In this document: piece by piece, positions 1 to 64,000 of the stretch
Position numbering within the stretch: position 1 is the first letter of the stretch
Layout: each line of letters starts with the position of its first letter
DNA from: a virus
Taxonomy: Duplodnaviria > Caudoviricetes
Direction: 5' to 3' (one strand)
DNA length: 64,000 bases
IMG/VR virus record: IMGVR_UViG_3300050142_000050
Span: 185,639 to 249,638 of that record
Notes under the pieces: generated by a model
What the model was told of the DNA's origin: nothing
Seen by the model: the letters and a program-made list of their open reading frames with translations, nothing else
Database searches by the model: none
Position numbers and translations under genes: made by a program

Positions 1-183
1 TCCACCATGCAGGCAGCATATACCTCATCGCGTATCATGGATCAGGATATCGCCGACATCAAACGATCAGTGGGTCTCATCATCGACCACCTGGGTATTA
101 CCTCGAATGAGGCCTCCAAGGCGTCACTGCGCCTCGGTGTGATTTATTACATCATCTACCGTACTCTGGAGAAGATGAAATAA
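1..183 (+). CDS. 3' end of a hypothetical protein (runs off window edge)
   Basis: Frame 1 is open from base 1 to TAA at 181-183 (...ASLRLGVIYYIIYRTLEKMK*). Confidence 0.6.
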   Translation, partial: STMQAAYTSSRIMDQDIADIKRSVGLIIDHLGITSNEASKASLRLGVIYYIIYRTLEKMK

Positions 184-228
184 TAAATCACCAGAACTCA
201 TGGTGTGGACCTAACAAGGAGAAGCATC

Positions 229-771
229 ATGGATACCACAATGCAAGTTATGATCGATCGGGTGATAAGTAAAGGGAGCGGCATTCTCGACGATAACGCG
301 AGACTATCTGAGACGTTGTTACAAGTCGCAGCTGCAATTGAGCTGAATACCGCAAGTGGGTCGCCGTACAACTCGGAACCGAAAATCTACAGCGATGAAG
401 TAAGTGAGCTTCTTAACGAAAAAGCCAATCTTCTGACAGACCTTATCTCCACCAACTTAAGGCTGATAGTCGCATCAGCATCGCTCAGTGGAGCTGATCC
501 GAACTTCTTTGACCGACAAACGACTGGGTCCGATACTCAGCCTCCGGAGACAGTCGATGAACCTACTCCCGAGAAGACGTACGAGGGTTATCAACTCCGA
601 GTCGTCGAGGAGCGTGATGCTCTGAAAACGAAAATGGATGCTCTCTCAAAATTCCTCAACTCCAACGCAGTAAACGACCTCACACCGGACGCCAGTGATC
701 TTCTGAATCGGCAGTGGTATGCGATGAAAGGATATCTGGACATCCTCGATAAGCGCATCGCGCTGTTCTGA
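229..771 (+). CDS. hypothetical protein with C-terminal crAss001_48-like helical domain
   Basis: ATG at 229 follows AAGGAG (track start 205). The C-terminus YQLRVVEERDALKTKMDALSKF...Q..AMKGYLDILDKRI resembles the crAss001_48-like family. Confidence 0.7.
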   Translation: MDTTMQVMIDRVISKGSGILDDNARLSETLLQVAAAIELNTASGSPYNSEPKIYSDEVSELLNEKANLLTDLISTNLRLIVASASLSGADPNFFDRQTTGSDTQPPETVDEPTPEKTYEGYQLRVVEERDALKTKMDALSKFLNSNAVNDLTPDASDLLNRQWYAMKGYLDILDKRIALF

Positions 772-796
772 GTCGACGCTGTATCTGTGATATGGA

Positions 797-825
797 TAGG
801 GGGATGGCCTGAGGCCATCCCCCTA
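797..825 (+). terminator. intergenic inverted repeat, 14-bp arms, 1-nt spacer
   Basis: TAGGGGGATGGCCT-G-AGGCCATCCCCCTA. Confidence 0.65.
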
Positions 826-998
826 CTCTACCTCTATTCCGTCTGTAAAAATAACACTCTTATCGAGCTATATCCCATGTGAATTTTAGACATAATAGCT
901 CCTAAAACTACACCTCAAAATAGGTGGGATGGTATACGGATTTACCGGCTAACGATCCCCCCCTAGACATCAATTTCAGACAATGGAATGGATAAATC

Positions 999-2867
999 AT
1001 GAACGATATGGCAGCTCGATTCCCAGGTCGACGCAAAGCAGTTACCCCTCCCAACGCCTTCAAGCGTGATCGTGAGATCCCTGATGTGTGGGTGGACGAT
1101 TCACGTGACGAACTGTTCATGGACTTTGCCCGCGCTACATTGGACGACATCTATCTGTCCCCCACTGAGAAATACCAGGATCGTATCGCTAATGCTCATC
1201 GCGCGTACGCTGACGATCAAGCACATGCCCAGCGCATGTATGAGTACTCGTCCAAAGGTTGGTGCATTCCTGCTACGCCTATCCTGGCTAATGGTGGTAC
1301 CACTCGAGGTCTTCCGATCTCGTGCTACCTGACTCATGTTCAGGACGATATGAAGGACATCATCGGCCACTGGGCCGAGATCGCTCATCTGGGTCATAAG
1401 GGTGGTGGTATCGGATCTTACTGGGGCGATGTCCGATCGGCCGATGAGAAGATCGGTCTCATTGGGAAGTCGTCTGGCGTGATGCCGTTCCTAAAGGTAG
1501 ATGATGCCCAGACTGCCAGTATCAGCCAGGGTAACGCACGACGTGCATCTGCGGTCGTGTTCCTCGACATCGATCACCCAGAGATCGAACTCTTCGTCGA
1601 GATGCGTCAGAAGACTGGTGGCGATCCCAAGTACAAGTGCCTCAACCTACATCATGGGGTGGTCATCACCGATGCCTTCATGTGGGCAGTAGTCATTAAT
1701 GGTCAATGGGACCTGAAAGCCCGCACGACAGGATTGGTCGTGAAGACCCTGAGCGCTCGAGCGCTATTCGAGAAGATCATCGAATATCGCATGGCCAATG
1801 GTGAGCCGTTCATCCTGTTCCTTGAGAATGCGAACAAGCATGTCCCCATTCACCACAAGAAAGCAGGACTCCTCGTACGAACATCCAACCTTTGTATGGA
1901 GATCCTTCTTCCCACCGGTAGAGATCAGTACGGTAATCATCGTACTGCGGTCTGTGCCCTTTATCAGCTGAATGCTGAAAAGTTTGACGAGTGGAAAGAT
2001 GATCCGAACATCATCGAAGATGTCGCTCGTTTTATGGATAACGTCTTGACCGACTATATCGACCACGCCGGTCCTGACTTCGCACGAGCCACCTATTCGG
2101 CACAGCGTGAACGCTCGATTGGTGTGGGCCACTTCGGTATCCATTCCTACCTCCAGATGAAGAATGTCCCGGTATCTTCGCCGATCGGTATGGCTATGTC
2201 GACAAAGATCGCCAAGCATATCAATGACGGCATGAAGGCTGCTTCGTATAAGCTCGCAGTCGAACGTGGCCCGTGCCCTGATGCGGCCGACTATGGGATC
2301 ATGGAGCGATTCTCCTGTAAAACCGCCATGGCTCCCACCGCTTCAGTATCTATCGTAGCAGGTGCTGGATGCTCAGCAGGTGGTGACTTCATCCCGGCGA
2401 ATATCTACACACATAAGACCAGGGTCGGTTCTTGGTCTGTCAAGAATAAGTGGTTGACGAAGGTGCTGGACGCCTATGGTAGGAATACCAATGAAGTCTG
2501 GGATTCGATCGTGAAGCACACGGGGTCGGTGGCCCATCTTGACTTCTTGTCAGATCACGAGCGTGATGTGTTCAAGACTGCCTATGAGATCGATCCGAAG
2601 TTTGGTATCCTCTACAACGAGGCTCGTATCCCTCACATCGACCAATCACAATCGTACAACATGTACATCCCACCGATGATCGATCGTGCCGAACTGATGC
2701 GTATCCACATCGACGGTTGGATGCGCGGGATCAAGTCCTATTACTACCTGCGTACTCTGGCTCCTAGCCGTGGTGATAGCAGTGATGGTGAAAAGATCCA
2801 GGTCGTGGGATGGACTCCGGAAGAGCCGGGTAAGGTGACCTACGAAGAATGCACTTGGTGTCAGTGA
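999..2867 (+). CDS. nrdA: ribonucleotide reductase class Ia alpha subunit
   Basis: PATPIL, PISC, SNLCMEI (N-C-E catalytic motif), TAMAPTAS, YYLR tyrosine pair, C-terminal CTWC redox pair. Confidence 0.97.
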   Translation: MNDMAARFPGRRKAVTPPNAFKRDREIPDVWVDDSRDELFMDFARATLDDIYLSPTEKYQDRIANAHRAYADDQAHAQRMYEYSSKGWCIPATPILANGGTTRGLPISCYLTHVQDDMKDIIGHWAEIAHLGHKGGGIGSYWGDVRSADEKIGLIGKSSGVMPFLKVDDAQTASISQGNARRASAVVFLDIDHPEIELFVEMRQKTGGDPKYKCLNLHHGVVITDAFMWAVVINGQWDLKARTTGLVVKTLSARALFEKIIEYRMANGEPFILFLENANKHVPIHHKKAGLLVRTSNLCMEILLPTGRDQYGNHRTAVCALYQLNAEKFDEWKDDPNIIEDVARFMDNVLTDYIDHAGPDFARATYSAQRERSIGVGHFGIHSYLQMKNVPVSSPIGMAMSTKIAKHINDGMKAASYKLAVERGPCPDAADYGIMERFSCKTAMAPTASVSIVAGAGCSAGGDFIPANIYTHKTRVGSWSVKNKWLTKVLDAYGRNTNEVWDSIVKHTGSVAHLDFLSDHERDVFKTAYEIDPKFGILYNEARIPHIDQSQSYNMYIPPMIDRAELMRIHIDGWMRGIKSYYYLRTLAPSRGDSSDGEKIQVVGWTPEEPGKVTYEECTWCQ

Positions 2868-2928
2868 CCCAAGACTGACTTCTTTCATCGAACCGTCCGT
2901 AGTCAATTTTACAAAGAAAGCTTCAGAG

Positions 2929-4128
2929 ATGACTTCTTTTACTCTCTTCGACAATGAACCCACCATCGAAGAAATCACTCTTCAGCGTCGTGATAAGGTG
3001 ATGAATGGAATCCACAATGGATCTATTCCTCATGAGAAGATCGCCTATATTCCGATGGAATATCTCGATGTCACCAGCATCCCTGGCGTGGCCAGTGAGA
3101 ATATCCTGACTGAGTCCAGAGTCTACAAGCCGTTTCGATATGAGTTCGGCTATCGGATGTATGAGATGCAGAACAATCTGCATTGGATGCAAGACAAGAT
3201 CTCCATGGACGAAGATATCGTGCAATTCGGTCGGCTTCCTGATCAACAGCGAGAAGTCCTTGAGGACATCTTCCCGATGTTCGTGAAGAATGACATGGTG
3301 GCTGAAGACTTCTGGGCTGGTAAATACCAGCGCATCTTTAAGCCCCATGAGATCCAGATGGGCATCGGTGCTGCTGTCAACATGGAGGCTATCCATAAGA
3401 GTGCCTATGCCTACCTATTGGATTCTCTGGCATTCCCTGTGGGTCGCTACAGCGACTTCTTGACCCATCAGGAAGCCACTGATAAGCTCGACTACACGAC
3501 GGGCTTCCATATGACCTCGCTGTACGAGACCCTGGCATCGATCTTCATGTTCGGTGCGATGACTGAGGGTGTACAGCTCTATGGGAACTTCGCAGTCATG
3601 ATGAGCTTCCCTCACCGCAATCTGATGAAGGGTATGGGTCAGGTGGTGACCTGGTCGGTGCGTGATGAGAGTCTGCACTGTGGGTTCGCAGCACAACTGT
3701 GGAAGCACACTCTTCTGGAGTTCGGTCATCTCATTGACATCAAGGCTCTCTTCACATGGTGTCAGAAGATCGCCCATCGGGTATATCAGAATGAGGTCGG
3801 TTTTGCAACCCTGATCTTCCGCCGTGGTCCTCTTCCGGATATGACGTTCGAACAACATTGCCAATACATGCGTCACCTGATTGACTCGCGTCTGAAGTCT
3901 TATGGGATCGCACCCATCTTCGGTGAACCTGAGACGCCGTATGACTTCTTGACGTCTCTTCTGTCAGGCGTCGAATATGCCAACTTCTTCGAGCAGCGTG
4001 CTACTGAATACGGCATGGCGAACCTGACTGGTTCGTTCCAGCCTGCATACGGCGCAGCACTGAGCGAGATCGACTTCATCAAGGAAAAACGCAAGTCTCT
4101 TGGTTTTGCTGTACCCGAAGGGGTTTGA
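2929..4128 (+). CDS. nrdB: ribonucleotide reductase class I beta subunit
   Basis: EAIH, EGVQL and DESLH di-metal ligand motifs, radical Tyr in HKSAY, NFFEQRATEY tail; follows nrdA. Confidence 0.95.
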   Translation: MTSFTLFDNEPTIEEITLQRRDKVMNGIHNGSIPHEKIAYIPMEYLDVTSIPGVASENILTESRVYKPFRYEFGYRMYEMQNNLHWMQDKISMDEDIVQFGRLPDQQREVLEDIFPMFVKNDMVAEDFWAGKYQRIFKPHEIQMGIGAAVNMEAIHKSAYAYLLDSLAFPVGRYSDFLTHQEATDKLDYTTGFHMTSLYETLASIFMFGAMTEGVQLYGNFAVMMSFPHRNLMKGMGQVVTWSVRDESLHCGFAAQLWKHTLLEFGHLIDIKALFTWCQKIAHRVYQNEVGFATLIFRRGPLPDMTFEQHCQYMRHLIDSRLKSYGIAPIFGEPETPYDFLTSLLSGVEYANFFEQRATEYGMANLTGSFQPAYGAALSEIDFIKEKRKSLGFAVPEGV

Positions 4129-4136
4129 ATGTAATA

Positions 4137-4166
4137 GAGAGAGGAGGGCTCACGCCCTCCTCTCTC
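4137..4166 (+). terminator. intergenic hairpin after nrdB, 13-bp stem
   Basis: GAGAGAGGAGGGC-TCAC-GCCCTCCTCTCTC. Confidence 0.7.
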
Positions 4167-4200
4167 ACTACCTATACCTCAAGTCAATTTATTTGATAGT

Positions 4201-4216
4201 CATATTACCAGAGTGA
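4201..4216 (+). promoter_or_regulatory. phiKZ-type early promoter (CATATTAC-N4-GTGA)
   Basis: CATATTACCAGAGTGAAG, identical to 20566-20583; TATTAC is the phiKZ early promoter core. Confidence 0.7.
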
Positions 4217-4240
4217 AGGAAGTGAATCTCCCTTCGTTCT

Positions 4241-4262
4241 AATTAAGGAGTGTCCTAACATG
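4241..4262 (+). repeat. repeated translation-initiation cassette AATTAAGGAGTGYCCTAACATG
   Basis: Copies at 4241-4262 and 11300-11321 (1 mismatch), a variant at 14750-14772 and a looser copy at 5186-5204. Confidence 0.75.
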
Positions 4263-4334
4263 GCCAATTCTATCTCTTATGGTAGCCCTACTCGTAGTGC
4301 CCGTATCCGTGATCTGCGCGATACCCGCATCTGA
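4260..4334 (+). CDS. 24-aa peptide MANSISYGSPTRSARIRDLRDTRI (not in ORF track)
   Basis: AAGGAG at 4245-4250, ATG at 4260, TGA at 4332-4334; first ORF after a TATTAC promoter. Confidence 0.55.
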   Translation: MANSISYGSPTRSARIRDLRDTRI

Positions 4335-4376
4335 TCTTCCATCGCATCCGACTACTTCGAAAAAGGAGAGGTCTCC

Positions 4377-5123
4377 ATGAAAGCTATCGCACCAACCGTC
4401 ACCTCAGTGAAGAGTCTCAGACTCTCGCTAGGTGATAACCAAGAGGTATTTGCAAAGAAGACCGGGTATTCTCAATCACGAGTATCCCGCATGGAAGAGA
4501 AGGACCTGATATCTCTAGACAATCTAAAAAAGATGCTCGATGTGTTCGGTTATGATCTACATGTCGATGCGATCAGTCGCGATACGGGTCATCGTCTCAG
4601 CCTGGTCGGCGAAGGAGCCACTGCGTTGACTTTGGATCGGGAGGGTCCTAAATTCTTCACCTCCGATAAAGAGATCATAGATCCAGAACTACTACGTAGC
4701 ATCATGGGTATGGATCATGATGATGAGAGTGTTACGATTGGAGGTAAGAAATTCGATAGATTCAATAGATATTCTCGCAGCTTTATTCGGGTCACTATTG
4801 GGGGTTTCCGAGGTAGTGTCTGCCCGCTCTATCTGGCGAATTTATATTACAGAGGGGAGCACCCCTCTAAGGGACATCGCGTGTTCCCGGTGGACGGAAA
4901 TTACTCGAACTTCAGCAGCGATAACATCTTCATCGGGAATCCGAGAGACTATACGCCTACACAAGTTCCCTACCGAGTGATTCATCAGGGTAAAGTCATC
5001 GACCAGAGTTTTAGCGGATATGAAATGCGGCGCCTTATAAACCGTATTCGGTGTCAAGATAAAAATTATGACCATACCCTCCAAAAGAAGATTAACGGTA
5101 GGTGGGTGACTGCTGATTTCTGA
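4377..5123 (+). CDS. XRE-family HTH fused to degenerate HNH-like domain
   Basis: N-terminal LRLSLGDNQEVFAKKTGYSQSRVSRME HTH; C-terminal HRVFPVDGNYSNFSSDNI resembles the HNH motif HxDGNxxNNxxxNL. Confidence 0.7.
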   Translation: MKAIAPTVTSVKSLRLSLGDNQEVFAKKTGYSQSRVSRMEEKDLISLDNLKKMLDVFGYDLHVDAISRDTGHRLSLVGEGATALTLDREGPKFFTSDKEIIDPELLRSIMGMDHDDESVTIGGKKFDRFNRYSRSFIRVTIGGFRGSVCPLYLANLYYRGEHPSKGHRVFPVDGNYSNFSSDNIFIGNPRDYTPTQVPYRVIHQGKVIDQSFSGYEMRRLINRIRCQDKNYDHTLQKKINGRWVTADF

Positions 5124-5201
5124 TATTTGAGTATTTAGTTGAAATTACCCAAAACCTTTTCGGTACTGTAAGAAGTGCTGATTTGAATTAAGGAATGTCC
5201 T

Positions 5202-5750
5202 ATGTCCAATATTCAAGAACCCTATGCCTCCATCAACCTCGAACTCCAGCTGTTCGAAGATGGGAGGATCAGCTCTAACCTCAGTACCAGTGCCCGGGAT
5301 ATGCGTCCTCAATTTGTCCTTGACGAGATTGACAAGTATTCCGCTGCGGAGCGTCAGGCTCTCGTCAAGTGTCCTTTCCATAAGGAAAAGGACAAAGATC
5401 AGACTACGGTAGCGAGGGAGCAACCGAAGATCCTGAACGAGTTCTGGACGAACTTCGAATCCGACCAGGTCGAGGTGGGTCGCGATTATCGGATTATCGC
5501 TTTCCACTATAAGTCAATGATCAGTACCGATATAACGATGATCGTTACGGACAATACGGGTCGTCAGCGTGCGAACATCGATGTCGAATTTTCGGATTGG
5601 CTCGACCTACGTAAGGTGACCAGATTCAAGATCACCGATCGATTCGGCAGTATGAGTTTCTTCTCCGTAGGCGTATTGGAATATCGCCCGGACGGTAGGG
5701 AAATTTATATCGATGAATCTCGTGACCGTAAGGATTCCGCAAATGTCTAA
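5202..5750 (+). CDS. hypothetical protein
   Basis: 182-aa ORF, AAGGA RBS. Confidence 0.75.
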   Translation: MSNIQEPYASINLELQLFEDGRISSNLSTSARDMRPQFVLDEIDKYSAAERQALVKCPFHKEKDKDQTTVAREQPKILNEFWTNFESDQVEVGRDYRIIAFHYKSMISTDITMIVTDNTGRQRANIDVEFSDWLDLRKVTRFKITDRFGSMSFFSVGVLEYRPDGREIYIDESRDRKDSANV

Positions 5751-6225
5751 GTTGTCTAGAAATACACTACGCATCATTCAGGCTATCAGTCAGTACGGAG
5801 ACCATATCGGTATTCGGACGGCACTTAAGAATCTATGCGATCTCTCGAACACTGACGACATTCTGAAGGTGACCAGCGCAGCCATTCGCGAACTCTCTCG
5901 TGAGCTGCTTTCCGTCGAAAATATCCTGACACCATCGCACGGTGTCTTGAAGTTCGAGATCGAGGATATATCCCCTGAACTCGGCTCTGTCATCATTGTG
6001 AGAAATGTGACGTACGATCACAGTGATCCCGTAGAGCAGGGTAGGATCATCTGTGCTCGGGATAAGGCGCAGAAGATCGTCGATATCCTGAATGGTCTTC
6101 CTGAAGACGTACCGATCGACATCTCCCTCAAGAAGGCGGAAGTGTTGGAGGGTACCGGAGACCAGGACGTCCAACTCGAGGATAGCTTCGAGCAGAAGCT
6201 CGTTGATCTCCTCAACAAAAAATAA
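5743..6225 (+). CDS. hypothetical protein
   Basis: ATG 5743 after AAGGA, overlaps upstream stop; track ORF 5713..6225. Confidence 0.7.
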   Translation: MSKLSRNTLRIIQAISQYGDHIGIRTALKNLCDLSNTDDILKVTSAAIRELSRELLSVENILTPSHGVLKFEIEDISPELGSVIIVRNVTYDHSDPVEQGRIICARDKAQKIVDILNGLPEDVPIDISLKKAEVLEGTGDQDVQLEDSFEQKLVDLLNKK

Positions 6226-6238
6226 TACCATCCACAAA

Positions 6239-6267
6239 AGGAGGAGGGGTATTATGCCCCTCCTCCT
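6239..6267 (+). terminator. intergenic hairpin
   Basis: AGGAGGAGGGG-TATTATG-CCCCTCCTCCT. Confidence 0.65.
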
Positions 6268-6290
6268 ATCATTCAAGAGGTCTTGACAAT

Positions 6291-6512
6291 ATGACAATCG
6301 ATCCCATTGAGGCTCTCATCCTCAATATCCGCATCTCTCTGGAGGCAAGCTTCCAGAGTGAAATTGCCGCTCATGTGGCTAAGAAGCTCTGCGAGTATGA
6401 TCCCGACATCGTCAGGATCCTGCGCGTCTATGAGAGCGGTAATCGCTTCATCATCCGGTATGTGGACTCGCGTTCGGAAATGCTCTCCTTCGTCATCAAT
6501 CTCAGGGGATAA
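6291..6512 (+). CDS. hypothetical protein
   Basis: 73-aa ORF, GAGG RBS. Confidence 0.65.
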   Translation: MTIDPIEALILNIRISLEASFQSEIAAHVAKKLCEYDPDIVRILRVYESGNRFIIRYVDSRSEMLSFVINLRG

Positions 6513-6515
6513 TCC

Positions 6516-6704
6516 ATGGACTCTGGCAAGAAGCGGAATGGTCAGCATCTCGTCAGAGTGCTGATCGACTCCAATACCGATAGATCGATCATGATCGAGG
6601 CATCCATCGACAATCGAGTGAAAGATCACCGCATGTGGTTAGCTCACCAGATTAGCTGGGCTAAACGTAATGGGTGTATCGTCGAGGTGGCTCGTACGAA
6701 TTGA
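6516..6704 (+). CDS. hypothetical protein
   Basis: 62-aa ORF, tightly spaced after previous gene. Confidence 0.6.
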   Translation: MDSGKKRNGQHLVRVLIDSNTDRSIMIEASIDNRVKDHRMWLAHQISWAKRNGCIVEVARTN

Positions 6705-6712
6705 TCCGAGTG

Positions 6713-6736
6713 AGAGGAGGGAAATTTCCCTCCTCT
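6713..6736 (+). terminator. perfect 24-bp palindrome
   Basis: AGAGGAGGGAAATTTCCCTCCTCT. Confidence 0.65.
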
Positions 6737-6796
6737 AATCTCTACTATTGGATAACCGATGGTAAAGATTAGAGATCACCTTTAGGAGATTGTTCA

Positions 6797-7159
6797 ATGA
6801 GTAAGAAACCCCTAGCGGTAGTTATCAAAGGTAACCCCAAATATTTGTACAATCGAAAGACTGCCTTACTGGCAGCCGCTTTCTACTCTGAGATCGAACA
6901 TCTTCTCAAGACCCTCGGTTGGGAAGTAGAGTTCGATCAGGGCGCACCATTCACAACGCCTCGCGATGATGCGCAATGTTGGATCGCTCATAGTCGGGGT
7001 ATCGATAGACTCAGGTTCGCACCTGACCATATCCAGACACTGGCACTCTCTACCAAGTGTACCATCACGGGCCATATCGATACAGTCGGTATGGATCACA
7101 ATCACTACCGTCTATCCGCAGAGGATATCAAAAACATCAGAGCTCTTCGTCGGAACTAG
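6797..7159 (+). CDS. small protein with alpha/beta-hydrolase-like nucleophile elbow
   Basis: AGGAG RBS; WIAHSRG matches the GxSxG/AHSxG elbow. Confidence 0.55.
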   Translation: MSKKPLAVVIKGNPKYLYNRKTALLAAAFYSEIEHLLKTLGWEVEFDQGAPFTTPRDDAQCWIAHSRGIDRLRFAPDHIQTLALSTKCTITGHIDTVGMDHNHYRLSAEDIKNIRALRRN

Positions 7160-7180
7160 CTCTAAAGAGGAGAACGTCCT

Positions 7181-8155
7181 ATGTATGAAGCACCCTACCG
7201 CCACTATACCAAGTACGCCGCATGGCTGAAAGCAACCAAAGGTATCGAGGTTGACATTACGGATTTGGATCAACAACCCCAAGAATTGATCCACGAGTTC
7301 TACATGGAGGATGTGATCGAACCACATCCTCCTCTCGCCCGCCATCCCGATCGGGAACAGCTCAATCGGTTGGGGCCGGGGGCACTGGTCCTCATCCACT
7401 GTCCCGCAGGAACCGACGATATCACATTCCCACTCCTGGTGAGGCTGGCCAAGGTGAAGAGACACGACTTCACCTACGATATCAAGTTAGGGACTGATGA
7501 CGTTATGGAACAAATCCCACCGACTGTATATTGGGATTATACCAAACTCCCTGAAGGTCGTCTGCCTCCTGAGAGCGTGAGGCGTTCATCTCATCCAGGT
7601 CTCAGCATGTGCGATGGTCATTGGGTGTTGGCCATTTACGACTATGGGAAGTACGAACCTTCCCCTCGGAACATCTATGCCCACGAGCGCACAATCACCG
7701 GATACAACTCACGTGTCCGATATAGAGCCTTCAGGAGAGATCCCAGTGTATATGGCACAGGGTCCATATCTCGCGGGATATATGGTGGGAACCTAGTGGT
7801 ACTCGCTAAGGAGATTCTCTCCACTCATCCATCCGTAGTGGTCCCTTATGAGATCTGGAACGACCTGTTCATGGAAGCCTACAATAAGTCAGGTCGTCCT
7901 GGTTATGTGGGACCCATTCCCAAACAGCCTACCTGCATCGACGATTACCGCGTTTACAGAGTAACGTTCGGTACCGGGCAGTATTCGGCACGCGTCAACA
8001 TCAAAGCATTCCGTAAGTGGGTGCTCAAGAATGCCCATCGCTTCTGTCCGACTCTCGCCAAACATATCGCCCACCGGAAGGAACAATACCGTCTTGGTCG
8101 AGAGCGAGACGAAGTGGGATTTTTCGAAACCTCTTTCGCACCAATCGGTTATTAA
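7181..8155 (+). CDS. hypothetical protein
   Basis: 324-aa ORF, GAGGAG RBS. Confidence 0.8.
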   Translation: MYEAPYRHYTKYAAWLKATKGIEVDITDLDQQPQELIHEFYMEDVIEPHPPLARHPDREQLNRLGPGALVLIHCPAGTDDITFPLLVRLAKVKRHDFTYDIKLGTDDVMEQIPPTVYWDYTKLPEGRLPPESVRRSSHPGLSMCDGHWVLAIYDYGKYEPSPRNIYAHERTITGYNSRVRYRAFRRDPSVYGTGSISRGIYGGNLVVLAKEILSTHPSVVVPYEIWNDLFMEAYNKSGRPGYVGPIPKQPTCIDDYRVYRVTFGTGQYSARVNIKAFRKWVLKNAHRFCPTLAKHIAHRKEQYRLGRERDEVGFFETSFAPIGY

Positions 8156-8221
8156 TCACAAGTCCTCAGTGGTGGGATTTAACCACTCTAGTTTTCTCTC
8201 TTTTCAACAAGGAACATCATC

Positions 8222-8638
8222 ATGAACAACTTCTATCAAGTTCTCCCGCTCATCACCTCGATCGTGTGTGCACTGGTCGGTCTCAAGTGTGCGCTGTTTG
8301 ATCACAAGGAACCAGGTACTTCTCGTACCTGCTTTGTGGTATTCTCGATTGCACTGATCAGCATGCAGCTCCACATCGAACTCACCGATCCTTCGTTCTT
8401 CAGTAATGCGGTCATCCGTATCGTCACTGGAATGATCGATACAGTGATCATCCTGGGTTGTCTCGCCCTGATGTACCTGGCCACCAAGGTCGCAGTCGAT
8501 CTCGATGATATCAGCACTGACTCCGTCCCCAACATCGCCAAGGATCTGATGATCAAGTTCGGGGCATTCGGTGCTGTGGTCGTGACCATGACGACCTATG
8601 TGTTCGGCACAACCATCGGTGTCTGGGCATTGGTTTGA
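8222..8638 (+). CDS. multi-pass membrane protein
   Basis: About 4 hydrophobic segments; AAGGA RBS. Confidence 0.75.
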   Translation: MNNFYQVLPLITSIVCALVGLKCALFDHKEPGTSRTCFVVFSIALISMQLHIELTDPSFFSNAVIRIVTGMIDTVIILGCLALMYLATKVAVDLDDISTDSVPNIAKDLMIKFGAFGAVVVTMTTYVFGTTIGVWALV

Positions 8639-8649
8639 AATATACCTCA

Positions 8650-8681
8650 TAGATGCAGTGGGGACATCCCCACTGCATCTA
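8650..8681 (+). terminator. inverted repeat, 15-bp arms, 2-nt spacer
   Basis: TAGATGCAGTGGGGA-CA-TCCCCACTGCATCTA. Confidence 0.65.
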
Positions 8682-8704
8682 CTGTCTATAAGGAACTGTG
8701 ATCC

Positions 8705-9130
8705 ATGTATCCCCATCTCACGACGCTCGAGTTCATCGGTACGATCCTCGCATTCGTGATTCCAGCGATCGCGTTTGGTGCGACACCTGATGTGCATAAC
8801 TTTCTAACCGGAGTCCATTCCAGACTCGGTACTTTCACAAAAGGTATCGTACTCTTCGTGTGTGCGACACTGTTTGCTGGCGGTGTGGTCGTGACCTTCG
8901 TATACGGGGCCCTCAACTTCCAGACTGGTCGCGAAGTCGATCGTGTGCGTGGCACACAAGTACTCGATATCTTCGGGTATGAAAATCCTCAGTTCTTCGA
9001 TGTACCCACTGGTGGTTGTCATGGACCTGATGAAGCAGTGCTCCTTTTCAGAGCGACTGAGCGCTATACCAAGAAAATGCGTGCCGGTCGTATCTGTGAT
9101 GGAAACAACAACACGTATATCGTCTGGTAG
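8705..9130 (+). CDS. membrane protein (2 TM plus soluble C-terminus)
   Basis: Two hydrophobic N-terminal segments; AAGGA RBS. Confidence 0.75.
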   Translation: MYPHLTTLEFIGTILAFVIPAIAFGATPDVHNFLTGVHSRLGTFTKGIVLFVCATLFAGGVVVTFVYGALNFQTGREVDRVRGTQVLDIFGYENPQFFDVPTGGCHGPDEAVLLFRATERYTKKMRAGRICDGNNNTYIVW

Positions 9131-9176
9131 ACTATAGTCTTACATGGGGTGGAGCATCCTCCACCCCATCATTGAC
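9130..9176 (+). repeat. intergenic element copy 1
   Basis: GACTATAGTCTTAC-hairpin-CATTGAC; homologous to 18823-18870. Confidence 0.8.
9144..9169 (+). terminator. hairpin within duplicated intergenic element
   Basis: ATGGGGTGGAG-CATC-CTCCACCCCAT. Confidence 0.65.
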
Positions 9177-9198
9177 CATAGAGGAAAGGTAAATACAA

Positions 9199-9441
9199 AT
9201 GGCTAAACACACTATCGGACTCCACAAGGGTGAAGAAATCATGCTCCGCATCACCGAGGATCGGTGGGCTGATCATTACAACGATGTCTTCATCACCAAG
9301 AAGAAGATGGGTAAATTCACCCACAACTTCGTGGTGAGCGAACGCTGTGCCGGCAACGAGATCGTCGAGTATGCATCATTTGGTCGTCACAACTTCGCTA
9401 AGGCCCTCGCACTGGCCGAACGGCTCGTATTGGGTAAGTAA
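9199..9441 (+). CDS. hypothetical protein
   Basis: 80-aa ORF, GAGGAAAGG upstream. Confidence 0.7.
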   Translation: MAKHTIGLHKGEEIMLRITEDRWADHYNDVFITKKKMGKFTHNFVVSERCAGNEIVEYASFGRHNFAKALALAERLVLGK

Positions 9442-9470
9442 TTCACAAACTCCAAATAAGGATACCACCA

Positions 9471-9851
9471 ATGCGCATCCGCAGTATCAACCGCGCTTGG
9501 AACTGGGTAGTTCTGGCACTCTTCATTGTGATTGGTGTTTTCACCATCGCAGAAGTACGCCATGTGCGCGAATACACTTTCACAGTGTCGGCTACCGACA
9601 ACAAATGCGATGTGGATGCAGGTGAACTCACCTGCTACTACGTCGTCTTCGGGACTGAAGGTGAAGTCTTCAAGAATGTCGACAGCGTTTGGTTCTGGAA
9701 GTGGGACAGTGCGTCTGTACAAGCCAAGATGCAGGTAGGTAAAACCTACACTGTTCGAGCTAGTGGATATCGCATCCCGTTCTTCTCCATGAAACCGAAC
9801 ATTATCGAGGTCGAACACCAGCTGCAACTGGGAGGTACTACCAGTGAGTAA
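9471..9851 (+). CDS. membrane-anchored small beta-domain phage protein
   Basis: Single N-terminal TM; VFKNVDSVWFWKWDS...GKTY...GYRIPFFSMKPNII pattern of a widespread phage membrane-anchored family. Confidence 0.7.
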   Translation: MRIRSINRAWNWVVLALFIVIGVFTIAEVRHVREYTFTVSATDNKCDVDAGELTCYYVVFGTEGEVFKNVDSVWFWKWDSASVQAKMQVGKTYTVRASGYRIPFFSMKPNIIEVEHQLQLGGTTSE

Positions 9852-11112
9852 CAAGAAGAACGCCGTCGTATCGGCTGCCGTAGAAGGTAGCAAGCGACAC
9901 CTCAAGCGATACGTATTCGGTACACTCGGACTGGGTGCAGCTGCTATCATCAGTGCGCAGCTTAAGCGTCGGGTTTCATCGACGGTGACATTTAACTCGG
10001 GATCTCATGAATTCTCTGACATCCTGAGGTTCGTGACGGACAAGGTCGTCGATCCGAGGTTCTCCACGGCCTTTCATTATAGTGAATTACGAGTCGGTCG
10101 CAATGGTAAACAATACCGTACTCGGGGTATCGACATCGGCGATGGTATCCACTATGGGATGTACCGTGGATCACCCTGTGCGATCAAGATCTCCTCGGTG
10201 ACGACCAATGTCGAGATTATCGTCACCATGGTCATGACTAGGATGGGATCGGATCAGTCATGGTGCGGTAAAATCTTCGACGATGCCATGGATTACCGTA
10301 GAGAACGAGAGGGTGAAACGGGATCCTTATTTGTCAGGATTAACAGCGGGTCTACATCCCGTTATGGCTCTTCGTCGTCGTGGTCTGAGAGGAAGAAGAT
10401 GCCTCGGAGATACTCGGACTCCATCTTCTTCGACACTGACTATGTGAAGCAGATCGTCGATCACATTGAGGAGTTCAGGAAGAAGCGTGAGTGGAATGTC
10501 TCAAGAGGACTTCCTCATCACACTGGTATCGTACTCTACGGTGCACCGGGGTGTGGTAAATCGAGCCTATTGGCCGTCGTGGCCGCCATGGTGAATCGCA
10601 ACCTTGCTATCATGGACCTCTCGACAGTGGTCGGTCCACGAGATTTGGCGAGTCAGATCTCGGACATCACCTCGTGGGACGAAGACATTCTTGTAGTCGA
10701 GGATATCGATGCACGAGGTAAGTCTCTGAAACGATCTGCTCATCACCATGTGGGTGATGATCCTGACAACAGTGCACTATTGGGCACTCTCCTCAATATC
10801 CTCGATGGGGTAGGATCGCCTACTGATATGGTGACCATCATCACCACAAATGATCTCAGTGCCCTGGATCCGGCGCTCATCCGCCCCGGGCGATTCGATC
10901 TCGTTATCGAAGTGAAACCGATCGGTCTTGAAAGTGTCATCAGGATGGCGCAATATTTCGAGATCGATACTGAGGGCTTCTACATCGAAGACTTCTCACC
11001 GATGCCGGGAGCTACCGTCCGTGGTATCCTCTTGGACACTGGGCTGGATGGTATCCGCGATTACCAGACCAAGCAAAAAGAACAATCCGATGAACCGCAT
11101 GACAGAGCGTAG
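9844..11112 (+). CDS. BCS1-like AAA+ ATPase with N-terminal membrane anchor
   Basis: Walker A GAPGCGKS, Walker B ILVVEDID, LLNILDG, TTN sensor, LDPALIRPGRFD arginine finger; hydrophobic segment VFGTLGLGAAAII. Confidence 0.88.
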   Translation: MSNKKNAVVSAAVEGSKRHLKRYVFGTLGLGAAAIISAQLKRRVSSTVTFNSGSHEFSDILRFVTDKVVDPRFSTAFHYSELRVGRNGKQYRTRGIDIGDGIHYGMYRGSPCAIKISSVTTNVEIIVTMVMTRMGSDQSWCGKIFDDAMDYRREREGETGSLFVRINSGSTSRYGSSSSWSERKKMPRRYSDSIFFDTDYVKQIVDHIEEFRKKREWNVSRGLPHHTGIVLYGAPGCGKSSLLAVVAAMVNRNLAIMDLSTVVGPRDLASQISDITSWDEDILVVEDIDARGKSLKRSAHHHVGDDPDNSALLGTLLNILDGVGSPTDMVTIITTNDLSALDPALIRPGRFDLVIEVKPIGLESVIRMAQYFEIDTEGFYIEDFSPMPGATVRGILLDTGLDGIRDYQTKQKEQSDEPHDRA

Positions 11113-11296
11113 TATCTACGCGTGTAAGAATGCCCCCGGCCAACGCTGGGGGCAGGCTATTTGCAATCAGTTCAAGTTCAAGGACAGTAAGAGTCTGTCG
11201 AGCTACCATGACAAACTTTTCAATGAACCCGACGACAATCGGGTCGAGAAGACTGTCAGGAAGATGATCTTGGATTTGAACATCCCCAAGAAATAA
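11090..11296 (+). CDS. hypothetical protein
   Basis: 3' part of track ORF 10928..11296; ATG at 11090 or 11099 overlapping the ATPase end. Confidence 0.55.
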   Translation: MNRMTERSIYACKNAPGQRWGQAICNQFKFKDSKSLSSYHDKLFNEPDDNRVEKTVRKMILDLNIPKK

Positions 11297-11318
11297 CCCA
11301 ATTAAGGAGTGCCCTAAC

Positions 11319-11549
11319 ATGACCACGATCGCAGCAAAAGCCGACGACTGTGTCGGCACTATCCTCAAGCTCGCAGGTCTTATCCCTGACGAATCTATGT
11401 CCCACCAGTATGTCGATATTCACGATGTGAGGGTCGGTGGTCGCCATATCCTGTCACCCACCGAAATCCCCGGAGGGTGGGACCATCGCACGAAGTTTGA
11501 ATTCTGGGTCAACGATCAACCGATCGGTATGATCATCATCGACCGCTGA
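11319..11549 (+). CDS. hypothetical protein
   Basis: AAGGAG RBS in the repeated initiation cassette. Confidence 0.7.
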   Translation: MTTIAAKADDCVGTILKLAGLIPDESMSHQYVDIHDVRVGGRHILSPTEIPGGWDHRTKFEFWVNDQPIGMIIIDR

Positions 11550-11571
11550 TATTTCACAAGGAGAAACACCC

Positions 11572-12027
11572 ATGTCCATCGAATTCAATAAAGCCTATCT
11601 CGGCTTCGCCATCAACCTCTACCAGAAAATGACTGCTGGTGAGTTCTTGAGTGCGTACGGAGGTACCTCGCAGGCCAGTATGCACCCGCCCGAGACGGAA
11701 GGTCTGGCGATCAATTTCCGCGGACACAATGGAACCATCGAATGGTTCCCTCACGGTACTTTTCCCGAGGATATGACCACTCTCACGTGGGGTAAGATCT
11801 TCCTTATGTGCGAACAGGGATGGGCCTTCGACATCGTACCCGAAGAACCTCTGACCTCATTCCGATTCACCTCGATTCGGATCGACAACTCGAATGTTTT
11901 CGAGTGCATTGGCCTCCTTCGTAATCGCATTGACCTCACCGAGGTGAATGTCACTTTCATCGACCCTGTGGAAAATCTGTTCGAGCCCTCGGCGGTATCG
12001 GCTGATGACAAGGAAAATCCTCAGTGA
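11572..12027 (+). CDS. hypothetical protein
   Basis: 151-aa ORF, AAGGAG RBS. Confidence 0.75.
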   Translation: MSIEFNKAYLGFAINLYQKMTAGEFLSAYGGTSQASMHPPETEGLAINFRGHNGTIEWFPHGTFPEDMTTLTWGKIFLMCEQGWAFDIVPEEPLTSFRFTSIRIDNSNVFECIGLLRNRIDLTEVNVTFIDPVENLFEPSAVSADDKENPQ

Positions 12028-12170
12028 TCACCGCACTCGAACTCAAGGAGTGGCTCAACACGCTACCCGACGATGCCGACATCTTCATCGACGATGGCGG
12101 TCTGACTCTCCAAGCCAAAACACCTCAGGGTACCCCCTCCTTAGATGTGGGTGGGTATCCCGAGATATAG
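12024..12170 (+). CDS. 48-aa hypothetical protein (not in track)
   Basis: GTGA start/stop overlap, AAGGA upstream; MITALELKEWLNTLPDDADIFIDDGG... Confidence 0.55.
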   Translation: MITALELKEWLNTLPDDADIFIDDGGLTLQAKTPQGTPSLDVGGYPEI

Positions 12171-12196
12171 TCCTCGCTCGAAATGGAGTGAATATC

Positions 12197-12343
12197 ATGA
12201 GTGATGACGATTCTGTCATCGAAAGTTGGTCTGGAGAACAACGAGCTGTGATCTATTCTGAGCAACAAGGGTGCGCTGGTATCATCTTCGGTATAGTCAT
12301 ACTGATCCTCACAGGTCTGGTATGGTACTTCACACACAAATAA
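12197..12343 (+). CDS. 48-aa C-terminally anchored membrane peptide
   Basis: GGAG RBS, ATG 12197; GIIFGIVILILTGLVWYF hydrophobic segment. Confidence 0.6.
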   Translation: MSDDDSVIESWSGEQRAVIYSEQQGCAGIIFGIVILILTGLVWYFTHK

Positions 12344-12353
12344 GAGGTGGTAT

Positions 12354-12722
12354 ATGACTGATTCGAATACCCCTATCCGCCTACTCTGGATCAAACTCGA
12401 TCGGAAGTGCCCGTCGCTTGTTTACGGCTCTTCTTACGAGATTCAGAAATTCTCGCACAATAACTCTCTGTCATCGACATTCACAATGAGTACCGTGGAT
12501 GCCCTCGGTACGGAGGTCGACTTTGAAATCGACTATTTGACATGGCTCAACCTGACAGGGGTGAAAGAGTTCTGCTTTGTCAACTGCCTCAAGGAGGATT
12601 CACCATTCTTCCTCATCGGTATCATGGAAGATCGCGAGGAAGGCGAGTGTTTACCGATCGAAGCCTGTGAGCCTATTGTGATGGTACAAACGGGCTCGGG
12701 TCGTATCGATCAGATTAACTGA
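12354..12722 (+). CDS. hypothetical protein
   Basis: 122-aa ORF, GAGGTGG RBS. Confidence 0.7.
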   Translation: MTDSNTPIRLLWIKLDRKCPSLVYGSSYEIQKFSHNNSLSSTFTMSTVDALGTEVDFEIDYLTWLNLTGVKEFCFVNCLKEDSPFFLIGIMEDREEGECLPIEACEPIVMVQTGSGRIDQIN

Positions 12723-12730
12723 TTTCCTAC

Positions 12731-12756
12731 GTGGTGTGGGGCATGCCCCACACCAC
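12731..12756 (+). terminator. perfect 26-bp palindrome
   Basis: GTGGTGTGGGGCATGCCCCACACCAC. Confidence 0.65.
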
Positions 12757-12790
12757 TATTGAACTTAGTTTATTGATTAGGAGAAACTGT

Positions 12791-13102
12791 ATGCAGATTT
12801 CCAAAGAGGACGATACCTCCGAACACGAAGTACTACTGAAGAAGTGGTCGTCTCGTAAAGTGTCGACCAATGTGTACAAGGTCGAGAAGGGTATGTGGGT
12901 ATCCTGCCCAACCGCCGGTGAAGGTCAGTTCGAGGTTATGGACATCACCGATGGTGTACTCCACCTAGATCTTCGTAACGGAATGGGACCCACTCCTTTT
13001 TTCATGTTCCAATGTAAGGTCGAAGTGGGCGAGATTCTACGATTTAAGTCGGGTACGACCAACGATCCCAACGATATCGATCTGCCTCCCAAACCGGCTT
13101 GA
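12791..13102 (+). CDS. hypothetical protein
   Basis: ATG 12791 after AGGAG; track ORF 12731..13102. Confidence 0.7.
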   Translation: MQISKEDDTSEHEVLLKKWSSRKVSTNVYKVEKGMWVSCPTAGEGQFEVMDITDGVLHLDLRNGMGPTPFFMFQCKVEVGEILRFKSGTTNDPNDIDLPPKPA

Positions 13103-13119
13103 AATAGGAGTGGTGAACC

Positions 13120-13299
13120 ATGACCGTGCATACCTTCAACGGTAGGGCTGAACTCGACAAGTGGTTGCAGAGTAAAGATAAGGAGCTCGATACCATTTGG
13201 CGCAGTGGTCTGACTACCACCCCCAAGTGGCAGGAGCGCTATCGGCAGATCAAAGAGTCGATCTCTAAGACTTTGGAACGCAATCAGCACCTACTGTAA
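13120..13299 (+). CDS. 59-aa hypothetical protein (not in track)
   Basis: AGGAG RBS; MTVHTFNGRAELDKWLQSKDKEL...NQHLL*. Confidence 0.6.
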   Translation: MTVHTFNGRAELDKWLQSKDKELDTIWRSGLTTTPKWQERYRQIKESISKTLERNQHLL

Positions 13300-13329
13300 G
13301 AACACCTACATCACAGAAGGACATCGACA

Positions 13330-13722
13330 ATGACTGAACCGGTGATTAATCACGGCGTTCTGGTGATTGACAAATTGACAAGAGATGCACTATCCGCGTT
13401 GGAGAAATACAGCCGTCCACCTCATCCCGACGGTCTACCCCTCTTCGGTAAGGACCTTTTGAGCAAGTGGGGGTTTTCTGACGGGGATGCCCCCGAGGAG
13501 ATCGAGTGCTACTCCGAGGTTTGGGATAAAGCGCTTGAAGCACTAGTGCGAGAGCGTCTTCTTCCCCTTCTACCCGGAGTGGAGATCAAACTATACTTCT
13601 CCCACCACAATCCAATCCGAGCCACTGCTGAAACTGCACATCTGATTAGTGAATCGGAAGATGTGTCCGTAGTCGTCCCATGGGACGATGTGGTGGCGAC
13701 AGTCAAGAGGTTCATGCCATGA
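13330..13722 (+). CDS. hypothetical protein
   Basis: 130-aa ORF, AAGGA RBS. Confidence 0.7.
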   Translation: MTEPVINHGVLVIDKLTRDALSALEKYSRPPHPDGLPLFGKDLLSKWGFSDGDAPEEIECYSEVWDKALEALVRERLLPLLPGVEIKLYFSHHNPIRATAETAHLISESEDVSVVVPWDDVVATVKRFMP

Positions 13723-14156
13723 AAGACAAATCTAACCTCATCGAGATGCTTCTTGCTCTCGAGAAAGAGCCTCATTCGGGGGTCCTCCTGTGTCAACCTG
13801 TGAAGGGTAACTGCGGACCTGAACCCTCAGAAGCTACCGCACTCATCCGGTTCATGAACACCGCAGGTGGATACCAGTGGTCAGTATCTGCGATTTACGT
13901 CATGGTAGGTTTCGTTACGACCAGCGTTACCGTATATGGTGATCTCGATACCGTATTCGAATGGGCCGATCGACATTACGATACCGGTGCTAAGATGGGC
14001 ATCATGACCTGGGTATTCTTCGGTTATGATGAACCTACCTTCCCTGTCAATCTCCTCCCCCACAAAGGGCCTTTGGAGCTCAAGATCGAAGAGATGAAGA
14101 AGGGCGAATCCCTCGACGAATTCTTGAACATCCGTCCTACCCCCACATTCAAATAA
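13719..14156 (+). CDS. hypothetical protein
   Basis: ATGA overlap with upstream stop; GAGG RBS. Confidence 0.7.
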   Translation: MKDKSNLIEMLLALEKEPHSGVLLCQPVKGNCGPEPSEATALIRFMNTAGGYQWSVSAIYVMVGFVTTSVTVYGDLDTVFEWADRHYDTGAKMGIMTWVFFGYDEPTFPVNLLPHKGPLELKIEEMKKGESLDEFLNIRPTPTFK

Positions 14157-14172
14157 GGAAAGTCCCCCCCCC

Positions 14173-14691
14173 ATGACTGTCTCTATCAAAACCTCTGGTG
14201 CTTTCCAGAACATCGAATTGGTCGATGGTGAGCTGCGCTATCGTCCGATGGAAAACATCGGTACCTTTCACATGTCGGCCACTCGTCGTGCCCGCGCATC
14301 GATTGCCGATCTTTTCGTGAATCGTCAGTTTGAATTGGCGGTACGCCCTGTCTCCTTCCGGGAATGGCAGAGTCCCAAGAACGTGGAGGCGATGATTATC
14401 ACCACCACTGAATTTGCTGACAAGATCCCCTCGGATGAAACGTGGTTGATCCGTCCTACCTGTCCCATGCATACCGACAATCCCGGTGTGGTCGCATGGA
14501 TGGTGGTCGACAATTCGACCAAGGATCTCATCGAACATCCCATCTTCCTCATCCGCAAGGATGTGGATAACATTCAGGGTCTGGTGGATCACCTCTTCGA
14601 GGATCAGATCCGCGCAGCTCGTGCCGAGCGCGAAGCCGATGAGGCTAACCGCAAGGCTCCCAACAAGAATCTCATGTTCGAGAAGGCTTGA
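14173..14691 (+). CDS. hypothetical protein
   Basis: 172-aa ORF, AAGGA RBS. Confidence 0.75.
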   Translation: MTVSIKTSGAFQNIELVDGELRYRPMENIGTFHMSATRRARASIADLFVNRQFELAVRPVSFREWQSPKNVEAMIITTTEFADKIPSDETWLIRPTCPMHTDNPGVVAWMVVDNSTKDLIEHPIFLIRKDVDNIQGLVDHLFEDQIRAARAEREADEANRKAPNKNLMFEKA

Positions 14692-14721
14692 TTCCCCATC
14701 GGACAAATGCTTTTGACAAAA

Positions 14722-14749
14722 TAGGTGGGAGGGATATCCCTCCCACCTA
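14722..14749 (+). terminator. perfect 28-bp palindrome
   Basis: TAGGTGGGAGGGATATCCCTCCCACCTA. Confidence 0.65.
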
Positions 14750-14769
14750 AATTCGAGGAGTGTCCTAAC

Positions 14770-15189
14770 ATGCTTTTCACAACACCCAAGATAGCGATCA
14801 GCTGTCATGAGTTCCTCAGTTATCCCGCTCTCGCAATGCTGACCTGTCAGTTGGCAAATACGTCTCAACTCGATATGAATATTGCTACCCATGGAGTCGG
14901 GGTCTGTGTCATAACAGTAGGCAAAGACTCACTGTTACCAGCAGGGCGTTCGTCAAAAATACTTAGGGTATTCGATGTCGAACACGATCAGCCTCCTCCG
15001 ACCTATAAGAGGTTACGTCGTTTCGTCGCTGAACAACAGACCCCAGGGGATGACTTCATCGAGAAGATGACCCGGAATGTGGGATCACTCGTGGCGATGG
15101 TCCCCAGTGATCTGGATTACCTCTATCTGGTAGTGCGGCGAGATAACGAGCTCTCCCCCTATCAGTTCTATGCCCTATTCGGATTCTAA
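14770..15189 (+). CDS. hypothetical protein
   Basis: ATG 14770 within the GAGGAGTGTCCTAACATG cassette; track start 14725 lies inside a palindrome. Confidence 0.65.
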   Translation: MLFTTPKIAISCHEFLSYPALAMLTCQLANTSQLDMNIATHGVGVCVITVGKDSLLPAGRSSKILRVFDVEHDQPPPTYKRLRRFVAEQQTPGDDFIEKMTRNVGSLVAMVPSDLDYLYLVVRRDNELSPYQFYALFGF

Positions 15190-15205
15190 GAGGAGTCCAG
15201 AGGGT

Positions 15206-15838
15206 ATGACTGAAGTTAAAGACAAGATCACATCGTTCTTGATGCCGGATCCTGATGGTAAAATCAGATGGGGTTGGGAACTCGATATGAGTGATCATTC
15301 CAGAGTTCGGATATACCGATACGATGCGGTCACTCAGTCGAGGAAGTCCGGTAGTCTACTCGCACCTCCCGATGTCGCCAGTGCTATCATCAAGATCCTC
15401 AATGAAAAGTCCCGAGGTGTCCTCAGGGATGATCAGAAGATCATAGAGCAGATCGAGTCCAGAATCAAAGAACTCGACCAGCAGTATATCGATGAGGCGA
15501 TGCGCAGGTCCTGTGAGAGCTGTCGGTACTTCGTGGCTAATCCTTACTACCACGATAGGCGATGTCCGGATGAAAAGCCATACTGCTCAAATTCCCTCGT
15601 AATGGGTCTTGAGGAGGTTACGCCGTCCACCGCACTCAAGACCCAGGACACCTCGCTATGTGGTCCTGAGAAGGCTCTGTGGGAGACTGCGCCTATCGGC
15701 ACCCGCATCCGTCTCATAGCGAGGAAGGTCGTGGTGTGGATCAGCCTCCTATTCAAGCTGAATGTGACGTTCAGGGATCCCATCTGTGGGAAACCTGTAG
15801 TCCCCCGCAAATATCGTGGTGGTGGGATGTTGATCTGA
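15206..15838 (+). CDS. hypothetical protein with Cys cluster (CESC...C...C...C)
   Basis: ATG 15206; track ORF 15170..15838; possible metal-binding Cys pattern. Confidence 0.7.
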   Translation: MTEVKDKITSFLMPDPDGKIRWGWELDMSDHSRVRIYRYDAVTQSRKSGSLLAPPDVASAIIKILNEKSRGVLRDDQKIIEQIESRIKELDQQYIDEAMRRSCESCRYFVANPYYHDRRCPDEKPYCSNSLVMGLEEVTPSTALKTQDTSLCGPEKALWETAPIGTRIRLIARKVVVWISLLFKLNVTFRDPICGKPVVPRKYRGGGMLI

Positions 15839-15868
15839 GCCATTGTTGTCCAATCAAGGAGAACGACC

Positions 15869-16024
15869 ATGTATATTCAACCCAAACTCGGTGATAAGTT
15901 CACTCACGAGAATAAGAGGCGACGTAAAGGTCGCCTCGTGCTCGAGGATCGCTCCCAGGAGTCGAGGTTCGCAAAGACCTCCATGATCGACGATTGCATC
16001 ATGAGGATGAAATGCAAACGGTGA
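15869..16024 (+). CDS. 51-aa basic hypothetical protein (not in track)
   Basis: AAGGAG RBS; MYIQPKLGDKFTHENKRRRKGRL... Confidence 0.55.
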   Translation: MYIQPKLGDKFTHENKRRRKGRLVLEDRSQESRFAKTSMIDDCIMRMKCKR

Positions 16025-16380
16025 TATCGACAGCGCGTACAGCTGTCCTCTCTCTTCTACCTACGCTCCAAGACGAACTCGACGATCTGGTGGAGAAATT
16101 ACGGGAGGATGGGGTGGACTTGAGTGTAGACTACAATGCCTCCAGGCATAGCGTCTATCTTGACTACATCACTCGTAATAACAAAGATCCGGGATCTGGT
16201 GCAGAGGCTCTCCATAGTCTCTGTACCTTCTGTGATTATTACGACATGGATATCCGTTTACAAGTCCTCGATGGCGAGCCCAAGCTCATGAGTCTCTACA
16301 GGAGGTTCGGCTTCTATGCTGACCCTGATGAGGATCACGAAGTATTCCGCCTGAGGCCTCGCATCTCTGAGCGCAATTGA
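16012..16380 (+). CDS. GNAT-like N-acetyltransferase
   Basis: KDPGSGAEAL (motif A-like GxG) and LMSLYRRFGF (typical GNAT C-terminal FYxxxGF motif). Confidence 0.6.
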   Translation: MQTVISTARTAVLSLLPTLQDELDDLVEKLREDGVDLSVDYNASRHSVYLDYITRNNKDPGSGAEALHSLCTFCDYYDMDIRLQVLDGEPKLMSLYRRFGFYADPDEDHEVFRLRPRISERN

Positions 16381-16393
16381 GGAATAACGAGTT

Positions 16394-16738
16394 ATGCACA
16401 ATCACCTATTCCTGTTCGGACTGCTCATATTTGCGGTACTGTGGGTAGTGCTCTATGACATGGGTACTGTCGCTAGACGTACCTTCACATTCACGATCTC
16501 CAATTGTGAACCCTACTCTGAGAATAATCTCAGAATGGTAGATAGTAGCAAACCCATCACCATCCGCGTTTACAAACGATCCGAGCTCTTCCCGGATGGG
16601 CGGATGAAACTCGTCGACTCTCAGATGTACAGTCGATCAGAGACAGCACTGCGCGCGATCTCAGATTTTGTAGAGTGTCTGAATCTGCCGGCATATATCG
16701 AGATCAAGTACCTCAAAGATCCCGAACTCGGATCCTAA
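16394..16738 (+). CDS. N-terminally anchored membrane protein
   Basis: LFLFGLLIFAVLWVVLY TM; GAGGA RBS. Confidence 0.7.
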   Translation: MHNHLFLFGLLIFAVLWVVLYDMGTVARRTFTFTISNCEPYSENNLRMVDSSKPITIRVYKRSELFPDGRMKLVDSQMYSRSETALRAISDFVECLNLPAYIEIKYLKDPELGS

Positions 16739-16758
16739 ATCACAAGGAGTGAAATATC

Positions 16759-17193
16759 ATGTCCGAACCTACCCATATCGGTGTCAAGAAGATCATCGCG
16801 ACACCGATGACGCTCGCTGAGTACACTTCCTACAGAGGTTGGAATCAGATCTCTGGCGATGAGCCCCAAGAGGGATATCTACTCGAATATCCCGACGGCG
16901 GTCCCTCCAATCATCCCAAGCATAAAAACTACATCAGTTGGTCTCCCAAGGATGTGTTCGATGCTTCCTACAAGCCCGTCGATGCGATGGATTTCCCACA
17001 GGCAGTCTTCGTGATGGAATGCGGCTATGTGGTGTCACGCAATATTCCGGATTTCAAAGACGTCGAACTTTGGATTATGGAAGACACCAAGAAGATCGTC
17101 TCGTCGACCGCGGGTGTGGTGACGAGCTCTGTCGCCATCCGCGGCGATGTGTTCTTCACCTCCGATTGGTATATCGTAAGAAAGAGGGACTGA
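16759..17193 (+). CDS. phage protein with C-terminal DUF2829/Tad2-like domain
   Basis: N-terminal GVKKIIATPM...GYLLEYPDG...YISWSPKDVFDASY domain commonly fused to DUF2829; C-terminal MDFPQA...G..VSR...SDWYIV. Confidence 0.55.
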   Translation: MSEPTHIGVKKIIATPMTLAEYTSYRGWNQISGDEPQEGYLLEYPDGGPSNHPKHKNYISWSPKDVFDASYKPVDAMDFPQAVFVMECGYVVSRNIPDFKDVELWIMEDTKKIVSSTAGVVTSSVAIRGDVFFTSDWYIVRKRD

Positions 17194-17194
17194 C

Positions 17195-17617
17195 ATGATG
17201 GGCGTCGTTATTGCATTAGGAGTGGTTGTCGCGATCCTGATCGTGCTCTTCGGCTCGAGTGGAGGATCACACCGGGTGTCGCATCATCGGCCTCCTCCCC
17301 CTCCAAAGAAAACCGATCCTCATATTACGAAAGAGGAGCCAGTGAAATCTCCTCCTCGCACTGGGGTCGGTGTCGTTACGAAGACGACTTCGAATTATGA
17401 CTATTCGAAACGTGATCGCTCTAAGCCGTCGGATGCGAGTCAAGCATATCACTTCCCAGATGGTCGCGTCATTACCGTGTCGAACGAACCGGGATCGTCC
17501 ACCCCGACCATCAGCGAGTACAATTCGTCGTCAGACTCATCGTCGACTTCTTGCGATACGAGCGATAGTTCGTCTAGCTCAGGGTCGTGCGACTCAGGAA
17601 GTTCTTCCTGGGATTAA
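17195..17617 (+). CDS. membrane-anchored Pro/Ser-rich low-complexity protein
   Basis: N-terminal TM, PPPPP, SSSDSSSTSCDTSDSSSSSGSCDSGSSSWD tail. Confidence 0.75.
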   Translation: MMGVVIALGVVVAILIVLFGSSGGSHRVSHHRPPPPPKKTDPHITKEEPVKSPPRTGVGVVTKTTSNYDYSKRDRSKPSDASQAYHFPDGRVITVSNEPGSSTPTISEYNSSSDSSSTSCDTSDSSSSSGSCDSGSSSWD

Positions 17618-17632
17618 CAAAAGGAATGTCCC

Positions 17633-18070
17633 ATGTCCAATGAAACCCAACTCAAGTTCGACATCGCGAATATCATTCTGGATATCCACAATGAAGACGC
17701 AGTCAGGCGCGCTCAAAAGCTTGCTCAGGAGAAAGAAGATGCTCGAAACTTAGAACTCTTCAAGACCACCGCTATCTACAAGGCTGTCGAAGACATCCAG
17801 TCTCGGGTGACGAGTAGCGAAGAAAAGTCGATTACTATCTCGCTCTTATTTTGGTCCGGTAGCGTGAACCTTACGGTCACCGTGTACACTTATCACCGCA
17901 GCTCTTCAGAGTCCTTCACCGCCATCTGCTCCGCGGAGGGCGAGGTTCATGATTTTACCACCCCCCTCGGTACCCCCATATACAGCAGTGATGGTAAAGC
18001 TATGGACTTTATCAAGCTTCTGGTGAAAACTCTCATGGAAAAGGAGCTCATCGCCGCCCCAGAGGGGTGA
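17633..18070 (+). CDS. hypothetical protein
   Basis: 145-aa ORF, AAGGA RBS. Confidence 0.75.
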   Translation: MSNETQLKFDIANIILDIHNEDAVRRAQKLAQEKEDARNLELFKTTAIYKAVEDIQSRVTSSEEKSITISLLFWSGSVNLTVTVYTYHRSSSESFTAICSAEGEVHDFTTPLGTPIYSSDGKAMDFIKLLVKTLMEKELIAAPEG

Positions 18071-18138
18071 CCTTTCCCATGGGTCGGTGTATTCGCATCG
18101 ACCCATATCTGCCCGCCGTTTTACAAAAAGGAATTCCC

Positions 18139-18531
18139 ATGCATTTCCTCGTATGGTCGATGATCATCTTTTACATCGGCAGTATTCCAGTGTTGCGCAA
18201 ATGGCAACGGTCCGATATCGTGGCGGTATTCCTCAACGAACTCATCATGATCGGCGTCATCACGATGTTCCGCAGTTACATCCTGCATTACCCTCCACTC
18301 GTTACCGAGATGGGTCTCTATCACCTATCCATCCTGATCACAGCAGGTTCGCTGGTATGGTCTCTACTGAACCTGATGACGTACGGGGCCACACTCCTAT
18401 TCGCACCCGAAAAATACGGTGACGACAAGTGGATCATGATGAGTACCAGCATATTGCTGACGATACTGTATTTCTGTGTCTATGATACAATCGGCTTCTT
18501 CCTCAGTACCGCGAGTGCTATCTACCGCTGA
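18139..18531 (+). CDS. multi-pass membrane protein
   Basis: ATG 18139 after AAGGA; about 4 hydrophobic segments. Confidence 0.7.
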   Translation: MHFLVWSMIIFYIGSIPVLRKWQRSDIVAVFLNELIMIGVITMFRSYILHYPPLVTEMGLYHLSILITAGSLVWSLLNLMTYGATLLFAPEKYGDDKWIMMSTSILLTILYFCVYDTIGFFLSTASAIYR

Positions 18532-18548
18532 TCCACGGAGACTTCATC

Positions 18549-18824
18549 GTGAGGAAGAGAAAGACGCATCGCATTCGACGAGTACTCCCCGAACCAGTGG
18601 TGGGGGTGAATGCTTACGCACTGGATGATGGGAATCATACCTACACCGACTCGGACGATCCTAACGATCTCCCGGTGGTGGGTTGGAGTGTCTATATGAG
18701 ATACTCGATATGTGGAGACCATCATGGGGCTTTTGCATTCAGAGACTTTGAGACTAAGGAAGAGGCTCTGGCCTATGCAAATGTACTGAGTAATCGGTAC
18801 AATGCTGAAATCAGAATCTACTGA
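18549..18824 (+). CDS. hypothetical protein
   Basis: GTG start after GGAG. Confidence 0.6.
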   Translation: MRKRKTHRIRRVLPEPVVGVNAYALDDGNHTYTDSDDPNDLPVVGWSVYMRYSICGDHHGAFAFRDFETKEEALAYANVLSNRYNAEIRIY

Positions 18825-18870
18825 CTATCGTCTTACATGGGTAGGAGGGATACTCCTACCCATCATTGAC
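18823..18870 (+). repeat. intergenic element copy 2
   Basis: GACTATCGTCTTAC-hairpin-CATTGAC. Confidence 0.8.
18837..18863 (+). terminator. hairpin within duplicated intergenic element
   Basis: ATGGGTAGGAG-GGATA-CTCCTACCCAT. Confidence 0.65.
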
Positions 18871-18894
18871 AGTAGTGTCACTAAGGAGAAGGAT

Positions 18895-19170
18895 ATGACG
18901 AGTCTCGCACACATCGAAGATAAAGACATCATCGCGCTTCTTGAAGCAGGTGATGGCGACATCGATACGGTGAAGGATATCTTCAGCCGCTCGAAGAATG
19001 CTTTGGATGAAGATCTGAAGAACACTTCGATCCCCTATCGTGTGATGGACAAGCGTACTGAGTTCATCAAGAACGCAGGTGAGGCTATCTCGTCCAATGA
19101 TACCAAGACTGCTGTCACCAGCCTCTTCGGTTTCTGGACCGATGGCGGCACCAACGTCATGCGTAAATAA
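18895..19170 (+). CDS. hypothetical protein
   Basis: ATG 18895 after AAGGAGAAGG. Confidence 0.7.
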   Translation: MTSLAHIEDKDIIALLEAGDGDIDTVKDIFSRSKNALDEDLKNTSIPYRVMDKRTEFIKNAGEAISSNDTKTAVTSLFGFWTDGGTNVMRK

Positions 19171-19191
19171 TCACAACTGAGGAGGTAGTAA

Positions 19192-19680
19192 ATGACTACC
19201 TCCTTTTCACATATAGAGGTCTATATGCTTTCACAATTCATGACCAGGCTGAACACCACCGCTCTCGCTCGTGAGGTTTCGGTAGCCGCATCCGATATGA
19301 GAATCGCTCATCTCGAGCGGATGCATCGTAGTAAGGGACGACCCATCGGGTCTTTCTTTAACTTCGAAGAGATGTGTGAGTATATCGAGATGAACCGGGA
19401 TGTGTCTCATCCCAATCTGGGTATCTGCTGTCGTCTCTGGTTCACAGCACCCAGTATCGGGATCTCCAATTCGATCCCGGTCTATTTCACAAGTGTACCA
19501 GCACTCCTTCCTCTTGCGGAAGACGGCCCTGGATACATCTTCACCGCCGTGGTGAGCTACCAGACTCCCGATGGAGCATTCCTCAATTACAAGGAATTCG
19601 ACATCAGGGAATGTAATCTGGTGGACTATTGCAAGATTGGTGATGGGGCTTTCTTCCCCATGGAAACCAGTCACGTCTGA
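19192..19680 (+). CDS. hypothetical protein
   Basis: GAGGAGG RBS. Confidence 0.75.
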   Translation: MTTSFSHIEVYMLSQFMTRLNTTALAREVSVAASDMRIAHLERMHRSKGRPIGSFFNFEEMCEYIEMNRDVSHPNLGICCRLWFTAPSIGISNSIPVYFTSVPALLPLAEDGPGYIFTAVVSYQTPDGAFLNYKEFDIRECNLVDYCKIGDGAFFPMETSHV

Positions 19681-19708
19681 TATTCAATATTCAAGGAGGA
19701 GCCTGAAT

Positions 19709-19951
19709 ATGGATCTGTACTTCATCCCAGCGATCATCTTCATCATCGGAGCATGTGTCTACTATCTCGGCTCCAACGCGAGGAATATTCGCAATCATCT
19801 CATCAGCGATCCTCGTTTTACCGACCTCGATCTCAAGACCCAGGAAAAGATCATCAACAACACCGATGGTCTCAAGGTCATGATGATCGGGAATTTTCTG
19901 ATCTCGAGTGGGGCCGTCTTGGCTCTGGTCATTTATCTCATCACCTATTGA
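19709..19951 (+). CDS. small two-TM membrane protein
   Basis: AAGGAGG RBS, ATG 19709; hydrophobic N- and C-termini. Confidence 0.7.
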   Translation: MDLYFIPAIIFIIGACVYYLGSNARNIRNHLISDPRFTDLDLKTQEKIINNTDGLKVMMIGNFLISSGAVLALVIYLITY

Positions 19952-19985
19952 TTCCAACTCGTCCTAGGAAGGAATACACCCTATC

Positions 19986-20048
19986 ATGAAACCCATTGAG
20001 AAGCTCATCGCTCACATCGTCGAGTCCATCCCTACCTGTACGTTGTGA
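19986..20048 (+). CDS. possible 20-aa peptide MKPIEKLIAHIVESIPTCTL
   Basis: AGGAAGGA upstream; fills the gap before the next ORF, whose ATG has no clear RBS of its own. Confidence 0.3.
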   Translation: MKPIEKLIAHIVESIPTCTL

Positions 20049-20054
20049 TCCATC

Positions 20055-20465
20055 ATGTACGACAGATCACTCATCGGTTTGATACCGATCATCATCTTCG
20101 CCATGGCTTCGTACGGGCACCTTAGACGTGCTCGTACTGACCATTCCATCAGTCTCCTCACTCTCACTCTGAGGTTGTTTGTCTGGGCTATCATCACAGT
20201 GGGAGAGGTATTCCTCATCCCGATTGGGGCTGAGCCTTATTTCACAATCATACTGGTGATTCTCACCATGTCGTTTATCGGGGAAATCAAAGCCGTATGG
20301 GGATCTGATGTGATCCTCGATTTCCTCCACAAGAAGCGCTACTTCGGTAGCAGGGTGGTCAATGTCATCTTGATCACACTGGTATTCTACGACCGACTGC
20401 TGGTGGGGATCCTTTCTCTACCATTCTGTTGGTCATATCACAGAGTGCGCAAATATCTCCGATAG
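20055..20465 (+). CDS. multi-pass membrane protein
   Basis: About 4 hydrophobic segments. Confidence 0.7.
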   Translation: MYDRSLIGLIPIIIFAMASYGHLRRARTDHSISLLTLTLRLFVWAIITVGEVFLIPIGAEPYFTIILVILTMSFIGEIKAVWGSDVILDFLHKKRYFGSRVVNVILITLVFYDRLLVGILSLPFCWSYHRVRKYLR

Positions 20466-20476
20466 ATTTCACGCAG

Positions 20477-20500
20477 GGTAGGGTCCGTGAGGACCCTACC
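20477..20500 (+). terminator. intergenic hairpin with GTGA loop
   Basis: GGTAGGGTCC-GTGA-GGACCCTACC. Confidence 0.7.
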
Positions 20501-20565
20501 TTGGTGTAATTTATTTTCGATTCCCATCGCGATTTTTTGACAATTAATCAACTCGGTTAGAATCT

Positions 20566-20581
20566 CATATTACCAGAGTGA
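20566..20581 (+). promoter_or_regulatory. phiKZ-type early promoter upstream of ligA
   Basis: CATATTACCAGAGTGAAG, intergenic, after a hairpin. Confidence 0.7.
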
Positions 20582-20605
20582 AGCCGGACATCTAAGGAGG
20601 TTGTC

Positions 20606-22702
20606 ATGATTTCTTTCCCACCTCATGGTCTATCCGGAGATGATCTCACTCAGTGGTACTGCGATAATGCAGACGCCATCCTGAAGGATCACTCTACCGA
20701 TGATCCCACTATCGAGAGTGTCACTCTTCTGACGGGTCTCGTTGCGGCGGCTAACACCCGCTATCGCAATCACCAGGAGTCTCCACTCGCCGATTCGGTT
20801 TATGATGCTCTAGTGAAGAAACTGGGCGTTAGTGATGATCTCCAACTCACCAAGGTAGGAGATGCTTCCATACGACACCTGGTGCAGATGCCCAGCCTCA
20901 GGAAGCTCTATAGCCTCGATAGGGGCTTATATCACAGAAGCCGGTCGTGGTACATAGATCCCAAGATCGATGGAGTGGCTATCTCGATACACTATCTAGA
21001 GGGCAAGCTCTTCATGGCGGCGCTGAGCGGGAATGGGGTCGTAGGAGATCTGATCACGGCACGTATCCTCAACATCCCCTTTGTACCCAATGAGATCTCC
21101 ACCAGTCATCCGATGAGTCATATCGAAATTCGTGGTGAAATCTACGTCACGCATGGTTCACTAACCGCAATCAACAAACTCATTGCGAATATCGATGGGG
21201 TCGATCCTTACAAGAATAACAGATCGGCAGCTGCCGGTATGATCAACACTATTGACAATGATCATTTCAAACCGTACCTGTCCTTTGCGGCATGGGACAT
21301 GATCATCCATCAGGGCTTTGATCCTTATCACACACGTGGTTCGAAAATGTCGGCTCTGGCTGAGATGGGATTCATCATCCCTCCATTGGCAGTGACCGCT
21401 ACGATATCGGACGAAGTCGACGAGATCGTGAGCGAGCTGGTCACTACGCGTTCTAAGATTTGGGATTTGGGTATACCCATCGACGGTTTCGTGTTCAAAC
21501 CCAATAGTTCCCGTGAATATGAATACTCGCCCATCACGAGCGAGACCGATGTACCCATGAAGTATCACCCAGTGGCCTTTGCTTATAAGCTCCCTAACGA
21601 ATGGGAAGAGAGCAAGGTCTATGGAGTCGACTACCAATTGGGCAGGACAGGGGTAGTAACTCCTGTGTATCGCATCGCACCAGTGATTATCGATGGTACC
21701 ACCATCTCGAGCGCCACTGGTCACAATGTCTATCACATGGAAGGATTGGGGATAGGCCCCAACAGTGAGGTCACTGTCGCTAGGGCTGGTGGGGTAATCC
21801 CTGCTATCCGAACTGTGAGGACTTCACCAGATGGCCCGTTTCCTATTCCGACCGATTGTCCCAGCTGTGGAAAACCACTGGTACGACTGGAGCGGAAGCT
21901 CTTGTGCCGGGAGTTCGATTGCAAAGATAAGTTCTATTCCTATCTGACCTATATCGTCAGTAAGGAATGCCTCAACATACCCGGTTATGGGGAAGTATGG
22001 GCCAGGAGCGTAGTCGATGATTCGATCACCCTCAATCAACCTCTGACCGGCAGTCGTGTCGCAGATTTGATCTTGGGTAATAACTTCCGATCGAGTACGC
22101 CAGTTCTCTCACTGGACAAGATGCGAGGTCCGTCGTTCACATGTCGGGAGATCGTCCTAGCACTCAACATACCCAATGTGGGTGTGGTGGCTGCCGACAA
22201 GATCACCAGTCTCGTCAATGGTGACACATATTCCATCGTGTCGTACTTGACGGAACAACCCGAGACACTCGAGCGTGCAGGTATTCCAATCCATGCTCGA
22301 GAGAGTATCGCTGAGTATTTCCAAGAGGGAAGCAAGACTCGGGTATGGGCCGAAGCCTTCATCCTCAGGTTGAGTGAACTCGGTGCTATCGAGATCATGA
22401 AACCTATCCAAAGGACGATGGGTCCTGGTGTAGTCGTCACTGGTAAATTTAGTGATGGTACAAGGGATACCATCAAAGAACTCATACAGAGCATGGGATA
22501 TTCCGTCACCAAGAACGTGAACCCTGCTACTAAATTCTTACTCGCTGGGGAAGACCCATCCCAAAAGAAGATCAAAGTCGCAAAAGATCTCGGGGTGACC
22601 ATCATTAACGATGGTGGCGGGAGCTACAAGGATGCCTTGGCTAATTGGGTCAAGGACGTAGGTAACTGGAGGACATCGAGCCTCCTGAGCCTTATCGAGT
22701 AG
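20606..22702 (+). CDS. ligA: NAD-dependent DNA ligase
   Basis: KIDG adenylation motif, EIRGE, DGFVFK, FAYK, GRTGVVTPV, RAGGVIP, C4 zinc finger CPSC...C...C, C-terminal BRCT (VVVTGKF...AGEDPSQKKIKVAKDLGV). Confidence 0.93.
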   Translation: MISFPPHGLSGDDLTQWYCDNADAILKDHSTDDPTIESVTLLTGLVAAANTRYRNHQESPLADSVYDALVKKLGVSDDLQLTKVGDASIRHLVQMPSLRKLYSLDRGLYHRSRSWYIDPKIDGVAISIHYLEGKLFMAALSGNGVVGDLITARILNIPFVPNEISTSHPMSHIEIRGEIYVTHGSLTAINKLIANIDGVDPYKNNRSAAAGMINTIDNDHFKPYLSFAAWDMIIHQGFDPYHTRGSKMSALAEMGFIIPPLAVTATISDEVDEIVSELVTTRSKIWDLGIPIDGFVFKPNSSREYEYSPITSETDVPMKYHPVAFAYKLPNEWEESKVYGVDYQLGRTGVVTPVYRIAPVIIDGTTISSATGHNVYHMEGLGIGPNSEVTVARAGGVIPAIRTVRTSPDGPFPIPTDCPSCGKPLVRLERKLLCREFDCKDKFYSYLTYIVSKECLNIPGYGEVWARSVVDDSITLNQPLTGSRVADLILGNNFRSSTPVLSLDKMRGPSFTCREIVLALNIPNVGVVAADKITSLVNGDTYSIVSYLTEQPETLERAGIPIHARESIAEYFQEGSKTRVWAEAFILRLSELGAIEIMKPIQRTMGPGVVVTGKFSDGTRDTIKELIQSMGYSVTKNVNPATKFLLAGEDPSQKKIKVAKDLGVTIINDGGGSYKDALANWVKDVGNWRTSSLLSLIE

Positions 22703-22729
22703 CAAAACAATATCGTTCGGGTCGCCTGG

Positions 22730-22761
22730 GGGATAGTGAGGAGAGCTTTTCTTACTATCCC
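22730..22761 (+). terminator. hairpin after ligA with G-U wobbles
   Basis: GGGATAGTGAGGAGA-GC-TTTTCTTACTATCCC; three G.T pairs. Confidence 0.6.
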
Positions 22762-22819
22762 TCAAGTAAACAACAGAGTAGAGCTATGCTGAAATCTATT
22801 TCGAGATCGGAATTCTATC

Positions 22820-23278
22820 ATGCCTACCCCCAACGAAGAAGGAAACCAGGACACCTTAACGGACGTCCACAGGAGTGATGACAGACAAGCCCACTGTGAA
22901 CAAATGCGAGATATATCGAGAAGGTATCCAGTAGGGGTAGTTATTCCACCGATCCAGAACGATGTGGACCCTATTGTGAACATCTTCCTGCTCTGTGGGG
23001 CAGATGTATCGGTCGGTAAAGATCATGAATACAGGCTCGCATACCTGAAGAATAGGGAACACTCTTTGAATGGGGAGTTCTTCTATAGTCCTGACAGGAT
23101 CATTGCGGTACCTAAGATCATCGCCAGTCATCACAAATTAGCGCGTCAATCAAACCGCATGGGGAGCGGTTTGGTTCGCTGTCGGCATAAACGCCTCTAT
23201 GAGGTATTGGCCTTCAATGCCATTTTGGGCAAGAAGAAGGGCAAATATAAAGACAAAAGAGCCACACGGGCTCGCTGA
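22820..23278 (+). CDS. hypothetical protein with basic C-terminus
   Basis: 152-aa ORF; RBS not obvious. Confidence 0.55.
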   Translation: MPTPNEEGNQDTLTDVHRSDDRQAHCEQMRDISRRYPVGVVIPPIQNDVDPIVNIFLLCGADVSVGKDHEYRLAYLKNREHSLNGEFFYSPDRIIAVPKIIASHHKLARQSNRMGSGLVRCRHKRLYEVLAFNAILGKKKGKYKDKRATRAR

Positions 23279-23296
23279 ACTAAGTTCCACAGGGGG

Positions 23297-23322
23297 ACAC
23301 AGGAGCCTCGCGGCTCCTGTGT
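23297..23322 (+). terminator. intergenic hairpin
   Basis: ACACAGGAGCC-TCGC-GGCTCCTGTGT. Confidence 0.65.
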
Positions 23323-23351
23323 ATGTGTGACTATTTGGAGGAGTATCGATT

Positions 23352-24023
23352 ATGACATCGACACCGTTTGATGAAGAAGGCGATCGCGCGGAACGCCTTG
23401 TCGATCCATTCGATATTAGGGTTAGGCGGGATCCAACCACTCGTATGGAAGAAGAATCACTTGTACGTCTTGGTATGGCGTCCATCGATGGGCATGCGTT
23501 TCTAATACTGGACCATGGAGGATCTGGTGTACGGAAACAGAGTTCCGCCGATTCGCTCGATGGGCTGAACATGCGTGGACGAATGATGCATATCAGTCAT
23601 GTGTTCTTCGATGAGAATGGGGAGCTGAAAGAATCCCCGCCTCTCGAGCCACTGGTGCTTCCTACACCGATGGATATCGACGTCTGGGCGAAGGAGCTCG
23701 AATCCTGGAAAGAGAGGAATCTCGGACCGGTTATCGTGATCGATAGTTTTGCCGGAGATTACTCTGACCCGACCAAAGAAATCCCTCCACTCACGACTGT
23801 GCTGCACACGACACCGAATGGGAAAACGACAACCGGGGCGTGTCGTTACGCTTTGGGAGAAGTTGGTATCCTGGATTTGGAATATATGACAGGCTATCCG
23901 GATCTTCATCCGATCACCAGCCTTAGAGTATTCGATAAGCCGGTGAAGTCTGATATACCCAAAAGGCACCATGATCACTTGATCAAACCGCATTCCAGTC
24001 GGCGTCATAGGAGATCAAAATGA
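23352..24023 (+). CDS. hypothetical protein
   Basis: GGAGGAG RBS. Confidence 0.75.
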   Translation: MTSTPFDEEGDRAERLVDPFDIRVRRDPTTRMEEESLVRLGMASIDGHAFLILDHGGSGVRKQSSADSLDGLNMRGRMMHISHVFFDENGELKESPPLEPLVLPTPMDIDVWAKELESWKERNLGPVIVIDSFAGDYSDPTKEIPPLTTVLHTTPNGKTTTGACRYALGEVGILDLEYMTGYPDLHPITSLRVFDKPVKSDIPKRHHDHLIKPHSSRRHRRSK

Positions 24024-24454
24024 ATATACCCAATCTCGATGAGCGATCCCATATTAGGGAAGACCCTATATATCGAATGACTATACTGTTCAACAAGGAG
24101 CTTTGTAAGCGTATACCAGACAGAACCAAGAATGGTGGCTCCAAATTGATCATCAAGAAGATCGAAGAGATGATCGAGTCTCGAGAGATCCTACCGCGTG
24201 CAAATTTCCAGACATTCCTGATGTCCGAGAAGTGGATGCTGGAGGTGACGAAGATCGGTAGTGAATATCCAGCGATCGCGTTGGCATTCATCGATATCGT
24301 TCCGGAGGACATTCACGAGACCCTCCCTAAGTCCACCAAGATCGAGACCTATGAGGATGAGACTCACGGAGTCATACATCCGATCAGTCTGACTCGATAT
24401 TGCGAACCACTACCCATCACAGATCAGAGTTCGGAAGCTTCCGAACAACTGTAA
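24020..24454 (+). CDS. hypothetical protein
   Basis: ATGA overlap, AGGAG RBS. Confidence 0.7.
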   Translation: MNIPNLDERSHIREDPIYRMTILFNKELCKRIPDRTKNGGSKLIIKKIEEMIESREILPRANFQTFLMSEKWMLEVTKIGSEYPAIALAFIDIVPEDIHETLPKSTKIETYEDETHGVIHPISLTRYCEPLPITDQSSEASEQL

Positions 24455-24505
24455 ATCATTTCCTATCTCAACCCAATGAGTATGGAACAACAAGGAGTAA
24501 ATACC

Positions 24506-25642
24506 ATGTCCTCTTCTGTAATTAAGCCCACCTTCATCAACCCCTCGAAGATCCCTACCGTATCTGACTGTATGATGCTTGTCATCGGGTCGTTCCATTA
24601 CTCGGCGTCGGGCACACTGTCGGTCGTCAGCGGTATCCTCAAGAGCAATGATGCTCATCAACCGATCGAGTTTGTCCTCGATCAGAGTGATGAAGCTCAC
24701 CCCATGCACGTATGTTCCTTCCGGCGCGGTGATCGCTTCGTCGTCGATCTCGTCTGGAATGGTGACGAATTCACCGGTGAGTGGAAGTTGACCTACCACA
24801 GCGGATATGTCGCAGAAGGTATGCTCAGTGTGGGTGACATCGTGGAAACCGATGAAGGTTTCACCTGTAATCCCAAGCGCGAGAGCGAAGTCTATGTCCA
24901 TCCCGAGACAGGTGAACTGTGCATCGGGTGCGATGATGGTCATCACAATCTCACCGGTCAACTCGAGGATGGTGTATATATCGGCGTATATCTCCGCAAG
25001 GAGAAAGTACCGCCCAAGTCGAAGGATGACTATTCCGATGCGGGTTTCCCCGAAGAAGAAATCCTGAACCTGGGTATGTCTCAAGCGGAGATCGAGGACG
25101 CAGTGCCCCTGAAGACACCCGAGGAGATCCTCGCGGAGGATGATGCTCCCGAGCTCAGTAAGGAATGGTTCGCCAATGCAGAGCTCAAGCATGGTGACGA
25201 AGTGATCCGTCCTTCCAGCAGAGCCTCCAAAGGTGAGGTCATCGACCAGCCTGTCAGGGAAGACGCATTGACCTTCCGTCCCGACCTGCGTTCTCCTGAC
25301 TTGGATGAAGTGACAGATCTCCAACCTGCGCTTTACGACGAGAAGAACCAATATCCTCTGGAAGTCGAGATCGTGCGAACCACCATCGCCGGTGGCGTCG
25401 CGACGATGGCTATTGTCATCACACCGACGGATGTACAGGCCGATCCGGTCGTCGGCTTGATCAAACTCAGTACTGCCGAATTCGCTCACCTCAAGGACCT
25501 CAAGAAGTTCAACGCGTTTGTGGATGGCTTTACCGGCCTTTGGTATATCGCCACCCCCAAGCAGGAGGAAACGCACAAGCCGACAGCTGTTCCCGATCGG
25601 AATGGATGTATCGACACTCTCGGTATCCGCAGCGGCTTCTAA
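24506..25642 (+). CDS. mosaic acidic protein containing a BrnA-antitoxin-like segment
   Basis: ATG 24506 after AAGGAG; internal DDAPELSKEWFANAELKHGDEVIR. Confidence 0.75.
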   Translation: MSSSVIKPTFINPSKIPTVSDCMMLVIGSFHYSASGTLSVVSGILKSNDAHQPIEFVLDQSDEAHPMHVCSFRRGDRFVVDLVWNGDEFTGEWKLTYHSGYVAEGMLSVGDIVETDEGFTCNPKRESEVYVHPETGELCIGCDDGHHNLTGQLEDGVYIGVYLRKEKVPPKSKDDYSDAGFPEEEILNLGMSQAEIEDAVPLKTPEEILAEDDAPELSKEWFANAELKHGDEVIRPSSRASKGEVIDQPVREDALTFRPDLRSPDLDEVTDLQPALYDEKNQYPLEVEIVRTTIAGGVATMAIVITPTDVQADPVVGLIKLSTAEFAHLKDLKKFNAFVDGFTGLWYIATPKQEETHKPTAVPDRNGCIDTLGIRSGF

Positions 25643-25660
25643 AGCCTACAATCACACAGG

Positions 25661-25688
25661 TAGTAGGGAGGCTCACGCCTCCCTACTA
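25661..25688 (+). terminator. intergenic hairpin (same TCAC loop as 4137)
   Basis: TAGTAGGGAGGC-TCAC-GCCTCCCTACTA followed by TTCTCTTTT. Confidence 0.7.
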
Positions 25689-25715
25689 TTCTCTTTTCAC
25701 ATAGGGGTCGAAACT

Positions 25716-26348
25716 ATGTCTGCTATCATCGTCTCGCCCACATGGGCAGCTTATGACCATTCCTCTATCGCAATAGTGGACTTCCAAGAGTTCCGTGTGG
25801 ATCTCAATCACCACAAGCTCAATATGACACCTGGCGGTGACATACTCTTTGGACAATGTGGGATTGATCGGATCACCGATACATCGAAAGAGTTCCAGAC
25901 CGATCTCCATAATACCTTGGCTTATTTCGCCATACTGTCACTCATCAATCCGTCCTCGGTTCGATATACATCTGAGTCCGATTCCATCCTGGCCAAACAT
26001 ATCAAGCGGTTCAGACACTTCATCCGTATACCCCAGGACGAGATGGTCGTCATCACATCTGCGGTGCGATACGTGATAAGTGCGCAAAAAGAAACTGCGC
26101 CCGATGCGATCGACATTACGATGATGGGTCAGTACTGGGGAGGAGGATCGGGTGGAGAGACCGGTATGGGCATGGCTATGGCCGGTATGGATCCTGAGGA
26201 TATATTCCACAAGCTCCATCATCTGCGCTATGGTGTCAGTAAGGAATTCTCCTTCTTCAATCTGACTCTCCGTCAATTCAGCTCGGCACACTACAAAGAG
26301 GCCAGAGAGGATCTTAAACATGTCATCCCATCCCTCCTCCCACAGTAG
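25716..26348 (+). CDS. hypothetical protein
   Basis: ATG 25716 after AGGGG; track ORF 25518..26348. Confidence 0.7.
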   Translation: MSAIIVSPTWAAYDHSSIAIVDFQEFRVDLNHHKLNMTPGGDILFGQCGIDRITDTSKEFQTDLHNTLAYFAILSLINPSSVRYTSESDSILAKHIKRFRHFIRIPQDEMVVITSAVRYVISAQKETAPDAIDITMMGQYWGGGSGGETGMGMAMAGMDPEDIFHKLHHLRYGVSKEFSFFNLTLRQFSSAHYKEAREDLKHVIPSLLPQ

Positions 26349-26889
26349 GTCCCTATTGGGCAAGGGTGATACCCTGTTAGTCACCCAGAAGATAGAGAAA
26401 GAAAACACATTCGGCCTGATCTATGCGAGTCATTTCGTGATCCGTGATGAGTGGTATAGTCAATATGGCCTGGCTATCCCCGTCAGACTCGATGACGTCC
26501 CTATGGATGTCATACTGGAGGGTAAGTACCCTCTGGCGGAACTCAAGTTGGAACATACCGATCCGGTACATCCCTATCTACTCCTCGATCATGACGGTAA
26601 GTTGTGGGGAGTCATCCTGACAGTCGACTCCGACGGTAGGGTCAGTAGGGATATGGTCAGTATCGATACCACCACAGACAGATGGTGGGTGAAGTCCAAC
26701 TCGATCACCGGTCCGGCTATGGGACTCTTGATCGCGAATGTGTCGCCTGATACATTCATCGAGAAGGCCTTGGTCCTCTATCCGACCACCCCGACTGAGG
26801 TTTTCTCTCTGACGAACCTCTTGGTGGAACTCCACGTCAAACATCCAACTACCCCGAAGGAGACAGAAGGAGATGGCAGCAGCAGTTAG
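26320..26889 (+). CDS. hypothetical protein
   Basis: GAGGA RBS, overlaps upstream gene. Confidence 0.7.
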   Translation: MSSHPSSHSRSLLGKGDTLLVTQKIEKENTFGLIYASHFVIRDEWYSQYGLAIPVRLDDVPMDVILEGKYPLAELKLEHTDPVHPYLLLDHDGKLWGVILTVDSDGRVSRDMVSIDTTTDRWWVKSNSITGPAMGLLIANVSPDTFIEKALVLYPTTPTEVFSLTNLLVELHVKHPTTPKETEGDGSSS

Positions 26890-27397
26890 ACATCCCACGT
26901 CTCAGGATATTATCGTCTCGACTCTGGTAGGCCTCCATAGTGGAGAACTCTCTTTCCCACTCTCCTTTCAATCCATAATGATGACAGGGGGTCGTAGGAT
27001 ACTCCAGATCCGACTCATTGACCAAATCATCAGCGATTTGGATGATGCGATAGGTCCTGATTTTTACAAGGATCCCCAGACCATATACCGAAAGGTGGTT
27101 TGGGATATCTTCTACAATGAGACAGAGGTAGACTTCGTGGTGGACATACCACTCGTCGAGCGATATCTGTCGGCATATGGCATTAAGGAGTGTAGTCTTA
27201 CCGATTACCTCTATGTCATTAAATTCTCCAAGTCCTATTTCAAACACGTTGTAAAACGTGGACAGTCTGAGTATTTCTTCGATACCAGACTGCGTTATAA
27301 GAACATACCCGAGATCGGCGACATGATCTTGGAGCGAATCGAGTATGTTTACCAATCACAAAAAAGGAGTAAGTTCCGTGTCCGAAGATCAAGATAA
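26873..27397 (+). CDS. hypothetical protein
   Basis: AAGGAG RBS. Confidence 0.7.
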   Translation: MAAAVRHPTSQDIIVSTLVGLHSGELSFPLSFQSIMMTGGRRILQIRLIDQIISDLDDAIGPDFYKDPQTIYRKVVWDIFYNETEVDFVVDIPLVERYLSAYGIKECSLTDYLYVIKFSKSYFKHVVKRGQSEYFFDTRLRYKNIPEIGDMILERIEYVYQSQKRSKFRVRRSR

Positions 27398-28349
27398 CAA
27401 AGACGTCATCCGTCTCGAAGTCGGTGAAACCTATGTGGACGAGCTGGGGGCACTGGTACACGTTCATGAGAAGTCCGCCGGAGGAGGGCGCCGTGGCCTT
27501 TTTGCAGCTATCCGTCAGTTTGAAGGTAGTGCCGCGCCCGCCGATTACCTTTTCTACTACGAAGATGGTTCGAGCGCTAGTGCGTGGAACCATACTCCCA
27601 TCGTGAGTGTATCCGAACGCAAGTGGACTGACGTATTCGCCGGTTCGAATGAAGTACCTACGTTCACTACGGCTGACGTTCCCTTCCGGACGACAGTACC
27701 GGCTTCAGATAACAATTTATACGGCTATCATCCTCAGCCGTTACCTACACACCGGTGGGGTAATCATCCCTATCCGCAGCCTCCGGTGCCCGCGCCTTCT
27801 ACCCACCACTATGAACATACGCTATCTCAGGCTGGTAAAGCTGCATATGAGGCCAAGCTCACCGAAGACCCTGACTACTTCACAAATGCCCAGAAGGCCT
27901 TCAATGACAAGCGCGATCAGGAGTTTCTCGATCGCGTCAACTCGCTCCCTACCGATCCGTTCCGGAACGAGAAGGATGTCACCGCCATCGAAAGTCCTGT
28001 CGGTGTACTGAACATCCCGACACAGTCGATCTTCAGTGTGAGCATCTCCAAAGCAGGTCTGGATTCTGAATCGACATTCGGTCCTACCTTCATGAGGATC
28101 GGTGATCCACAACCACATGGTGACAATGGTCCATGTGTCACAGTCTCGATCACTCCTGATGTGAATTACAACGCAGACGGGTCGTTCTCCGTGCGGGTGA
28201 AGCCTATGAGGGCGCTGGGCCTCATTGCCATCAACTACATCATCAATGGGTCGATGCTCCGTGAGGAGATCCGACATGGATACACCGAGATCGATCGTGA
28301 TCTCAATATCAGTATCCTCGAGAAGATCGGCTTCATCTTCCCCACATAG
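27378..28349 (+). CDS. multi-domain hypothetical protein with Pro-rich linker
   Basis: GTG 27378 after AAGGAG; YHPQPLPTH...YPQPPVPAP linker. Confidence 0.75.
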   Translation: MSEDQDNKDVIRLEVGETYVDELGALVHVHEKSAGGGRRGLFAAIRQFEGSAAPADYLFYYEDGSSASAWNHTPIVSVSERKWTDVFAGSNEVPTFTTADVPFRTTVPASDNNLYGYHPQPLPTHRWGNHPYPQPPVPAPSTHHYEHTLSQAGKAAYEAKLTEDPDYFTNAQKAFNDKRDQEFLDRVNSLPTDPFRNEKDVTAIESPVGVLNIPTQSIFSVSISKAGLDSESTFGPTFMRIGDPQPHGDNGPCVTVSITPDVNYNADGSFSVRVKPMRALGLIAINYIINGSMLREEIRHGYTEIDRDLNISILEKIGFIFPT

Positions 28350-28369
28350 GCTGACGATCAGTAAGTAGT

Positions 28370-28398
28370 GGGTAGAGGGGGTAATACCCCCTCTACCC
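28370..28398 (+). terminator. inverted repeat, 14-bp arms, 1-nt spacer
   Basis: GGGTAGAGGGGGTA-A-TACCCCCTCTACCC then TTATTTTTT. Confidence 0.7.
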
Positions 28399-28434
28399 TA
28401 CTCTTATTTTTTAAGAATACAGCCTACCCATCCC

Positions 28435-28638
28435 ATGATAAAAGAAAGGGTCGCACCTATGGGATATCTCAGCATCAGAGAGCGATATCAAGTCGCCTCC
28501 ACCAAGTCCACGCACGGTAGTGAGAAACTCACACTGCGTTATAAGACTTGGAAAGAACGCAATCTCCATCTCTTCAGTCTATCCGATGGAAGTCTTTCCC
28601 ACGCAGATTGGTTCAAGCTCAAATTCAGGAGGAAATAA
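28435..28638 (+). CDS. small basic hypothetical protein
   Basis: TAATG stop/start overlap with next gene. Confidence 0.5.
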   Translation: MIKERVAPMGYLSIRERYQVASTKSTHGSEKLTLRYKTWKERNLHLFSLSDGSLSHADWFKLKFRRK

Positions 28639-29282
28639 TGTCCTTTTTCAAAAACAGTCATCGGGAGTCGGATATCAAAGTACCCAATCTCGATGAACTC
28701 TTCAAGGAGGTCATGGAAAAGTTCGGTGATGAGATCCGCACTATCCGAGAGAAAGCGCTCAAAGATTACATCGACAGTTTTAATGAGCTCTGCAACAGTG
28801 TCGATCAGAGTGAAACCGCGATGATCCGAGCCTTTACATCGGGTCACCCAATGCCGTGGGACAAGTGTGGATCACTAGTCCCGAGTTGCGTGAAGTCATT
28901 CACCCTCAAGGACGAGGGCACACCTCTCTCGCCGGGCCGCGATATAGCCGTCGACAAACACAGCAAATTCTACGTCGCTGTGGATATAATCGACGGTGCA
29001 TTGGTTTTGCGTGGTGAAGATGATCCCCATCCTCTCGAAGGACTCCTTGGTGAGGAGACATACCGGGATAATGAGCTGGACATCACCCTCTATGGTAAAG
29101 ACTCTACCCGACCAACCGTCTCTCTCGTGATCGAGATATGCCCGATGGCTCGGCTAGGTAATGTTCGAATCACCGATACAGATGGTAGGGACTGGGTCGT
29201 CAAGTTCCGACCCGGTGAAGGTGATGCGGTACTCAAGATGATCGAGAACAAGATCATCGCTTTTCACAAGAGGGACATCTGA
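28638..29282 (+). CDS. hypothetical protein
   Basis: AGGAGG RBS, ATG 28638. Confidence 0.75.
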   Translation: MSFFKNSHRESDIKVPNLDELFKEVMEKFGDEIRTIREKALKDYIDSFNELCNSVDQSETAMIRAFTSGHPMPWDKCGSLVPSCVKSFTLKDEGTPLSPGRDIAVDKHSKFYVAVDIIDGALVLRGEDDPHPLEGLLGEETYRDNELDITLYGKDSTRPTVSLVIEICPMARLGNVRITDTDGRDWVVKFRPGEGDAVLKMIENKIIAFHKRDI

Positions 29283-29284
29283 CG

Positions 29285-30058
29285 ATGAACTACATTCTCT
29301 CAGCTATCGCTTTCGGCATAGTCCTAGTCTTGGCATATGCCGAATATTGTTCGACTAAGAAAATCACCAAGCGGGTATACGAAAGGCCTCCACCTGCGGA
29401 GACACCTGTACCCGAAGAGAAACCTACCGAGGAGGTAGTGAGTATCTTACGATCTACACCTCGAGAGATTATCGCCAAGAATGCAGATCGGATCGAAGAG
29501 TTTCGTAAATCGACTGAGGAACTAGTCGAGAAGATCAATCGCGATCCTAACTACTTGACCAACTTGGTGAATAACAAGGTTGAGAAACCCTCCCTTGCGA
29601 ACCAACATGAAAAACTCGATCCGAAGGGCCACGTCGAGAATATCATCGAGAGTCATCGCGAGCTTTTGGAAGAAGCTCTGACTCACGCAATCGAAGAACT
29701 CCGAGACTCCCATCGCAAGATGTGGTATGATCAGTACGACGACATCAACTTCCTGAAGGTATTGAGATGGTCGCCGGAAGGAAGTCTTATCGCAGCTGTC
29801 ATCATTGACAAGATTATTTCTGTCAGTGAAGAAGAGACTGAAGAGTATGCTGTCCACGCGTGTAAGTGGGTGAGTCATAATTACCTACGATTCACCGATG
29901 GAGCCCTGCGGAAGAATACTTACAGTGAGTGGTATCGGACAGCCTCATCAGGACGCACTGTGACCGACCTACCACTTTTCCGTATAGGCGACCATGAGGT
30001 AAGTGTCGAAGTCTTCATCGAACGAAGTGAGGATGGGAAAAATGTTCCGACATCCTGA
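29285..30058 (+). CDS. N-terminally anchored membrane protein with helical domain
   Basis: ILSAIAFGIVLVLAY TM; GAGGG RBS. Confidence 0.75.
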   Translation: MNYILSAIAFGIVLVLAYAEYCSTKKITKRVYERPPPAETPVPEEKPTEEVVSILRSTPREIIAKNADRIEEFRKSTEELVEKINRDPNYLTNLVNNKVEKPSLANQHEKLDPKGHVENIIESHRELLEEALTHAIEELRDSHRKMWYDQYDDINFLKVLRWSPEGSLIAAVIIDKIISVSEEETEEYAVHACKWVSHNYLRFTDGALRKNTYSEWYRTASSGRTVTDLPLFRIGDHEVSVEVFIERSEDGKNVPTS

Positions 30059-30219
30059 TCGGCTTTAACAACACTGGTTTCACCCAGTACGTCGGTATCC
30101 ATTGTGAGGGTGGTGAAACCTACCACGTAGCAGCGGATGGTCATATACCGCGAGCTGAGGCGATTGCCGCTATCAAAGCACGTATCATCCGAGCAAAAAC
30201 ACACAGCAAGGAGTCGTAA
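30042..30219 (+). pseudogene. small gene apparently frameshifted immediately after its ATG (or a sequencing error)
   Basis: GAGG-spaced ATG 30042 reads into TAA after 8 codons. The +1 frame is open for about 57 codons (SDILIGFNNTGF...AIKARIIRAKTHSKES*). Confidence 0.35.
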
Positions 30220-30222
30220 CCC

Positions 30223-30600
30223 ATGCATTATGAAAAACTCATGGAGATCAATGCCGTCACGGTCAAGTCCGCCGATGAAATCCGGAATTCCGCCAACACC
30301 CGATTCGTGATCGATATCAAGGGTATCACTCAGCGCCCTCGTATGGATACCATCCAGATCGGTGGTCCTGAACACATCATCCGGATGATCCGTGATGAGC
30401 TTTCTGACATCACCGAACGAGGGACCCAGATCGATCCCTACTTCACGAAACTCATTTCTGAGAATCGTGAATCGTGCCAGACGTTCATCAATACCACATG
30501 TTCTGAACCCAATCACAGCAATCCTTTCGATTGCACTATCACACCCGTAGGAGGTGGTAGCTATATCGCCACCTACAACCTCTTCATCATCCCGAAATAA
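30223..30600 (+). CDS. hypothetical protein
   Basis: AAGGAG RBS. Confidence 0.7.
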   Translation: MHYEKLMEINAVTVKSADEIRNSANTRFVIDIKGITQRPRMDTIQIGGPEHIIRMIRDELSDITERGTQIDPYFTKLISENRESCQTFINTTCSEPNHSNPFDCTITPVGGGSYIATYNLFIIPK

Positions 30601-30617
30601 GAAAGGAACTCCCGCCC

Positions 30618-31100
30618 ATGAAACCCTCTGTTCTCAAGTCCATCCTCTTGGGTGGACTCATCCTCGTTACCACAGCCTGCTCTGATGAAGCACCTGACGA
30701 GTGCCTGCGTTCCAAGAACCCTCAGGAGTGCAACCAATGGCGCGATGCTGGGGGTGATGTCAGCGACTACCTCATCGGAGGTATCGCAGGCTTCGCTCTG
30801 GCTAAGGTCATGGACGGTGGTCGCCAACAGACCATCATCGTACATGACGCACACTACCAGGGTCCTCCACGTCACCTGCGCAACCGCATCCTGTCGCAGG
30901 ACATGCAGATCGCCCAGATGCGAAACAAGATCGCTTCGCAGAAGCTGGAACTCCAGCGTCAGCAATTGGCTAATGCCAAGAAGAAAGCAGAGATCTCTTC
31001 TCTGAAATCCACAACGTCCTACGCACCCACCAAGATGAACTACAGTTCTCGTACATCCTACTCGGTGTCGAGACCTTCTTCTTCGTCGAGGCGCAAATAA
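30618..31100 (+). CDS. lipoprotein with Ser/Arg-rich tail
   Basis: Signal MKPSVLKSILLGGLILVTTA-C lipobox, YLIGGIAGFALA hydrophobic patch, SSRTSYSVSRPSSSSRRK tail. Confidence 0.75.
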   Translation: MKPSVLKSILLGGLILVTTACSDEAPDECLRSKNPQECNQWRDAGGDVSDYLIGGIAGFALAKVMDGGRQQTIIVHDAHYQGPPRHLRNRILSQDMQIAQMRNKIASQKLELQRQQLANAKKKAEISSLKSTTSYAPTKMNYSSRTSYSVSRPSSSSRRK

Positions 31101-31111
31101 GGAGAGGTATC

Positions 31112-31348
31112 ATGTACCAACAAATATCTGATCTAGCCCAGGCGTTCGCTATCGTGGGTATGATCTTCTTCGTCATGGTGATCAGTATGACAGTCGTCGC
31201 ACTCCTGCTGGCGATCAGGAAGATCGTTTCGTGGCGCAAGCTGGACTCTCGCTCCAATGAAGTGGATGACTCCACAGTGGATGACACTGAGGCGAATGAG
31301 CGTGATCTCAAAGCCATCTTGAAGAGCATCGACAAGTACAGTCGATAA
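31112..31348 (+). CDS. small single-TM membrane protein
   Basis: GAGAGG RBS; long hydrophobic segment. Confidence 0.7.
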   Translation: MYQQISDLAQAFAIVGMIFFVMVISMTVVALLLAIRKIVSWRKLDSRSNEVDDSTVDDTEANERDLKAILKSIDKYSR

Positions 31349-31360
31349 GAGGAGGATCTC

Positions 31361-31879
31361 GTGGTCTTAGATACGACGAAAGAGTATTGCGTCAAACACC
31401 TCCGACGCGAGGACTTGATGATAAACAATCTACGACGCCATCATCCGGAAGGAGAAGTCGTCGTCGAATATCTCGACGATAATAAAGCTCATCTAGCGTC
31501 GAGGTCGTGGCCGATCGATGGCTATTCGATGTCGATCGAGCCCGATGAAGGAATAGTCCCATCCTACATCAGGGTATGTCCTCCTGACAACAGCACGGTC
31601 GTCCACAATCGATTCGGAGATCAGTATCCGATCCTGCATGATATCGTCATGCGGATGTACTCCTGCATAGCCAACAATGCATTTCGCGATGACGGGAGTG
31701 AGGAGGTATCCCGGGAGATACTCTCGAACAGGGCCCATGACATCCTCACCAATATGGAAGGATGGGATGGAGAGCTCGATCGGCAGATCTATTTCCCTGG
31801 AGGAGATTCGTTCTACGATATCTACTTCGATGTGGATAAGCTCATCGCCCAATTCGGCGGTACAGTGACTTCGTCCTAA
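31361..31879 (+). CDS. hypothetical protein
   Basis: GAGGAGG RBS, GTG start. Confidence 0.7.
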   Translation: MVLDTTKEYCVKHLRREDLMINNLRRHHPEGEVVVEYLDDNKAHLASRSWPIDGYSMSIEPDEGIVPSYIRVCPPDNSTVVHNRFGDQYPILHDIVMRMYSCIANNAFRDDGSEEVSREILSNRAHDILTNMEGWDGELDRQIYFPGGDSFYDIYFDVDKLIAQFGGTVTSS

Positions 31880-31889
31880 TTCACAAATA

Positions 31890-31916
31890 GGAGGAGTGGG
31901 TAGTACCCACTCCTCC
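31890..31916 (+). terminator. inverted repeat, 13-bp arms, 1-nt spacer
   Basis: GGAGGAGTGGGTA-G-TACCCACTCCTCC then TTTATTTTTT. Confidence 0.7.
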
Positions 31917-31978
31917 CTACCTCTTTATTTTTTGTCTCTACTATGCAATTGTGTGACATATCACTAAAGAGGCAATGT

Positions 31979-32689
31979 ATGAACAAGGTCATAAACTGCC
32001 ATCACTTTGGTGGTCCCACCAAAATACCTAAAGGTGTGAGATATGTGGGTAGACCTTCTACATTCGGTAATCCGTTTGCGAGTAGGACACTTAACATCAC
32101 ACGAGATGAGGCAGTAGCGCTCCATCTCCATTGGTTGTATGGGAAGATCAAAGAGGGCCCTTATGCCCTAGAGACCATCAAGAAAGATCTCAGTGGGCAT
32201 GATCTAGCATGCTTCTGTAAGAGCGATCATCATCACGAAACATGTCATGCTGATAATCTCCTAGAGGTAGCCCTCCCTAAAGGTCTGGAGAGAGATTACA
32301 GTCCATCTGTGATGAAGCTCCTCATAGACGATTTAAGGCACTCTACAGCAGCGATAGATAAAAGAGTGAGAGATACACCATCCCTACTCGAAGGACACGT
32401 CAATGGGCTCTTATTGCTAAATGAAGCTAGGTGTAGCCTCAACTATGTCCTGATCATGATGCGAGAGAAACAATTCCCCCTCGTAGAGCGTGAAAAGATC
32501 ATCGCGTTAGCACATGTCCTCCTAAGGGCTGCTTATCATGAGCTCGATGATGACGGTGTCAAGTATAGACTGACCCTCCTCAATTGGTTTTGTGATAAGA
32601 CCATCAAGCCTTATTTGCCCATTGAGGATATGCCTGTCAGGAAGAAAATAGCCAAGAAAGATAATACCAGAATAAAACCAACCAGTTAG
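31979..32689 (+). CDS. DUF4326 domain protein with C-terminal helical extension
   Basis: YVGRPSTFGNPF...R.EAV...WL...LSGHDLACFC...CHADNL is the DUF4326 pattern. Confidence 0.8.
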   Translation: MNKVINCHHFGGPTKIPKGVRYVGRPSTFGNPFASRTLNITRDEAVALHLHWLYGKIKEGPYALETIKKDLSGHDLACFCKSDHHHETCHADNLLEVALPKGLERDYSPSVMKLLIDDLRHSTAAIDKRVRDTPSLLEGHVNGLLLLNEARCSLNYVLIMMREKQFPLVEREKIIALAHVLLRAAYHELDDDGVKYRLTLLNWFCDKTIKPYLPIEDMPVRKKIAKKDNTRIKPTS

Positions 32690-32742
32690 GATGTCCATTA
32701 TTTGAAAATGGTTCTAACTTCTATCACAAGGACTCTTAGCTC

Positions 32743-33066
32743 ATGACTGGTCATCTTGAAATGTTCAGATCGATCTCGAAGGTGATGGAGGATCTCTCTA
32801 TCGGCGAGGACACTAAGGACATCCTGAGCAGAGCTCGATCCATGATCATCAATCAGAACTCTCTGATTGCTAGTTTGCAGTACAAGATGAGTATCATGGA
32901 GATGGGTCAGACCCTCAATATCCAGAGGGCACTGGAAATCACCTGTGCAAAGCCAGTCCTCAATCCCGATGTGGCTACCAAACTCTATCACATCCCGACC
33001 ACTGATCAGTATCTCACACTACCCGAGGTCTATCAGCTCGCTCGCGATCTGACCACCAAGATCTGA
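32743..33066 (+). CDS. hypothetical helical protein
   Basis: AAGGA upstream. Confidence 0.65.
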   Translation: MTGHLEMFRSISKVMEDLSIGEDTKDILSRARSMIINQNSLIASLQYKMSIMEMGQTLNIQRALEITCAKPVLNPDVATKLYHIPTTDQYLTLPEVYQLARDLTTKI

Positions 33067-33082
33067 CCAAAAGAAATAGATG

Positions 33083-33112
33083 ATGAGAGAGGGGCAGCTG
33101 CCCCTCTCTCAT
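33083..33112 (+). terminator. perfect 30-bp palindrome
   Basis: ATGAGAGAGGGGCAGCTGCCCCTCTCTCAT. Confidence 0.65.
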
Positions 33113-33130
33113 GTCATTATATTTCAACCT

Positions 33131-33146
33131 CATATTACTCTAGTGA
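33131..33146 (+). promoter_or_regulatory. phiKZ-type early promoter
   Basis: CATATTACTCTAGTGA, intergenic, after a hairpin. Confidence 0.65.
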
Positions 33147-33189
33147 GGTGAACGAGTCACCGAAGATTTATTTCACTAAGGAGGTCCTT

Positions 33190-33594
33190 ATGAATCTTTT
33201 TGTAATCACCCGTCGGCCCGAGTACAAAGACACTCTGGAATCTTTGTATATCGAAGCCGGCGATAAACGACTACACCTGCTCGATCACCACTTCATTATT
33301 GACCCGATTACACCGGATGGCTGTCCGCAGTTTATCGTCAACTTCCGCGAGATGTCGGCTCAAGAAATCGAGCAGCATATCACGAGTGTCATCGATCGTG
33401 AATGTCGGGGTATGATTCTTTTCACAAATGATCCGAAAGCTATCATACCTCTGCGCGTGATGCACATCGATTTCGTGGAAGGTATCTCTCACAAGTGTAA
33501 ATCGTTGTATATCGATAACATCCGAGAGGAACTTCTTGACGCATATCAGCGCAATCGCGAACACAATCTTTACGATAAGTTCATCAAGAACTGA
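33190..33594 (+). CDS. hypothetical early protein
   Basis: AAGGAGG RBS, ATG 33190, downstream of TATTAC promoter. Confidence 0.75.
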   Translation: MNLFVITRRPEYKDTLESLYIEAGDKRLHLLDHHFIIDPITPDGCPQFIVNFREMSAQEIEQHITSVIDRECRGMILFTNDPKAIIPLRVMHIDFVEGISHKCKSLYIDNIREELLDAYQRNREHNLYDKFIKN

Positions 33595-33641
33595 ACTCGT
33601 CTGTCGTATAATTCTACATTTTTCTGAGGTCAGAAAAGATC

Positions 33642-34841
33642 ATGAACAGCTACAATCAAGAAACGCGCCTGTACTACACTCGTGGTAAGGCTGCTCCCTC
33701 CAAGACTAAGGTCATCGCGAAGCCCTCTCCTATCCAGGACAAGAAGAAGCTCGCTTCCTTGATTATTACCCTGTCCATGATTGCAGGTATCCTTTCCATG
33801 AACACCAAAAGTGAGGGTGCAAACTCGCTTCCTCATCGTGAATATCCTATCACTTCTCAGGGCTATGACGTAGAGATATCGGCCAAACCCAAACTGGTGG
33901 ACTTCAAGTCCATCCGTACTCAAACCTCCAAAGGTAAGATGGGTGCTGAGTATGGTCGTCTCCTGGGTCTACCTGTCGAGAGTGCTGAAGCTATCGATGT
34001 CCCCAAAGTCGCCAATGTGAATTGGGAGAAGTCGATCTCTCACCTCTGGGATCTCAAACTGGGTCGTCGTAATGTGAGCGACTCGGCACGAGCCAATGCC
34101 AGTAAGGTGGTATCTGATTATGCTAACAAACCCAAGGATCTTAAGACGATCTCTCAGTTTGTGAAGCAGGTGGACCGCAGTGCTGTCGAGATGCATGCTC
34201 AGATCGATTTTAAGGCACTGTGCAGCGCCGTCAATGTCGAGCACTGCTCGTCACTCGTCCGTCTGACGAAACGCATCAGAGGGCGTAATCTGGTCAGCTA
34301 CGGCATGACCGAACTCTTCCCCAGCGACAATGGGGAATTCAACTACATCGCTTTGGACACAATCCTGCGTAATGCAGGTGAGACCTATCTCGATGCAGTA
34401 CCTGCTGGTTATGATCGCCTCCTCTCGAAGGGCTTCTATCAGTTCACGTCCTTTGCCATCCGTCGTGATGACTCTGGTCGTATGGGTGGTGTGACGATCG
34501 TCGACACCTATGCTGGTAAGAAGTTGGGTGATTCGGTTATCGGTCTCGACTATAAGGATGCCCATAAGGCAGCCTATGCGATGGCTGTGTATAACCTGGC
34601 TCAGGTCATGCGCACGATGAGTGCCCGTGATGCTGACACACTGGCCACCAAGTGCGATATCGCACAAGTGACTGAAGCGATCGCTATCGCTCATCACCTC
34701 CCGGCTGATGCCTGGGTCGCTACCCGTACTTGGGTGTCCCATGGCTGCTCGAAGCCTATCCAGTCCTATTTGACAAAAGCTTTGGTTATCTATGCCGATA
34801 AGACGGCTAGTAACTACAAAGCGCTTTCTGCCCACATTTAA
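33642..34841 (+). CDS. membrane-anchored protein, possible divergent lytic transglycosylase/lysozyme fold
   Basis: N-terminal TM LASLIITLSMIAGILSM; KGFYQFT resembles the GxxQ motif. CDS secure, function weak. Confidence 0.5.
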   Translation: MNSYNQETRLYYTRGKAAPSKTKVIAKPSPIQDKKKLASLIITLSMIAGILSMNTKSEGANSLPHREYPITSQGYDVEISAKPKLVDFKSIRTQTSKGKMGAEYGRLLGLPVESAEAIDVPKVANVNWEKSISHLWDLKLGRRNVSDSARANASKVVSDYANKPKDLKTISQFVKQVDRSAVEMHAQIDFKALCSAVNVEHCSSLVRLTKRIRGRNLVSYGMTELFPSDNGEFNYIALDTILRNAGETYLDAVPAGYDRLLSKGFYQFTSFAIRRDDSGRMGGVTIVDTYAGKKLGDSVIGLDYKDAHKAAYAMAVYNLAQVMRTMSARDADTLATKCDIAQVTEAIAIAHHLPADAWVATRTWVSHGCSKPIQSYLTKALVIYADKTASNYKALSAHI

Positions 34842-34859
34842 CAAGGAAGGATTTCTCCT

Positions 34860-35195
34860 ATGCTTTTACTCGCTGTATTGATCGGTGTATCCTCGCACGT
34901 GTCATCGCCTTCGCATGGTTCATCTATTGCTACGCATGCGGCTGTGCGAGCAGCTACTGCCGGACATAGTTCGTCGACGACTCACTCGACTCACTACGAT
35001 GACCATCAGGATACCAAGGGTCCCGGTCAGGTACCGACCCAGTCGGGCGAGCGCCCTATGCCTCCTCGGGGTTGGTATTTCATCGACGATGAACTCGGTG
35101 TGTTCCGCATGATCGATCGGGCGAATTGTCGTGTGATGCAGGCCAACTTTGGCACTCACACGCGTTGCGTCTTCACTTCCATGGTTCGCGAATAA
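34860..35195 (+). CDS. secreted/membrane His-Ser-rich small protein
   Basis: Hydrophobic N-terminus then SSHVSSPSHGSS...HSSSTTHSTH. Confidence 0.65.
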   Translation: MLLLAVLIGVSSHVSSPSHGSSIATHAAVRAATAGHSSSTTHSTHYDDHQDTKGPGQVPTQSGERPMPPRGWYFIDDELGVFRMIDRANCRVMQANFGTHTRCVFTSMVRE

Positions 35196-35244
35196 CTGAG
35201 GACTGAGACAAGTACCGTCTCCTATTACAAAAAGGATCATTCCC

Positions 35245-35901
35245 ATGGTGAATCCCATTTTCGAATCGATGATCAAGGACTACCCGCTGATCGTGGCCAA
35301 GAAGAGCCCGGTGCTCTACTATCTGACTGTGGAAGATGGCTACTACATCGGTCTGTCCTACTGTCGTCGTACGACTGACGGACAGTTCGGTCGTATCACC
35401 CGAGTGGCTCTGGATCGTCATTGGTACCCGGTCCGTGAATTGCGTCCTCATCGTCACAATGACGATCTCAAGATCGATTATCATCTGATCACACCCAAGC
35501 TACTGGAAGAAGCCACTGCTGTGATCCATGCACTGGCTCCGCATTCTGGTGTATTACCGGCATTCCCCCCGGCGGTGCCTCTGTATCATGGTGCGCAGGC
35601 GATCATCGACATCATCACTCGACAGATCGTGGGCTACGCAGTATCGTCTCCGAGCGAAGGTCTTGTCATCCAGACCATGGATAGTCCGGATACCGGCAAA
35701 CCAATCGGGTCGAAGACCATCCGTGAGGCCGAGTATCAGATCTACGCACCGCGTTTGCGTAATGTGATGCTCGCAGACTTCCGGGCGGGAACTCTCGATC
35801 CTTACTATTCGGACATCCCCGAATACGGAGTCGAGGTGAAAGCCCCCAAGGCTCCCAAGAAGTTTGTCGGCCATGTCAAGGACCTCCAGCCGACTGGGTG
35901 A
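35245..35901 (+). CDS. hypothetical protein
   Basis: AAGGA RBS. Confidence 0.75.
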   Translation: MVNPIFESMIKDYPLIVAKKSPVLYYLTVEDGYYIGLSYCRRTTDGQFGRITRVALDRHWYPVRELRPHRHNDDLKIDYHLITPKLLEEATAVIHALAPHSGVLPAFPPAVPLYHGAQAIIDIITRQIVGYAVSSPSEGLVIQTMDSPDTGKPIGSKTIREAEYQIYAPRLRNVMLADFRAGTLDPYYSDIPEYGVEVKAPKAPKKFVGHVKDLQPTG

Positions 35902-35905
35902 TCCC

Positions 35906-36226
35906 ATGACTCCACACCTAATCACAAATCCGATCATCGAACAGTACTGTTCCTTCGGTAGTCACGAAAACATATATCAGACGATGATCAGTTATGGAAT
36001 GACCCCTGGTCAAAGATCGACCGCAGACCTATGGGGTCGAACGGTACCTACCATCGAGAATGAAGACGATGGTAGTGTCAGGTTCATTCTCAGGATCACC
36101 CTCAAACGAGGTACCCTCGAAGGTATCATGAGTGTCGGTCATGTCAGCGAGCACAAGCAGTCGATAATCGATACCGCTGAGCAAATCCTGGTATTCTTCA
36201 CCACCAGTCCTACAGGAGTCGCATAA
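35906..36226 (+). CDS. hypothetical protein
   Basis: ATG 35906 just after upstream stop. Confidence 0.65.
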   Translation: MTPHLITNPIIEQYCSFGSHENIYQTMISYGMTPGQRSTADLWGRTVPTIENEDDGSVRFILRITLKRGTLEGIMSVGHVSEHKQSIIDTAEQILVFFTTSPTGVA

Positions 36227-36463
36227 ATGCGCCGCTATCGAGTAACAGAAGGACAGTTACTGAGGTGCAAAATCACGGGCGTGGTCTCTAAGGTACTCGA
36301 TGTGCGCAGGCACATCGTGTATCTGGAGTGCAACGATCAGTCCCGAGTCGAGTTACCGCTCGACACCGTGATCGAGAACCTCACTCCCATCAGTCGCAAT
36401 GAAAAGGGGAACCGTTATGGTCGAGGAGACCGACGAGTACGTCGCCAGCAAAAAGCGGCGTAA
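36227..36463 (+). CDS. hypothetical protein
   Basis: AGGAG RBS; abuts upstream stop. Confidence 0.65.
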   Translation: MRRYRVTEGQLLRCKITGVVSKVLDVRRHIVYLECNDQSRVELPLDTVIENLTPISRNEKGNRYGRGDRRVRRQQKAA

Positions 36464-36569
36464 GAACAAAGATACCCGCAGACCCACTCCTAATGTGGGC
36501 GGCACTGTGGCTCTGAGTGTGGCGCTCTTTGCCTTATCGGTATACATCATCGTCACGCATGGATCCTAG
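36417..36569 (+). CDS. 50-aa C-terminally anchored membrane peptide (not in track)
   Basis: AAGGGG RBS; MVEETDEYVASKKRRKNK...VALSVALFALSVYIIV. Confidence 0.55.
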   Translation: MVEETDEYVASKKRRKNKDTRRPTPNVGGTVALSVALFALSVYIIVTHGS

Positions 36570-36578
36570 GAGATCATC

Positions 36579-37436
36579 ATGGATATAGAGCTAAACAACC
36601 CAATCCTCGCGGTGTGCTCCAAGAAGTACGCCGAGATCGAAACCATCATCCCTGAAACAAAGACGCCTACTCTGGCGATCGATGTGGATCTGGAGACATG
36701 GTCTCTTCGGAAGGACGCTGACATCCGTTCCATCGGTGCGACTGTCAGTTGGACTTCGCACTGCACTACATTCGACGCATCCTCAGTGAAACTGAAGAAG
36801 CCATTCTTCTACCGGGCGTGTTATAACCCGGTCGTTTCGGCGAACAAGGACGGCGTGGCTCGCCGTATGTTCGATCTCCATATCGATCCCAAAACGAGCA
36901 AGTGGTGGGAAGATCTCTTGAATGGTCCCAAGGGCGAATTCTACAAGCGCTCGTTTGATAATCCCGAGCGACTCGATCGCGTCCTCATCGAGTTCTTTGC
37001 ATGGATCGATGATCTCAAGAAGGAGACCGAAGCTCAGGAGGTCATCATCTATGCAAATGGATCTCACTTCGATCTACCCATTCTGATGAATGCTATCCAT
37101 GAGACTGGGGTAACACCATCTATCCACTATCGTGCACCGCGTGATACACGCACGATGTTACAGGACGTCTCGAATCGTCACGGTACCACGCCGGCTCAGC
37201 TGGCGAAGCTTCTGTCATTCGAATGCGAGCATCATGCGCTATTCGATGCCTTAGTGGGAAGCCTTCTTCACCATGTAGGTAAATACGGCCTGGAGCCTGA
37301 ACGTACTTTCCGATCCGATCTCTGCGAGCTAGTCGACTCCTCGGGACGGGCCCACAAGGGGATCTTCGACAAGTTGTATGGTGAAGGGAAGTTCGAGGAG
37401 TTTCTCAGTGGCTTACGTGGAGGTTTGGCTGGGTAG
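36579..37436 (+). CDS. DEDDh 3'-5' exonuclease (DexA/ExoVIII-like)
   Basis: ExoI DVDLET, ExoII NGSHFDLPIL, RDTRT, ExoIII HHALFDA. Confidence 0.85.
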   Translation: MDIELNNPILAVCSKKYAEIETIIPETKTPTLAIDVDLETWSLRKDADIRSIGATVSWTSHCTTFDASSVKLKKPFFYRACYNPVVSANKDGVARRMFDLHIDPKTSKWWEDLLNGPKGEFYKRSFDNPERLDRVLIEFFAWIDDLKKETEAQEVIIYANGSHFDLPILMNAIHETGVTPSIHYRAPRDTRTMLQDVSNRHGTTPAQLAKLLSFECEHHALFDALVGSLLHHVGKYGLEPERTFRSDLCELVDSSGRAHKGIFDKLYGEGKFEEFLSGLRGGLAG

Positions 37437-37689
37437 TGTCGATGCAGGTATAGCCGATCAGCGAGAGTTCGCTAACGAGGAAATCGGTATAGACATCGAT
37501 CTCCTCTATGCTCTACGCAAGTATCAGTACGAAGCTTCTCTGAGAAAGCGTGATCTCGATGTGCTGACACCATCTACACCTTTCCTTCTGGATAGGGTCA
37601 CTATCGGCGAACCCGTGTGTAAGAACTCCCGCAGACGTATCCTCATTGCAATCAAGGGATACGACGGTCCCAAAAGACCCGGGTGGTAA
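37408..37689 (+). CDS. hypothetical protein
   Basis: GTG 37408 after GAGGAG; track ORF 37378..37689. Confidence 0.55.
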   Translation: MAYVEVWLGSVDAGIADQREFANEEIGIDIDLLYALRKYQYEASLRKRDLDVLTPSTPFLLDRVTIGEPVCKNSRRRILIAIKGYDGPKRPGW

Positions 37690-37733
37690 GCGCTACCCAA
37701 TTTTTATCACAATAGAAGTGAGGTCACTTTGAC

Positions 37734-38369
37734 ATGAGCAGTCCTAAGAAGAAAGAAAACCCCGAGGTGCGGGCTATGTCCAATCGAATTTACAACGAAT
37801 TCGAATTGGCTACCTTTCAGGGTAGGAGCAAAGATGCAGAACAATTACATCGTGAATATCTGGAAATCATGGACAAGTTGGGTGTGGCACAAGCTTCCGA
37901 TCTCATCGCTTATGCGACATCGGAGACGATCGATGAGCTCCGTGAACTGGTGACAGCGATCACGGATCGCACTCCACACTCTAAAGCGTGGTTGTCGAAG
38001 AGGATCGGGATGGCATCGACCTTCCTGATCGATGTGATGGAAGATCGTCGCAAGTTGCGTGAAGACCAGGCTAATGCAGCCTTAGGTGGTCTGCGACAAT
38101 TCATCGCAGAACAAGGTATCGACATCGATGCTCCCACTCGTGCGGAGATGGTCAAGAAGGTCTTCACCGAAATAGCTCTCGAGATCGATGTGACCTACAG
38201 CAGACTCTCGAACATCTTCACGGGTACGTCGACCAGCGACATCCACAAAGCTGCTGAGCAAGGTCGATCGATTTCGGCTGAGTACTATGAGGCCGGTATG
38301 AGCCGGCTCTATGATTGGATGAATAGGAATCCAATCTCAAAGCAATACATCCACATATTACCACAATGA
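37734..38369 (+). CDS. putative tandem HTH DNA-binding protein
   Basis: SKAWLSKRIGMASTFLIDVM and IALEIDVTYSRLSNIFTG are both XRE-like. Confidence 0.55.
   Translation: MSSPKKKENPEVRAMSNRIYNEFELATFQGRSKDAEQLHREYLEIMDKLGVAQASDLIAYATSETIDELRELVTAITDRTPHSKAWLSKRIGMASTFLIDVMEDRRKLREDQANAALGGLRQFIAEQGIDIDAPTRAEMVKKVFTEIALEIDVTYSRLSNIFTGTSTSDIHKAAEQGRSISAEYYEAGMSRLYDWMNRNPISKQYIHILPQ
38354..38369 (+). promoter_or_regulatory. phiKZ-type early promoter upstream of HTH gene 38489
   Basis: CATATTACCACAATGA, overlapping the end of the 37734 ORF. Confidence 0.5.
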
Positions 38370-38488
38370 AGTAGAAGAAAGGCAATCGTCTTTTTCGTCT
38401 TGACTGCTTCACGGTCAGCCAGTAAAGCTGATCTCAGGGAAGAAAGATTGTGAGGTCACAGTCTACCCTAATCACAAGGAAACGCCAG

Positions 38489-38839
38489 ATGGCTTCCAAC
38501 GTAGGACGTAAGATCGTAGCTCGCAACGCAAATCGTCGTCGCGTGAGCATCCTTTACAAAGCTGCACCTACCGTGCAGATGGTGCCGGTCGAAGATACTC
38601 GACCTCTGATCGATAAGTGCATCTCTCGCAAGATGTGTCTGATGCGCTATCGCATGGAGCTCGGTCTCACTCGTCACGACATCCTCGACCGTATGGGTAA
38701 CCAGCGTGTATCGATCACTGGTTATGTCCTGGTCGAAAGCGGTAAGGTCCGCAATCCTCGTTTGGGAATGATCAAGGCAATCGCCCGTGCATACGGGATC
38801 ACCCTCGATCAGGTTTCTTCCCTCTTGGCTAACCGCTAA
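38489..38839 (+). CDS. XRE/Cro-family HTH regulator
   Basis: RYRMELGLT...ISITGY..VESGKVRNPRLGMIKAIARAYGITLDQ. Confidence 0.8.
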   Translation: MASNVGRKIVARNANRRRVSILYKAAPTVQMVPVEDTRPLIDKCISRKMCLMRYRMELGLTRHDILDRMGNQRVSITGYVLVESGKVRNPRLGMIKAIARAYGITLDQVSSLLANR

Positions 38840-38850
38840 GTAAAGATGAC

Positions 38851-38877
38851 AGGGAGGAGGCTTTAAGCCTCCTCCCT
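38851..38877 (+). terminator. inverted repeat, 13-bp arms, 1-nt spacer
   Basis: AGGGAGGAGGCTT-T-AAGCCTCCTCCCT then T-rich tract. Confidence 0.7.
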
Positions 38878-38943
38878 CGATTCTTCTTTTTTATTTGATT
38901 AGACAGTCACCATTACACGAGTAGTGTATGGTTATGGAGATTT

Positions 38944-39528
38944 TTGATGACTCTCGTTACGCAAACGAAAACCTACGATCAGATGGTGACCAAAGGAGGT
39001 CTGGCTCATCTGATTCCTCCCTTCGAACTTCAACTCAAATGTGAGCTCACAATCGGCCAAGAGTTCCCTCGTGAAGGTGAGTCGAAGCCCCTGCGAGTGT
39101 TCATCAGCTTTACGGATCAGAACAACAAGGTCGATATGGCCCTCTTCGAGTCGCCCTATGACCTCTACATCGATAGCCGTGATATCGATGTAGACGATGC
39201 GATCGCTGCTGCTATCTGTGCAGGATCGGATGGAGTACTGACTCCTGAAATGATCCTGTCTGACAAATACATCGGTGTGTTGCCCTCGGCTGCTCCTGAG
39301 CTTATCATGAGTACGGTCATGCCCATATTGGAGAAGCCCAAGTGCTCGCCTGTGGAGCTGATCTCGATGGTCAACCTCCTGGCCGCTATGGTGCGTCCTT
39401 CTTACGACATCATGCTGATGCTCGAGGTCGATACGACGGAAGAAGGTATGCGTCTCATCAATGAGACCGGACAGCGTCGTGTATTCGTGCGTTATCTGTG
39501 GTCGGTCATGCATCGCGATGATCTTTGA
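38944..39528 (+). CDS. hypothetical protein
   Basis: GGAG RBS. Confidence 0.75.
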   Translation: MMTLVTQTKTYDQMVTKGGLAHLIPPFELQLKCELTIGQEFPREGESKPLRVFISFTDQNNKVDMALFESPYDLYIDSRDIDVDDAIAAAICAGSDGVLTPEMILSDKYIGVLPSAAPELIMSTVMPILEKPKCSPVELISMVNLLAAMVRPSYDIMLMLEVDTTEEGMRLINETGQRRVFVRYLWSVMHRDDL

Positions 39529-39533
39529 GGTAC

Positions 39534-39559
39534 AGGAGGTGGGCAGATGCCCACCTCCT
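39534..39559 (+). terminator. hairpin between convergent genes
   Basis: AGGAGGTGGGCA-GA-TGCCCACCTCCT then TTATTTTTTT. Confidence 0.7.
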
Positions 39560-39580
39560 CTATCCTCTTATTTTTTTGGA

Positions 39581-40396
39581 TTAAAGAGCCGCATAGACAA
39601 TCGCATCGAGCCTCTTGGGGTCCATGAGCATGGCACCCTTGAGTTTGCGCAGATGTTCGTTATACTGCTCGATCTTACCGAGATATTCATCGATGAGTTT
39701 GGAGATGACGCCGATCTCCATACCAGAGACGACAGCTGTCTCATCGATCTTGACTTGGAGCTGTACCCCGATGTAACGCTGTACTGCGCACAGTGCCAGT
39801 TCACGTAGTGCTAGGATCATGGACTGTGTTGCATTCATGAACTCTGCATCATACTCGAGGAGTACGCTCAGGCCCAGACCTGAGAAAGATGCCACCTGAT
39901 CCACACGGACCATGTTCGTACCCACCAATTCCACATTGGGCAGTGGGAGGGGGTAGTCGTCTACTCGTGAAGAGAGCATAGCTGATGCGGCTGTGATCAG
40001 ATTGTTAGCACCGCCAGGTCCGGTCTCCAGATTGGTGTAGCCAGCAGGGAGTGATCCGATACCACCCCGGTTAGCACCTAAGACAGCCGAGATGTTCTGG
40101 AAGTCACGGGCTTGAGGAGGGATCATGTAGAACGATCCCTGTGTCACAGTCCCCAGGACTAGGAAGTTGGTGTCATCCTTGATGTTCACAATCCAATCGG
40201 GATTGAGGACGATATCACGACGCTTACCACCTACCAGGTTGACGTCATCCAGGAGGATACCATTGATGACCTCATCGAAGATACGAGCCTCCAGACTGGT
40301 GTTGTGGAAACCTGGGTTGAAAGCCAAGGTCAGGAGTTCGTTGGGGATATTGGCCTTGATGTACTTGTAGATGTAAGAGAGGGTCGACAAAGCCAT
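39581..40396 (-). CDS. conserved phiKZ-like putative virion structural protein
   Basis: Only clear minus-strand gene (271 aa, AGGAGG RBS). The IP.ELL..AF...SLE..I...VI...L.D.NL.GG pattern is recalled from jumbo-phage virion proteins. Confidence 0.65.
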   Translation of the reverse strand: MALSTLSYIYKYIKANIPNELLTLAFNPGFHNTSLEARIFDEVINGILLDDVNLVGGKRRDIVLNPDWIVNIKDDTNFLVLGTVTQGSFYMIPPQARDFQNISAVLGANRGGIGSLPAGYTNLETGPGGANNLITAASAMLSSRVDDYPLPLPNVELVGTNMVRVDQVASFSGLGLSVLLEYDAEFMNATQSMILALRELALCAVQRYIGVQLQVKIDETAVVSGMEIGVISKLIDEYLGKIEQYNEHLRKLKGAMLMDPKRLDAIVYAAL

Positions 40397-40481
40397 CCTA
40401 GGCCTCCTATCGCTAAACTAAAACCAAACCATCATACCATCTTACGAGTGTATACAGCCCCGTATAAGAAAGATCCATCCC

Positions 40482-41420
40482 ATGCCCATCATCAATCGAA
40501 TCGAGACGGATATGTTCCGTTTCCAAGATTGTGTCGACTACATGGTGAACCCTGTAAATCTTGAAGGTATCTCCGGTAAGGGCTTGGCCCATGAGTTCCG
40601 TATGAGGTGCCCTGACAGTATCGAAGTCTACAGGACCATGTGCCGCACGAAAGAGTTGCGAGTAGGTACTGTGACCACATATGACGGTGCTGAACAGAGG
40701 TGGGGTATCATCTATCTCCCCACTAAGCGCAGCCCCTATGACCTGTCGTCTAAGGAGGACATCCAACGTGGTCTGGTGGCACTGCGCAATCTTCTCAAGA
40801 CAGATAAGTTCAAGAATGCCGTGATCGGTCTACCTATGTTAGGCTGTGGTAATGGGCAGAACAGCTACGAGATCGTCTATCCGATGATGATCGAGTTACT
40901 GAGTGACCTAGATGCTACCATCATCATCTCCATGAACCCAGAGCGCACAGAGGTACGACCTAAGTATCTCTCGATCGTAGGAGCATCCGATTTCGGAGCT
41001 GATGAGAACGATCGTACGATCATCGATAGGGTGATCGCTTCATGTATGAAGAAGTGGGGATATGCCCTGTCTGACTATACAGGGATATTGGTCCATGGTA
41101 GTGGTCCCACCGAACAATACATGGAGATCTATGCTCAGAAGGAGATGGTACCTGTTCTGAAGGTATCTTCTAATCCTGTCAAGCATCCAGCAGGTCATCC
41201 CATGGAAGCTGATCGTACACTCAGTATCTTGGGTCACGACATGATCATCTTCTCTCCGGTAGATCGTGACACGAAACGAGGAGAGTCCGTGAAACTCATC
41301 CGCTCATCAGTGGATCAGCGCAATGACGACGATAGTCCCAAACAGATGGCAGTCTACTTCCGGAGTGTCGCAGATTCGATCTCTAGAATGAGTAAGGAAG
41401 TCCCATGCGAGAAAACCTGA
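40482..41420 (+). CDS. DarG-like macrodomain fused to SLOG (YspA/DUF2493-like) domain
   Basis: VNPVNLEGISGKGLAHEF...P, LPTK, LPMLGCGNG macrodomain motifs; C-terminal SIVGASDF...ILVHGSG...YAQKEMVPV SLOG-like pattern. Confidence 0.82.
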   Translation: MPIINRIETDMFRFQDCVDYMVNPVNLEGISGKGLAHEFRMRCPDSIEVYRTMCRTKELRVGTVTTYDGAEQRWGIIYLPTKRSPYDLSSKEDIQRGLVALRNLLKTDKFKNAVIGLPMLGCGNGQNSYEIVYPMMIELLSDLDATIIISMNPERTEVRPKYLSIVGASDFGADENDRTIIDRVIASCMKKWGYALSDYTGILVHGSGPTEQYMEIYAQKEMVPVLKVSSNPVKHPAGHPMEADRTLSILGHDMIIFSPVDRDTKRGESVKLIRSSVDQRNDDDSPKQMAVYFRSVADSISRMSKEVPCEKT

Positions 41421-41827
41421 CTCTGACGATCATTTCCTCTCATATCGTGGGGAGAGGATCTTCTATCGATCTACTCGCAAAGATTATGCGAGAGACTGGA
41501 TTGCATCTCACGAGGACCAGGCAGTGGGTACCTTGTTCCCACACCAAGCAGGCTCTGTCTCATCCGTTTAGTGGGATACCTTTCCCCGTCGATGTAGAGT
41601 CGATGTGTAAGAATGGTAAACCTATTCTAATTTGCCTCTGGGAGGGCGATAGAGCTTATGAGATGATGATTGGGTGTGTGGGTACCAATGATCGTGAAGA
41701 GTGGTCAGAGAAGTCTCTGAACGCGATTAACACCCTGCCTCAGGATCCCACTCCAGCTATCCTGACATCCGATCCAAAGCGTATGAGAGAAGATGCTCTT
41801 ATGCTCCTTTTACCTGATGATTTTTAG
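41405..41827 (+). CDS. nucleoside diphosphate kinase-fold protein lacking catalytic residues
   Basis: Colinear with NDK over 140 aa (TLTII..IVGRG, GKPILICLWEG.RA, GTND, AILTSD). The catalytic HGSD reads LTSD. Confidence 0.7.
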   Translation: MRENLTLTIISSHIVGRGSSIDLLAKIMRETGLHLTRTRQWVPCSHTKQALSHPFSGIPFPVDVESMCKNGKPILICLWEGDRAYEMMIGCVGTNDREEWSEKSLNAINTLPQDPTPAILTSDPKRMREDALMLLLPDDF

Positions 41828-41871
41828 GCCTACTCTATGGACCTTTAATCTACCCAGAGGGAGGATTGAGT

Positions 41872-42051
41872 ATGCCGAATCGTACTCTGGTGATCAGCGT
41901 TATGTTGACCATACTGGTTATAGCTAGTGTGGTGGGAGTAAGCCTGGTATTCCCAGGTGGGAAGCCGATTGGATTCGATGATATCATCATCGGTGTCTTT
42001 TTCTTAGGTATGCTTTTGAAGCTGATAAGGAGACTACTGTGCCGAAACTAG
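41872..42051 (+). CDS. small two-TM membrane protein
   Basis: GGAGG RBS; two hydrophobic segments. Confidence 0.7.
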   Translation: MPNRTLVISVMLTILVIASVVGVSLVFPGGKPIGFDDIIIGVFFLGMLLKLIRRLLCRN

Positions 42052-42557
42052 ATATAGGAGTGCAGAGTATCGACTCTGCAAGCACATCACTCTTGGGTCT
42101 CATCGATGCGGTGCGTGACCAGGTCGAGACGATCGATCTCCCTGCCAATTCGACAGACCCTTATCAGAACCTGCGTGTCCTCAAGGCAGCAGCTGATTTG
42201 TTTCTGCTCCAGCGTGAGAAGCTCATCGCACTCTCGAGCGCTATCGCATCTCCGTCTATCCTAGCTCTGGCTGGAGCTGACAGTCTGACAGATGCACAAA
42301 AGACGACACTGCGTGAGCTGATCGGTTTCAATTCAGTTATTGTCGCTGAAGTCGACCAAGCTGTGAACAAGGCCACTGCTGCAACAGTCGTGGATGAAGT
42401 GGATGAGTCGATCAGGGCCATCCTCGAAAATCTCACCATGTGCGAGATCAAACTCAGTGGTATCAGTCCTGATGATGAAAACTACGCAGCAGCACTGTCA
42501 CAGCAGCAGTCCCTCAAGCTATGCATTGAAAGTCTCATGCCCACCAACTCAGTGTGA
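42039..42557 (+). CDS. acidic helical/coiled-coil protein
   Basis: GTG start after AGGAG, overlaps upstream gene. Confidence 0.7.
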   Translation: MPKLDIGVQSIDSASTSLLGLIDAVRDQVETIDLPANSTDPYQNLRVLKAAADLFLLQREKLIALSSAIASPSILALAGADSLTDAQKTTLRELIGFNSVIVAEVDQAVNKATAATVVDEVDESIRAILENLTMCEIKLSGISPDDENYAAALSQQQSLKLCIESLMPTNSV

Positions 42558-42564
42558 TGAGATA

Positions 42565-42846
42565 GTGGTCCACCCTGATGAGGAGGAGTTTCTAAAGGAG
42601 ACTGGTTGTGATACCATCCTGAAGATACTCTTCCGATTGGGTAAACCCATCCGTACGGGGGACTTCATTCATTTACACAGGTCGAGTCTCTATAAGGTCG
42701 ACCTCCTATTGAGTACGGGTTATATCAAAGCCGATGAGGATATCTTCGGTGTCCAGTATCTGACCCTATCTCACAATCTGAGGTATCGTCCCAAGATATG
42801 CACCAAGCGTGGTGTCATGATGGTCTCGATCACTCTCCAAAAATAA
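42565..42846 (+). CDS. hypothetical protein
   Basis: 3' part of track ORF 42394..42846; GTG 42565 after upstream stop. Confidence 0.5.
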   Translation: MVHPDEEEFLKETGCDTILKILFRLGKPIRTGDFIHLHRSSLYKVDLLLSTGYIKADEDIFGVQYLTLSHNLRYRPKICTKRGVMMVSITLQK

Positions 42847-42854
42847 CAAAGTGT

Positions 42855-42882
42855 AGGTAGGAGGGATAACACCCTCCTACCT
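42855..42882 (+). terminator. intergenic hairpin before tmk
   Basis: AGGTAGGAGGG-ATAACA-CCCTCCTACCT. Confidence 0.65.
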
Positions 42883-42902
42883 CTCACCTATGAGGAAAAC
42901 CC

Positions 42903-43505
42903 ATGTCTTATCTCACCGCTCGTTATGTCGTCGTCGAAGGTCCTGACTATGTCGGTAAGAGCACCTTCGTTCGTGATCTTCATCTCGATTTGGGTATGAC
43001 CGAAGAGATCGTGAAGCTCGCTTTCCCAGCCAACCGTGAAGATGTCCCTATTCGGGATCTCCTCTTCAACAGCGTTATGAATGATTATCGCAGTGGTGCT
43101 GCTTTCTTGTTCATGGCAGACTTCGTTCTGGCTCATGACCTCAACATCAAACCACGCCGTAGGGATGGTAACCTCAAGTTCATCCTCGATCGGTTCGTAC
43201 CGACGCTGTGTGTCTATCAGAAGGTACCTCTGGTGGAACTCAATAGTTTCTTCTCGAAGATCCCTGCTCTCGATGAGTTTATGGAGGATATGAGCCAGGC
43301 TCACTATGTGTTCTTGGATCCTACGGATCTGGACAGTCATCTAGGTAGGATGCGTTCACGCCTCAAACAAGGTGACACCAACTCCTACGATCCTACCACA
43401 ATCGAGGATGTGAAGACTCAGATCGAGGATTATCGTAAGTTTGTATCTGAGGCATATACCCACGGTATCCTGGGGTCCAAGAGGATTGATGTTATAGGTG
43501 TATAA
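42903..43505 (+). CDS. tmk: thymidylate kinase
   Basis: VVVEGPDYVGKST P-loop, FP motif, ILDRF motif. Confidence 0.88.
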   Translation: MSYLTARYVVVEGPDYVGKSTFVRDLHLDLGMTEEIVKLAFPANREDVPIRDLLFNSVMNDYRSGAAFLFMADFVLAHDLNIKPRRRDGNLKFILDRFVPTLCVYQKVPLVELNSFFSKIPALDEFMEDMSQAHYVFLDPTDLDSHLGRMRSRLKQGDTNSYDPTTIEDVKTQIEDYRKFVSEAYTHGILGSKRIDVIGV

Positions 43506-43532
43506 CTCTCATTCCTTCAGGAGTATCGGGCG

Positions 43533-44573
43533 ATGAGCTTTTCATTGGAAGACGAAATTGGGGACGACGAGATCGGGGAGGATATCCGCGAGTATGATGG
43601 TCTCGAGCAGGATCTGCGTGAGGATCTGATGCAGCTCAGTCTGCTCGGTACATTCGCTGACAGTCCTCGTGCTATCGCCCGTATGCGCAATCGCGATCTC
43701 CTGACACAGTCGAGTGTCTTGGCTTTCGAATCCATGGGTACTGAAGGTCTGGGTACCGAAGGCTTGGTGGCCTCGGTAACTGAGAAGATGAAGAAGGCTG
43801 CCGCTAAGGTAGCTGAGATCACCACTCGTTTCGCAAGTGGTGTCAAGTCTTTCCTGGGTAAGATCTTCAAACCCGTGATCGGTCTGTTCGACAAACTGCG
43901 TGGGAAGACTAGCGAAGTGGCTGCTAACAAGCAGGACAAGGTCAGCGGTTATAACTGGAAGGTCATCGCAGGATGCGTGGCCGCAGTGACTGTCGCTATC
44001 GGTGCTGCTGTCTATGTGGCCAAGAACAACCTGAGCCCTGCATCGGCTCTGGAGATCTCTCACAAGATCAATAACTCCAAGTGGCCCTTCGGCATGATCA
44101 ATGCTACTGTGGAGGACAAGGGTGGTCTGAGTACCGGTAAGCTCAAGATCAGTTTCGGTCGTCCCACTGATGTACAACGTCAGACGGGCTATGCGAGCGA
44201 TCTGGGCTACACTGGAGCGATCATCGAGGGTCTGGGTAACTCGATGCGTCGTCTCTATACGGAGGCTCTGGAAGCCTTCGGTGGTCTGGGTGAGAAGGCT
44301 TTCAGCCTGACTCGCATGGGATGGAAGAAGTTCTCCGAAATCTTCGATCGTCATATCCCCAATGTGGTCTATAAGGCTACCAATGATCCTCAGGCTTTCC
44401 ACGCTGCCAAGTTCGCAGGCGGTGGTATCAAGTTTGGCATCATCCTGTCTCTGGTCTGGGCTCTGTGGCGCTATGGCCGCAAGCTCATCGTGAAGACCTG
44501 TCAGGTCATCTTCTCGACCATACATTCGATCTGGAATAAGCTGTTCCAGAAGAAGCAGGAAGAGAAGAAGTAA
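43533..44573 (+). CDS. internal head protein paralogue A (acidic propeptide, S/A/G-x-E cleavage motifs)
   Basis: Acidic N-terminus, AFE-SM-GTE-GL-GTE-GL motifs, then basic amphipathic region; paralogous to 57669 and 59177 ORFs. Confidence 0.7.
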   Translation: MSFSLEDEIGDDEIGEDIREYDGLEQDLREDLMQLSLLGTFADSPRAIARMRNRDLLTQSSVLAFESMGTEGLGTEGLVASVTEKMKKAAAKVAEITTRFASGVKSFLGKIFKPVIGLFDKLRGKTSEVAANKQDKVSGYNWKVIAGCVAAVTVAIGAAVYVAKNNLSPASALEISHKINNSKWPFGMINATVEDKGGLSTGKLKISFGRPTDVQRQTGYASDLGYTGAIIEGLGNSMRRLYTEALEAFGGLGEKAFSLTRMGWKKFSEIFDRHIPNVVYKATNDPQAFHAAKFAGGGIKFGIILSLVWALWRYGRKLIVKTCQVIFSTIHSIWNKLFQKKQEEKK

Positions 44574-44593
44574 GATTGAGCTTCCAATAAGAG

Positions 44594-44619
44594 GGGATGG
44601 GCCTCTAGAGGCCCATCCC
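44594..44619 (+). terminator. perfect 26-bp palindrome
   Basis: GGGATGGGCCTCTAGAGGCCCATCCC. Confidence 0.65.
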
Positions 44620-44641
44620 TACTATCCCTTGGAGAACTATC

Positions 44642-45625
44642 ATGAGCCTAGATTTTAACAGAGGGAAGCATCGCGCACTTCCCAGACCGATCGTGGATGT
44701 GGTCAGGAATGGTGAAGTGGGTGTCTTCTTCACCTACTTCCGTAAGTTGCGATGGAGTAGTGCACTGAGCACTCTCGATGCGAGCGGTATCCACCCCAAT
44801 CATACGCTGGATGTGATCACCGGTAGATTATCCAACAAAACGGCTATCGGGAACAATGCGGTACAGAGCGGTACTATCACCGAACGTCTCGATGGTTGTG
44901 TACTGACACTCACCTATACGGTCACCGGTAAGACCATCACTGTCGGTCCTGGTATCCCGTCTCTGACGCTGGTCGCTAGTAACGGTAAGGTGACAGGTAC
45001 GATCACACCTGGTACTGCTGGTACATCTCCCATTGTCGAATATCTGATCTACAATGGGGATATCTTGGTACTCACCACTCCTGATCTCACATTCGAGTTA
45101 CCAGTACCTAACGGGTTCCCTGTCACAATCGGAGTCAGGGCTCGGACTCTGGTAGGCCTGTCGGATATGACGACCGATACTACTACGCCTCAAGCTCCGA
45201 TCGTAGAACCGGAAGCACCTGGTCTGAATTCCACAGTCCTCGACAGTGCCGCGAATATCACATTCGTGCCTGGCGACCCAGGATCATCTCCTGTGACCTC
45301 CTACACGCTGTGGGTCAATGGTACGATGGTATCGTCGGGTCTTACTCTGACGCGTGCTTTGAATAACCTCACGAACGGGGTCGATTACACAATCGTCGGT
45401 TATGCGATCAGTGATGCAGGTGTGTCTGATCCTACCACGATCACCGTCCGTCCGGTGGGGCAGTTTACCCTCAGCTCGATGATCGATGCCGAGTGGGGTA
45501 GCCCTTACTCGATGGTGCTCGATATCCCTACCGGATTCGGTAGTGTGGTGTCATCTGATCTCCCCAGTGGAATTACTGTAACCGGTAGTTCCAATTCTGT
45601 GACTATCTCCGGGAGTCCCTTGTAA
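44642..45625 (+). CDS. virion protein with fibronectin type III / Ig-like domains
   Basis: Two FN3-like repeats (PG..GTSPIVEY...NG..Y.IGVRART..G.S and PGDPGSSPVTSY...LTNGVDYTIVGYAISDAGVS). Confidence 0.75.
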   Translation: MSLDFNRGKHRALPRPIVDVVRNGEVGVFFTYFRKLRWSSALSTLDASGIHPNHTLDVITGRLSNKTAIGNNAVQSGTITERLDGCVLTLTYTVTGKTITVGPGIPSLTLVASNGKVTGTITPGTAGTSPIVEYLIYNGDILVLTTPDLTFELPVPNGFPVTIGVRARTLVGLSDMTTDTTTPQAPIVEPEAPGLNSTVLDSAANITFVPGDPGSSPVTSYTLWVNGTMVSSGLTLTRALNNLTNGVDYTIVGYAISDAGVSDPTTITVRPVGQFTLSSMIDAEWGSPYSMVLDIPTGFGSVVSSDLPSGITVTGSSNSVTISGSPL

Positions 45626-48600
45626 TGACTAGATATTCTTATCATTTCCGCAGCACTGCGGCCAACTATACTGAAGTAAATCCTTCAGTCTTCGTGGCCG
45701 GTGTGACCTCGTCCTCTTTGACCACAGTGAACGGACTTCGCTTCGGTTGGCTCTCGTCAGCGCCGTCGACGAACGGTAACTATTCGAGTGGGAATGTTCG
45801 AATCTCTGGTCGTCAGGGCGGTACCACCGATGGTGTAGCATTCACGGTCGAGCTTCCGGACGGTCCTGGTAAATACCGGATGTGGCTGGCCCTGGGCGTG
45901 CTGTCGTCGTCATCCACCCCTGGATATCGTCTATACGACGCATCCGGTAATCTCATCAAGAATACAGCCGGTACAAACCTCGATATCACCTCCGCAGCAG
46001 CTGTCCCTACCGGTAGTGTCATGGACGCCTCTGGTGCTACCGTGACGGTAGCCAACTGGCTATCGAGCGATGGTGGTACATATGTCGAGTTCACGACATC
46101 GTCTACGACTATTACCATCAAAAAGGCTGCAACCGTACCTTTCTACATCTCGTGTCTGGAACTCGAGTATCAGACGCTCCCCCTCCAGGGTGCATCTCTG
46201 ACTACTGAAGATGGTACTGGGGTTATCTCCAAGGTATACACCAAAGAGGTATTGGGTAAGAAGGTCGGTAAGATCAGTGCACCCATCGGTGCTCAGAACT
46301 TTACAGTACGAGGTAAGGCAGCAGCCTTCTTCTCGGTCACTGATATCAATGGTGAGAAATGGCTCACCACCGCTGGTAAGCGATTGTCTTCGAGTTTCGA
46401 TGGTAACATCGTGATCCGTCAGACTGCGACTGATGCCTCTACCTACGACTCGACGTTTACAGTACAGGTCGTCAATGTCTCTGGTCGACCCATCGTAGGA
46501 TTCCCGCTGGGTCAGATCACCAGTGAGACGTGGGTGGAACGCGAACGTACGCGTAAGACCATCGCCGCTGAGGAGATCACCAAATATGCTGGACAGCCGT
46601 TTGCGACCGATGTGACCTGCGGTGCGGATACAGATCTTCCGACAAAGATCCAAGCCGCGGCTGACGCATCGACGGGATCTTCGTGGCATCGTATCCGGCT
46701 TCAAAATGGTACTTGGAATACGGTTACCAACATCACTATCAATACCGATAAGGACATGGGTACTGGTGGTATCCTGATCGAGCCCGACAGTGGTCACAAT
46801 CCGATCATCTCCTCCATGTTCTACGGGAAGATGGCCATCCGTGGTCTTCGTATTCGGAACCTGACATTCGTACCTCCTGCTTTCCCGAACAGTAACTTCT
46901 CGATCGTTTTCTCGGCTGGTTCTAATCCCAATGTGAACTTCGCTGCTATTCGGTTCGACGGTAACCAGTTCGGTGCAGGCTTTGGTCCTAATTTCATCCC
47001 CAACGATCAGACCTCTGGAGTATTGTGGGGCAGTGCCCTCACCTCCATGTTTGCGGAACAGATCATCTTTGAGAACAACGAGTTCTACGGGATGGGCAAC
47101 TGCTTCGGTGTATACGGGGGTCGTATCCTGGTATCCCGTAACAATCGCTTCCGACAGGTCGTACGTGACTTTCATGCCATCGCGGGTGCCTATTACTACA
47201 ACACCCCCAGAGGGAAGTTTTCTGACGATCACTTCTACATGGAAATCTCCAACAACGATGCCTACGACAAGTTCGACGGTATCCAAGGTATGCCGGTGGA
47301 AACCACCCCGCACTCCGACTGGATCCAGACCCGTCGTCCTGACGCCTCGTATGCATTCGAAGCATACCCCAACGGAAGTACGTCTGCGCGATGGAAGGTA
47401 CTCCCCGATGGTACTGGAGGGTACAAGACTGTCAATCTGACTGAGAACCGCTATTATCAGGTGGTGAATGCCTCAGGCGGAGTAGATTCCAGTGGGTACA
47501 GGATCGGTATCGCAGATGATAACGTACCTCCAACCGGAACGGGTGATACCGTCTCTGGTCAGGTCACGTTCCGTTATCTGGGTGAGTATACCTTGAAGTG
47601 CGAGCTTCGGTTGCTCGTCGAAAATAACTTGATCTTCTCTACCGGTACATCGGTGGCATATGAATCCACAGTACCCAATCACCAGTTCGTCATCGATAGC
47701 GCCAGTGGCTTTGGAATGGATATCCGTGGGGTATTCATCAACAACATCAGTTGTACCCACAACATCCGAGGTATCTCTTCGGTCGGCACTATCCATGTCG
47801 AATACAACACTTTTGCCGCCGGAAGTAAGACTGTCACCAACGCATCGGGTGTGACCATGGGTCCGACGGCACCCAAGCTCGAAGGTGTCAAGGTACGAGC
47901 TTTCCGCAACATCATGGGTGTAGATACCACTACGAAGAAGGTATCCGTCTTCCAGACGAGTGGTACTCCATACGAGGACGGTAACCTTGCGGTTTCATTC
48001 TCGGTCTCATTTGCATCTGGTCTCAAACCTACTCAGGTGTTCAAGGGCCCGTTCGATGTGAGCACCAATGGTGACTACTATACATACAGCGATCTCCTGT
48101 ACGGTGGTAGTCGTACTCGTGATCAGATCAAACACGACGTCTCGAATCGGCTCCATCCGTCTGGATTGGTCGGTGCCCGCTCGAAAGAGACTCGATATCT
48201 CACCATCGCCGACAGCTCAGCCAAGCAAGCTTCGGCGTCCTTGACAGTCAGTCCGCAAATCGATGCCGGATATCGGTATCAGATTATTGATGCATACGAC
48301 AATCTGACAAATACCTCGATGGTCGCGACTAACTATGGTACGACGACGGTCGACACTACAAGGAAGATTCTGGGTAAAGCCTCTATTAAGTCACACCTCG
48401 GTTCAGTACCTTCTTCTGACGTATCCAGCTTCTCCCTAATCCGACCTTCCGCAGGATATCCTACACTCGGCGATGATGACGTTTATGCCATCTGTGTCGA
48501 GCTGGGTGATACTCCCATGAACGAAGTGTCGAGTGTCGATGTCGCGTTTGGTATAGCGTCGGCTACTTCGAACTCAGCCACCACCGGTGTCTATCGTACT

Positions 48601-50721
48601 ACCTACTACGACCCTGATAATCTAGGTACCTCCTTGGGTAGTTTCAGCCAGTATTCTTCTGGTCGGGTCTGGATTCCATTTGCTCCCAAGATCATGCGCG
48701 AACGCGTGAGTGGGAAAAGTGCATTGGAAGCATCATCTCCTCTCACGAAGACTTTCACGACTGTTTCCTATAACACCAATGCTCCTTTCTCTTCGAGAAA
48801 TGGTGAGGTGTATCTGGGAGGTGTCGTGAAACTCAAGTGGACTGCACCTTGGTTCTATCAGACCTACGATGACGCCAATGTCGAGCAGTATACCGTGGCA
48901 TTCCAACGGATGCTGTCGTACGGTATCCCTGGGACGATCTATCTACCCAGTGGTCTCATCGGCAGTAGCAATAAGCTGACTGTGGCGCATCTCCAGACTC
49001 TCAAAAGTAATGGGTGGATCATGGCAGTCGACTCCGGTCGTAATGATGAGTCTGCCACATACTTCGGTACACCAGACGGTCTTCTGGCAGAACTGGAACT
49101 GATCAAGACCTACATGCGTACCAACTCTCTGATGGAAGATGATGAAGCGAATGCTCGTCACATCTGTTGGAGCTACGGTGGGGGTTGGGCATCTACGCGT
49201 ACGCTCACGATGACGGCTACGAGCACTACCGACCTAGGTGTCGCATCGAGTGATACCACGCCATTCGCAGCCATCAAACCTGGTATGCGTATTTGGTACA
49301 GTGGATGTGCTCGAGGAATCAAAGTCGCCTCAGTGGGCAGTACCGCTCCTATCACCAGCACGGTACGCACAGATACCGCACATGGGATCGCTGTGGGTAC
49401 TTCTGTCTCGATCATCTTCTATGAATCTCTGTCGGTACAGAGTGGTCTCACCTCCACTGGAACCAATCAGGTCACTGTGGATACCGTGACTACGGCTCCT
49501 CTCATCTATACCGACATGATCGCTACGTGGTTCGGTGATTCGACCAACAAAGCGACAGTGACTGACGTCAATCTTGCGACAGGTGCCATCACCTTCGACA
49601 GGGTCATTCCTGCTGGCTTGATCCTTATGGACTTCTTCGATAAGAGCGGTCCTTGGGCTCATCCCAAACTGGCGGACAAGGTCATCGCGGCTGGATATCA
49701 GTCTGGTCGCCTAGGTGGTGTCCTTGGTGGACCATTCACCGCAGCGGGCGGTGTCAGTAAGCGTAGCTTGTTCACCGCTAACTCTATCCAGAATGAGTGT
49801 GTGTCAGGTTACAATGTACTGACTACAGCTGCCGGCTATCCGGTGGGTACCACCACTATCGCTACACAGAGTGCAAACACTGGCCGGCGTGGTAGCTACG
49901 TATCGGGCGATATGGTCAAGTTCGGTAACGATCTCAACTATTACCGAGTAGCCTCTCACATCTCCAACTCTCTGGTCCTTGCTACAGGTACAGATTTCAC
50001 CACTAAGACGTCCGGTTGGGCGATCGGTAATCTCTGTGCGAATACCACCGAGAAGCGCCTCTACCGAGTGATCTCGATCGAAGCTGGTACTGGAGTATCC
50101 GGTACAGTCAATCCGAGTATCCCTCCCACGGGTACTGGCGTCACTATCTCGGGTGGGGTGACCTTCCTCTACGACTCACCGTTGGGTCTGGCCCAAGCCA
50201 TCCCCGCCACTGCTACATCTGTGTACAGCGGATCGTGGCGTAAGGTGCGTACTGTCTCGACAGGTATCCCTAAGGGATCCTTGCAGATTCAGGTCAAGCC
50301 CGGTGGTGTCAAGTGCGAAGCACCTGGTGAGGTTGCTCCTACCACGGGATCTATCCCGGATGGGAGTCGGATCGTTATCGGTATGGACCCCAACTCCTAC
50401 GTCGTCGAGACGGGTATCGCTGATCTCTCTAAGGGAGGTACGATCACTCTGAAGACACCTCTCCAATTCGCTATCCCTGCGGGCAAGTCATATCCGATCG
50501 GATGTGGTGACCTCAAGGATACCCGAGGGGACATGATCGAGTTGAACATGAACATCATCACGATGCGTAATACCGTCGGATATGGTCACTATCAGCTCCA
50601 GCAGCATCATGATCAGTATTACATGAACTTCGACTTTGTCGCTGGTTTGCGTGATGCTGGTATGCTGCGTGTCGGAACTATCGTCGATGCCCAGGAGGAA
50701 TTCTCGGCATATGTAGTCTAA
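45625..50721 (+). CDS. 1698-aa tail fibre/spike-like protein: beta-helix, CBM-like repeats, split CE4 (NodB-like) deacetylase domain
   Basis: TAATG coupling; beta-helix repeats (IRNLTF, FENNEF, SRNNRF, ISNN); TYDD...GIPGTIY...LKSNGW CE4 pattern. Confidence 0.75.
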   Translation: MTRYSYHFRSTAANYTEVNPSVFVAGVTSSSLTTVNGLRFGWLSSAPSTNGNYSSGNVRISGRQGGTTDGVAFTVELPDGPGKYRMWLALGVLSSSSTPGYRLYDASGNLIKNTAGTNLDITSAAAVPTGSVMDASGATVTVANWLSSDGGTYVEFTTSSTTITIKKAATVPFYISCLELEYQTLPLQGASLTTEDGTGVISKVYTKEVLGKKVGKISAPIGAQNFTVRGKAAAFFSVTDINGEKWLTTAGKRLSSSFDGNIVIRQTATDASTYDSTFTVQVVNVSGRPIVGFPLGQITSETWVERERTRKTIAAEEITKYAGQPFATDVTCGADTDLPTKIQAAADASTGSSWHRIRLQNGTWNTVTNITINTDKDMGTGGILIEPDSGHNPIISSMFYGKMAIRGLRIRNLTFVPPAFPNSNFSIVFSAGSNPNVNFAAIRFDGNQFGAGFGPNFIPNDQTSGVLWGSALTSMFAEQIIFENNEFYGMGNCFGVYGGRILVSRNNRFRQVVRDFHAIAGAYYYNTPRGKFSDDHFYMEISNNDAYDKFDGIQGMPVETTPHSDWIQTRRPDASYAFEAYPNGSTSARWKVLPDGTGGYKTVNLTENRYYQVVNASGGVDSSGYRIGIADDNVPPTGTGDTVSGQVTFRYLGEYTLKCELRLLVENNLIFSTGTSVAYESTVPNHQFVIDSASGFGMDIRGVFINNISCTHNIRGISSVGTIHVEYNTFAAGSKTVTNASGVTMGPTAPKLEGVKVRAFRNIMGVDTTTKKVSVFQTSGTPYEDGNLAVSFSVSFASGLKPTQVFKGPFDVSTNGDYYTYSDLLYGGSRTRDQIKHDVSNRLHPSGLVGARSKETRYLTIADSSAKQASASLTVSPQIDAGYRYQIIDAYDNLTNTSMVATNYGTTTVDTTRKILGKASIKSHLGSVPSSDVSSFSLIRPSAGYPTLGDDDVYAICVELGDTPMNEVSSVDVAFGIASATSNSATTGVYRTTYYDPDNLGTSLGSFSQYSSGRVWIPFAPKIMRERVSGKSALEASSPLTKTFTTVSYNTNAPFSSRNGEVYLGGVVKLKWTAPWFYQTYDDANVEQYTVAFQRMLSYGIPGTIYLPSGLIGSSNKLTVAHLQTLKSNGWIMAVDSGRNDESATYFGTPDGLLAELELIKTYMRTNSLMEDDEANARHICWSYGGGWASTRTLTMTATSTTDLGVASSDTTPFAAIKPGMRIWYSGCARGIKVASVGSTAPITSTVRTDTAHGIAVGTSVSIIFYESLSVQSGLTSTGTNQVTVDTVTTAPLIYTDMIATWFGDSTNKATVTDVNLATGAITFDRVIPAGLILMDFFDKSGPWAHPKLADKVIAAGYQSGRLGGVLGGPFTAAGGVSKRSLFTANSIQNECVSGYNVLTTAAGYPVGTTTIATQSANTGRRGSYVSGDMVKFGNDLNYYRVASHISNSLVLATGTDFTTKTSGWAIGNLCANTTEKRLYRVISIEAGTGVSGTVNPSIPPTGTGVTISGGVTFLYDSPLGLAQAIPATATSVYSGSWRKVRTVSTGIPKGSLQIQVKPGGVKCEAPGEVAPTTGSIPDGSRIVIGMDPNSYVVETGIADLSKGGTITLKTPLQFAIPAGKSYPIGCGDLKDTRGDMIELNMNIITMRNTVGYGHYQLQQHHDQYYMNFDFVAGLRDAGMLRVGTIVDAQEEFSAYVV

Positions 50722-50733
50722 CTGGCTATGATG

Positions 50734-50766
50734 GATAGAGGAGGCCCCATCGGGGCCTCCTCTATC
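50734..50766 (+). terminator. intergenic hairpin, 15-bp stem
   Basis: GATAGAGGAGGCCCC-ATC-GGGGCCTCCTCTATC. Confidence 0.7.
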
Positions 50767-50801
50767 TACCTATGCTATTGAACTGATTAAGGAGAAAATG
50801 C

Positions 50802-53800
50802 GTGAGCATGTATGATTATCAGAGGGGTGTACGCGCAGCGACTCCTCAGGGGATCGACATCGAAGTCTCGACCTCGAAGACCGGTGTGGTGGCTCGCTAT
50901 CAGCGCTATCTGCGCGGTACATCTGAAAGTGCTATCAGCGCTACGCTCCCCAGTGGTGTGACTTTCAACACCACCTCTGGCGAATTGTCGCTCCCGACGG
51001 CTCTGACAGATGGTATTATCAAGGCAGGTAATATCACCGAGCAACTCGGATCGATGATCCTTTCGACACCCTTCAAACTGACGGGTAAGGCTCCCACGAT
51101 CTATCTCAACAATCTGGTACTGGTCAACCTGACTAGTGCATTCAGCCAACAGTGGGTATCGGCAGTTTATAATCTGACCTCCGGCTCCAATCGTTGGGCT
51201 ATGGCTAGTGATGGCTCAACGCTGTCGTTCTCCGGTGATGTACTAAGTGGTACCTTCTTGACCTATGGTGACATCGAAGTCGACGTCTATGAGGCTGCTC
51301 CTGGTTCAATACCTCCGACGCGAGTGTCGACCTCCGTCATTACAGTGAGTGCACCTTCTCTATCGAGTCTCGTACTGAGCGCGAACACTATCGCTGAGAA
51401 CACTCCTGCTGGTCAGACAGTGGGCGTACTCACAGGTATGACTCCTGGGACGACGCTGGAACTCTCGAACAGCGCAGGCGGTCGTTTCGCTCTGGTGGGT
51501 AACCACATCACTACGTCCAGTGTGAATGTGAACTACGAGTTCGCATCGACCTACGAAGTGCAGGTCACAGAGCGCATCGGTCTGACGAGTCGGAGTACGA
51601 CGTTCCAGATCTATACCACCAATGTATTCGAACAGCCTGATCTGAGTGTCTTGTCACTCTCGACCTCGAACTTCCGTTATACCGTCGGTAATACGGGTTC
51701 GATCGTGGGTGCTACGCCTGGATCGACGATCACTCCAGTGACACTCCCTGCTGGGTTCTCGATCGATTCATCAGCACGTACGTGGACGTGGGACGGTACG
51801 ACCCCTGTGGGTACCGTAACGATGGTCCTGCGTGAGACACTCAACGACTCCTCGAACTCCGGACGCACTTCGACGATTACGATCACAATCGTTAATCCGA
51901 CTGTGACTCTGGTACAGTTGTCGTTGAGCAAGAACCGAGCTACGCTCAATGCTGATTCAGAGCTCCTGATCATCGGAGCCACTCCTGGTTCTACGATCAC
52001 CGGTACTGTTCCCATCGGGATGTTCATCGATTCTACCAATAGGAAGATCACGGGTAAGCCCACCACTCCTGGTGTGACTGCGATCAACCTAATCGAAACT
52101 CACCCCTATGCCGCGAACAACAATAACCCGACGGTTATTTCGTTCGAAGTGGAGTTGGTTGGGACGATCACGCCCGGCACTACGTGGACTGGTGTATCTC
52201 AGAGTGGTTACACCTCCACTCCCACCGATCCGGTACGAACGACGGCCAAACCGATCCTACGTCCGATCGTGGTGCCTGAGCAGACCTTCAGTAGTACGCT
52301 CCTTTTCGGTTTCGGGGCAGGGGCTAACAATAAGGGTTCTCTCAAGAACATGGGTCTCAAGAAGGTCCGTGTCTACTTTGAGGGTAATGTCGTCGACATC
52401 CCTGAGCCCACGTATCAGACGATCAGTGATGCCAACGGTGTGGCTCGCACTTACTTCGGTTGGTGGGTACGTCTGGCACGTCCGAATTCCACCAACGGTA
52501 GTGGTGATGTTTACGCAGAAGCGGTGCCGCTCGACGACTCGATGCAGAGTCGTGTTATGGGTCCTTACACCTTCCACCTGAATGATGTGGTCTATGATCG
52601 CACTGTGACTGTGAACAGTACCCAGGCTGCGGTGGCTGGTTCGAACTACCAGACTCTGAGTGCGGCACTGACCTACCTCAAGAGTGTGGCTGCGCGTAAC
52701 CCCAAGATCACGTTCACGGGTGGTGGTCCTTACACACTGGCCGGTAGCGGTGGGGGTTCGTCCTACCGTATTTCTGGTTACTTCAACATTGAAGCGAGTG
52801 CTCCTGTCGTATTCAGTCAGGATACGTACAACTCAGCCTCCGACCAAGGTCGTTCGACCTACGATGGCCTCCACTTCATGGGGGCGAACATCACTATCGA
52901 TCTCAAGAACATCACGGGTATTTACCACGAAGGTACTACCAAGAAACACTGGATCGATGGTATCTCGTTGACCGACTCGTTTGGTCACTACCACATCTGG
53001 GATATCGGTACCTCTCGCCAGAATCTGGCGGCCTATGTCATCCGCAATGGTGGGTGGATTACGGAAGCCACTTTCACGAATCTGGCCAACCCTGGTGTCT
53101 CCGCAGACCTGGTCCGCGGATGTACGTTCACGGGTTGCTATTCGGACCTCGTGACGGATGCACGTTGTGTCGTTAAGACCACCAGCTCCGGTCTCCTGAA
53201 CACCGAATATACCGACGATCTCTTGGCCATGACTGTGGTCTATTCGGGCACTGAGAACACCGCCACGTTCTATTGGACTGGTACTTACAGCGCCGCATCG
53301 CGTACGTTCACGGCGACTTGGGGTTCGAATACAGCATCGTTTGTAGTGTACGGTAACGTATCCTACAAGACGTCGAATACTTACTGGTTCGCCGATGTGG
53401 TAAACTGGATCAATGGTCTGGGTAACGGTTGGAGTGCGACTCTCGTCGACAATACTCGTCGTGCGATGACCGCATCGACCGCGATGGGTAAGGCTGTCGC
53501 TACCAATAGTACTCCGATCAACGTGAAGGGCGTCACAGCTTCGATATATTCGATGCTCGATATCCACAGTGACTGGTACCAGCACACCGTCTCTGGTGCG
53601 GACACCAACGAGAACGTCTACGTTGCGAACAATATGCAGTACGACTCGATCTGTCAGAACTTCTTCTTGACAGGTCCTTCGAAGGACTTCTTGTTCTTCA
53701 ACAATGCGTTCCACACTCCTGTGAAGACGACTGGTTATGATCAGTCTGACAATCTCAGGTCGCAGTATGGGAGCACCCACAGTCACGTGGTGATCGCTCA

Positions 53801-56800
53801 CAATACGCATCAGAACCAGACACAGCGTCTGTCGAGTGGGTATATCCCTGACAGCTACTGTCTGTTTGCGAATAACTCTGTAAAGAGCTTCGAATGGGTA
53901 GCGGCCGCCACCGGTACACTGACCCTGACAGGTAACCATATCCACAGTGGTCAGGCTGTTGCGACATACATGGTCAATACATCCATCGGTGGGGATCTCT
54001 CGTCGTTGTATGCAGATTCACCAAACGGTGTCTTCTATCCGACCGCTACTCTGTACAACAACATGAAGCCGTCTGTCTTGGACTATGATGCTCGTGGTGT
54101 ACAGCGCGGGACGAGTTCAGTACCAGGCGCCTATGAACGCGCCGACTCACTGGGTGATCTGACACTCACCACGAACACCGTGGTGGAGAACAGCCCCGAA
54201 GGTACAGTCGTGGGTACGATCTCGGGTAAGACCGCTGGATCGACACTCGAACTGGTGAACACAGGTAGTGGGCGTTTTGCTCTCTCTGGTATCAACATCG
54301 TCACTACGGGTACGTCGACCGATTATGAGACGGCTACAGCGCATTCTCTGTCGGTACGTGAGACCCTCGATGGTTACATCAATAGCGGTAAGCTCAACAT
54401 CATGACGGTAAACGTCACGAATGTGTTCGAGAGTGCTTCTTTGGGTGTGTTGTCGTTCAGTAGTGTCATGCTGACGCAGTTCAGTGCTCAGTCCGGTACG
54501 ATCTCGGGTAAGACCGCTGGATCGACTCTGTCGATTTCTGGTAGCCTCCCTGCGGGTCTCACGATCGACCTGGTCAATCAGACTTGGGCGTGGAGTGGTA
54601 CTGGTACGATCGGCGTCTATGTGTTCGATATCGTCGAAACGCTTGCAGATAGCCAGAACTCCGGACGCACTTCGACGATCACTTTGATGGTGACTAACGA
54701 AGTTACTGCTGGTACCCGACTCGGTCTGGAGAATACGATCTCTACTATGTCGGCAGGTAATACTGTCACACAACCGAAGGGTGCTACAGTACTGGGTCCT
54801 CAGAACGGACGCGGTTATACGTTCACTCACTCTGACGTTCCGTATGGTACGAACATTGCATATTGTTGCTATGTCCGCACCGGGGCATCTAGTAACGGAT
54901 ATGTCCGTCTCGAGACTATCTTCGGCGTCAACGGATCGACCGGCGATACTGTCGTAGGTGGTGGTTTCTTTGCGATCACTGGTCTCTACAAGGGTTCCGG
55001 TGCTACGTCGACGGGTATCTCGAGGGATACTACAAACGGTCGTGTACAGACTCGCCGAAATGGTGCATCCTCATGGCAACTGTGGCCACAGACCACTGTC
55101 GGTGCGAGCTTGGCTAATATCCAGTTCATGCCCGACACTAACTATGCGGTCATCTATGGTGTCAAGAGTGTGAGTGGTTCTGACTACCCGTATCTCATAG
55201 TCGTCAATATGGCCGATGGTACGGTACAATCGCAGACTGGTGCGACAGCCATCGCCACACCGCGTCCTTCTGGTCCTCTCTGGAGTACCTATGGATGTAA
55301 GGGTACCGCTAGTGCAGACCGCTGTGGTTGGGGTGGTGATCTTGGCGAACTGATGGTCATGAGTGGTGGTACTGCGATCACTGAAGCATCGGCTGCTGAA
55401 TTGGCGAATGGTAAGTCATTCATCACGTTGGCATCGGAGTTCGGTGGTACGATTATCTTCCGCAATATGTTCGACTATCGCAAGGTCGCCGCGGATGGTA
55501 CTATCGCATCCGAGGTAGGTAGCACCGCTTCGATCATCGCCGGTGCGATCGGTATGCTCCCAGCACGTCGTCTCCGTCTGGGCAATGTCAAGCTCAACCG
55601 TCTCGGTAACTTCTGGGTGTTCCCGTTCGGACTCAATCAGACCTCAGGGGATGTTTGGTTCGAGGGTACAGCTCCTGCCGGTATGGTGGTTCGTTGCTAC
55701 ATCCGTTATACTGACGGTACGACAAGTGCTTATAAGGACGTTACTACTGACTCGAATGGGAAGTTCTCCACATTCATCGGCAGTCCGATCTCCAAGCGCT
55801 TCTATCGTTCGGCAGGTCCGGTGTCCAGTCCTGGTGAGTTTCACCATGAATGCGATGTCATGGATGTAGGTGCAGTCATTCCTACATTCGGTGGTACCGA
55901 ATCGTCGCTTATGTACTATCACTCTCACGTATCGACCTCCGATGGTACCGAGTCGACCACTCAGAACTCGGGCTGGTCTGCATCTACCGGGGTCGGATCC
56001 ACATCCGGACCATGGGGCTGTGTCCTCGATACTGTTGTATTCGGCACGACGACCGTACTGCCGATTCGAGCAATTTCGTCTAACCCGAGGCCCATCCTTT
56101 TGACGGGTGCTGGTAACCTTCCAGACGGTGCTGATAGTCTCGTTCGAAAGATCGTCACTGATCGCAATATCAGTGTTATGACGGTTAACCTGAGTCGAGG
56201 AAGTATCCTAGCCGAAGAGCTCGGACTCGACAATCGGACGGTAAGTCAATCGATCACTCTGTCAGGCACCGGTCCCTATACCGGTAGTGTGGCGATGACT
56301 CTGGCAACAATGAAGACCGCATTGTCCAATATTCTGGACTCAACCGACGCTAACGCCCTCATCCTGAATGCCACCATGGTGAATCAGGTACGTCCTGGTA
56401 CGTTCCAGCTCGATCTGGGTAGTGGTGTGGTGATCACTGACGTGAAGGTCGATGATGCGACGGGCACCTTGACCGGTCCTGGCGGTATCATAGGTACCAT
56501 CAAATATGTGGACACCACAACAACTAACACTCCAGCGTCGTTCTCGATTACGTTCCCGTCAGCACCGGCTTCCACTACCGGTACTTTGACCTATAGGCCG
56601 AAGTTCGAGCGACCTGACAACTCCAGTGCCTCTAAGACGACTGGTATCGACGGATACAGTCTGATCGACTGGGTTAACGGTACCGCAAACCTAGGCTTGC
56701 GTTATGGTTGGACTATCGGTACCATGTGGTACTCATCGGGGGAATCGGCCACGGACGCCGCGACACGGGCAAACTGTGTGGCGAAGACCGAACTCGTCCG

Positions 56801-57482
56801 TCGTATCTTGAAGTCGTATGCGACGGTATCCAACTCCTCGGCTACTTCGGATGCGCCATTCGTGATCGTGAATAAGTCTCGCGATACCTCGAGTGTAAAC
56901 ACACTCACGAGGAATTTGCGTATTGCGAGCAATGATATCGTTTCTGGTAGGACATGGGCTCGCGCCGGTGGTTACTACTATGACATCGATCTCGCCGGTA
57001 CTGTTTCTAATGCTGCCACTTACGGCGATAAGAGCGCAAAACGCATCGGTCGTCGTCTGGGTAGATACATCTCGCAACACATCGCCGGTACTCTCGTACG
57101 TGAAGCTTCCTTCCGTACAGGTTCTGCTGATCGTAGTGCTGATGGTACTATCCTGACCATCCCTCTGGCGTTCATCGGTAACGGTCTCACTCTCACAGTG
57201 GGTACTGGTGGTGATCGTAATGCACTGAGTGGCTGGTTTGTGGGCGGAACCCTGGTGGCTAACGATGCTACCACGATCGCTCGCATCCGTGCAGATAATT
57301 TGGCAGTCGAGTTGGTCAAGCTCTCCGGAACTTGGGCGGTCAGTGCCGAAACGAACGTACTATATGTAGATGACAAAACCAACGGTACTGTGGCGGCTGC
57401 TCAATTGAGCTTCCTCTACGACAACCGTGGTGGCTTCGATGGCCTCGAACCAGGCCTCCTCGTGGCTCCCAAACTGTCGTAA
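50802..57482 (+). CDS. 2226-aa tail fibre/adhesin-like protein: cadherin/Ig repeats, beta-helix, SGNH/SASA-like C-terminal domain
   Basis: Cadherin-like TIAENTPAG.TVG.L...GRFAL...NYE repeated twice; DARGVQR...PGAYE beta-helix end; WYSSGESA resembles SASA WYQGES. Confidence 0.75.
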   Translation: MSMYDYQRGVRAATPQGIDIEVSTSKTGVVARYQRYLRGTSESAISATLPSGVTFNTTSGELSLPTALTDGIIKAGNITEQLGSMILSTPFKLTGKAPTIYLNNLVLVNLTSAFSQQWVSAVYNLTSGSNRWAMASDGSTLSFSGDVLSGTFLTYGDIEVDVYEAAPGSIPPTRVSTSVITVSAPSLSSLVLSANTIAENTPAGQTVGVLTGMTPGTTLELSNSAGGRFALVGNHITTSSVNVNYEFASTYEVQVTERIGLTSRSTTFQIYTTNVFEQPDLSVLSLSTSNFRYTVGNTGSIVGATPGSTITPVTLPAGFSIDSSARTWTWDGTTPVGTVTMVLRETLNDSSNSGRTSTITITIVNPTVTLVQLSLSKNRATLNADSELLIIGATPGSTITGTVPIGMFIDSTNRKITGKPTTPGVTAINLIETHPYAANNNNPTVISFEVELVGTITPGTTWTGVSQSGYTSTPTDPVRTTAKPILRPIVVPEQTFSSTLLFGFGAGANNKGSLKNMGLKKVRVYFEGNVVDIPEPTYQTISDANGVARTYFGWWVRLARPNSTNGSGDVYAEAVPLDDSMQSRVMGPYTFHLNDVVYDRTVTVNSTQAAVAGSNYQTLSAALTYLKSVAARNPKITFTGGGPYTLAGSGGGSSYRISGYFNIEASAPVVFSQDTYNSASDQGRSTYDGLHFMGANITIDLKNITGIYHEGTTKKHWIDGISLTDSFGHYHIWDIGTSRQNLAAYVIRNGGWITEATFTNLANPGVSADLVRGCTFTGCYSDLVTDARCVVKTTSSGLLNTEYTDDLLAMTVVYSGTENTATFYWTGTYSAASRTFTATWGSNTASFVVYGNVSYKTSNTYWFADVVNWINGLGNGWSATLVDNTRRAMTASTAMGKAVATNSTPINVKGVTASIYSMLDIHSDWYQHTVSGADTNENVYVANNMQYDSICQNFFLTGPSKDFLFFNNAFHTPVKTTGYDQSDNLRSQYGSTHSHVVIAHNTHQNQTQRLSSGYIPDSYCLFANNSVKSFEWVAAATGTLTLTGNHIHSGQAVATYMVNTSIGGDLSSLYADSPNGVFYPTATLYNNMKPSVLDYDARGVQRGTSSVPGAYERADSLGDLTLTTNTVVENSPEGTVVGTISGKTAGSTLELVNTGSGRFALSGINIVTTGTSTDYETATAHSLSVRETLDGYINSGKLNIMTVNVTNVFESASLGVLSFSSVMLTQFSAQSGTISGKTAGSTLSISGSLPAGLTIDLVNQTWAWSGTGTIGVYVFDIVETLADSQNSGRTSTITLMVTNEVTAGTRLGLENTISTMSAGNTVTQPKGATVLGPQNGRGYTFTHSDVPYGTNIAYCCYVRTGASSNGYVRLETIFGVNGSTGDTVVGGGFFAITGLYKGSGATSTGISRDTTNGRVQTRRNGASSWQLWPQTTVGASLANIQFMPDTNYAVIYGVKSVSGSDYPYLIVVNMADGTVQSQTGATAIATPRPSGPLWSTYGCKGTASADRCGWGGDLGELMVMSGGTAITEASAAELANGKSFITLASEFGGTIIFRNMFDYRKVAADGTIASEVGSTASIIAGAIGMLPARRLRLGNVKLNRLGNFWVFPFGLNQTSGDVWFEGTAPAGMVVRCYIRYTDGTTSAYKDVTTDSNGKFSTFIGSPISKRFYRSAGPVSSPGEFHHECDVMDVGAVIPTFGGTESSLMYYHSHVSTSDGTESTTQNSGWSASTGVGSTSGPWGCVLDTVVFGTTTVLPIRAISSNPRPILLTGAGNLPDGADSLVRKIVTDRNISVMTVNLSRGSILAEELGLDNRTVSQSITLSGTGPYTGSVAMTLATMKTALSNILDSTDANALILNATMVNQVRPGTFQLDLGSGVVITDVKVDDATGTLTGPGGIIGTIKYVDTTTTNTPASFSITFPSAPASTTGTLTYRPKFERPDNSSASKTTGIDGYSLIDWVNGTANLGLRYGWTIGTMWYSSGESATDAATRANCVAKTELVRRILKSYATVSNSSATSDAPFVIVNKSRDTSSVNTLTRNLRIASNDIVSGRTWARAGGYYYDIDLAGTVSNAATYGDKSAKRIGRRLGRYISQHIAGTLVREASFRTGSADRSADGTILTIPLAFIGNGLTLTVGTGGDRNALSGWFVGGTLVANDATTIARIRADNLAVELVKLSGTWAVSAETNVLYVDDKTNGTVAAAQLSFLYDNRGGFDGLEPGLLVAPKLS
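51854..51877 (+). repeat. exact 24-nt intragenic direct repeat (other copy 54656-54679)
   Basis: GAACTCCGGACGCACTTCGACGAT. Confidence 0.9.
54213..54244 (+). repeat. exact 32-nt intragenic direct repeat (other copy 54495-54526)
   Basis: GGTACGATCTCGGGTAAGACCGCTGGATCGAC. Confidence 0.9.
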
Positions 57483-57488
57483 TCGAAA

Positions 57489-57512
57489 GGTGGGGGTGTA
57501 TACACCCCCACC
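57489..57512 (+). terminator. perfect 24-bp palindrome
   Basis: GGTGGGGGTGTATACACCCCCACC. Confidence 0.65.
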
Positions 57513-57668
57513 ACTTCACAGTCTTAGTTACGCTTACTGGATAATGTATGACAATGGAATATTGGTATTCTTAGCATTAGAGTACTATTATTCTATTGAT
57601 CTAGCATAGTCTGGTCAGGTTAGGTGGCGTACGACCTAATCTATTTAGTTCAATCCATGGAGATCTTT

Positions 57669-59102
57669 ATGGGCGTTTTCAATCAAAGCCTGCGTCTGGC
57701 GCAGAGCGCACAACTCAAGCGTATGGGTGAAGAAGAAGGAGCTCCCGAGCTGCCCGTCGATGGTACTGACACCGGCGAAGGCGATGATGGTGCTCCCATC
57801 GATACCGGCTTCGACCCCGAGATGGAAGACATCGACACCAACTTCGACGTCAATCCTGGTGAAGGTGAAGGCGACGACACCAATGGTCTGGAAGTCGAAG
57901 GCACGATGTTCGGCGGCTTCGGTCTGAACCTGGAAGGTGACGACGGTGAAGGTGAAGGCGATCCGATCGAAGGTGAAGGTGTGACTCAGTTCGACATCGA
58001 AGAACCTTCGGATGATCTGGGTGAAGTGCCCGAAATCGTCGAAGAAGCTGTCGACATGGAAGAAGAAGAAGCTGCGGCTGACGACTTCGCCGAGGGCGCT
58101 GATGAAATCTCGGCCGATGTCGAAATGCTCGGCATGATCGAAATCGAGCGTCAGGCGATCGTCGAATCGCGTGAACCGGTGCGTATTGCGCATTTCGGTA
58201 CGCTGGTGCGCATGGGCCTGCTGGCCGGCACTGCCGCTGGTAACATCGGCACGGAAAGCCTGGCTGGTCAGAACAACCTGACTGCCCTGGCCACCGAAGG
58301 TCTGGTCGACAGCGTCGTGAACAAGACCAAGGAAATCGCCAAGAAGGTCGCCGGCTTTGTGTCGGGTGCTTTCTCGAAGGTGGTGTCGGGTCTGGGCTCG
58401 GCATTCGGCAAGCTGTTCGGCGGTATCAAGAAGCTGGTGACTCAGCCTTGGGAAACGCTCAAGTCGGTCGGTCGCAAGATCAAGGCCCATCCGATGAAGA
58501 CCGCGCTGACTGTCGTGGCCGCTATCGCTGCTGCTGTGGCCGTCCTGACGCTGTTCGGTGGCAAGTTCCCGGTTGATGGGAAGCTGGGCACCTTCAACAA
58601 GTGGAACGCCCAGGTCAGCAAGGCTGTCGAAGATCTGATCGGCAAGTGTCCCTGGATCAAGAAGGCCGAAGGTCCCAAGCCTCTGGCTCTGGGTCATGAC
58701 GGCGCAACCAACGCCAAGGACGTCATGAACGGCGTCAAGTGGAAGAAGGCTCCGATGCCCGACGCCACTGTCATCGACGCTGCTGAAGCTGGTGTGTCGA
58801 AGGCTTCGGTCGGTGGCCTGGGTGCCAGCCTGAAGCAGTCGATGGAAAAGGCCAAGTCGGCTGTCAGCGGCTTCTTCAGCCGTTCGAAGGACGCTGCCAA
58901 GATCGCTCCTGACGCAGGTGCTGCTGCCGGTGGCGAAACCATCGGTGTCGGTGGTTGGGCTGCGGGCTTCATGCGCGGCCTGCGTGATGCCGGCAAGATC
59001 ATCAAGGATTTGATCTTTGGCGGTCTGTCGAACCTGTGGTCGATCATCAAGGGCTGGTTCGGCTTCTTCAAGGGCGGTTCAGCCGCTGCTGCCGCTGCCT
59101 AA
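57669..59102 (+). CDS. internal head protein paralogue B (long acidic propeptide)
   Basis: ATG 57669 after GGAG; about 150-aa D/E/G-rich N-terminus; GTE and ATE-GL motifs; GC-rich biased codon usage suggests high expression. Confidence 0.75.
   Translation: MGVFNQSLRLAQSAQLKRMGEEEGAPELPVDGTDTGEGDDGAPIDTGFDPEMEDIDTNFDVNPGEGEGDDTNGLEVEGTMFGGFGLNLEGDDGEGEGDPIEGEGVTQFDIEEPSDDLGEVPEIVEEAVDMEEEEAAADDFAEGADEISADVEMLGMIEIERQAIVESREPVRIAHFGTLVRMGLLAGTAAGNIGTESLAGQNNLTALATEGLVDSVVNKTKEIAKKVAGFVSGAFSKVVSGLGSAFGKLFGGIKKLVTQPWETLKSVGRKIKAHPMKTALTVVAAIAAAVAVLTLFGGKFPVDGKLGTFNKWNAQVSKAVEDLIGKCPWIKKAEGPKPLALGHDGATNAKDVMNGVKWKKAPMPDATVIDAAEAGVSKASVGGLGASLKQSMEKAKSAVSGFFSRSKDAAKIAPDAGAAAGGETIGVGGWAAGFMRGLRDAGKIIKDLIFGGLSNLWSIIKGWFGFFKGGSAAAAAA
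58463..58508 (+). repeat. 46-nt near-identical segment shared by head paralogues (other copy 59581-59626)
   Basis: Encodes SVGRKIKAHPMKTAL; 3 synonymous mismatches. Confidence 0.85.
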
Positions 59103-59124
59103 TAACCAGTGATTATTCAATGAC

Positions 59125-59154
59125 AGTAGAGTCGGGGACGACCCCGACTCTACT
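59125..59154 (+). terminator. intergenic hairpin, 13-bp stem
   Basis: AGTAGAGTCGGGG-ACGA-CCCCGACTCTACT then TATTTT. Confidence 0.7.
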
Positions 59155-59176
59155 TATTTTCAAGGTATACAAAGAA

Positions 59177-60538
59177 ATGACTGATCTAACTTACGATATG
59201 ATGCAGATTGCCAGACAATCTGCATCGCTCGAGAAGCAGGGTATAGCTCTCCATAATAAGGTACTGATTCTGCGCGATATCAGACGATCGGGGGGTACTA
59301 TAACTAGAGCCCATTTCGGGACCATGATGCGACTAGGTCTCTTCGAAGGGGTAGCGGTAGGCGCGATTGGTATGGAAGCACTTTCGCTTAGTAATACGTC
59401 TGAGCTAGGTCTGGAAGGTCTGAGCGATCATATTCGTGAAAAGGCGAGGGAGTGGGCGTCGAAGATCGCCGAGTTCGCCTCCAAAACTCTGTCAAAGATC
59501 AAAGAGAAGGCCCATGTCATTGGTAGTAAAGTGCGAGATATCATCCGTAAAATCGGAAGTGATATTTCTGCATTCGGCCAGTCGGTCGGTCGCAAGATCA
59601 AGGCTCACCCGATGAAGACCGCTCTGGCTGTCGTGGGGACTATAGTAACCGCGGTCGGTATTCTGACTATGGTAGGTAAGAATTTCCCACAGAGCGGGAG
59701 TCCGTTATCAGTCTTCAATAAGTGGAACGACGACTTCAACGCGAAAGTGGCTTCTCTCAAGAAGAACTGTCCTTGGGAAAATAAAGACTTTGATTCAGAA
59801 AAGGAGATTTCCGAAAAGGATCTCGGCATCTCAAAGTCGAGTATTGAAAAACTCGATAAGGATCTCGACGGAGTAGTTTCCAAGACTGATGGAAATATCT
59901 CATCAATCTCCGAGAAATCCAAAGCTGCCGAAAAGGAGGCCACCAGTACTTCGGGGGATTCTGAAGAAAAGGTGACGGGTACTGATTTCGCATCAAAATT
60001 TATGTCGGCGGTGAGTACCGCAATTTTGGTGTTCAATAAGTACATCATTGGCGGTATGAATAAGATCAATCAAATCGTCAATAAATGGAAGAGTATCGCT
60101 AGGACGTTCAGTAAGGATTCGAATACTTCAGGTAAGAATCAAAATGGTGAATACGACCACGTCTACGTGATCGTAGCTAAACTGGGTGATCTGAGGAAAA
60201 TTGGCGAAGATAAAAGTGATTTACTTGAGAATATAAAAGAAACATTCGGATTTTTACTTTCTTTCAAGATCACTGATGAAGCAGACTGGAGAGATATTCG
60301 TCAAGAAGAAGAGTTGGAATCAATCTCCTCTCTCTCAGAATATAAAGACTCTCCTGATATCAAAGAGGTTATTTTAAGTTTCATCATCACATCAAAACTC
60401 GATACTATCAAGAAAAACTACATTGATGCGGCCCGGGCCCTAAGAGATGCAATTGAAGAGAATAGTGTACATAATTTGAAAATTTGGTCGCGTCCTGCTG
60501 GCTTCTACGCGCCAAAACGTGGCTTCACCCCAGGATAA
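59177..60538 (+). CDS. internal head protein paralogue C with AT-rich C-terminal extension
   Basis: ATG 59177; shares (A)HFGT.(VM)R.GL, GME/GLE-GL, SVGRKIKAHPMKTAL and FNKWN with paralogue B. Confidence 0.75.
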   Translation: MTDLTYDMMQIARQSASLEKQGIALHNKVLILRDIRRSGGTITRAHFGTMMRLGLFEGVAVGAIGMEALSLSNTSELGLEGLSDHIREKAREWASKIAEFASKTLSKIKEKAHVIGSKVRDIIRKIGSDISAFGQSVGRKIKAHPMKTALAVVGTIVTAVGILTMVGKNFPQSGSPLSVFNKWNDDFNAKVASLKKNCPWENKDFDSEKEISEKDLGISKSSIEKLDKDLDGVVSKTDGNISSISEKSKAAEKEATSTSGDSEEKVTGTDFASKFMSAVSTAILVFNKYIIGGMNKINQIVNKWKSIARTFSKDSNTSGKNQNGEYDHVYVIVAKLGDLRKIGEDKSDLLENIKETFGFLLSFKITDEADWRDIRQEEELESISSLSEYKDSPDIKEVILSFIITSKLDTIKKNYIDAARALRDAIEENSVHNLKIWSRPAGFYAPKRGFTPG

Positions 60539-60543
60539 AGTAG

Positions 60544-60567
60544 TACGGGTGGTAGCTACCACCCGTA
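60544..60567 (+). terminator. perfect 24-bp palindrome
   Basis: TACGGGTGGTAGCTACCACCCGTA. Confidence 0.65.
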
Positions 60568-60585
60568 TTAAAGAAACACTAGTTC

Positions 60586-61605
60586 TTGTGTTTCAAAATA
60601 ATACCGATCATGTGTACACCACTTTTCGTGATGGAGGGTACAGTGACCAGTCGATCCAATAGCGGAGGAAGCAAATTCACCATGCGTGACGGGCAGATCA
60701 TGGAAACGGTGGAGAAGATGGTCACCAGTATCTCTTCTCTCAAAAAGATCACTCATACCAGGAATGCTTCCCCTGTGTTCATAGTGGTCAAGTTACCCAA
60801 TATTCAAACTCTCAATACGGATAACAAAAAGCGCTATCTGCTTTTCCTCAAGGCCATGTCCATCATCCAATCGAAATACTTCGTGAGGTTTGTGGTGGAT
60901 GGTCATGTCACCGGATATGGCGACACCGATGGTGTGTTCTACACGATCGATGGAGAAGTGCGTGACTTCGCGACTATCCGGTGGGAAGTGAATTTCCTGG
61001 ATACGGGTTATATCCGTATTTCAGAATTCCGTACCAAGAAGACCAAGATGCATTCTGTCATGCAGATGCTCCAGTCCTATCTCGATACCGAAGTCGATGA
61101 TCTCTTCGTGACATCGGATATCGATTATACTGGCCTATTCGCGATGGCTAAGGAAATCGGTGATAGGATCCTACCTGTAGAGATGAGGTCTCGGATCTTT
61201 TCTGATCTCACGATCTTGATGATCGTAGATCGCTCTGGGCTCGCTCCTAGGATCATCGCACGTGCGATGCAGGGGATGAGTGACCTCTATCTGGATTCAC
61301 GCTACAAGAGGTCTATATTTGCTATTTCGACAGCCAGTAGCCGTATGCCCGATATCCTGAGACCTGAGTCTGTCGGTATGATGGAATCGATGAGCGATCT
61401 CATCCATGACATCTCCGGCGCATCACAGTGTGAACGTCATGATGTTTCCAGTCCTGAGGTCTATAGCCTCATGGAGACATTAGCTGCTTACACGAAGTAT
61501 GCAGGATCGTCATCCAAGTGGCCAGGTATGATCAATTCGATCGTGATCGATCCAGGTCCTGATAATGAAGGAGTCCCCATTACAGCTGTGGCTCCGTTGG
61601 ACTGA
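60586..61605 (+). CDS. hypothetical protein (start uncertain: 60586/60610/60631)
   Basis: 339-aa ORF. Confidence 0.7.
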   Translation: MCFKIIPIMCTPLFVMEGTVTSRSNSGGSKFTMRDGQIMETVEKMVTSISSLKKITHTRNASPVFIVVKLPNIQTLNTDNKKRYLLFLKAMSIIQSKYFVRFVVDGHVTGYGDTDGVFYTIDGEVRDFATIRWEVNFLDTGYIRISEFRTKKTKMHSVMQMLQSYLDTEVDDLFVTSDIDYTGLFAMAKEIGDRILPVEMRSRIFSDLTILMIVDRSGLAPRIIARAMQGMSDLYLDSRYKRSIFAISTASSRMPDILRPESVGMMESMSDLIHDISGASQCERHDVSSPEVYSLMETLAAYTKYAGSSSKWPGMINSIVIDPGPDNEGVPITAVAPLD

Positions 61606-61612
61606 AAATGAG

Positions 61613-61796
61613 TGGGATTGTGTCGTCATATTACCAATGTGATTAAGGAGAACAGTGCGGTAGCGTTTGTCTATCTCATGAAATTCTTTTCTAGTGACCT
61701 TACCTATCGTTTGGACACAAGGAGAGCTTAATCACTAAGCTTATCATTTTTACAAATGAGGAGAGGATTCGTCCTAGCCTCTCTGACCCAATCCCA
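61613..61796 (+). other. candidate structured RNA leader upstream of phuZ
   Basis: Nested inverted repeats TGGGATTG/CAATCCCA and GTGATTAAG/CTTAATCAC, plus GGTA- and TTCG-loop hairpins. Confidence 0.4.
61627..61642 (+). promoter_or_regulatory. phiKZ-type early promoter upstream of phuZ
   Basis: CATATTACCAATGTGA, intergenic. Confidence 0.65.
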
Positions 61797-61819
61797 TAAG
61801 TCCTAATGGAGTAATCACA

Positions 61820-62833
61820 ATGAACACTCAGACCAAAGTCCCCTCGACTCCCAAGATGCTCGTGATCGGTGCTGGTGGTTGTGGTATCAATATCGCACGC
61901 ATGGTCGATTCGGTCCCTGGGATCGCTGTCGAATATTTCGACACCTCGGACGCAAACGTCCGTGAAGGCGATACCAGTTTCACCATCGTCGGTAGTGGTC
62001 GTGGTAGTGGTGGTAACCGCGCTGAAAATGCAGCCAAGATCGAAGCTGATGTCTCCAAGCTCGACCTGAGTGGTCGACTCGAATTCGACATCGTGGTGGT
62101 CGCCTACTCGGCATCGGGTGGTTCGGGCAGTGTGATCGGTCCGGTCCTCTCGCGAGTGCTGGCATCGCGCAAGCCCGATCTGCGTCTCGTCAACCTGATG
62201 GTGGCCGACTCGGGATCTGGTGTATGGGCCACCAACACCTCGGGTACTCTCGAGACCCTGGAAGCCATCTGTGAGGATCTGAACCTGCGGTTGCCGTGCA
62301 TGATCTTCGAGAACCGTCCGGGCATGGCCCGCTCGCGCGTCGATGAGTGCATCTTCGTACAGTTGGCTTCTCTGATCGAAGCTATGGTGGCACCGACCAT
62401 CGAGATGGACACCCAGGATCGTCTGAACTTCCTGGATCCGTCCTCGGTGATCGATACGACTGTCGGTCTCAAGATCCTGGTCACCGGCCGTGAAGGTGAC
62501 ACTTCCGATGGCGACCTGATGGTCGGTTTCGGTCGCGATGGTATCGCGGACTCCCTGATGGCATCGCTGGTCGATGACGGTGGTGATCTGGGCAGTCTGA
62601 TCTTGAAGAAGGATTCCAACTTCAAGAAGATCGGCTATCGCATCCCTGATCACAAAGGTTCATCCGTGTGGTGTGCCACCTACAGTGACATCAGTGCTAT
62701 CGAATCTGTGATGTCGAATATCGACACGATGGTCGGTAAGATCGACTCGCAGGTCCAATCGTCCTACAGCTTCCGCAATCGTCGCGGGAACACTGGTGGA
62801 CGTGGCGTCATCGGTGCAGGCCGTACGCGCTAA
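61820..62833 (+). CDS. phuZ: PhuZ/TubZ phage tubulin
   Basis: VIGAGGCGINIA, GSGRGSGGNRAEN, SASGGSGSVIGP tubulin signature, EMDTQD T7-loop acidic residues. Confidence 0.92.
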   Translation: MNTQTKVPSTPKMLVIGAGGCGINIARMVDSVPGIAVEYFDTSDANVREGDTSFTIVGSGRGSGGNRAENAAKIEADVSKLDLSGRLEFDIVVVAYSASGGSGSVIGPVLSRVLASRKPDLRLVNLMVADSGSGVWATNTSGTLETLEAICEDLNLRLPCMIFENRPGMARSRVDECIFVQLASLIEAMVAPTIEMDTQDRLNFLDPSSVIDTTVGLKILVTGREGDTSDGDLMVGFGRDGIADSLMASLVDDGGDLGSLILKKDSNFKKIGYRIPDHKGSSVWCATYSDISAIESVMSNIDTMVGKIDSQVQSSYSFRNRRGNTGGRGVIGAGRTR

Positions 62834-62848
62834 TCCGACAAAAGGAAA

Positions 62849-62872
62849 GTGGAGGGGGATTTACCCCTCCAC
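62849..62872 (+). terminator. hairpin after phuZ
   Basis: GTGGAGGGG-GATTTA-CCCCTCCAC then TTATTTTTT. Confidence 0.7.
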
Positions 62873-62924
62873 CTTCTGACCTTATTTTTTGTTTCACAAA
62901 ACAGAATCGAAAGAACCTGTCCCA

Positions 62925-63407
62925 ATGTCTACCACGAATAAGGAATTGATCGTCGATATCGACAAGAGTCTGGAGGCAACTGAGGCCGAAATCGGCGAAG
63001 CCCTCGCAGGTCTGGGTCCTGATATCCAGAATAACTTCTTTGACATGAGCGTCGGGAAGATGAAGCTTTTCGAGGAACTCGCTCCTCAAGGCTTTGGTGA
63101 CATGGTGGAAGACCCAGTCGCAGCTCTGATGCAGCTGGTCGTCTCATGTGGGCTTACGATCCGTCGTGTGGCAGCTAACCTCAAGGTTACTGATCCCATG
63201 ACGAACAAAGTGTCGTCTTTCTCGCGTCTGGCTCTGGAAGCCATGTTCCGCGGTGAGCGTCCTATGCCCATGGAGGTATATGTCGCAATCAATGAGATGG
63301 CCAATGCTTTTGACAAAGATGGGCAGCGTTCGCGTGTTTCGCTCGTCAAGGACATCAAGCGCAACAATGCTCCTCCCAAGAAGAAGCGCCGTATCGCGCA
63401 TCGATAA
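62925..63407 (+). CDS. hypothetical protein with XRE-like HTH and basic tail
   Basis: CGLTIRRVAANLKV...LEAMFRGERPMP; C-terminal PPKKKRR. Confidence 0.65.
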   Translation: MSTTNKELIVDIDKSLEATEAEIGEALAGLGPDIQNNFFDMSVGKMKLFEELAPQGFGDMVEDPVAALMQLVVSCGLTIRRVAANLKVTDPMTNKVSSFSRLALEAMFRGERPMPMEVYVAINEMANAFDKDGQRSRVSLVKDIKRNNAPPKKKRRIAHR

Positions 63408-63421
63408 CAAAGGTAGCTCCT

Positions 63422-63946
63422 ATGAATCCCATCATCCAAATCATCGGACCCAAGCGGTCTGGTAAGGATACCGTGGGAGAAATCCTGCGTCATGCTGGTT
63501 ACAATCCATGCAGCTATTCACTCTTCTGTACAGAGAAAGTGATGATGCCCTACTTCGCCAGTAAGGGTGTGCTGTGGATTAGTCCTGAAGCTTGCTACAA
63601 TGCCCGTGATGACTTCCGCCAAGAGTGGTACGATGAGATCCGTCGTTATCACGGTGATGAGCTGCACAAGGTGACATCTGAGATGATCACTGAGGACTAT
63701 GATTGTCTGATCGGTATCCGTCATCCTGAGGAATTTACAGCAGGTCGTCATTTGATCGATATCGTGGTATGGGTAGATGCCTCTACTCGCATCCAAGGTA
63801 TCGAAGAGTCCGATCCGACTATGAACATCTCTCGAGACAATGCTGACTATGTCATCAGCAATAATGGTGATCTCGAAGATCTCCATACCGAGGTGCTCGG
63901 TTTCTTGGCATATATCGAATCTCAACGCATCGCTAACGACGGATAA
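63422..63946 (+). CDS. deoxynucleoside monophosphate kinase-like P-loop protein
   Basis: IIGPKRSGKDTV Walker A; GIRHPEE and DYVISNNGDLEDL motifs of phage dNMP kinases. Confidence 0.75.
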   Translation: MNPIIQIIGPKRSGKDTVGEILRHAGYNPCSYSLFCTEKVMMPYFASKGVLWISPEACYNARDDFRQEWYDEIRRYHGDELHKVTSEMITEDYDCLIGIRHPEEFTAGRHLIDIVVWVDASTRIQGIEESDPTMNISRDNADYVISNNGDLEDLHTEVLGFLAYIESQRIANDG

Positions 63947-63960
63947 AAAGATAGGTATAG

Positions 63961-63986
63961 GGGTGAGGGGCAATTGCCCCTCACCC
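63961..63986 (+). terminator. perfect 26-bp palindrome
   Basis: GGGTGAGGGGCAATTGCCCCTCACCC then TTATTT. Confidence 0.65.
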
Positions 63987-64000
63987 GACTATCCTTATTT

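Follow-up and report, generated by a model that had tools for sequence, protein, structure and literature searches.

A BrnA-like N-terminal module in an acidic orphan protein of a leaf-litter jumbo phage: a candidate antitoxin decoy

Introduction

Can a phage protein disarm a bacterial toxin with only one half of the cognate antitoxin? This question is raised by a phage gene whose product is an acidic orphan protein with a short stretch resembling the N-termini of BrnA antitoxins. An initial annotation had proposed that the phage captured only the toxin-binding segment of BrnA, and that this segment serves as an antitoxin mimic against anti-phage toxins of the BrnTA type. Here, we analyze the extent and the strength of the resemblance, the remainder of the protein, the occurrence of similar modules in bacteria and in other phages, and the functions that the module might have.

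The BrnA family corresponds to Pfam family PF14384, formerly DUF4415. In the canonical layout, brnT (PF04365) is located immediately upstream of brnA, usually with an overlap of the two genes, and BrnA is a repressor of roughly 90 amino acids. BrnT and BrnA constitute a type II system of Brucella abortus (Heaton et al. 2012, cited in PMC5086665 and PMC11980606). The ribbon-helix-helix (RHH) domain of BrnA is C-terminal, and the complex of BrnA with BrnT has a 2:2 stoichiometry (PMC5086665, PMC11980606).

Results

The phage and the gene

The window, that is, the whole stretch of DNA that was analyzed (64,000 nucleotides), represents the last 64 kb of a 249,638-bp IMG/VR virus record, the completeness of which is estimated to be 89%. 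In a survey of sequencing runs, leaf-litter metagenomes were the only source in which the phage appeared, and no RNA run was among them. This restriction, together with the finding that the closest BrnA N-halves stem from scattered Pseudomonadota and from Geobacter, left the alphaproteobacterial host proposed in the initial annotation without support. With a genome of about 250 kb, the leaf-litter phage is a jumbo phage, and its NAD-dependent ligase is approximately 29% identical to the ligases of Goslar and of phiKZ-like jumbo phages.

The gene can be read from two start codons. The longer open reading frame, P0002 (24476..25642), encodes 388 amino acids, and its residue numbers are used throughout. 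A GGAG motif is present at 24494-24497, 8 nt 5' of the ATG at 24506, and such a site is lacking at the first ATG (24476). The start at 24506 was also chosen by the gene callers on public contigs, yielding the version P0003, and it is almost certainly the true start. The hairpin that follows the gene is a candidate for a terminator-like or an intercistronic element. The features of the gene and of related phage proteins are compiled in Table 1.

The P0003 product is identical on contigs from 41 collection blocks, and the sequence was the same in all samples that carried the phage. This was also true for four runs with lower word shares, which resulted from fragmentary contigs. At 24667-24701, a short unrelated contig was placed in three runs; it contains an insertion of three letters, its ends are loose, and it was taken for the sequence of another organism.

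P0003 has a net charge of -33 and a pI of 4.6. It is composed of four parts: a beta-rich region at the N-terminus is followed by a small beta domain, by the acidic linker that carries the BrnA-like module, and by a C-terminal region. The protein matched no entry of Pfam, PHROGs or PADLOC. Full-length relatives were not found among 5.8e9 clusters or 1.84e9 representatives, megablast and tblastn searches against 50,697 phage records matched nothing, and shorter relatives of residues 196-275 were not retrieved by a word-indexed search either. The AF2 model of the whole protein had a pLDDT of 38 and was too poor for use.

Table 1. Features of the P0003 gene and its surroundings, and proteins with an RHH-less module in other phage records. 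Positions refer to the window, residues to P0002.
Feature	Position	Strand	Residues	Basis
P0003 gene, very acidic orphan protein of 378 aa	24506..25642	+		ORF list, SD, gene callers
Small beta domain, contains CIGCDDGHHNL	24797..25009	+	108-178	phmmer, alignment A4, AF2
Acidic linker holding the BrnA-like module	25010..25261	+	179-262	composition; AF2 low-confidence
Segment homologous to the BrnA N-terminal half	25115..25261	+	214-262	profiles, alignments A3/A5
Core 24-mer	25139..25210	+	222-245	exact translation = DDAPELSKEWFANAELKHGDEVIR
PSSR replacing RGRP of BrnA	25211..25222	+		alignment A3
C-terminal region, not RHH	25262..25639	+	263-388	RHH-only profile, Atlas
Hairpin, 14-bp stem and T-rich tail, 17 nt past the stop codon	25659..25690	+		consensus scan
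L102, 57-aa protein, RHH-less module				
L117, 67-aa protein, module at the C-terminus, no RHH				
L125, 198-aa protein, module at the N-terminus, RGEGEPP where BrnA has RGRGRPP				

A segment that matches the N-terminal half of BrnA

The 24-mer highlighted by the initial annotation is an exact translation of the gene and is located in a stretch, residues 179-262, that is indeed acidic (net charge -13, pI 4.3). When residues 205-262 were compared with 72,556 plasmids using tblastn at E<=10, a single match was obtained. It was an annotated BrnA of a Halomonas plasmid, and the match spans exactly the 24-mer (12 of 24 residues identical, E = 7). Starting from the Halomonas BrnA, 87 BrnA relatives were collected, all but two of which contain PF14384, and 52 of them were aligned (alignment A1). 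A profile of the N-terminal columns of A1 matched with 31.3 bits (E 1e-11). Among 4366 six-frame ORFs of the genome the target scored about 32 bits and the runner-up 7.9 bits. With the A1 N-half profile, 20,000 shuffled versions of the protein reached at most 9.8 bits, and 20,000 shuffled versions of the acidic segment at most 14.6 bits.

Because A1 had been seeded from the best match of the query, a second set was built from 80 genomic loci, which were selected by the C-terminal pattern GWQTRMN and ranked by tblastn against the Halomonas BrnA. Since the ranking was against the whole Halomonas BrnA, the independence of this set from the N-terminal motif is only partial. After removal of the Halomonas group, the N-halves of the second set yielded 29.3 bits (E 2.6e-11), and the next ORF of the genome scored 8.5 bits. 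A third profile, made from alignment A3 without the phage row, yielded 30.8 bits. The E-values of the three N-half profiles range from 1e-11 to 3e-11 (Z=1), and these values carry the caveat that the BrnA alignments go back to the Halomonas BrnA found with the query, whose relatives served either to seed or to rank them, so that the matching subfamily may be favoured. A comparison of P0002 with A1 by hhalign gave a probability of 90.8% (E 1.2e-6) for residues 220-246.

The homology is not confined to the core. A full-length BrnA profile built from 80 sequences placed residues 214-262 on model positions 8-56 of 90 (22.7 bits, E 3.9e-9), and the MAFFT alignments A3 and A5 have no internal gaps from DDAPEL through the V-R that opens the RHH strand. 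The 24-mer of the initial annotation is thus real, but the module is longer and reaches up to the first RHH strand. The best partner of the phage segment was the BrnA of L011 (Magnetococcales), with 19 of 40 residues identical, and 13 of 14 residues over DDAPELS.EWFANA are common to the phage and to P0054, a BrnA in the collection.

All nine nearly invariant positions of BrnA (D, D, A, P, E, L, F, A and G) are retained in the core 24-mer. Together with the R of the strand, they are the ten positions that the phage keeps out of the 15 that are conserved in at least 90% of the BrnA N-halves. The positions lost are the aspartate ahead of the DDAPEL core and the entire RGRP motif; R42, G43, R44 and P45 are each conserved in at least 90% of the 57 BrnA rows of A3, and all are replaced in the phage. 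An RHH-only profile was silent on the protein even at E<=1000 with the filters off, the pattern G-x-G-W-Q-[TS]-R of the domain is missing, and no RHH was detected in the 249.6-kb genome. The phage module has lost the basic RGRP motif and the RHH DNA-binding/dimerisation domain, in agreement with the initial annotation.

A fortuitous resemblance between an acidic helix and the BrnA motif had to be considered, as PF14384 had no match at E<=10 in the protein, the segment or the genome (gathering threshold 26.1 bits), and the E-value of the tblastn match was also high. However, the silence of Pfam turned out to be uninformative. The PF14384 model starts exactly at the DDAPEL motif, which is therefore part of the family definition, and the phage module is missed because a third of the 68-position model cannot reach the threshold. 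Bona fide RHH-less BrnA ORFs that adjoin brnT are missed by PF14384 as well. The profile scores of 29-32 bits, in contrast, are far above the maxima of the controls, which were 14.6 bits in 40,000 shuffles and 8.5 bits for the other ORFs of the genome. The scores and controls refute a chance resemblance, the probability of which we regard as negligible, and the proposed match to BrnA N-termini was borne out. In an Atlas search the top structural row was a BrnA cluster, which was treated as a lead only, and a sequence search of the PDB with the segment returned nothing but spurious repeat matches (IcmE/DotG).

As a whole, the protein is not a member of the BrnA family, because it lacks the RGRP motif, the RHH domain and an adjacent brnT and stays below the Pfam threshold. 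On the basis of the profiles and alignments, it is nearly certain that it contains a homologue of the BrnA N-module of about 50 residues.

The remainder of the protein

The domains that flank the module are, to judge from the searches, unrelated to BrnA, as had been supposed. The CIGCDDGHHNL motif belongs to a separate small domain with homologues of its own. For this domain (residues 108-178), phmmer found 31 matches (E 2e-6 to 9e-4) with identities of 39-49%. They constitute an unnamed family of mostly stand-alone proteins of 66-90 aa with invariant F, C, C and G residues, and none of the nine members scanned reached the Pfam cut-off. The fold of the small beta domain was predicted confidently by AF2 (pLDDT 84); no PDB match was found at E<=0.001, and the Atlas search gave only generic small-barrel look-alikes. 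A degenerate BrnT, which would turn the protein into a BrnT-BrnA fusion, was considered for this domain and discarded, as the BrnT profile was silent in P0002 at E<=1000.

The AF2 model of the linker was of low confidence and consisted mostly of coil and short helix, and the linker is probably disordered. For the C-terminal region, the Atlas features gave no usable match and all structural matches had TM<0.5. Relatives of the N- and C-terminal parts of the protein were found neither in the sequence searches nor in the Atlas searches.

Search for a toxin in the phage genome

PF04365 had no match in the 249.6-kb genome at E<=1. Forty-five BrnT sequences (alignment A2) were made into a BrnT profile, the best score of which in the six frames of the genome was 9.4 bits; this profile matched nothing in P0002. 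BrnT-BrnA fusions exist (PMC11980606), and the lack of a BrnT match in P0002 means that the phage protein is not a fusion of this kind.

The protein could also be the antitoxin-like partner of an unrecognized toxin that is encoded by the phage itself, e.g. by a neighbouring orphan gene. None of the neighbouring genes from 22820 to 30058 scored above a Pfam cut-off or belongs to a PHROGs family, which leaves room for a novel toxin. However, no BrnT-like sequence is present in the six frames of the genome, while the relatives of the module pair specifically with BrnT. In addition, the gene has its own SD motif and flanking hairpins, in contrast to the overlapping layout of brnTA. We therefore consider a toxin of the phage's own very unlikely.

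N-halves beside intact brnT genes in bacteria

The initial annotation attributed the neutralization of BrnT to the N-terminal part of BrnA. A search of the PDB with the BrnA profile found no BrnA chain. The N-half profile matched 43 of 401 Pseudomonadota genomes, and 20 of the matching regions, picked for partial matches or unusual lengths of the open frames, were examined. Six of the 20 contained an ORF of 70-88 aa that carries the module, stops soon past the RRGR position and lies directly 3' of a full-length brnT. No RHH was found in any frame within about 2 kb of these six loci. In five of the six (L132, L133, L138, L139 and L145, which represent about three lineages) BrnT lacks none of the 13 invariant residues of A2. 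RHH-less copies in the bacterial sample mostly adjoin brnT or brnT remnants. Because an apparently intact toxin is paired with the N-half alone, we infer that the N-half suffices as antidote, and it is probably the toxin-neutralizing part of BrnA.

A complex was predicted from the BrnT of L011 (A2) and residues 205-265 of the phage protein (A3, the other rows being BrnA N-halves). The score was 0.49, compared with 0.14 for the best of three controls, and the verdict was weak support. Of 80 solved complexes, 58 attained the mark applied, as did two of 110 mismatched pairs; at scores of <=0.60, only seven of those 80 attained it, along with both passing mismatches, and these counts hold only roughly because our own alignments were used. 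The runs agreed in at least 92% of the contacts, and the pLDDT of the partner was at least 62. It is unlikely that the pass was due to memory, because the PDB contains no BrnA chain. The evidence for the putative neutralizing role of the N-terminal part consists of the RHH-less ORFs beside intact brnT and of the weakly supported complex prediction.

RHH-less modules in other phages

A profile scan of IMG/VR retrieved six canonical brnT-brnA pairs, a decaying provirus copy (L094), and L089, a 45-kb record rated 100% complete. In L089 the module, DPDDAPELTEEFFERAEIRDGEKIIRPAS, is located centrally in an ORF of about 399 aa, in which neither RGRP, RHH nor a Pfam family was detected. The carrier in L089, the one that was compared with P0002, has only the module in common with it, with 15 of 27 residues identical. 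A DNA-pattern scan for DDAPEL-x3-[WF]-F yielded 33 viral matches, 27 of which were canonical brnT-brnA pairs with RHH. One further match, L101, is from the same record as the provirus copy L094 and has a lost RGRP, a truncated RHH and no BrnT. L103 (MDDAPEF...) looks like a chance match and was set aside.

The other four matches, L122 (from the same record as L089), L102, L117 and L125, have neither RHH nor BrnT. A KDGKL..G.G.PP tail is common to L117 and L125, and the two may be relatives. A BrnT match was absent from each of the four records (L089/L122, L102, L117 and L125). Together with the window, five phage records thus have the module with a degenerate or lost RGRP, without RHH and without the toxin. 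The contrast between toxin-less copies in phages and mostly brnT-adjacent copies in bacteria is what a decoy predicts, and the numbers are small.

The main rival of a decoy is that the module is a neutral relic, i.e. a piece of brnA that was spliced in by illegitimate recombination and is decaying, the core having survived since the event was recent. Donors of brnA are common in phage and prophage genomes, because 27 of the 33 viral pattern matches were complete brnTA pairs, and the L101 provirus shows a BrnA in the process of decay. RGRP and RHH are already unrecognizable in the phage, and the identical sequence in all samples offers no variation from which selection could show. However, the decay would have to be very uneven, as nine core positions are intact over 24 residues, whereas the four invariant positions that follow, along with about 45 residues of the RHH, were erased. 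Moreover, four other phage proteins have the same RHH-less layout, and the one of them that was compared with P0002, in L089, resembles it in the module alone; the frame is open and the segment colinear inside a gene of 378 aa. Taken together, we consider a relic rather unlikely.

It could also be envisaged that the module binds a BrnT-family protein or another partner without neutralizing it. In such a case, a host RNase might be recruited for phage use, e.g. for the decay of host mRNAs, or the module might tether P0003, e.g. for the exclusion of competing phages. The location of the module inside a multi-domain protein, and not in a minimal peptide, would be in accordance with this possibility. 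However, the phage has no BrnT gene to which the module could be wired, and a simple binder would accord with two of the other phage versions, which are just 57 and 67 aa long and have no further parts. Binding without neutralization is thus improbable.

Discussion

The decoy that was proposed in the initial annotation can be formulated as follows. The module stems from a BrnA N-half and is part of the linker of a mosaic, very acidic protein. The N-half of BrnA would bind and neutralize the RNase BrnT; we infer that it is the BrnT-binding part because it is the sole remainder in the bacterial RHH-less versions beside intact brnT. If the N-half neutralizes BrnT, the phage module would bind host toxins of the BrnT family that are freed or activated during infection. 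The toxin would be held, RNA would not be cut, and the module would be an antitoxin decoy devoid of the repressor function. The remaining domains of the protein may stabilize or position the module, or may serve other targets.

The initial annotation also regarded BrnTA as an anti-phage system. This assumption was not substantiated, as neither BrnT nor BrnA matched a PADLOC model and no paper demonstrating a restriction of phages by BrnTA was found in the literature searched. One metagenomic study merely assumes such a restriction (PMC8418041). Because no anti-phage role of BrnTA was found, the decoy remains a plausible candidate function; it is the most probable of the readings considered, and we rate its probability as somewhat short of even.

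A more far-reaching proposal would be that the N-half of BrnA serves as a portable BrnT-binding tag of peptide size, captured by phages on repeated occasions, and that BrnT-family RNases are a common effector arm of anti-phage defence. P0003 would then be a polyvalent counter-defence protein, with a separate host factor disarmed by each of its modules, namely the small beta domain, which also occurs in stand-alone phage-type proteins, the BrnA tag and the C-terminal domain. We regard this proposal as speculative and improbable in its entirety.

If the module binds BrnT, its presence in the genome would be direct evidence of the relevance of BrnTA to phages, although this very common toxin-antitoxin family has no demonstrated role in phage defence. 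The neutralizing element of BrnA would, at the same time, be mapped to about 30-50 residues. If the decoy is real, phages would counter type II systems with the mere binding peptide of the antitoxin, either as a stand-alone protein or grafted into a larger one. Domain databases miss the RHH-less form entirely, and Pfam is silent even on the bacterial copies.

The comparison with BrnA itself underscores both sides of the relationship. Residues 214-262 of the phage protein can be laid on the BrnA N-half without gaps, from DDAPEL...F..A....G to the start of the RHH strand. In contrast to BrnA, the phage copy has no RGRP, no RHH (including the GKGWQTRMN helix region), and no brnT, neither adjacent nor elsewhere in the genome. 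The module is located in the middle of a protein of 378 aa, whereas BrnA is a repressor of roughly 90 aa. The RHH-less bacterial ORFs have the same module, end shortly past the (R)RGR position, and lack the DNA-binding domain. However, they are stand-alone ORFs of 70-88 aa directly following an intact brnT, whereas the phage copy is embedded and toxin-less. The orphan modules of the other phages share the DPDDAPEL..[EW]F..A motif, the degenerate or lost RGRP, and the absence of RHH and of BrnT from the record, yet their carriers differ in length (57, 67, 198 and about 399 aa) and contain the module at other positions.

Phages are known to encode antitoxins without the cognate toxins. AdfN, which contains a NADAR domain, is an orphan phage antitoxin against DarTG1 (PMC11825919), AdfM is a DarG2-like macrodomain and an orphan antitoxin of chimalliviruses, i.e. 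nucleus-forming jumbo phages (PMC13309987), and an antitoxin mimic is known from a Vibrio phage (PMC11481870). A Macro-domain protein is encoded in the same window (40482-41420; 30.4 bits, cut-off 22), and no DarT was found in the phage genome. Like AdfN and AdfM, the module is an antitoxin-derived element in a phage from which the cognate toxin is absent, and its likely purpose would be the neutralization of a toxin-antitoxin system of the host. AdfN and AdfM, however, are enzymes that reverse the modification introduced by the toxin, whereas the element described here is a putative binding segment of about 50 residues from a type II antitoxin, in a larger protein. Counter-defence by orphan antitoxins is already established for phages, and by analogy the novel aspect of P0003 would be the use of one half of an antitoxin alone, grafted into a larger protein.

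BrnA N-modules lacking the RHH domain

In six Pseudomonadota genomes (G079, G036, G203, G048, G175 and G183), ORFs of 70-88 amino acids that resemble the N-terminal half of the BrnA antitoxin, but lack its ribbon-helix-helix (RHH) DNA-binding domain, were found immediately 3' of full-length genes for the BrnT toxin (L132, L133, L138, L139, L144 and L145, respectively). None of the three 'mini-BrnA' ORFs that were scanned (L132, L139 and L144) was recognized by Pfam. These RHH-less ORFs suggest a class of BrnT antitoxin without a DNA-binding domain.

The BrnA N-module was also present, with neither an RHH domain nor BrnT, in four further phage records in IMG/VR. The carrier proteins comprised about 399 aa (L089/L122), 57 aa (L102), 67 aa (L117) and 198 aa (L125), and in L125 an acidic RGEGEPP replaced the basic RGRGRPP. 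The BrnA copies of L101/L094, from provirus record G005, and of L099 were closely alike. The L099 copy is canonical and is accompanied by BrnT, whereas at L101 the RGRP motif has been lost, the RHH domain is truncated and BrnT is absent; L101 is therefore an example of a decaying BrnA. Separately, a BrnA of a Magnetococcales MAG (L147; G008:C311:196-633), located 3' of brnT, contains two tandem N-modules followed by one RHH domain.

Small beta domain of P0002

The phage protein P0002 also contains a small beta domain from a protein family that has no name. Its members are small, most of them 66-90 aa long, and the domain occurs both alone and in fusions (e.g. P0100, P0114 and P0121). The family pattern is GD.V..D.GFTC...L.I.C..G.H.L.GQ..DG.YIGVY, in which F, C, C and G are invariant. 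A Pfam scan of nine members yielded no family at the cut-off. The AF2 model of the domain was confident (pLDDT 84), and a structural search with it returned no significant match.

Genomic context

Strong hairpins were found on both sides of the P0002/P0003 gene, and these, together with a third one further downstream, may be intercistronic hairpins.

Features around the P0002/P0003 gene and elsewhere in the window
Feature	Position	Strand	Remarks
NAD-dependent DNA ligase gene	20606-22702		precedes orphan block
Orphan gene block	22820-30058	+	nine genes in a row
Perfect 18-nt palindrome	24429-24446		within 3' end of gene upstream of P0002/P0003
Small beta domain	24797-25009	+	P0002 residues 108-178; relatives P0092-P0122
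Hairpin, 14-bp stem	25659-25690		17 nt past P0002/P0003 stop codon
Hairpin, 13-bp stem	28370-28398		after gene cluster
Macro-domain protein	40482-41420		Pfam Macro, 30.4 bits

None of the nine genes of the orphan block reached a Pfam cut-off or matched a PHROGs family. The phage genome encodes a Macro-domain protein and lacks the toxin DarT, a combination that fits the AdfM type of orphan antitoxin, a DarG2-like macrodomain protein of chimalliviruses (PMC13309987).

Follow-up and report, generated by a model that had tools for sequence, protein, structure and literature searches.

An uncultured giant phage encodes a 140-aa protein (here named P0001) that is descended from nucleoside diphosphate kinase (NDK), of which it is a very distant relative. 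The protein appears to have lost the ping-pong activity of NDK; the most likely reading, to which we give a probability of roughly 60%, is that it has been retained for a non-catalytic function of its NDK fold. Judged by its residues, no other member of the small, previously undescribed phage NDK-like family to which it belongs is as degenerate, and this family is so far limited to contigs of uncultured giant phages. NDK is among life's most conserved enzymes, and it was present in just 23 of 50,697 phage records, many of which resemble host DNA.

The gene and its genomic context

The window, i.e., the whole stretch of 64 kb analyzed here, is the final part of a 249,638-bp IMG/VR virus record that CheckV rates as 89% complete. 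No close relative of this giant phage was found among 50,697 deposited phages, and its tubulin-like gene has a sole match, in Xanthomonas phage RTH11 (34% identity). The genes and signals around P0001 are as follows.

999-2867: nrdA, confirmed
2929-4128: nrdB, confirmed
40482..41420, + strand: upstream partner gene, encoding a DarG-like macrodomain (residues 1-150) and a C-terminal domain (CTD); from profile matches
41394..41400, + strand: Shine-Dalgarno-like AAGGAAG, ending 4 nt 5' of the ATG; direct sequence reading
41405..41827, + strand: CDS of the NDK-like protein P0001; open reading frame (ORF), with NDK homology by profile and fold and orthologues in nine other loci
41405..41420, + strand: overlap of 16 nt between the start of P0001 and the end of the macrodomain gene; sequence reading
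42903-43505: tmk (thymidylate kinase), 1 kb downstream of the P0001 gene, confirmed

The sequence-only reading had noted that the window otherwise encodes a dNTP pathway formed by nrdA, nrdB, tmk, and a dNMP kinase. The first three were confirmed, nrdAB lying about 37 kb upstream of the P0001 gene, but no dNMP kinase was found among the 30 ORFs scanned. Furthermore, the 249.6-kb phage record contains neither a canonical ndk nor a paralogue of P0001.

The same reading had described an overlap with the macrodomain gene, and the ATG of P0001 indeed lies 16 nt inside the end of that gene, in the -1 frame relative to it. A -1 frameshift fusion of the two genes was considered and rejected upon reading of the sequence. 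Since the 16-nt overlap holds no canonical slippery heptamer, the arrangement probably reflects translational coupling rather than fusion. Residues 1-150 of the macrodomain gene product matched Pfam Macro (E 4e-7), PADLOC DarG (5e-29), and NCBIfam antitoxin_DarG (1.4e-26, under the cut-off). Its CTD gave no Pfam or PDB sequence match, even with a profile of eight sequences, and the label "SLOG-like" for this domain is therefore unconfirmed. Prediction of a complex between the macrodomain/CTD protein and P0001, both entered as alignments, returned a score of 0.00, which speaks neither for nor against binding.

Homology to nucleoside diphosphate kinase

Searches with the single sequence gave faint matches that all pointed to NDK. 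NDK was the sole Pfam family matched at E ≤ 1. The match (E 0.17) pairs residues 6-105 with positions 3-100 of the 135-position profile, and its 12.2 bits fall below the curated family threshold of 27. In NCBIfam, the NDK equivalog NF001908 was the sole match (E 0.13), again below its cut-off (12 bits versus 155). BLASTP aligned P0001 with Escherichia coli Ndk at 20% identity over 81 collinear residues (pairwise E 0.003), and identity to bacterial Ndk is about 16-20%.

The signal strengthened when members of the phage family (see below) were added. A two-sequence profile of P0001 and its relative P0004 found a single match among 177,635 PDB sequences, the NDK 3zto (E 0.24), with positions 2-128 placed on 2-124. 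For hhalign, an alignment of 10 NDK sequences built in this analysis served as reference. The two phage proteins matched it over 120 columns with a probability of 82.7% (P 9.5e-6) and a score of 37.6, whereas 300 column shuffles scored 11.5 ± 2.3 (maximum, 19.6) and reversing the alignment gave 11.6. With the nine-sequence family alignment A3, the probability rose to 93.6% (P 2.2e-7, 127 columns). All five PDB matches of the nine-sequence profile are NDK domains, the best being the second NDK domain of CFAP67B (E 0.013), and four of the nine family members matched Pfam NDK individually (best E, 1.9e-5). The end-to-end likeness to NDK proposed from the letters alone thus stands: the matches are weak singly but collinear, and NDK is the sole match in Pfam, NCBIfam, and PDB.

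The motif correspondences quoted in the sequence-only reading were likewise reproduced by hhalign, MAFFT L-INS-i, and MAFFT E-INS-i with the 10 NDKs. All three methods placed TLTIISSHIVGRG over the NDK beta1/alpha0 segment, GKPILICLWEG over SGPxVxxVxEG, VGTND over GATNP, SLNA over TLRA, and AILTSD over xxHGSD.

HHpred- and AlphaFold-type comparisons with NDK had been named as one way to check the assignment. The profile half of this check is the 93.6% hhalign match; for the other half, AlphaFold2 was given P0001 and P0004 alone, with no NDK sequence and no template. The resulting model is of low confidence (pLDDT 50.5, pTM 0.44; a single-sequence model of P0001 reached a pLDDT of 36). At this confidence, it shows the ferredoxin-like sheet, the alphaA/alpha2 hairpin, and the Kpn loop that characterize an NDK fold. 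Its predicted elements (E5-11, H18-31, E34-43, H44-55, H64-67, E73-80, H84-93, H102-109, and E118-120) follow the NDK order of beta1, alpha1, beta2, alphaA, alpha2, beta3, alpha3, Kpn-loop helix, and beta4.

The top Foldseek matches of the model in PDB were nearly all NDKs (E from 3.7e-3, probability 0.97-1.00, TM about 0.4-0.46). In a VIA-align comparison with 48,161 chains, the first nine places went to domains of the NDK or NDK-like type (Z 6.5-7.5, with 87-117 aligned residues), among them the NDK of mimivirus, the C-terminal domain of RP2, and axonemal chains of the NME type. Next came generic ferredoxin-like folds, with Z up to 6.2 over about 75-85 residues, so that NDK leads by only about 1 Z. 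A fold search of BFVD gave weak matches only, among them Tupanvirus NDK and a phage "NDK-like domain" protein. Because the structural margin is small and the model weak, we base the homology chiefly on the profile comparisons and give the fold a supporting role.

Active-site residues and the phage family

The NDK of Mycobacterium tuberculosis binds the phosphates through Lys10, Tyr50, Arg86, Thr92, and Arg104 and the ribose 3'-OH through Lys10 and Asn114; Phe58 provides base stacking, His117 acts as the nucleophile, and Ser119 and Glu128 complete the pocket (PMC7554756). The alpha0 segment forms the floor of this pocket and also contributes to the dimer interface (PMC7554756). Substitutions in P0001 are given in E. 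coli numbering, which is one above that of M. tuberculosis for the early residues. The corresponding parts of P0001 are listed below.

41417..41440, + strand: beta1, residues 5-12, LTLTIISS; from alignments, model strand 5-11
Ser11/Ser12 within beta1: at the Lys of all nine relatives and of NDKs, most of which also have a Pro here; from alignments
41450..41458, + strand: G16-R17-G18, invariant in all 10 family members and equivalent to the NDK alpha0 segment
41519..41536, + strand: R39-Q-W41-V-P-C44, end of beta2, with R, W, and C family-invariant
41618..41647, + strand: KPILICLWEG, residues 72-81, equivalent to NDK beta3 (SGPxVxxVxEG); from alignments, model strand 73-80
41720..41722, + strand: Asn106 at the NDK Arg104 site, which is Arg in all nine relatives; from alignments
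41735..41746, + strand: L111-P-Q-D114, degenerate form of family His motif 1 (H-P-x-D); from alignment
41756..41767, + strand: A118-I-L-T121, probable beta4, degenerate form of (N/T)-V-V-H (NDK N-x-x-H117), with no His; from alignments, model strand 118-120

Three alignment methods agree on the replacements K11 to S11, Y51 to S52, R87 to I89, T93 to N95, and R104 to N106. The C-terminal third of P0001 has two alignment solutions, under which N114 becomes P117 or A118 and H117 becomes L120 or T121, or L111 at family His motif 1; both solutions agree that there is no His. The earlier statement that the phospho-accepting His, the Lys, both Arg residues, and the Asn are all substituted is thus confirmed (S11, I89, N106, P117/A118, and L120/T121). 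Part of this result is independent of any alignment: P0001 has no Lys among residues 1-15, its only His residues are at positions 13, 34, 46, and 53, and the C-terminal 87 residues, all those past position 53, contain none. Retained are F60, the base-stacking Phe, as well as E80-G81 and G93. The Glu128 site corresponds to Asp130 or Ala131 and the Ser119 site to Ser122, both depending on the alignment. The ping-pong mechanism of NDK runs through a His (PMC13256974), and since P0001 has lost the Lys, the Arg residues, and both His, we infer that it is incapable of the phospho-histidine NDP kinase reaction. If so, it would not be the kinase that completes the phage dNTP pathway.

Relatives of P0001 are hard to find by sequence search. 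A word-index search with P0001 alone returned only the query itself, a protein present in about 28 assemblies; tblastn and megablast against phages returned nothing, and pattern scans of IMG/VR and JGI metagenomes were equally empty. An exhaustive phmmer search of 1.84 billion representatives yielded one true homologue, P0004 (27% identity, E 8e-5). Three further candidates from phmmer (P0002, P0003, and P0005) were discarded as repeat-driven false matches.

The upstream neighbor offered another route to the family. Full-length orthologues of the macrodomain protein (38-46% identity) occur on metagenome contigs of up to 90 kb, and in seven of these loci the first or second gene downstream encodes a relative of P0001 and P0004 (hmmsearch E 1e-16 to 1e-33). 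An eighth locus-derived relative, L025, came from a metagenome scan and lies on a 243.6-kb contig. Alignment A3 comprises nine sequences, and A8 adds L025 as the tenth, so that A8 holds nine relatives of P0001 (L014, L015, L017, L019, L020, L021, L024, L025, and P0004). In the window and in the eight L-numbered loci of A8, the family gene stands one or two positions downstream of a gene for a DarG-like macrodomain/CTD protein. The ORFs downstream of the macrodomain gene in two more loci, L022 and L023, are not demonstrably family members. When P0001 was compared with the eight other members of A3, hhalign gave a probability of 96.5% (P 8.7e-10, 132 columns). No match to the family turned up in PHROG, among deposited phages, or among IMG/VR contigs, and searches of PADLOC and PHROG (E ≤ 1 or 0.1) gave no family match for P0001 or any relative and no known sponge or defense protein.

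The relatives are closer to NDK at the active site. All nine keep the Lys (I-K-P) and the Arg104-type Arg (L-R), the latter followed three residues on by Tyr (Phe in one relative) as in the NDK motif L-R-x-D-Y/F. Each has at least one of two His motifs: motif 1 (H-P-x-D) carries its His in five of the nine, and motif 2 ((N/T)-V-V-H) in seven, with Tyr in the other two. In L021 and L024, the most NDK-like members, HMMER places N-V-V/I-H on N-x-x-H117 of NDK and A-E-x-E-A...L-F on A-x-R-E128...F. Among the seven members with the motif 2 His, six have a Glu about 10 residues further on, comparable to His117-Glu128 of NDK; both relatives with Tyr in place of this His have Ile in place of the Glu. 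Because of the HMMER alignment and of this co-occurrence, as expected of a His-Glu pair, we favor motif 2 as the putative beta4 of the family, which would imply a Kpn-type loop 3-8 residues longer than that of NDK. For the family consensus, hhalign instead prefers motif 1. Since the relatives lack Tyr51 and Arg87 and mostly also Thr93, they would at best be unusual kinases.

P0001 differs from all nine, having neither the I-K-P Lys, nor the L-R-x-x-Y Arg, nor either His motif, and its Kpn-type loop is about 8 residues shorter than theirs. The sequence-only reading had called the gene product a catalytically dead NDK homologue. For P0001 itself this is borne out by the residue losses, but the protein is not isolated, and the term does not fit the family, because the nine relatives keep Lys11, Arg104, and a His, mostly together with the Glu.

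Possible roles and comparison with known NDK-fold proteins

P0001 keeps every family-invariant residue, namely I10, G16-R17-G18, L24, L35, R39, W41, C44, D82, and G93. Furthermore, 15 of the 30 positions common to at least seven of eight relatives are kept, at an overall identity of 20-28% (about 24%). The family is the fastest evolving of four neighboring proteins compared, with about 2.0 substitutions per site among the relatives versus 0.8-1.3 for the others, a rate that would fit either an accessory or an arms-race role. The P0001 branch measures about 3 substitutions per site, and the losses could therefore reflect relaxed selection rather than a new role. Identity ratios were 0.58-0.59 for P0001 and the CTD of the macrodomain protein versus 1.00 for the macrodomain N-domain, and maximum-likelihood (ML) distance ratios were 2.13 for P0001, 2.16 for the CTD, and 2.04 for the control gene DUF7484. 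A joint acceleration of P0001 and the CTD in the window lineage was considered and rejected, the control showing a similar ratio. Because the DUF7484 ratio matches, the window phage is better seen as an outgroup in which P0001 underwent no extra acceleration; the macrodomain N-domain is the unusually close one.

A retained, non-catalytic role of P0001 appears likely because the ORF is intact, its ribosome-binding site is strong, and half of the near-invariant positions are kept at about 24% identity. In such a role, P0001 may bind a partner protein or oligomerize via the alpha0/alpha1/beta2 face. Given that alpha0, alpha1, and beta2 are the conserved elements, self-association or association with a partner is the most natural guess. 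Alternatively, the protein might hold a nucleotide-like ligand without turnover, an option weakened by the loss of all phosphate ligands.

The main competitor of this reading, which we consider rather unlikely, is that P0001 is a decaying relic: an ancestral NDK-like enzyme would have become dispensable in the window lineage, leaving a gene that drifts and is not yet broken. The catalytic-type residues common to the nine relatives are missing in P0001 alone, as decay would have it, and the long branch within the fastest of the four proteins agrees with this, as does the CTD of the upstream protein, which has likewise lost motifs common to its relatives. By our own arithmetic, however, an open frame of 140 codons has a chance of about 0.1% without selection, and the good ribosome-binding site and the overlap with the upstream gene also argue against drift. 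So do the survival of GRG, R, W, C, D, and G, together with half of the 30 conserved positions, and the closeness of the P0001 divergence ratio to that of the control (2.13 versus 2.04). Chance likeness to NDK, with P0001 as an unrelated phage orphan, is next to negligible. Every single-sequence match does fall below curated cut-offs (12 bits versus 27 in Pfam) and the structure model is weak, but four libraries and methods independently rank NDK first, shuffle controls score far lower, and the signal rises with added members, the more canonical of which reach E 1.9e-5.

The other alternatives assign P0001 a particular function; the sequence-only reading had suggested, as possibilities, a sponge for nucleotide signals, a dominant-negative subunit of host Ndk, or a scaffold of a dNTP synthesis complex. 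T4 recruits host Ndk, and P0001 might act as a decoy or poison that joins Ndk oligomers, either drawing Ndk to phage dNTP synthesis or blocking it; blocking could, for instance, keep the host enzyme from producing dITP, the alarm signal in Kongming-type defense. The retained invariant residues fall, by element, in the dimer-interface elements alpha0, alpha1, and beta2, and the phage has tmk 1 kb downstream and no canonical ndk of its own. We consider this improbable; the identity to bacterial Ndk is just 16-20%. A ligand sponge, whose remodeled pocket would bind a signaling nucleotide, an ADP-ribose derivative, or a dNTP without turnover, has about as little to commend it. The Lys, both Arg, the Thr, and the Tyr that bind phosphate are all missing in P0001, F60 is absent from P0004, and no PADLOC sponge family was matched, even though the NDK fold is a nucleotide binder, the base-stacking F60 and the invariant GRG pocket floor are kept, and the neighboring gene encodes a DarG-like ADP-ribose-removing domain. 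That P0001 is still an enzyme, with other residues or another chemistry, we regard as very improbable. Candidate residues would be Cys44, invariant in all 10 members, and His53, which P0001 has in common with P0004, and a 3'-5' exonuclease activity has been reported for the NDK-fold proteins NME5/7/8 (PMC13256974); His53 is not family-wide, though, and no library recognized a catalytic motif.

It is also conceivable, if quite unlikely, that P0001 and the macrodomain/CTD protein work together as a counter-defense module of the phage, with the dead NDK fold acting on host Ndk as a decoy or trapping a nucleotide alarm signal. If true, P0001 would be the first pseudo-enzyme with an NDK fold to be used in the arms race between phages and bacteria. 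The family as such constitutes a natural series that runs from semi-canonical copies keeping Lys, Arg, and His to P0001, stripped of catalytic but not of invariant residues. It lets one ask what the NDK fold does without phosphate transfer, and whether phages turn proteins of this kind against the nucleotide metabolism of their hosts or against immunity based on nucleotides. Should P0001 be just a relic, its value would be limited to an improved annotation of giant-phage dark matter.

Like canonical NDKs (PF00334; E. coli Ndk, PDB 2hur), P0001 has about 140 aa and is collinear with them end to end. In the model, its strands and helices follow one another as they do in NDK, down to the alphaA/alpha2 hairpin and the Kpn-type loop, and it retains the EG past beta3, Gly91, and the base-stacking Phe. 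In contrast to them, it lacks Lys11, Tyr51, Arg87, Thr93, Arg104, Asn114, and His117, and its Pfam score is far under the cut-off. No phage pseudo-NDK was found in the literature searched on jumbo-phage NDK and catalytically inactive phage proteins.

NDK-fold domains in which kinase activity is absent or unproven, and which serve as structural or binding modules, include NME7 domain B (CFAP67B), NME5, NME8/9, and RP2 (PMC13256974). CFAP67B is the best PDB profile match of the phage family, and the top structural matches include RP2 and NDK-like chains of the radial spoke. These group II NME and RP2 proteins are eukaryotic, linked to cilia or GTPases, and often multidomain, whereas P0001 is a stand-alone phage protein; we claim no orthology and regard parallel loss of constraint as the simplest explanation of the likeness. 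Second among the structural matches of P0001 (Z 7.1, 102 residues) ranks the NDK of mimivirus (PDB 2b8p), the first viral NDK, whose Kpn loop is altered. Unlike P0001, which is without an active site, the mimivirus protein is a hexamer with kinase activity that is tuned to deoxypyrimidines (PMC7554756).

Gene order around the NDK-like gene

We examined the surroundings of the gene for the 140-amino-acid protein resembling nucleoside diphosphate kinase (NDK), both in the window and in related metagenome loci (here named L014 to L025) around orthologues of the upstream macrodomain gene. The neighbouring genes in the window are as follows:

39581-40396, minus strand, DUF7484 / phrog_3179 protein gene, the lone minus-strand gene nearby
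40482-41420, plus strand, DarG-like macrodomain fused to a C-terminal domain (CTD; PADLOC DarG, 5e-29)
41405-41827, plus strand, NDK-like gene
41866-42051, 61-amino-acid hydrophobic open reading frame (ORF), directly after the NDK-like gene
42039-42557, 172-amino-acid ORF, overlapping the 61-amino-acid ORF

All related loci carry the DUF7484 / phrog_3179 gene at the equivalent position and in the same direction. An unrelated gene encoding 150 to 158 amino acids lies between the macrodomain and NDK-like genes in two relatives (L021, 3972-4448; L019, 1688-2140), showing that the pair is not always contiguous. For the genes overlapping the macrodomain gene's end in L022 (2300-2701) and L023 (3992-4240), NDK likeness was undetectable by profile-profile comparison (hhalign P of 0.41 and 0.01, respectively), and these genes may be even more diverged NDK-like copies or replacements. 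Comparison of the two downstream ORFs of the window with PHROG and PADLOC gave no match for either; the longer one shows a weak GA-module match (E = 1.3e-4), which is below the cut-off.

Divergence within the macrodomain protein

The macrodomain itself (N-domain, window 40482-40925) was compared with loci L014 to L024. Its maximum-likelihood distance ratio was 1.03, i.e., the N-domain of the window protein is as close to those of the relatives as these are to one another, whereas the ratio was about 2.1 for the CTD of the same protein, the NDK-like gene and the DUF7484 gene alike. This difference indicates either very strong constraint on the N-domain or its recent exchange between phages. Searches of Pfam and PDB with the CTD, also using an eight-sequence profile, yielded no match. 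The motifs S-G-G-x-x-G-V-D-x-Y and H-N-N-N-R, common to the relatives, are absent from the window protein, which is also about 10 residues short relative to the stretch they share.

Genomes carrying relatives and canonical ndk in phages

The sole database homologue found directly (P0004) lies alone on a 512-nt contig (JACCDV010473349.1) of the very fragmented NCBI genome assembly GCA_013565675.1, in which it is probably stray phage DNA. The macrodomain/CTD and NDK-like gene pair also occurs at positions 1956-3441 of a 243.6-kb contig (L025; FSSH01000099.1), a second near-complete giant-phage contig with this pair, which would be well suited as a comparison genome. Canonical ndk was present in only 23 of 50,697 records of the phages collection. 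Several of the 23 are either unverified or resemble prophages; a 636-kb uncultured phage and Mollyvirus are among the genuine ones.
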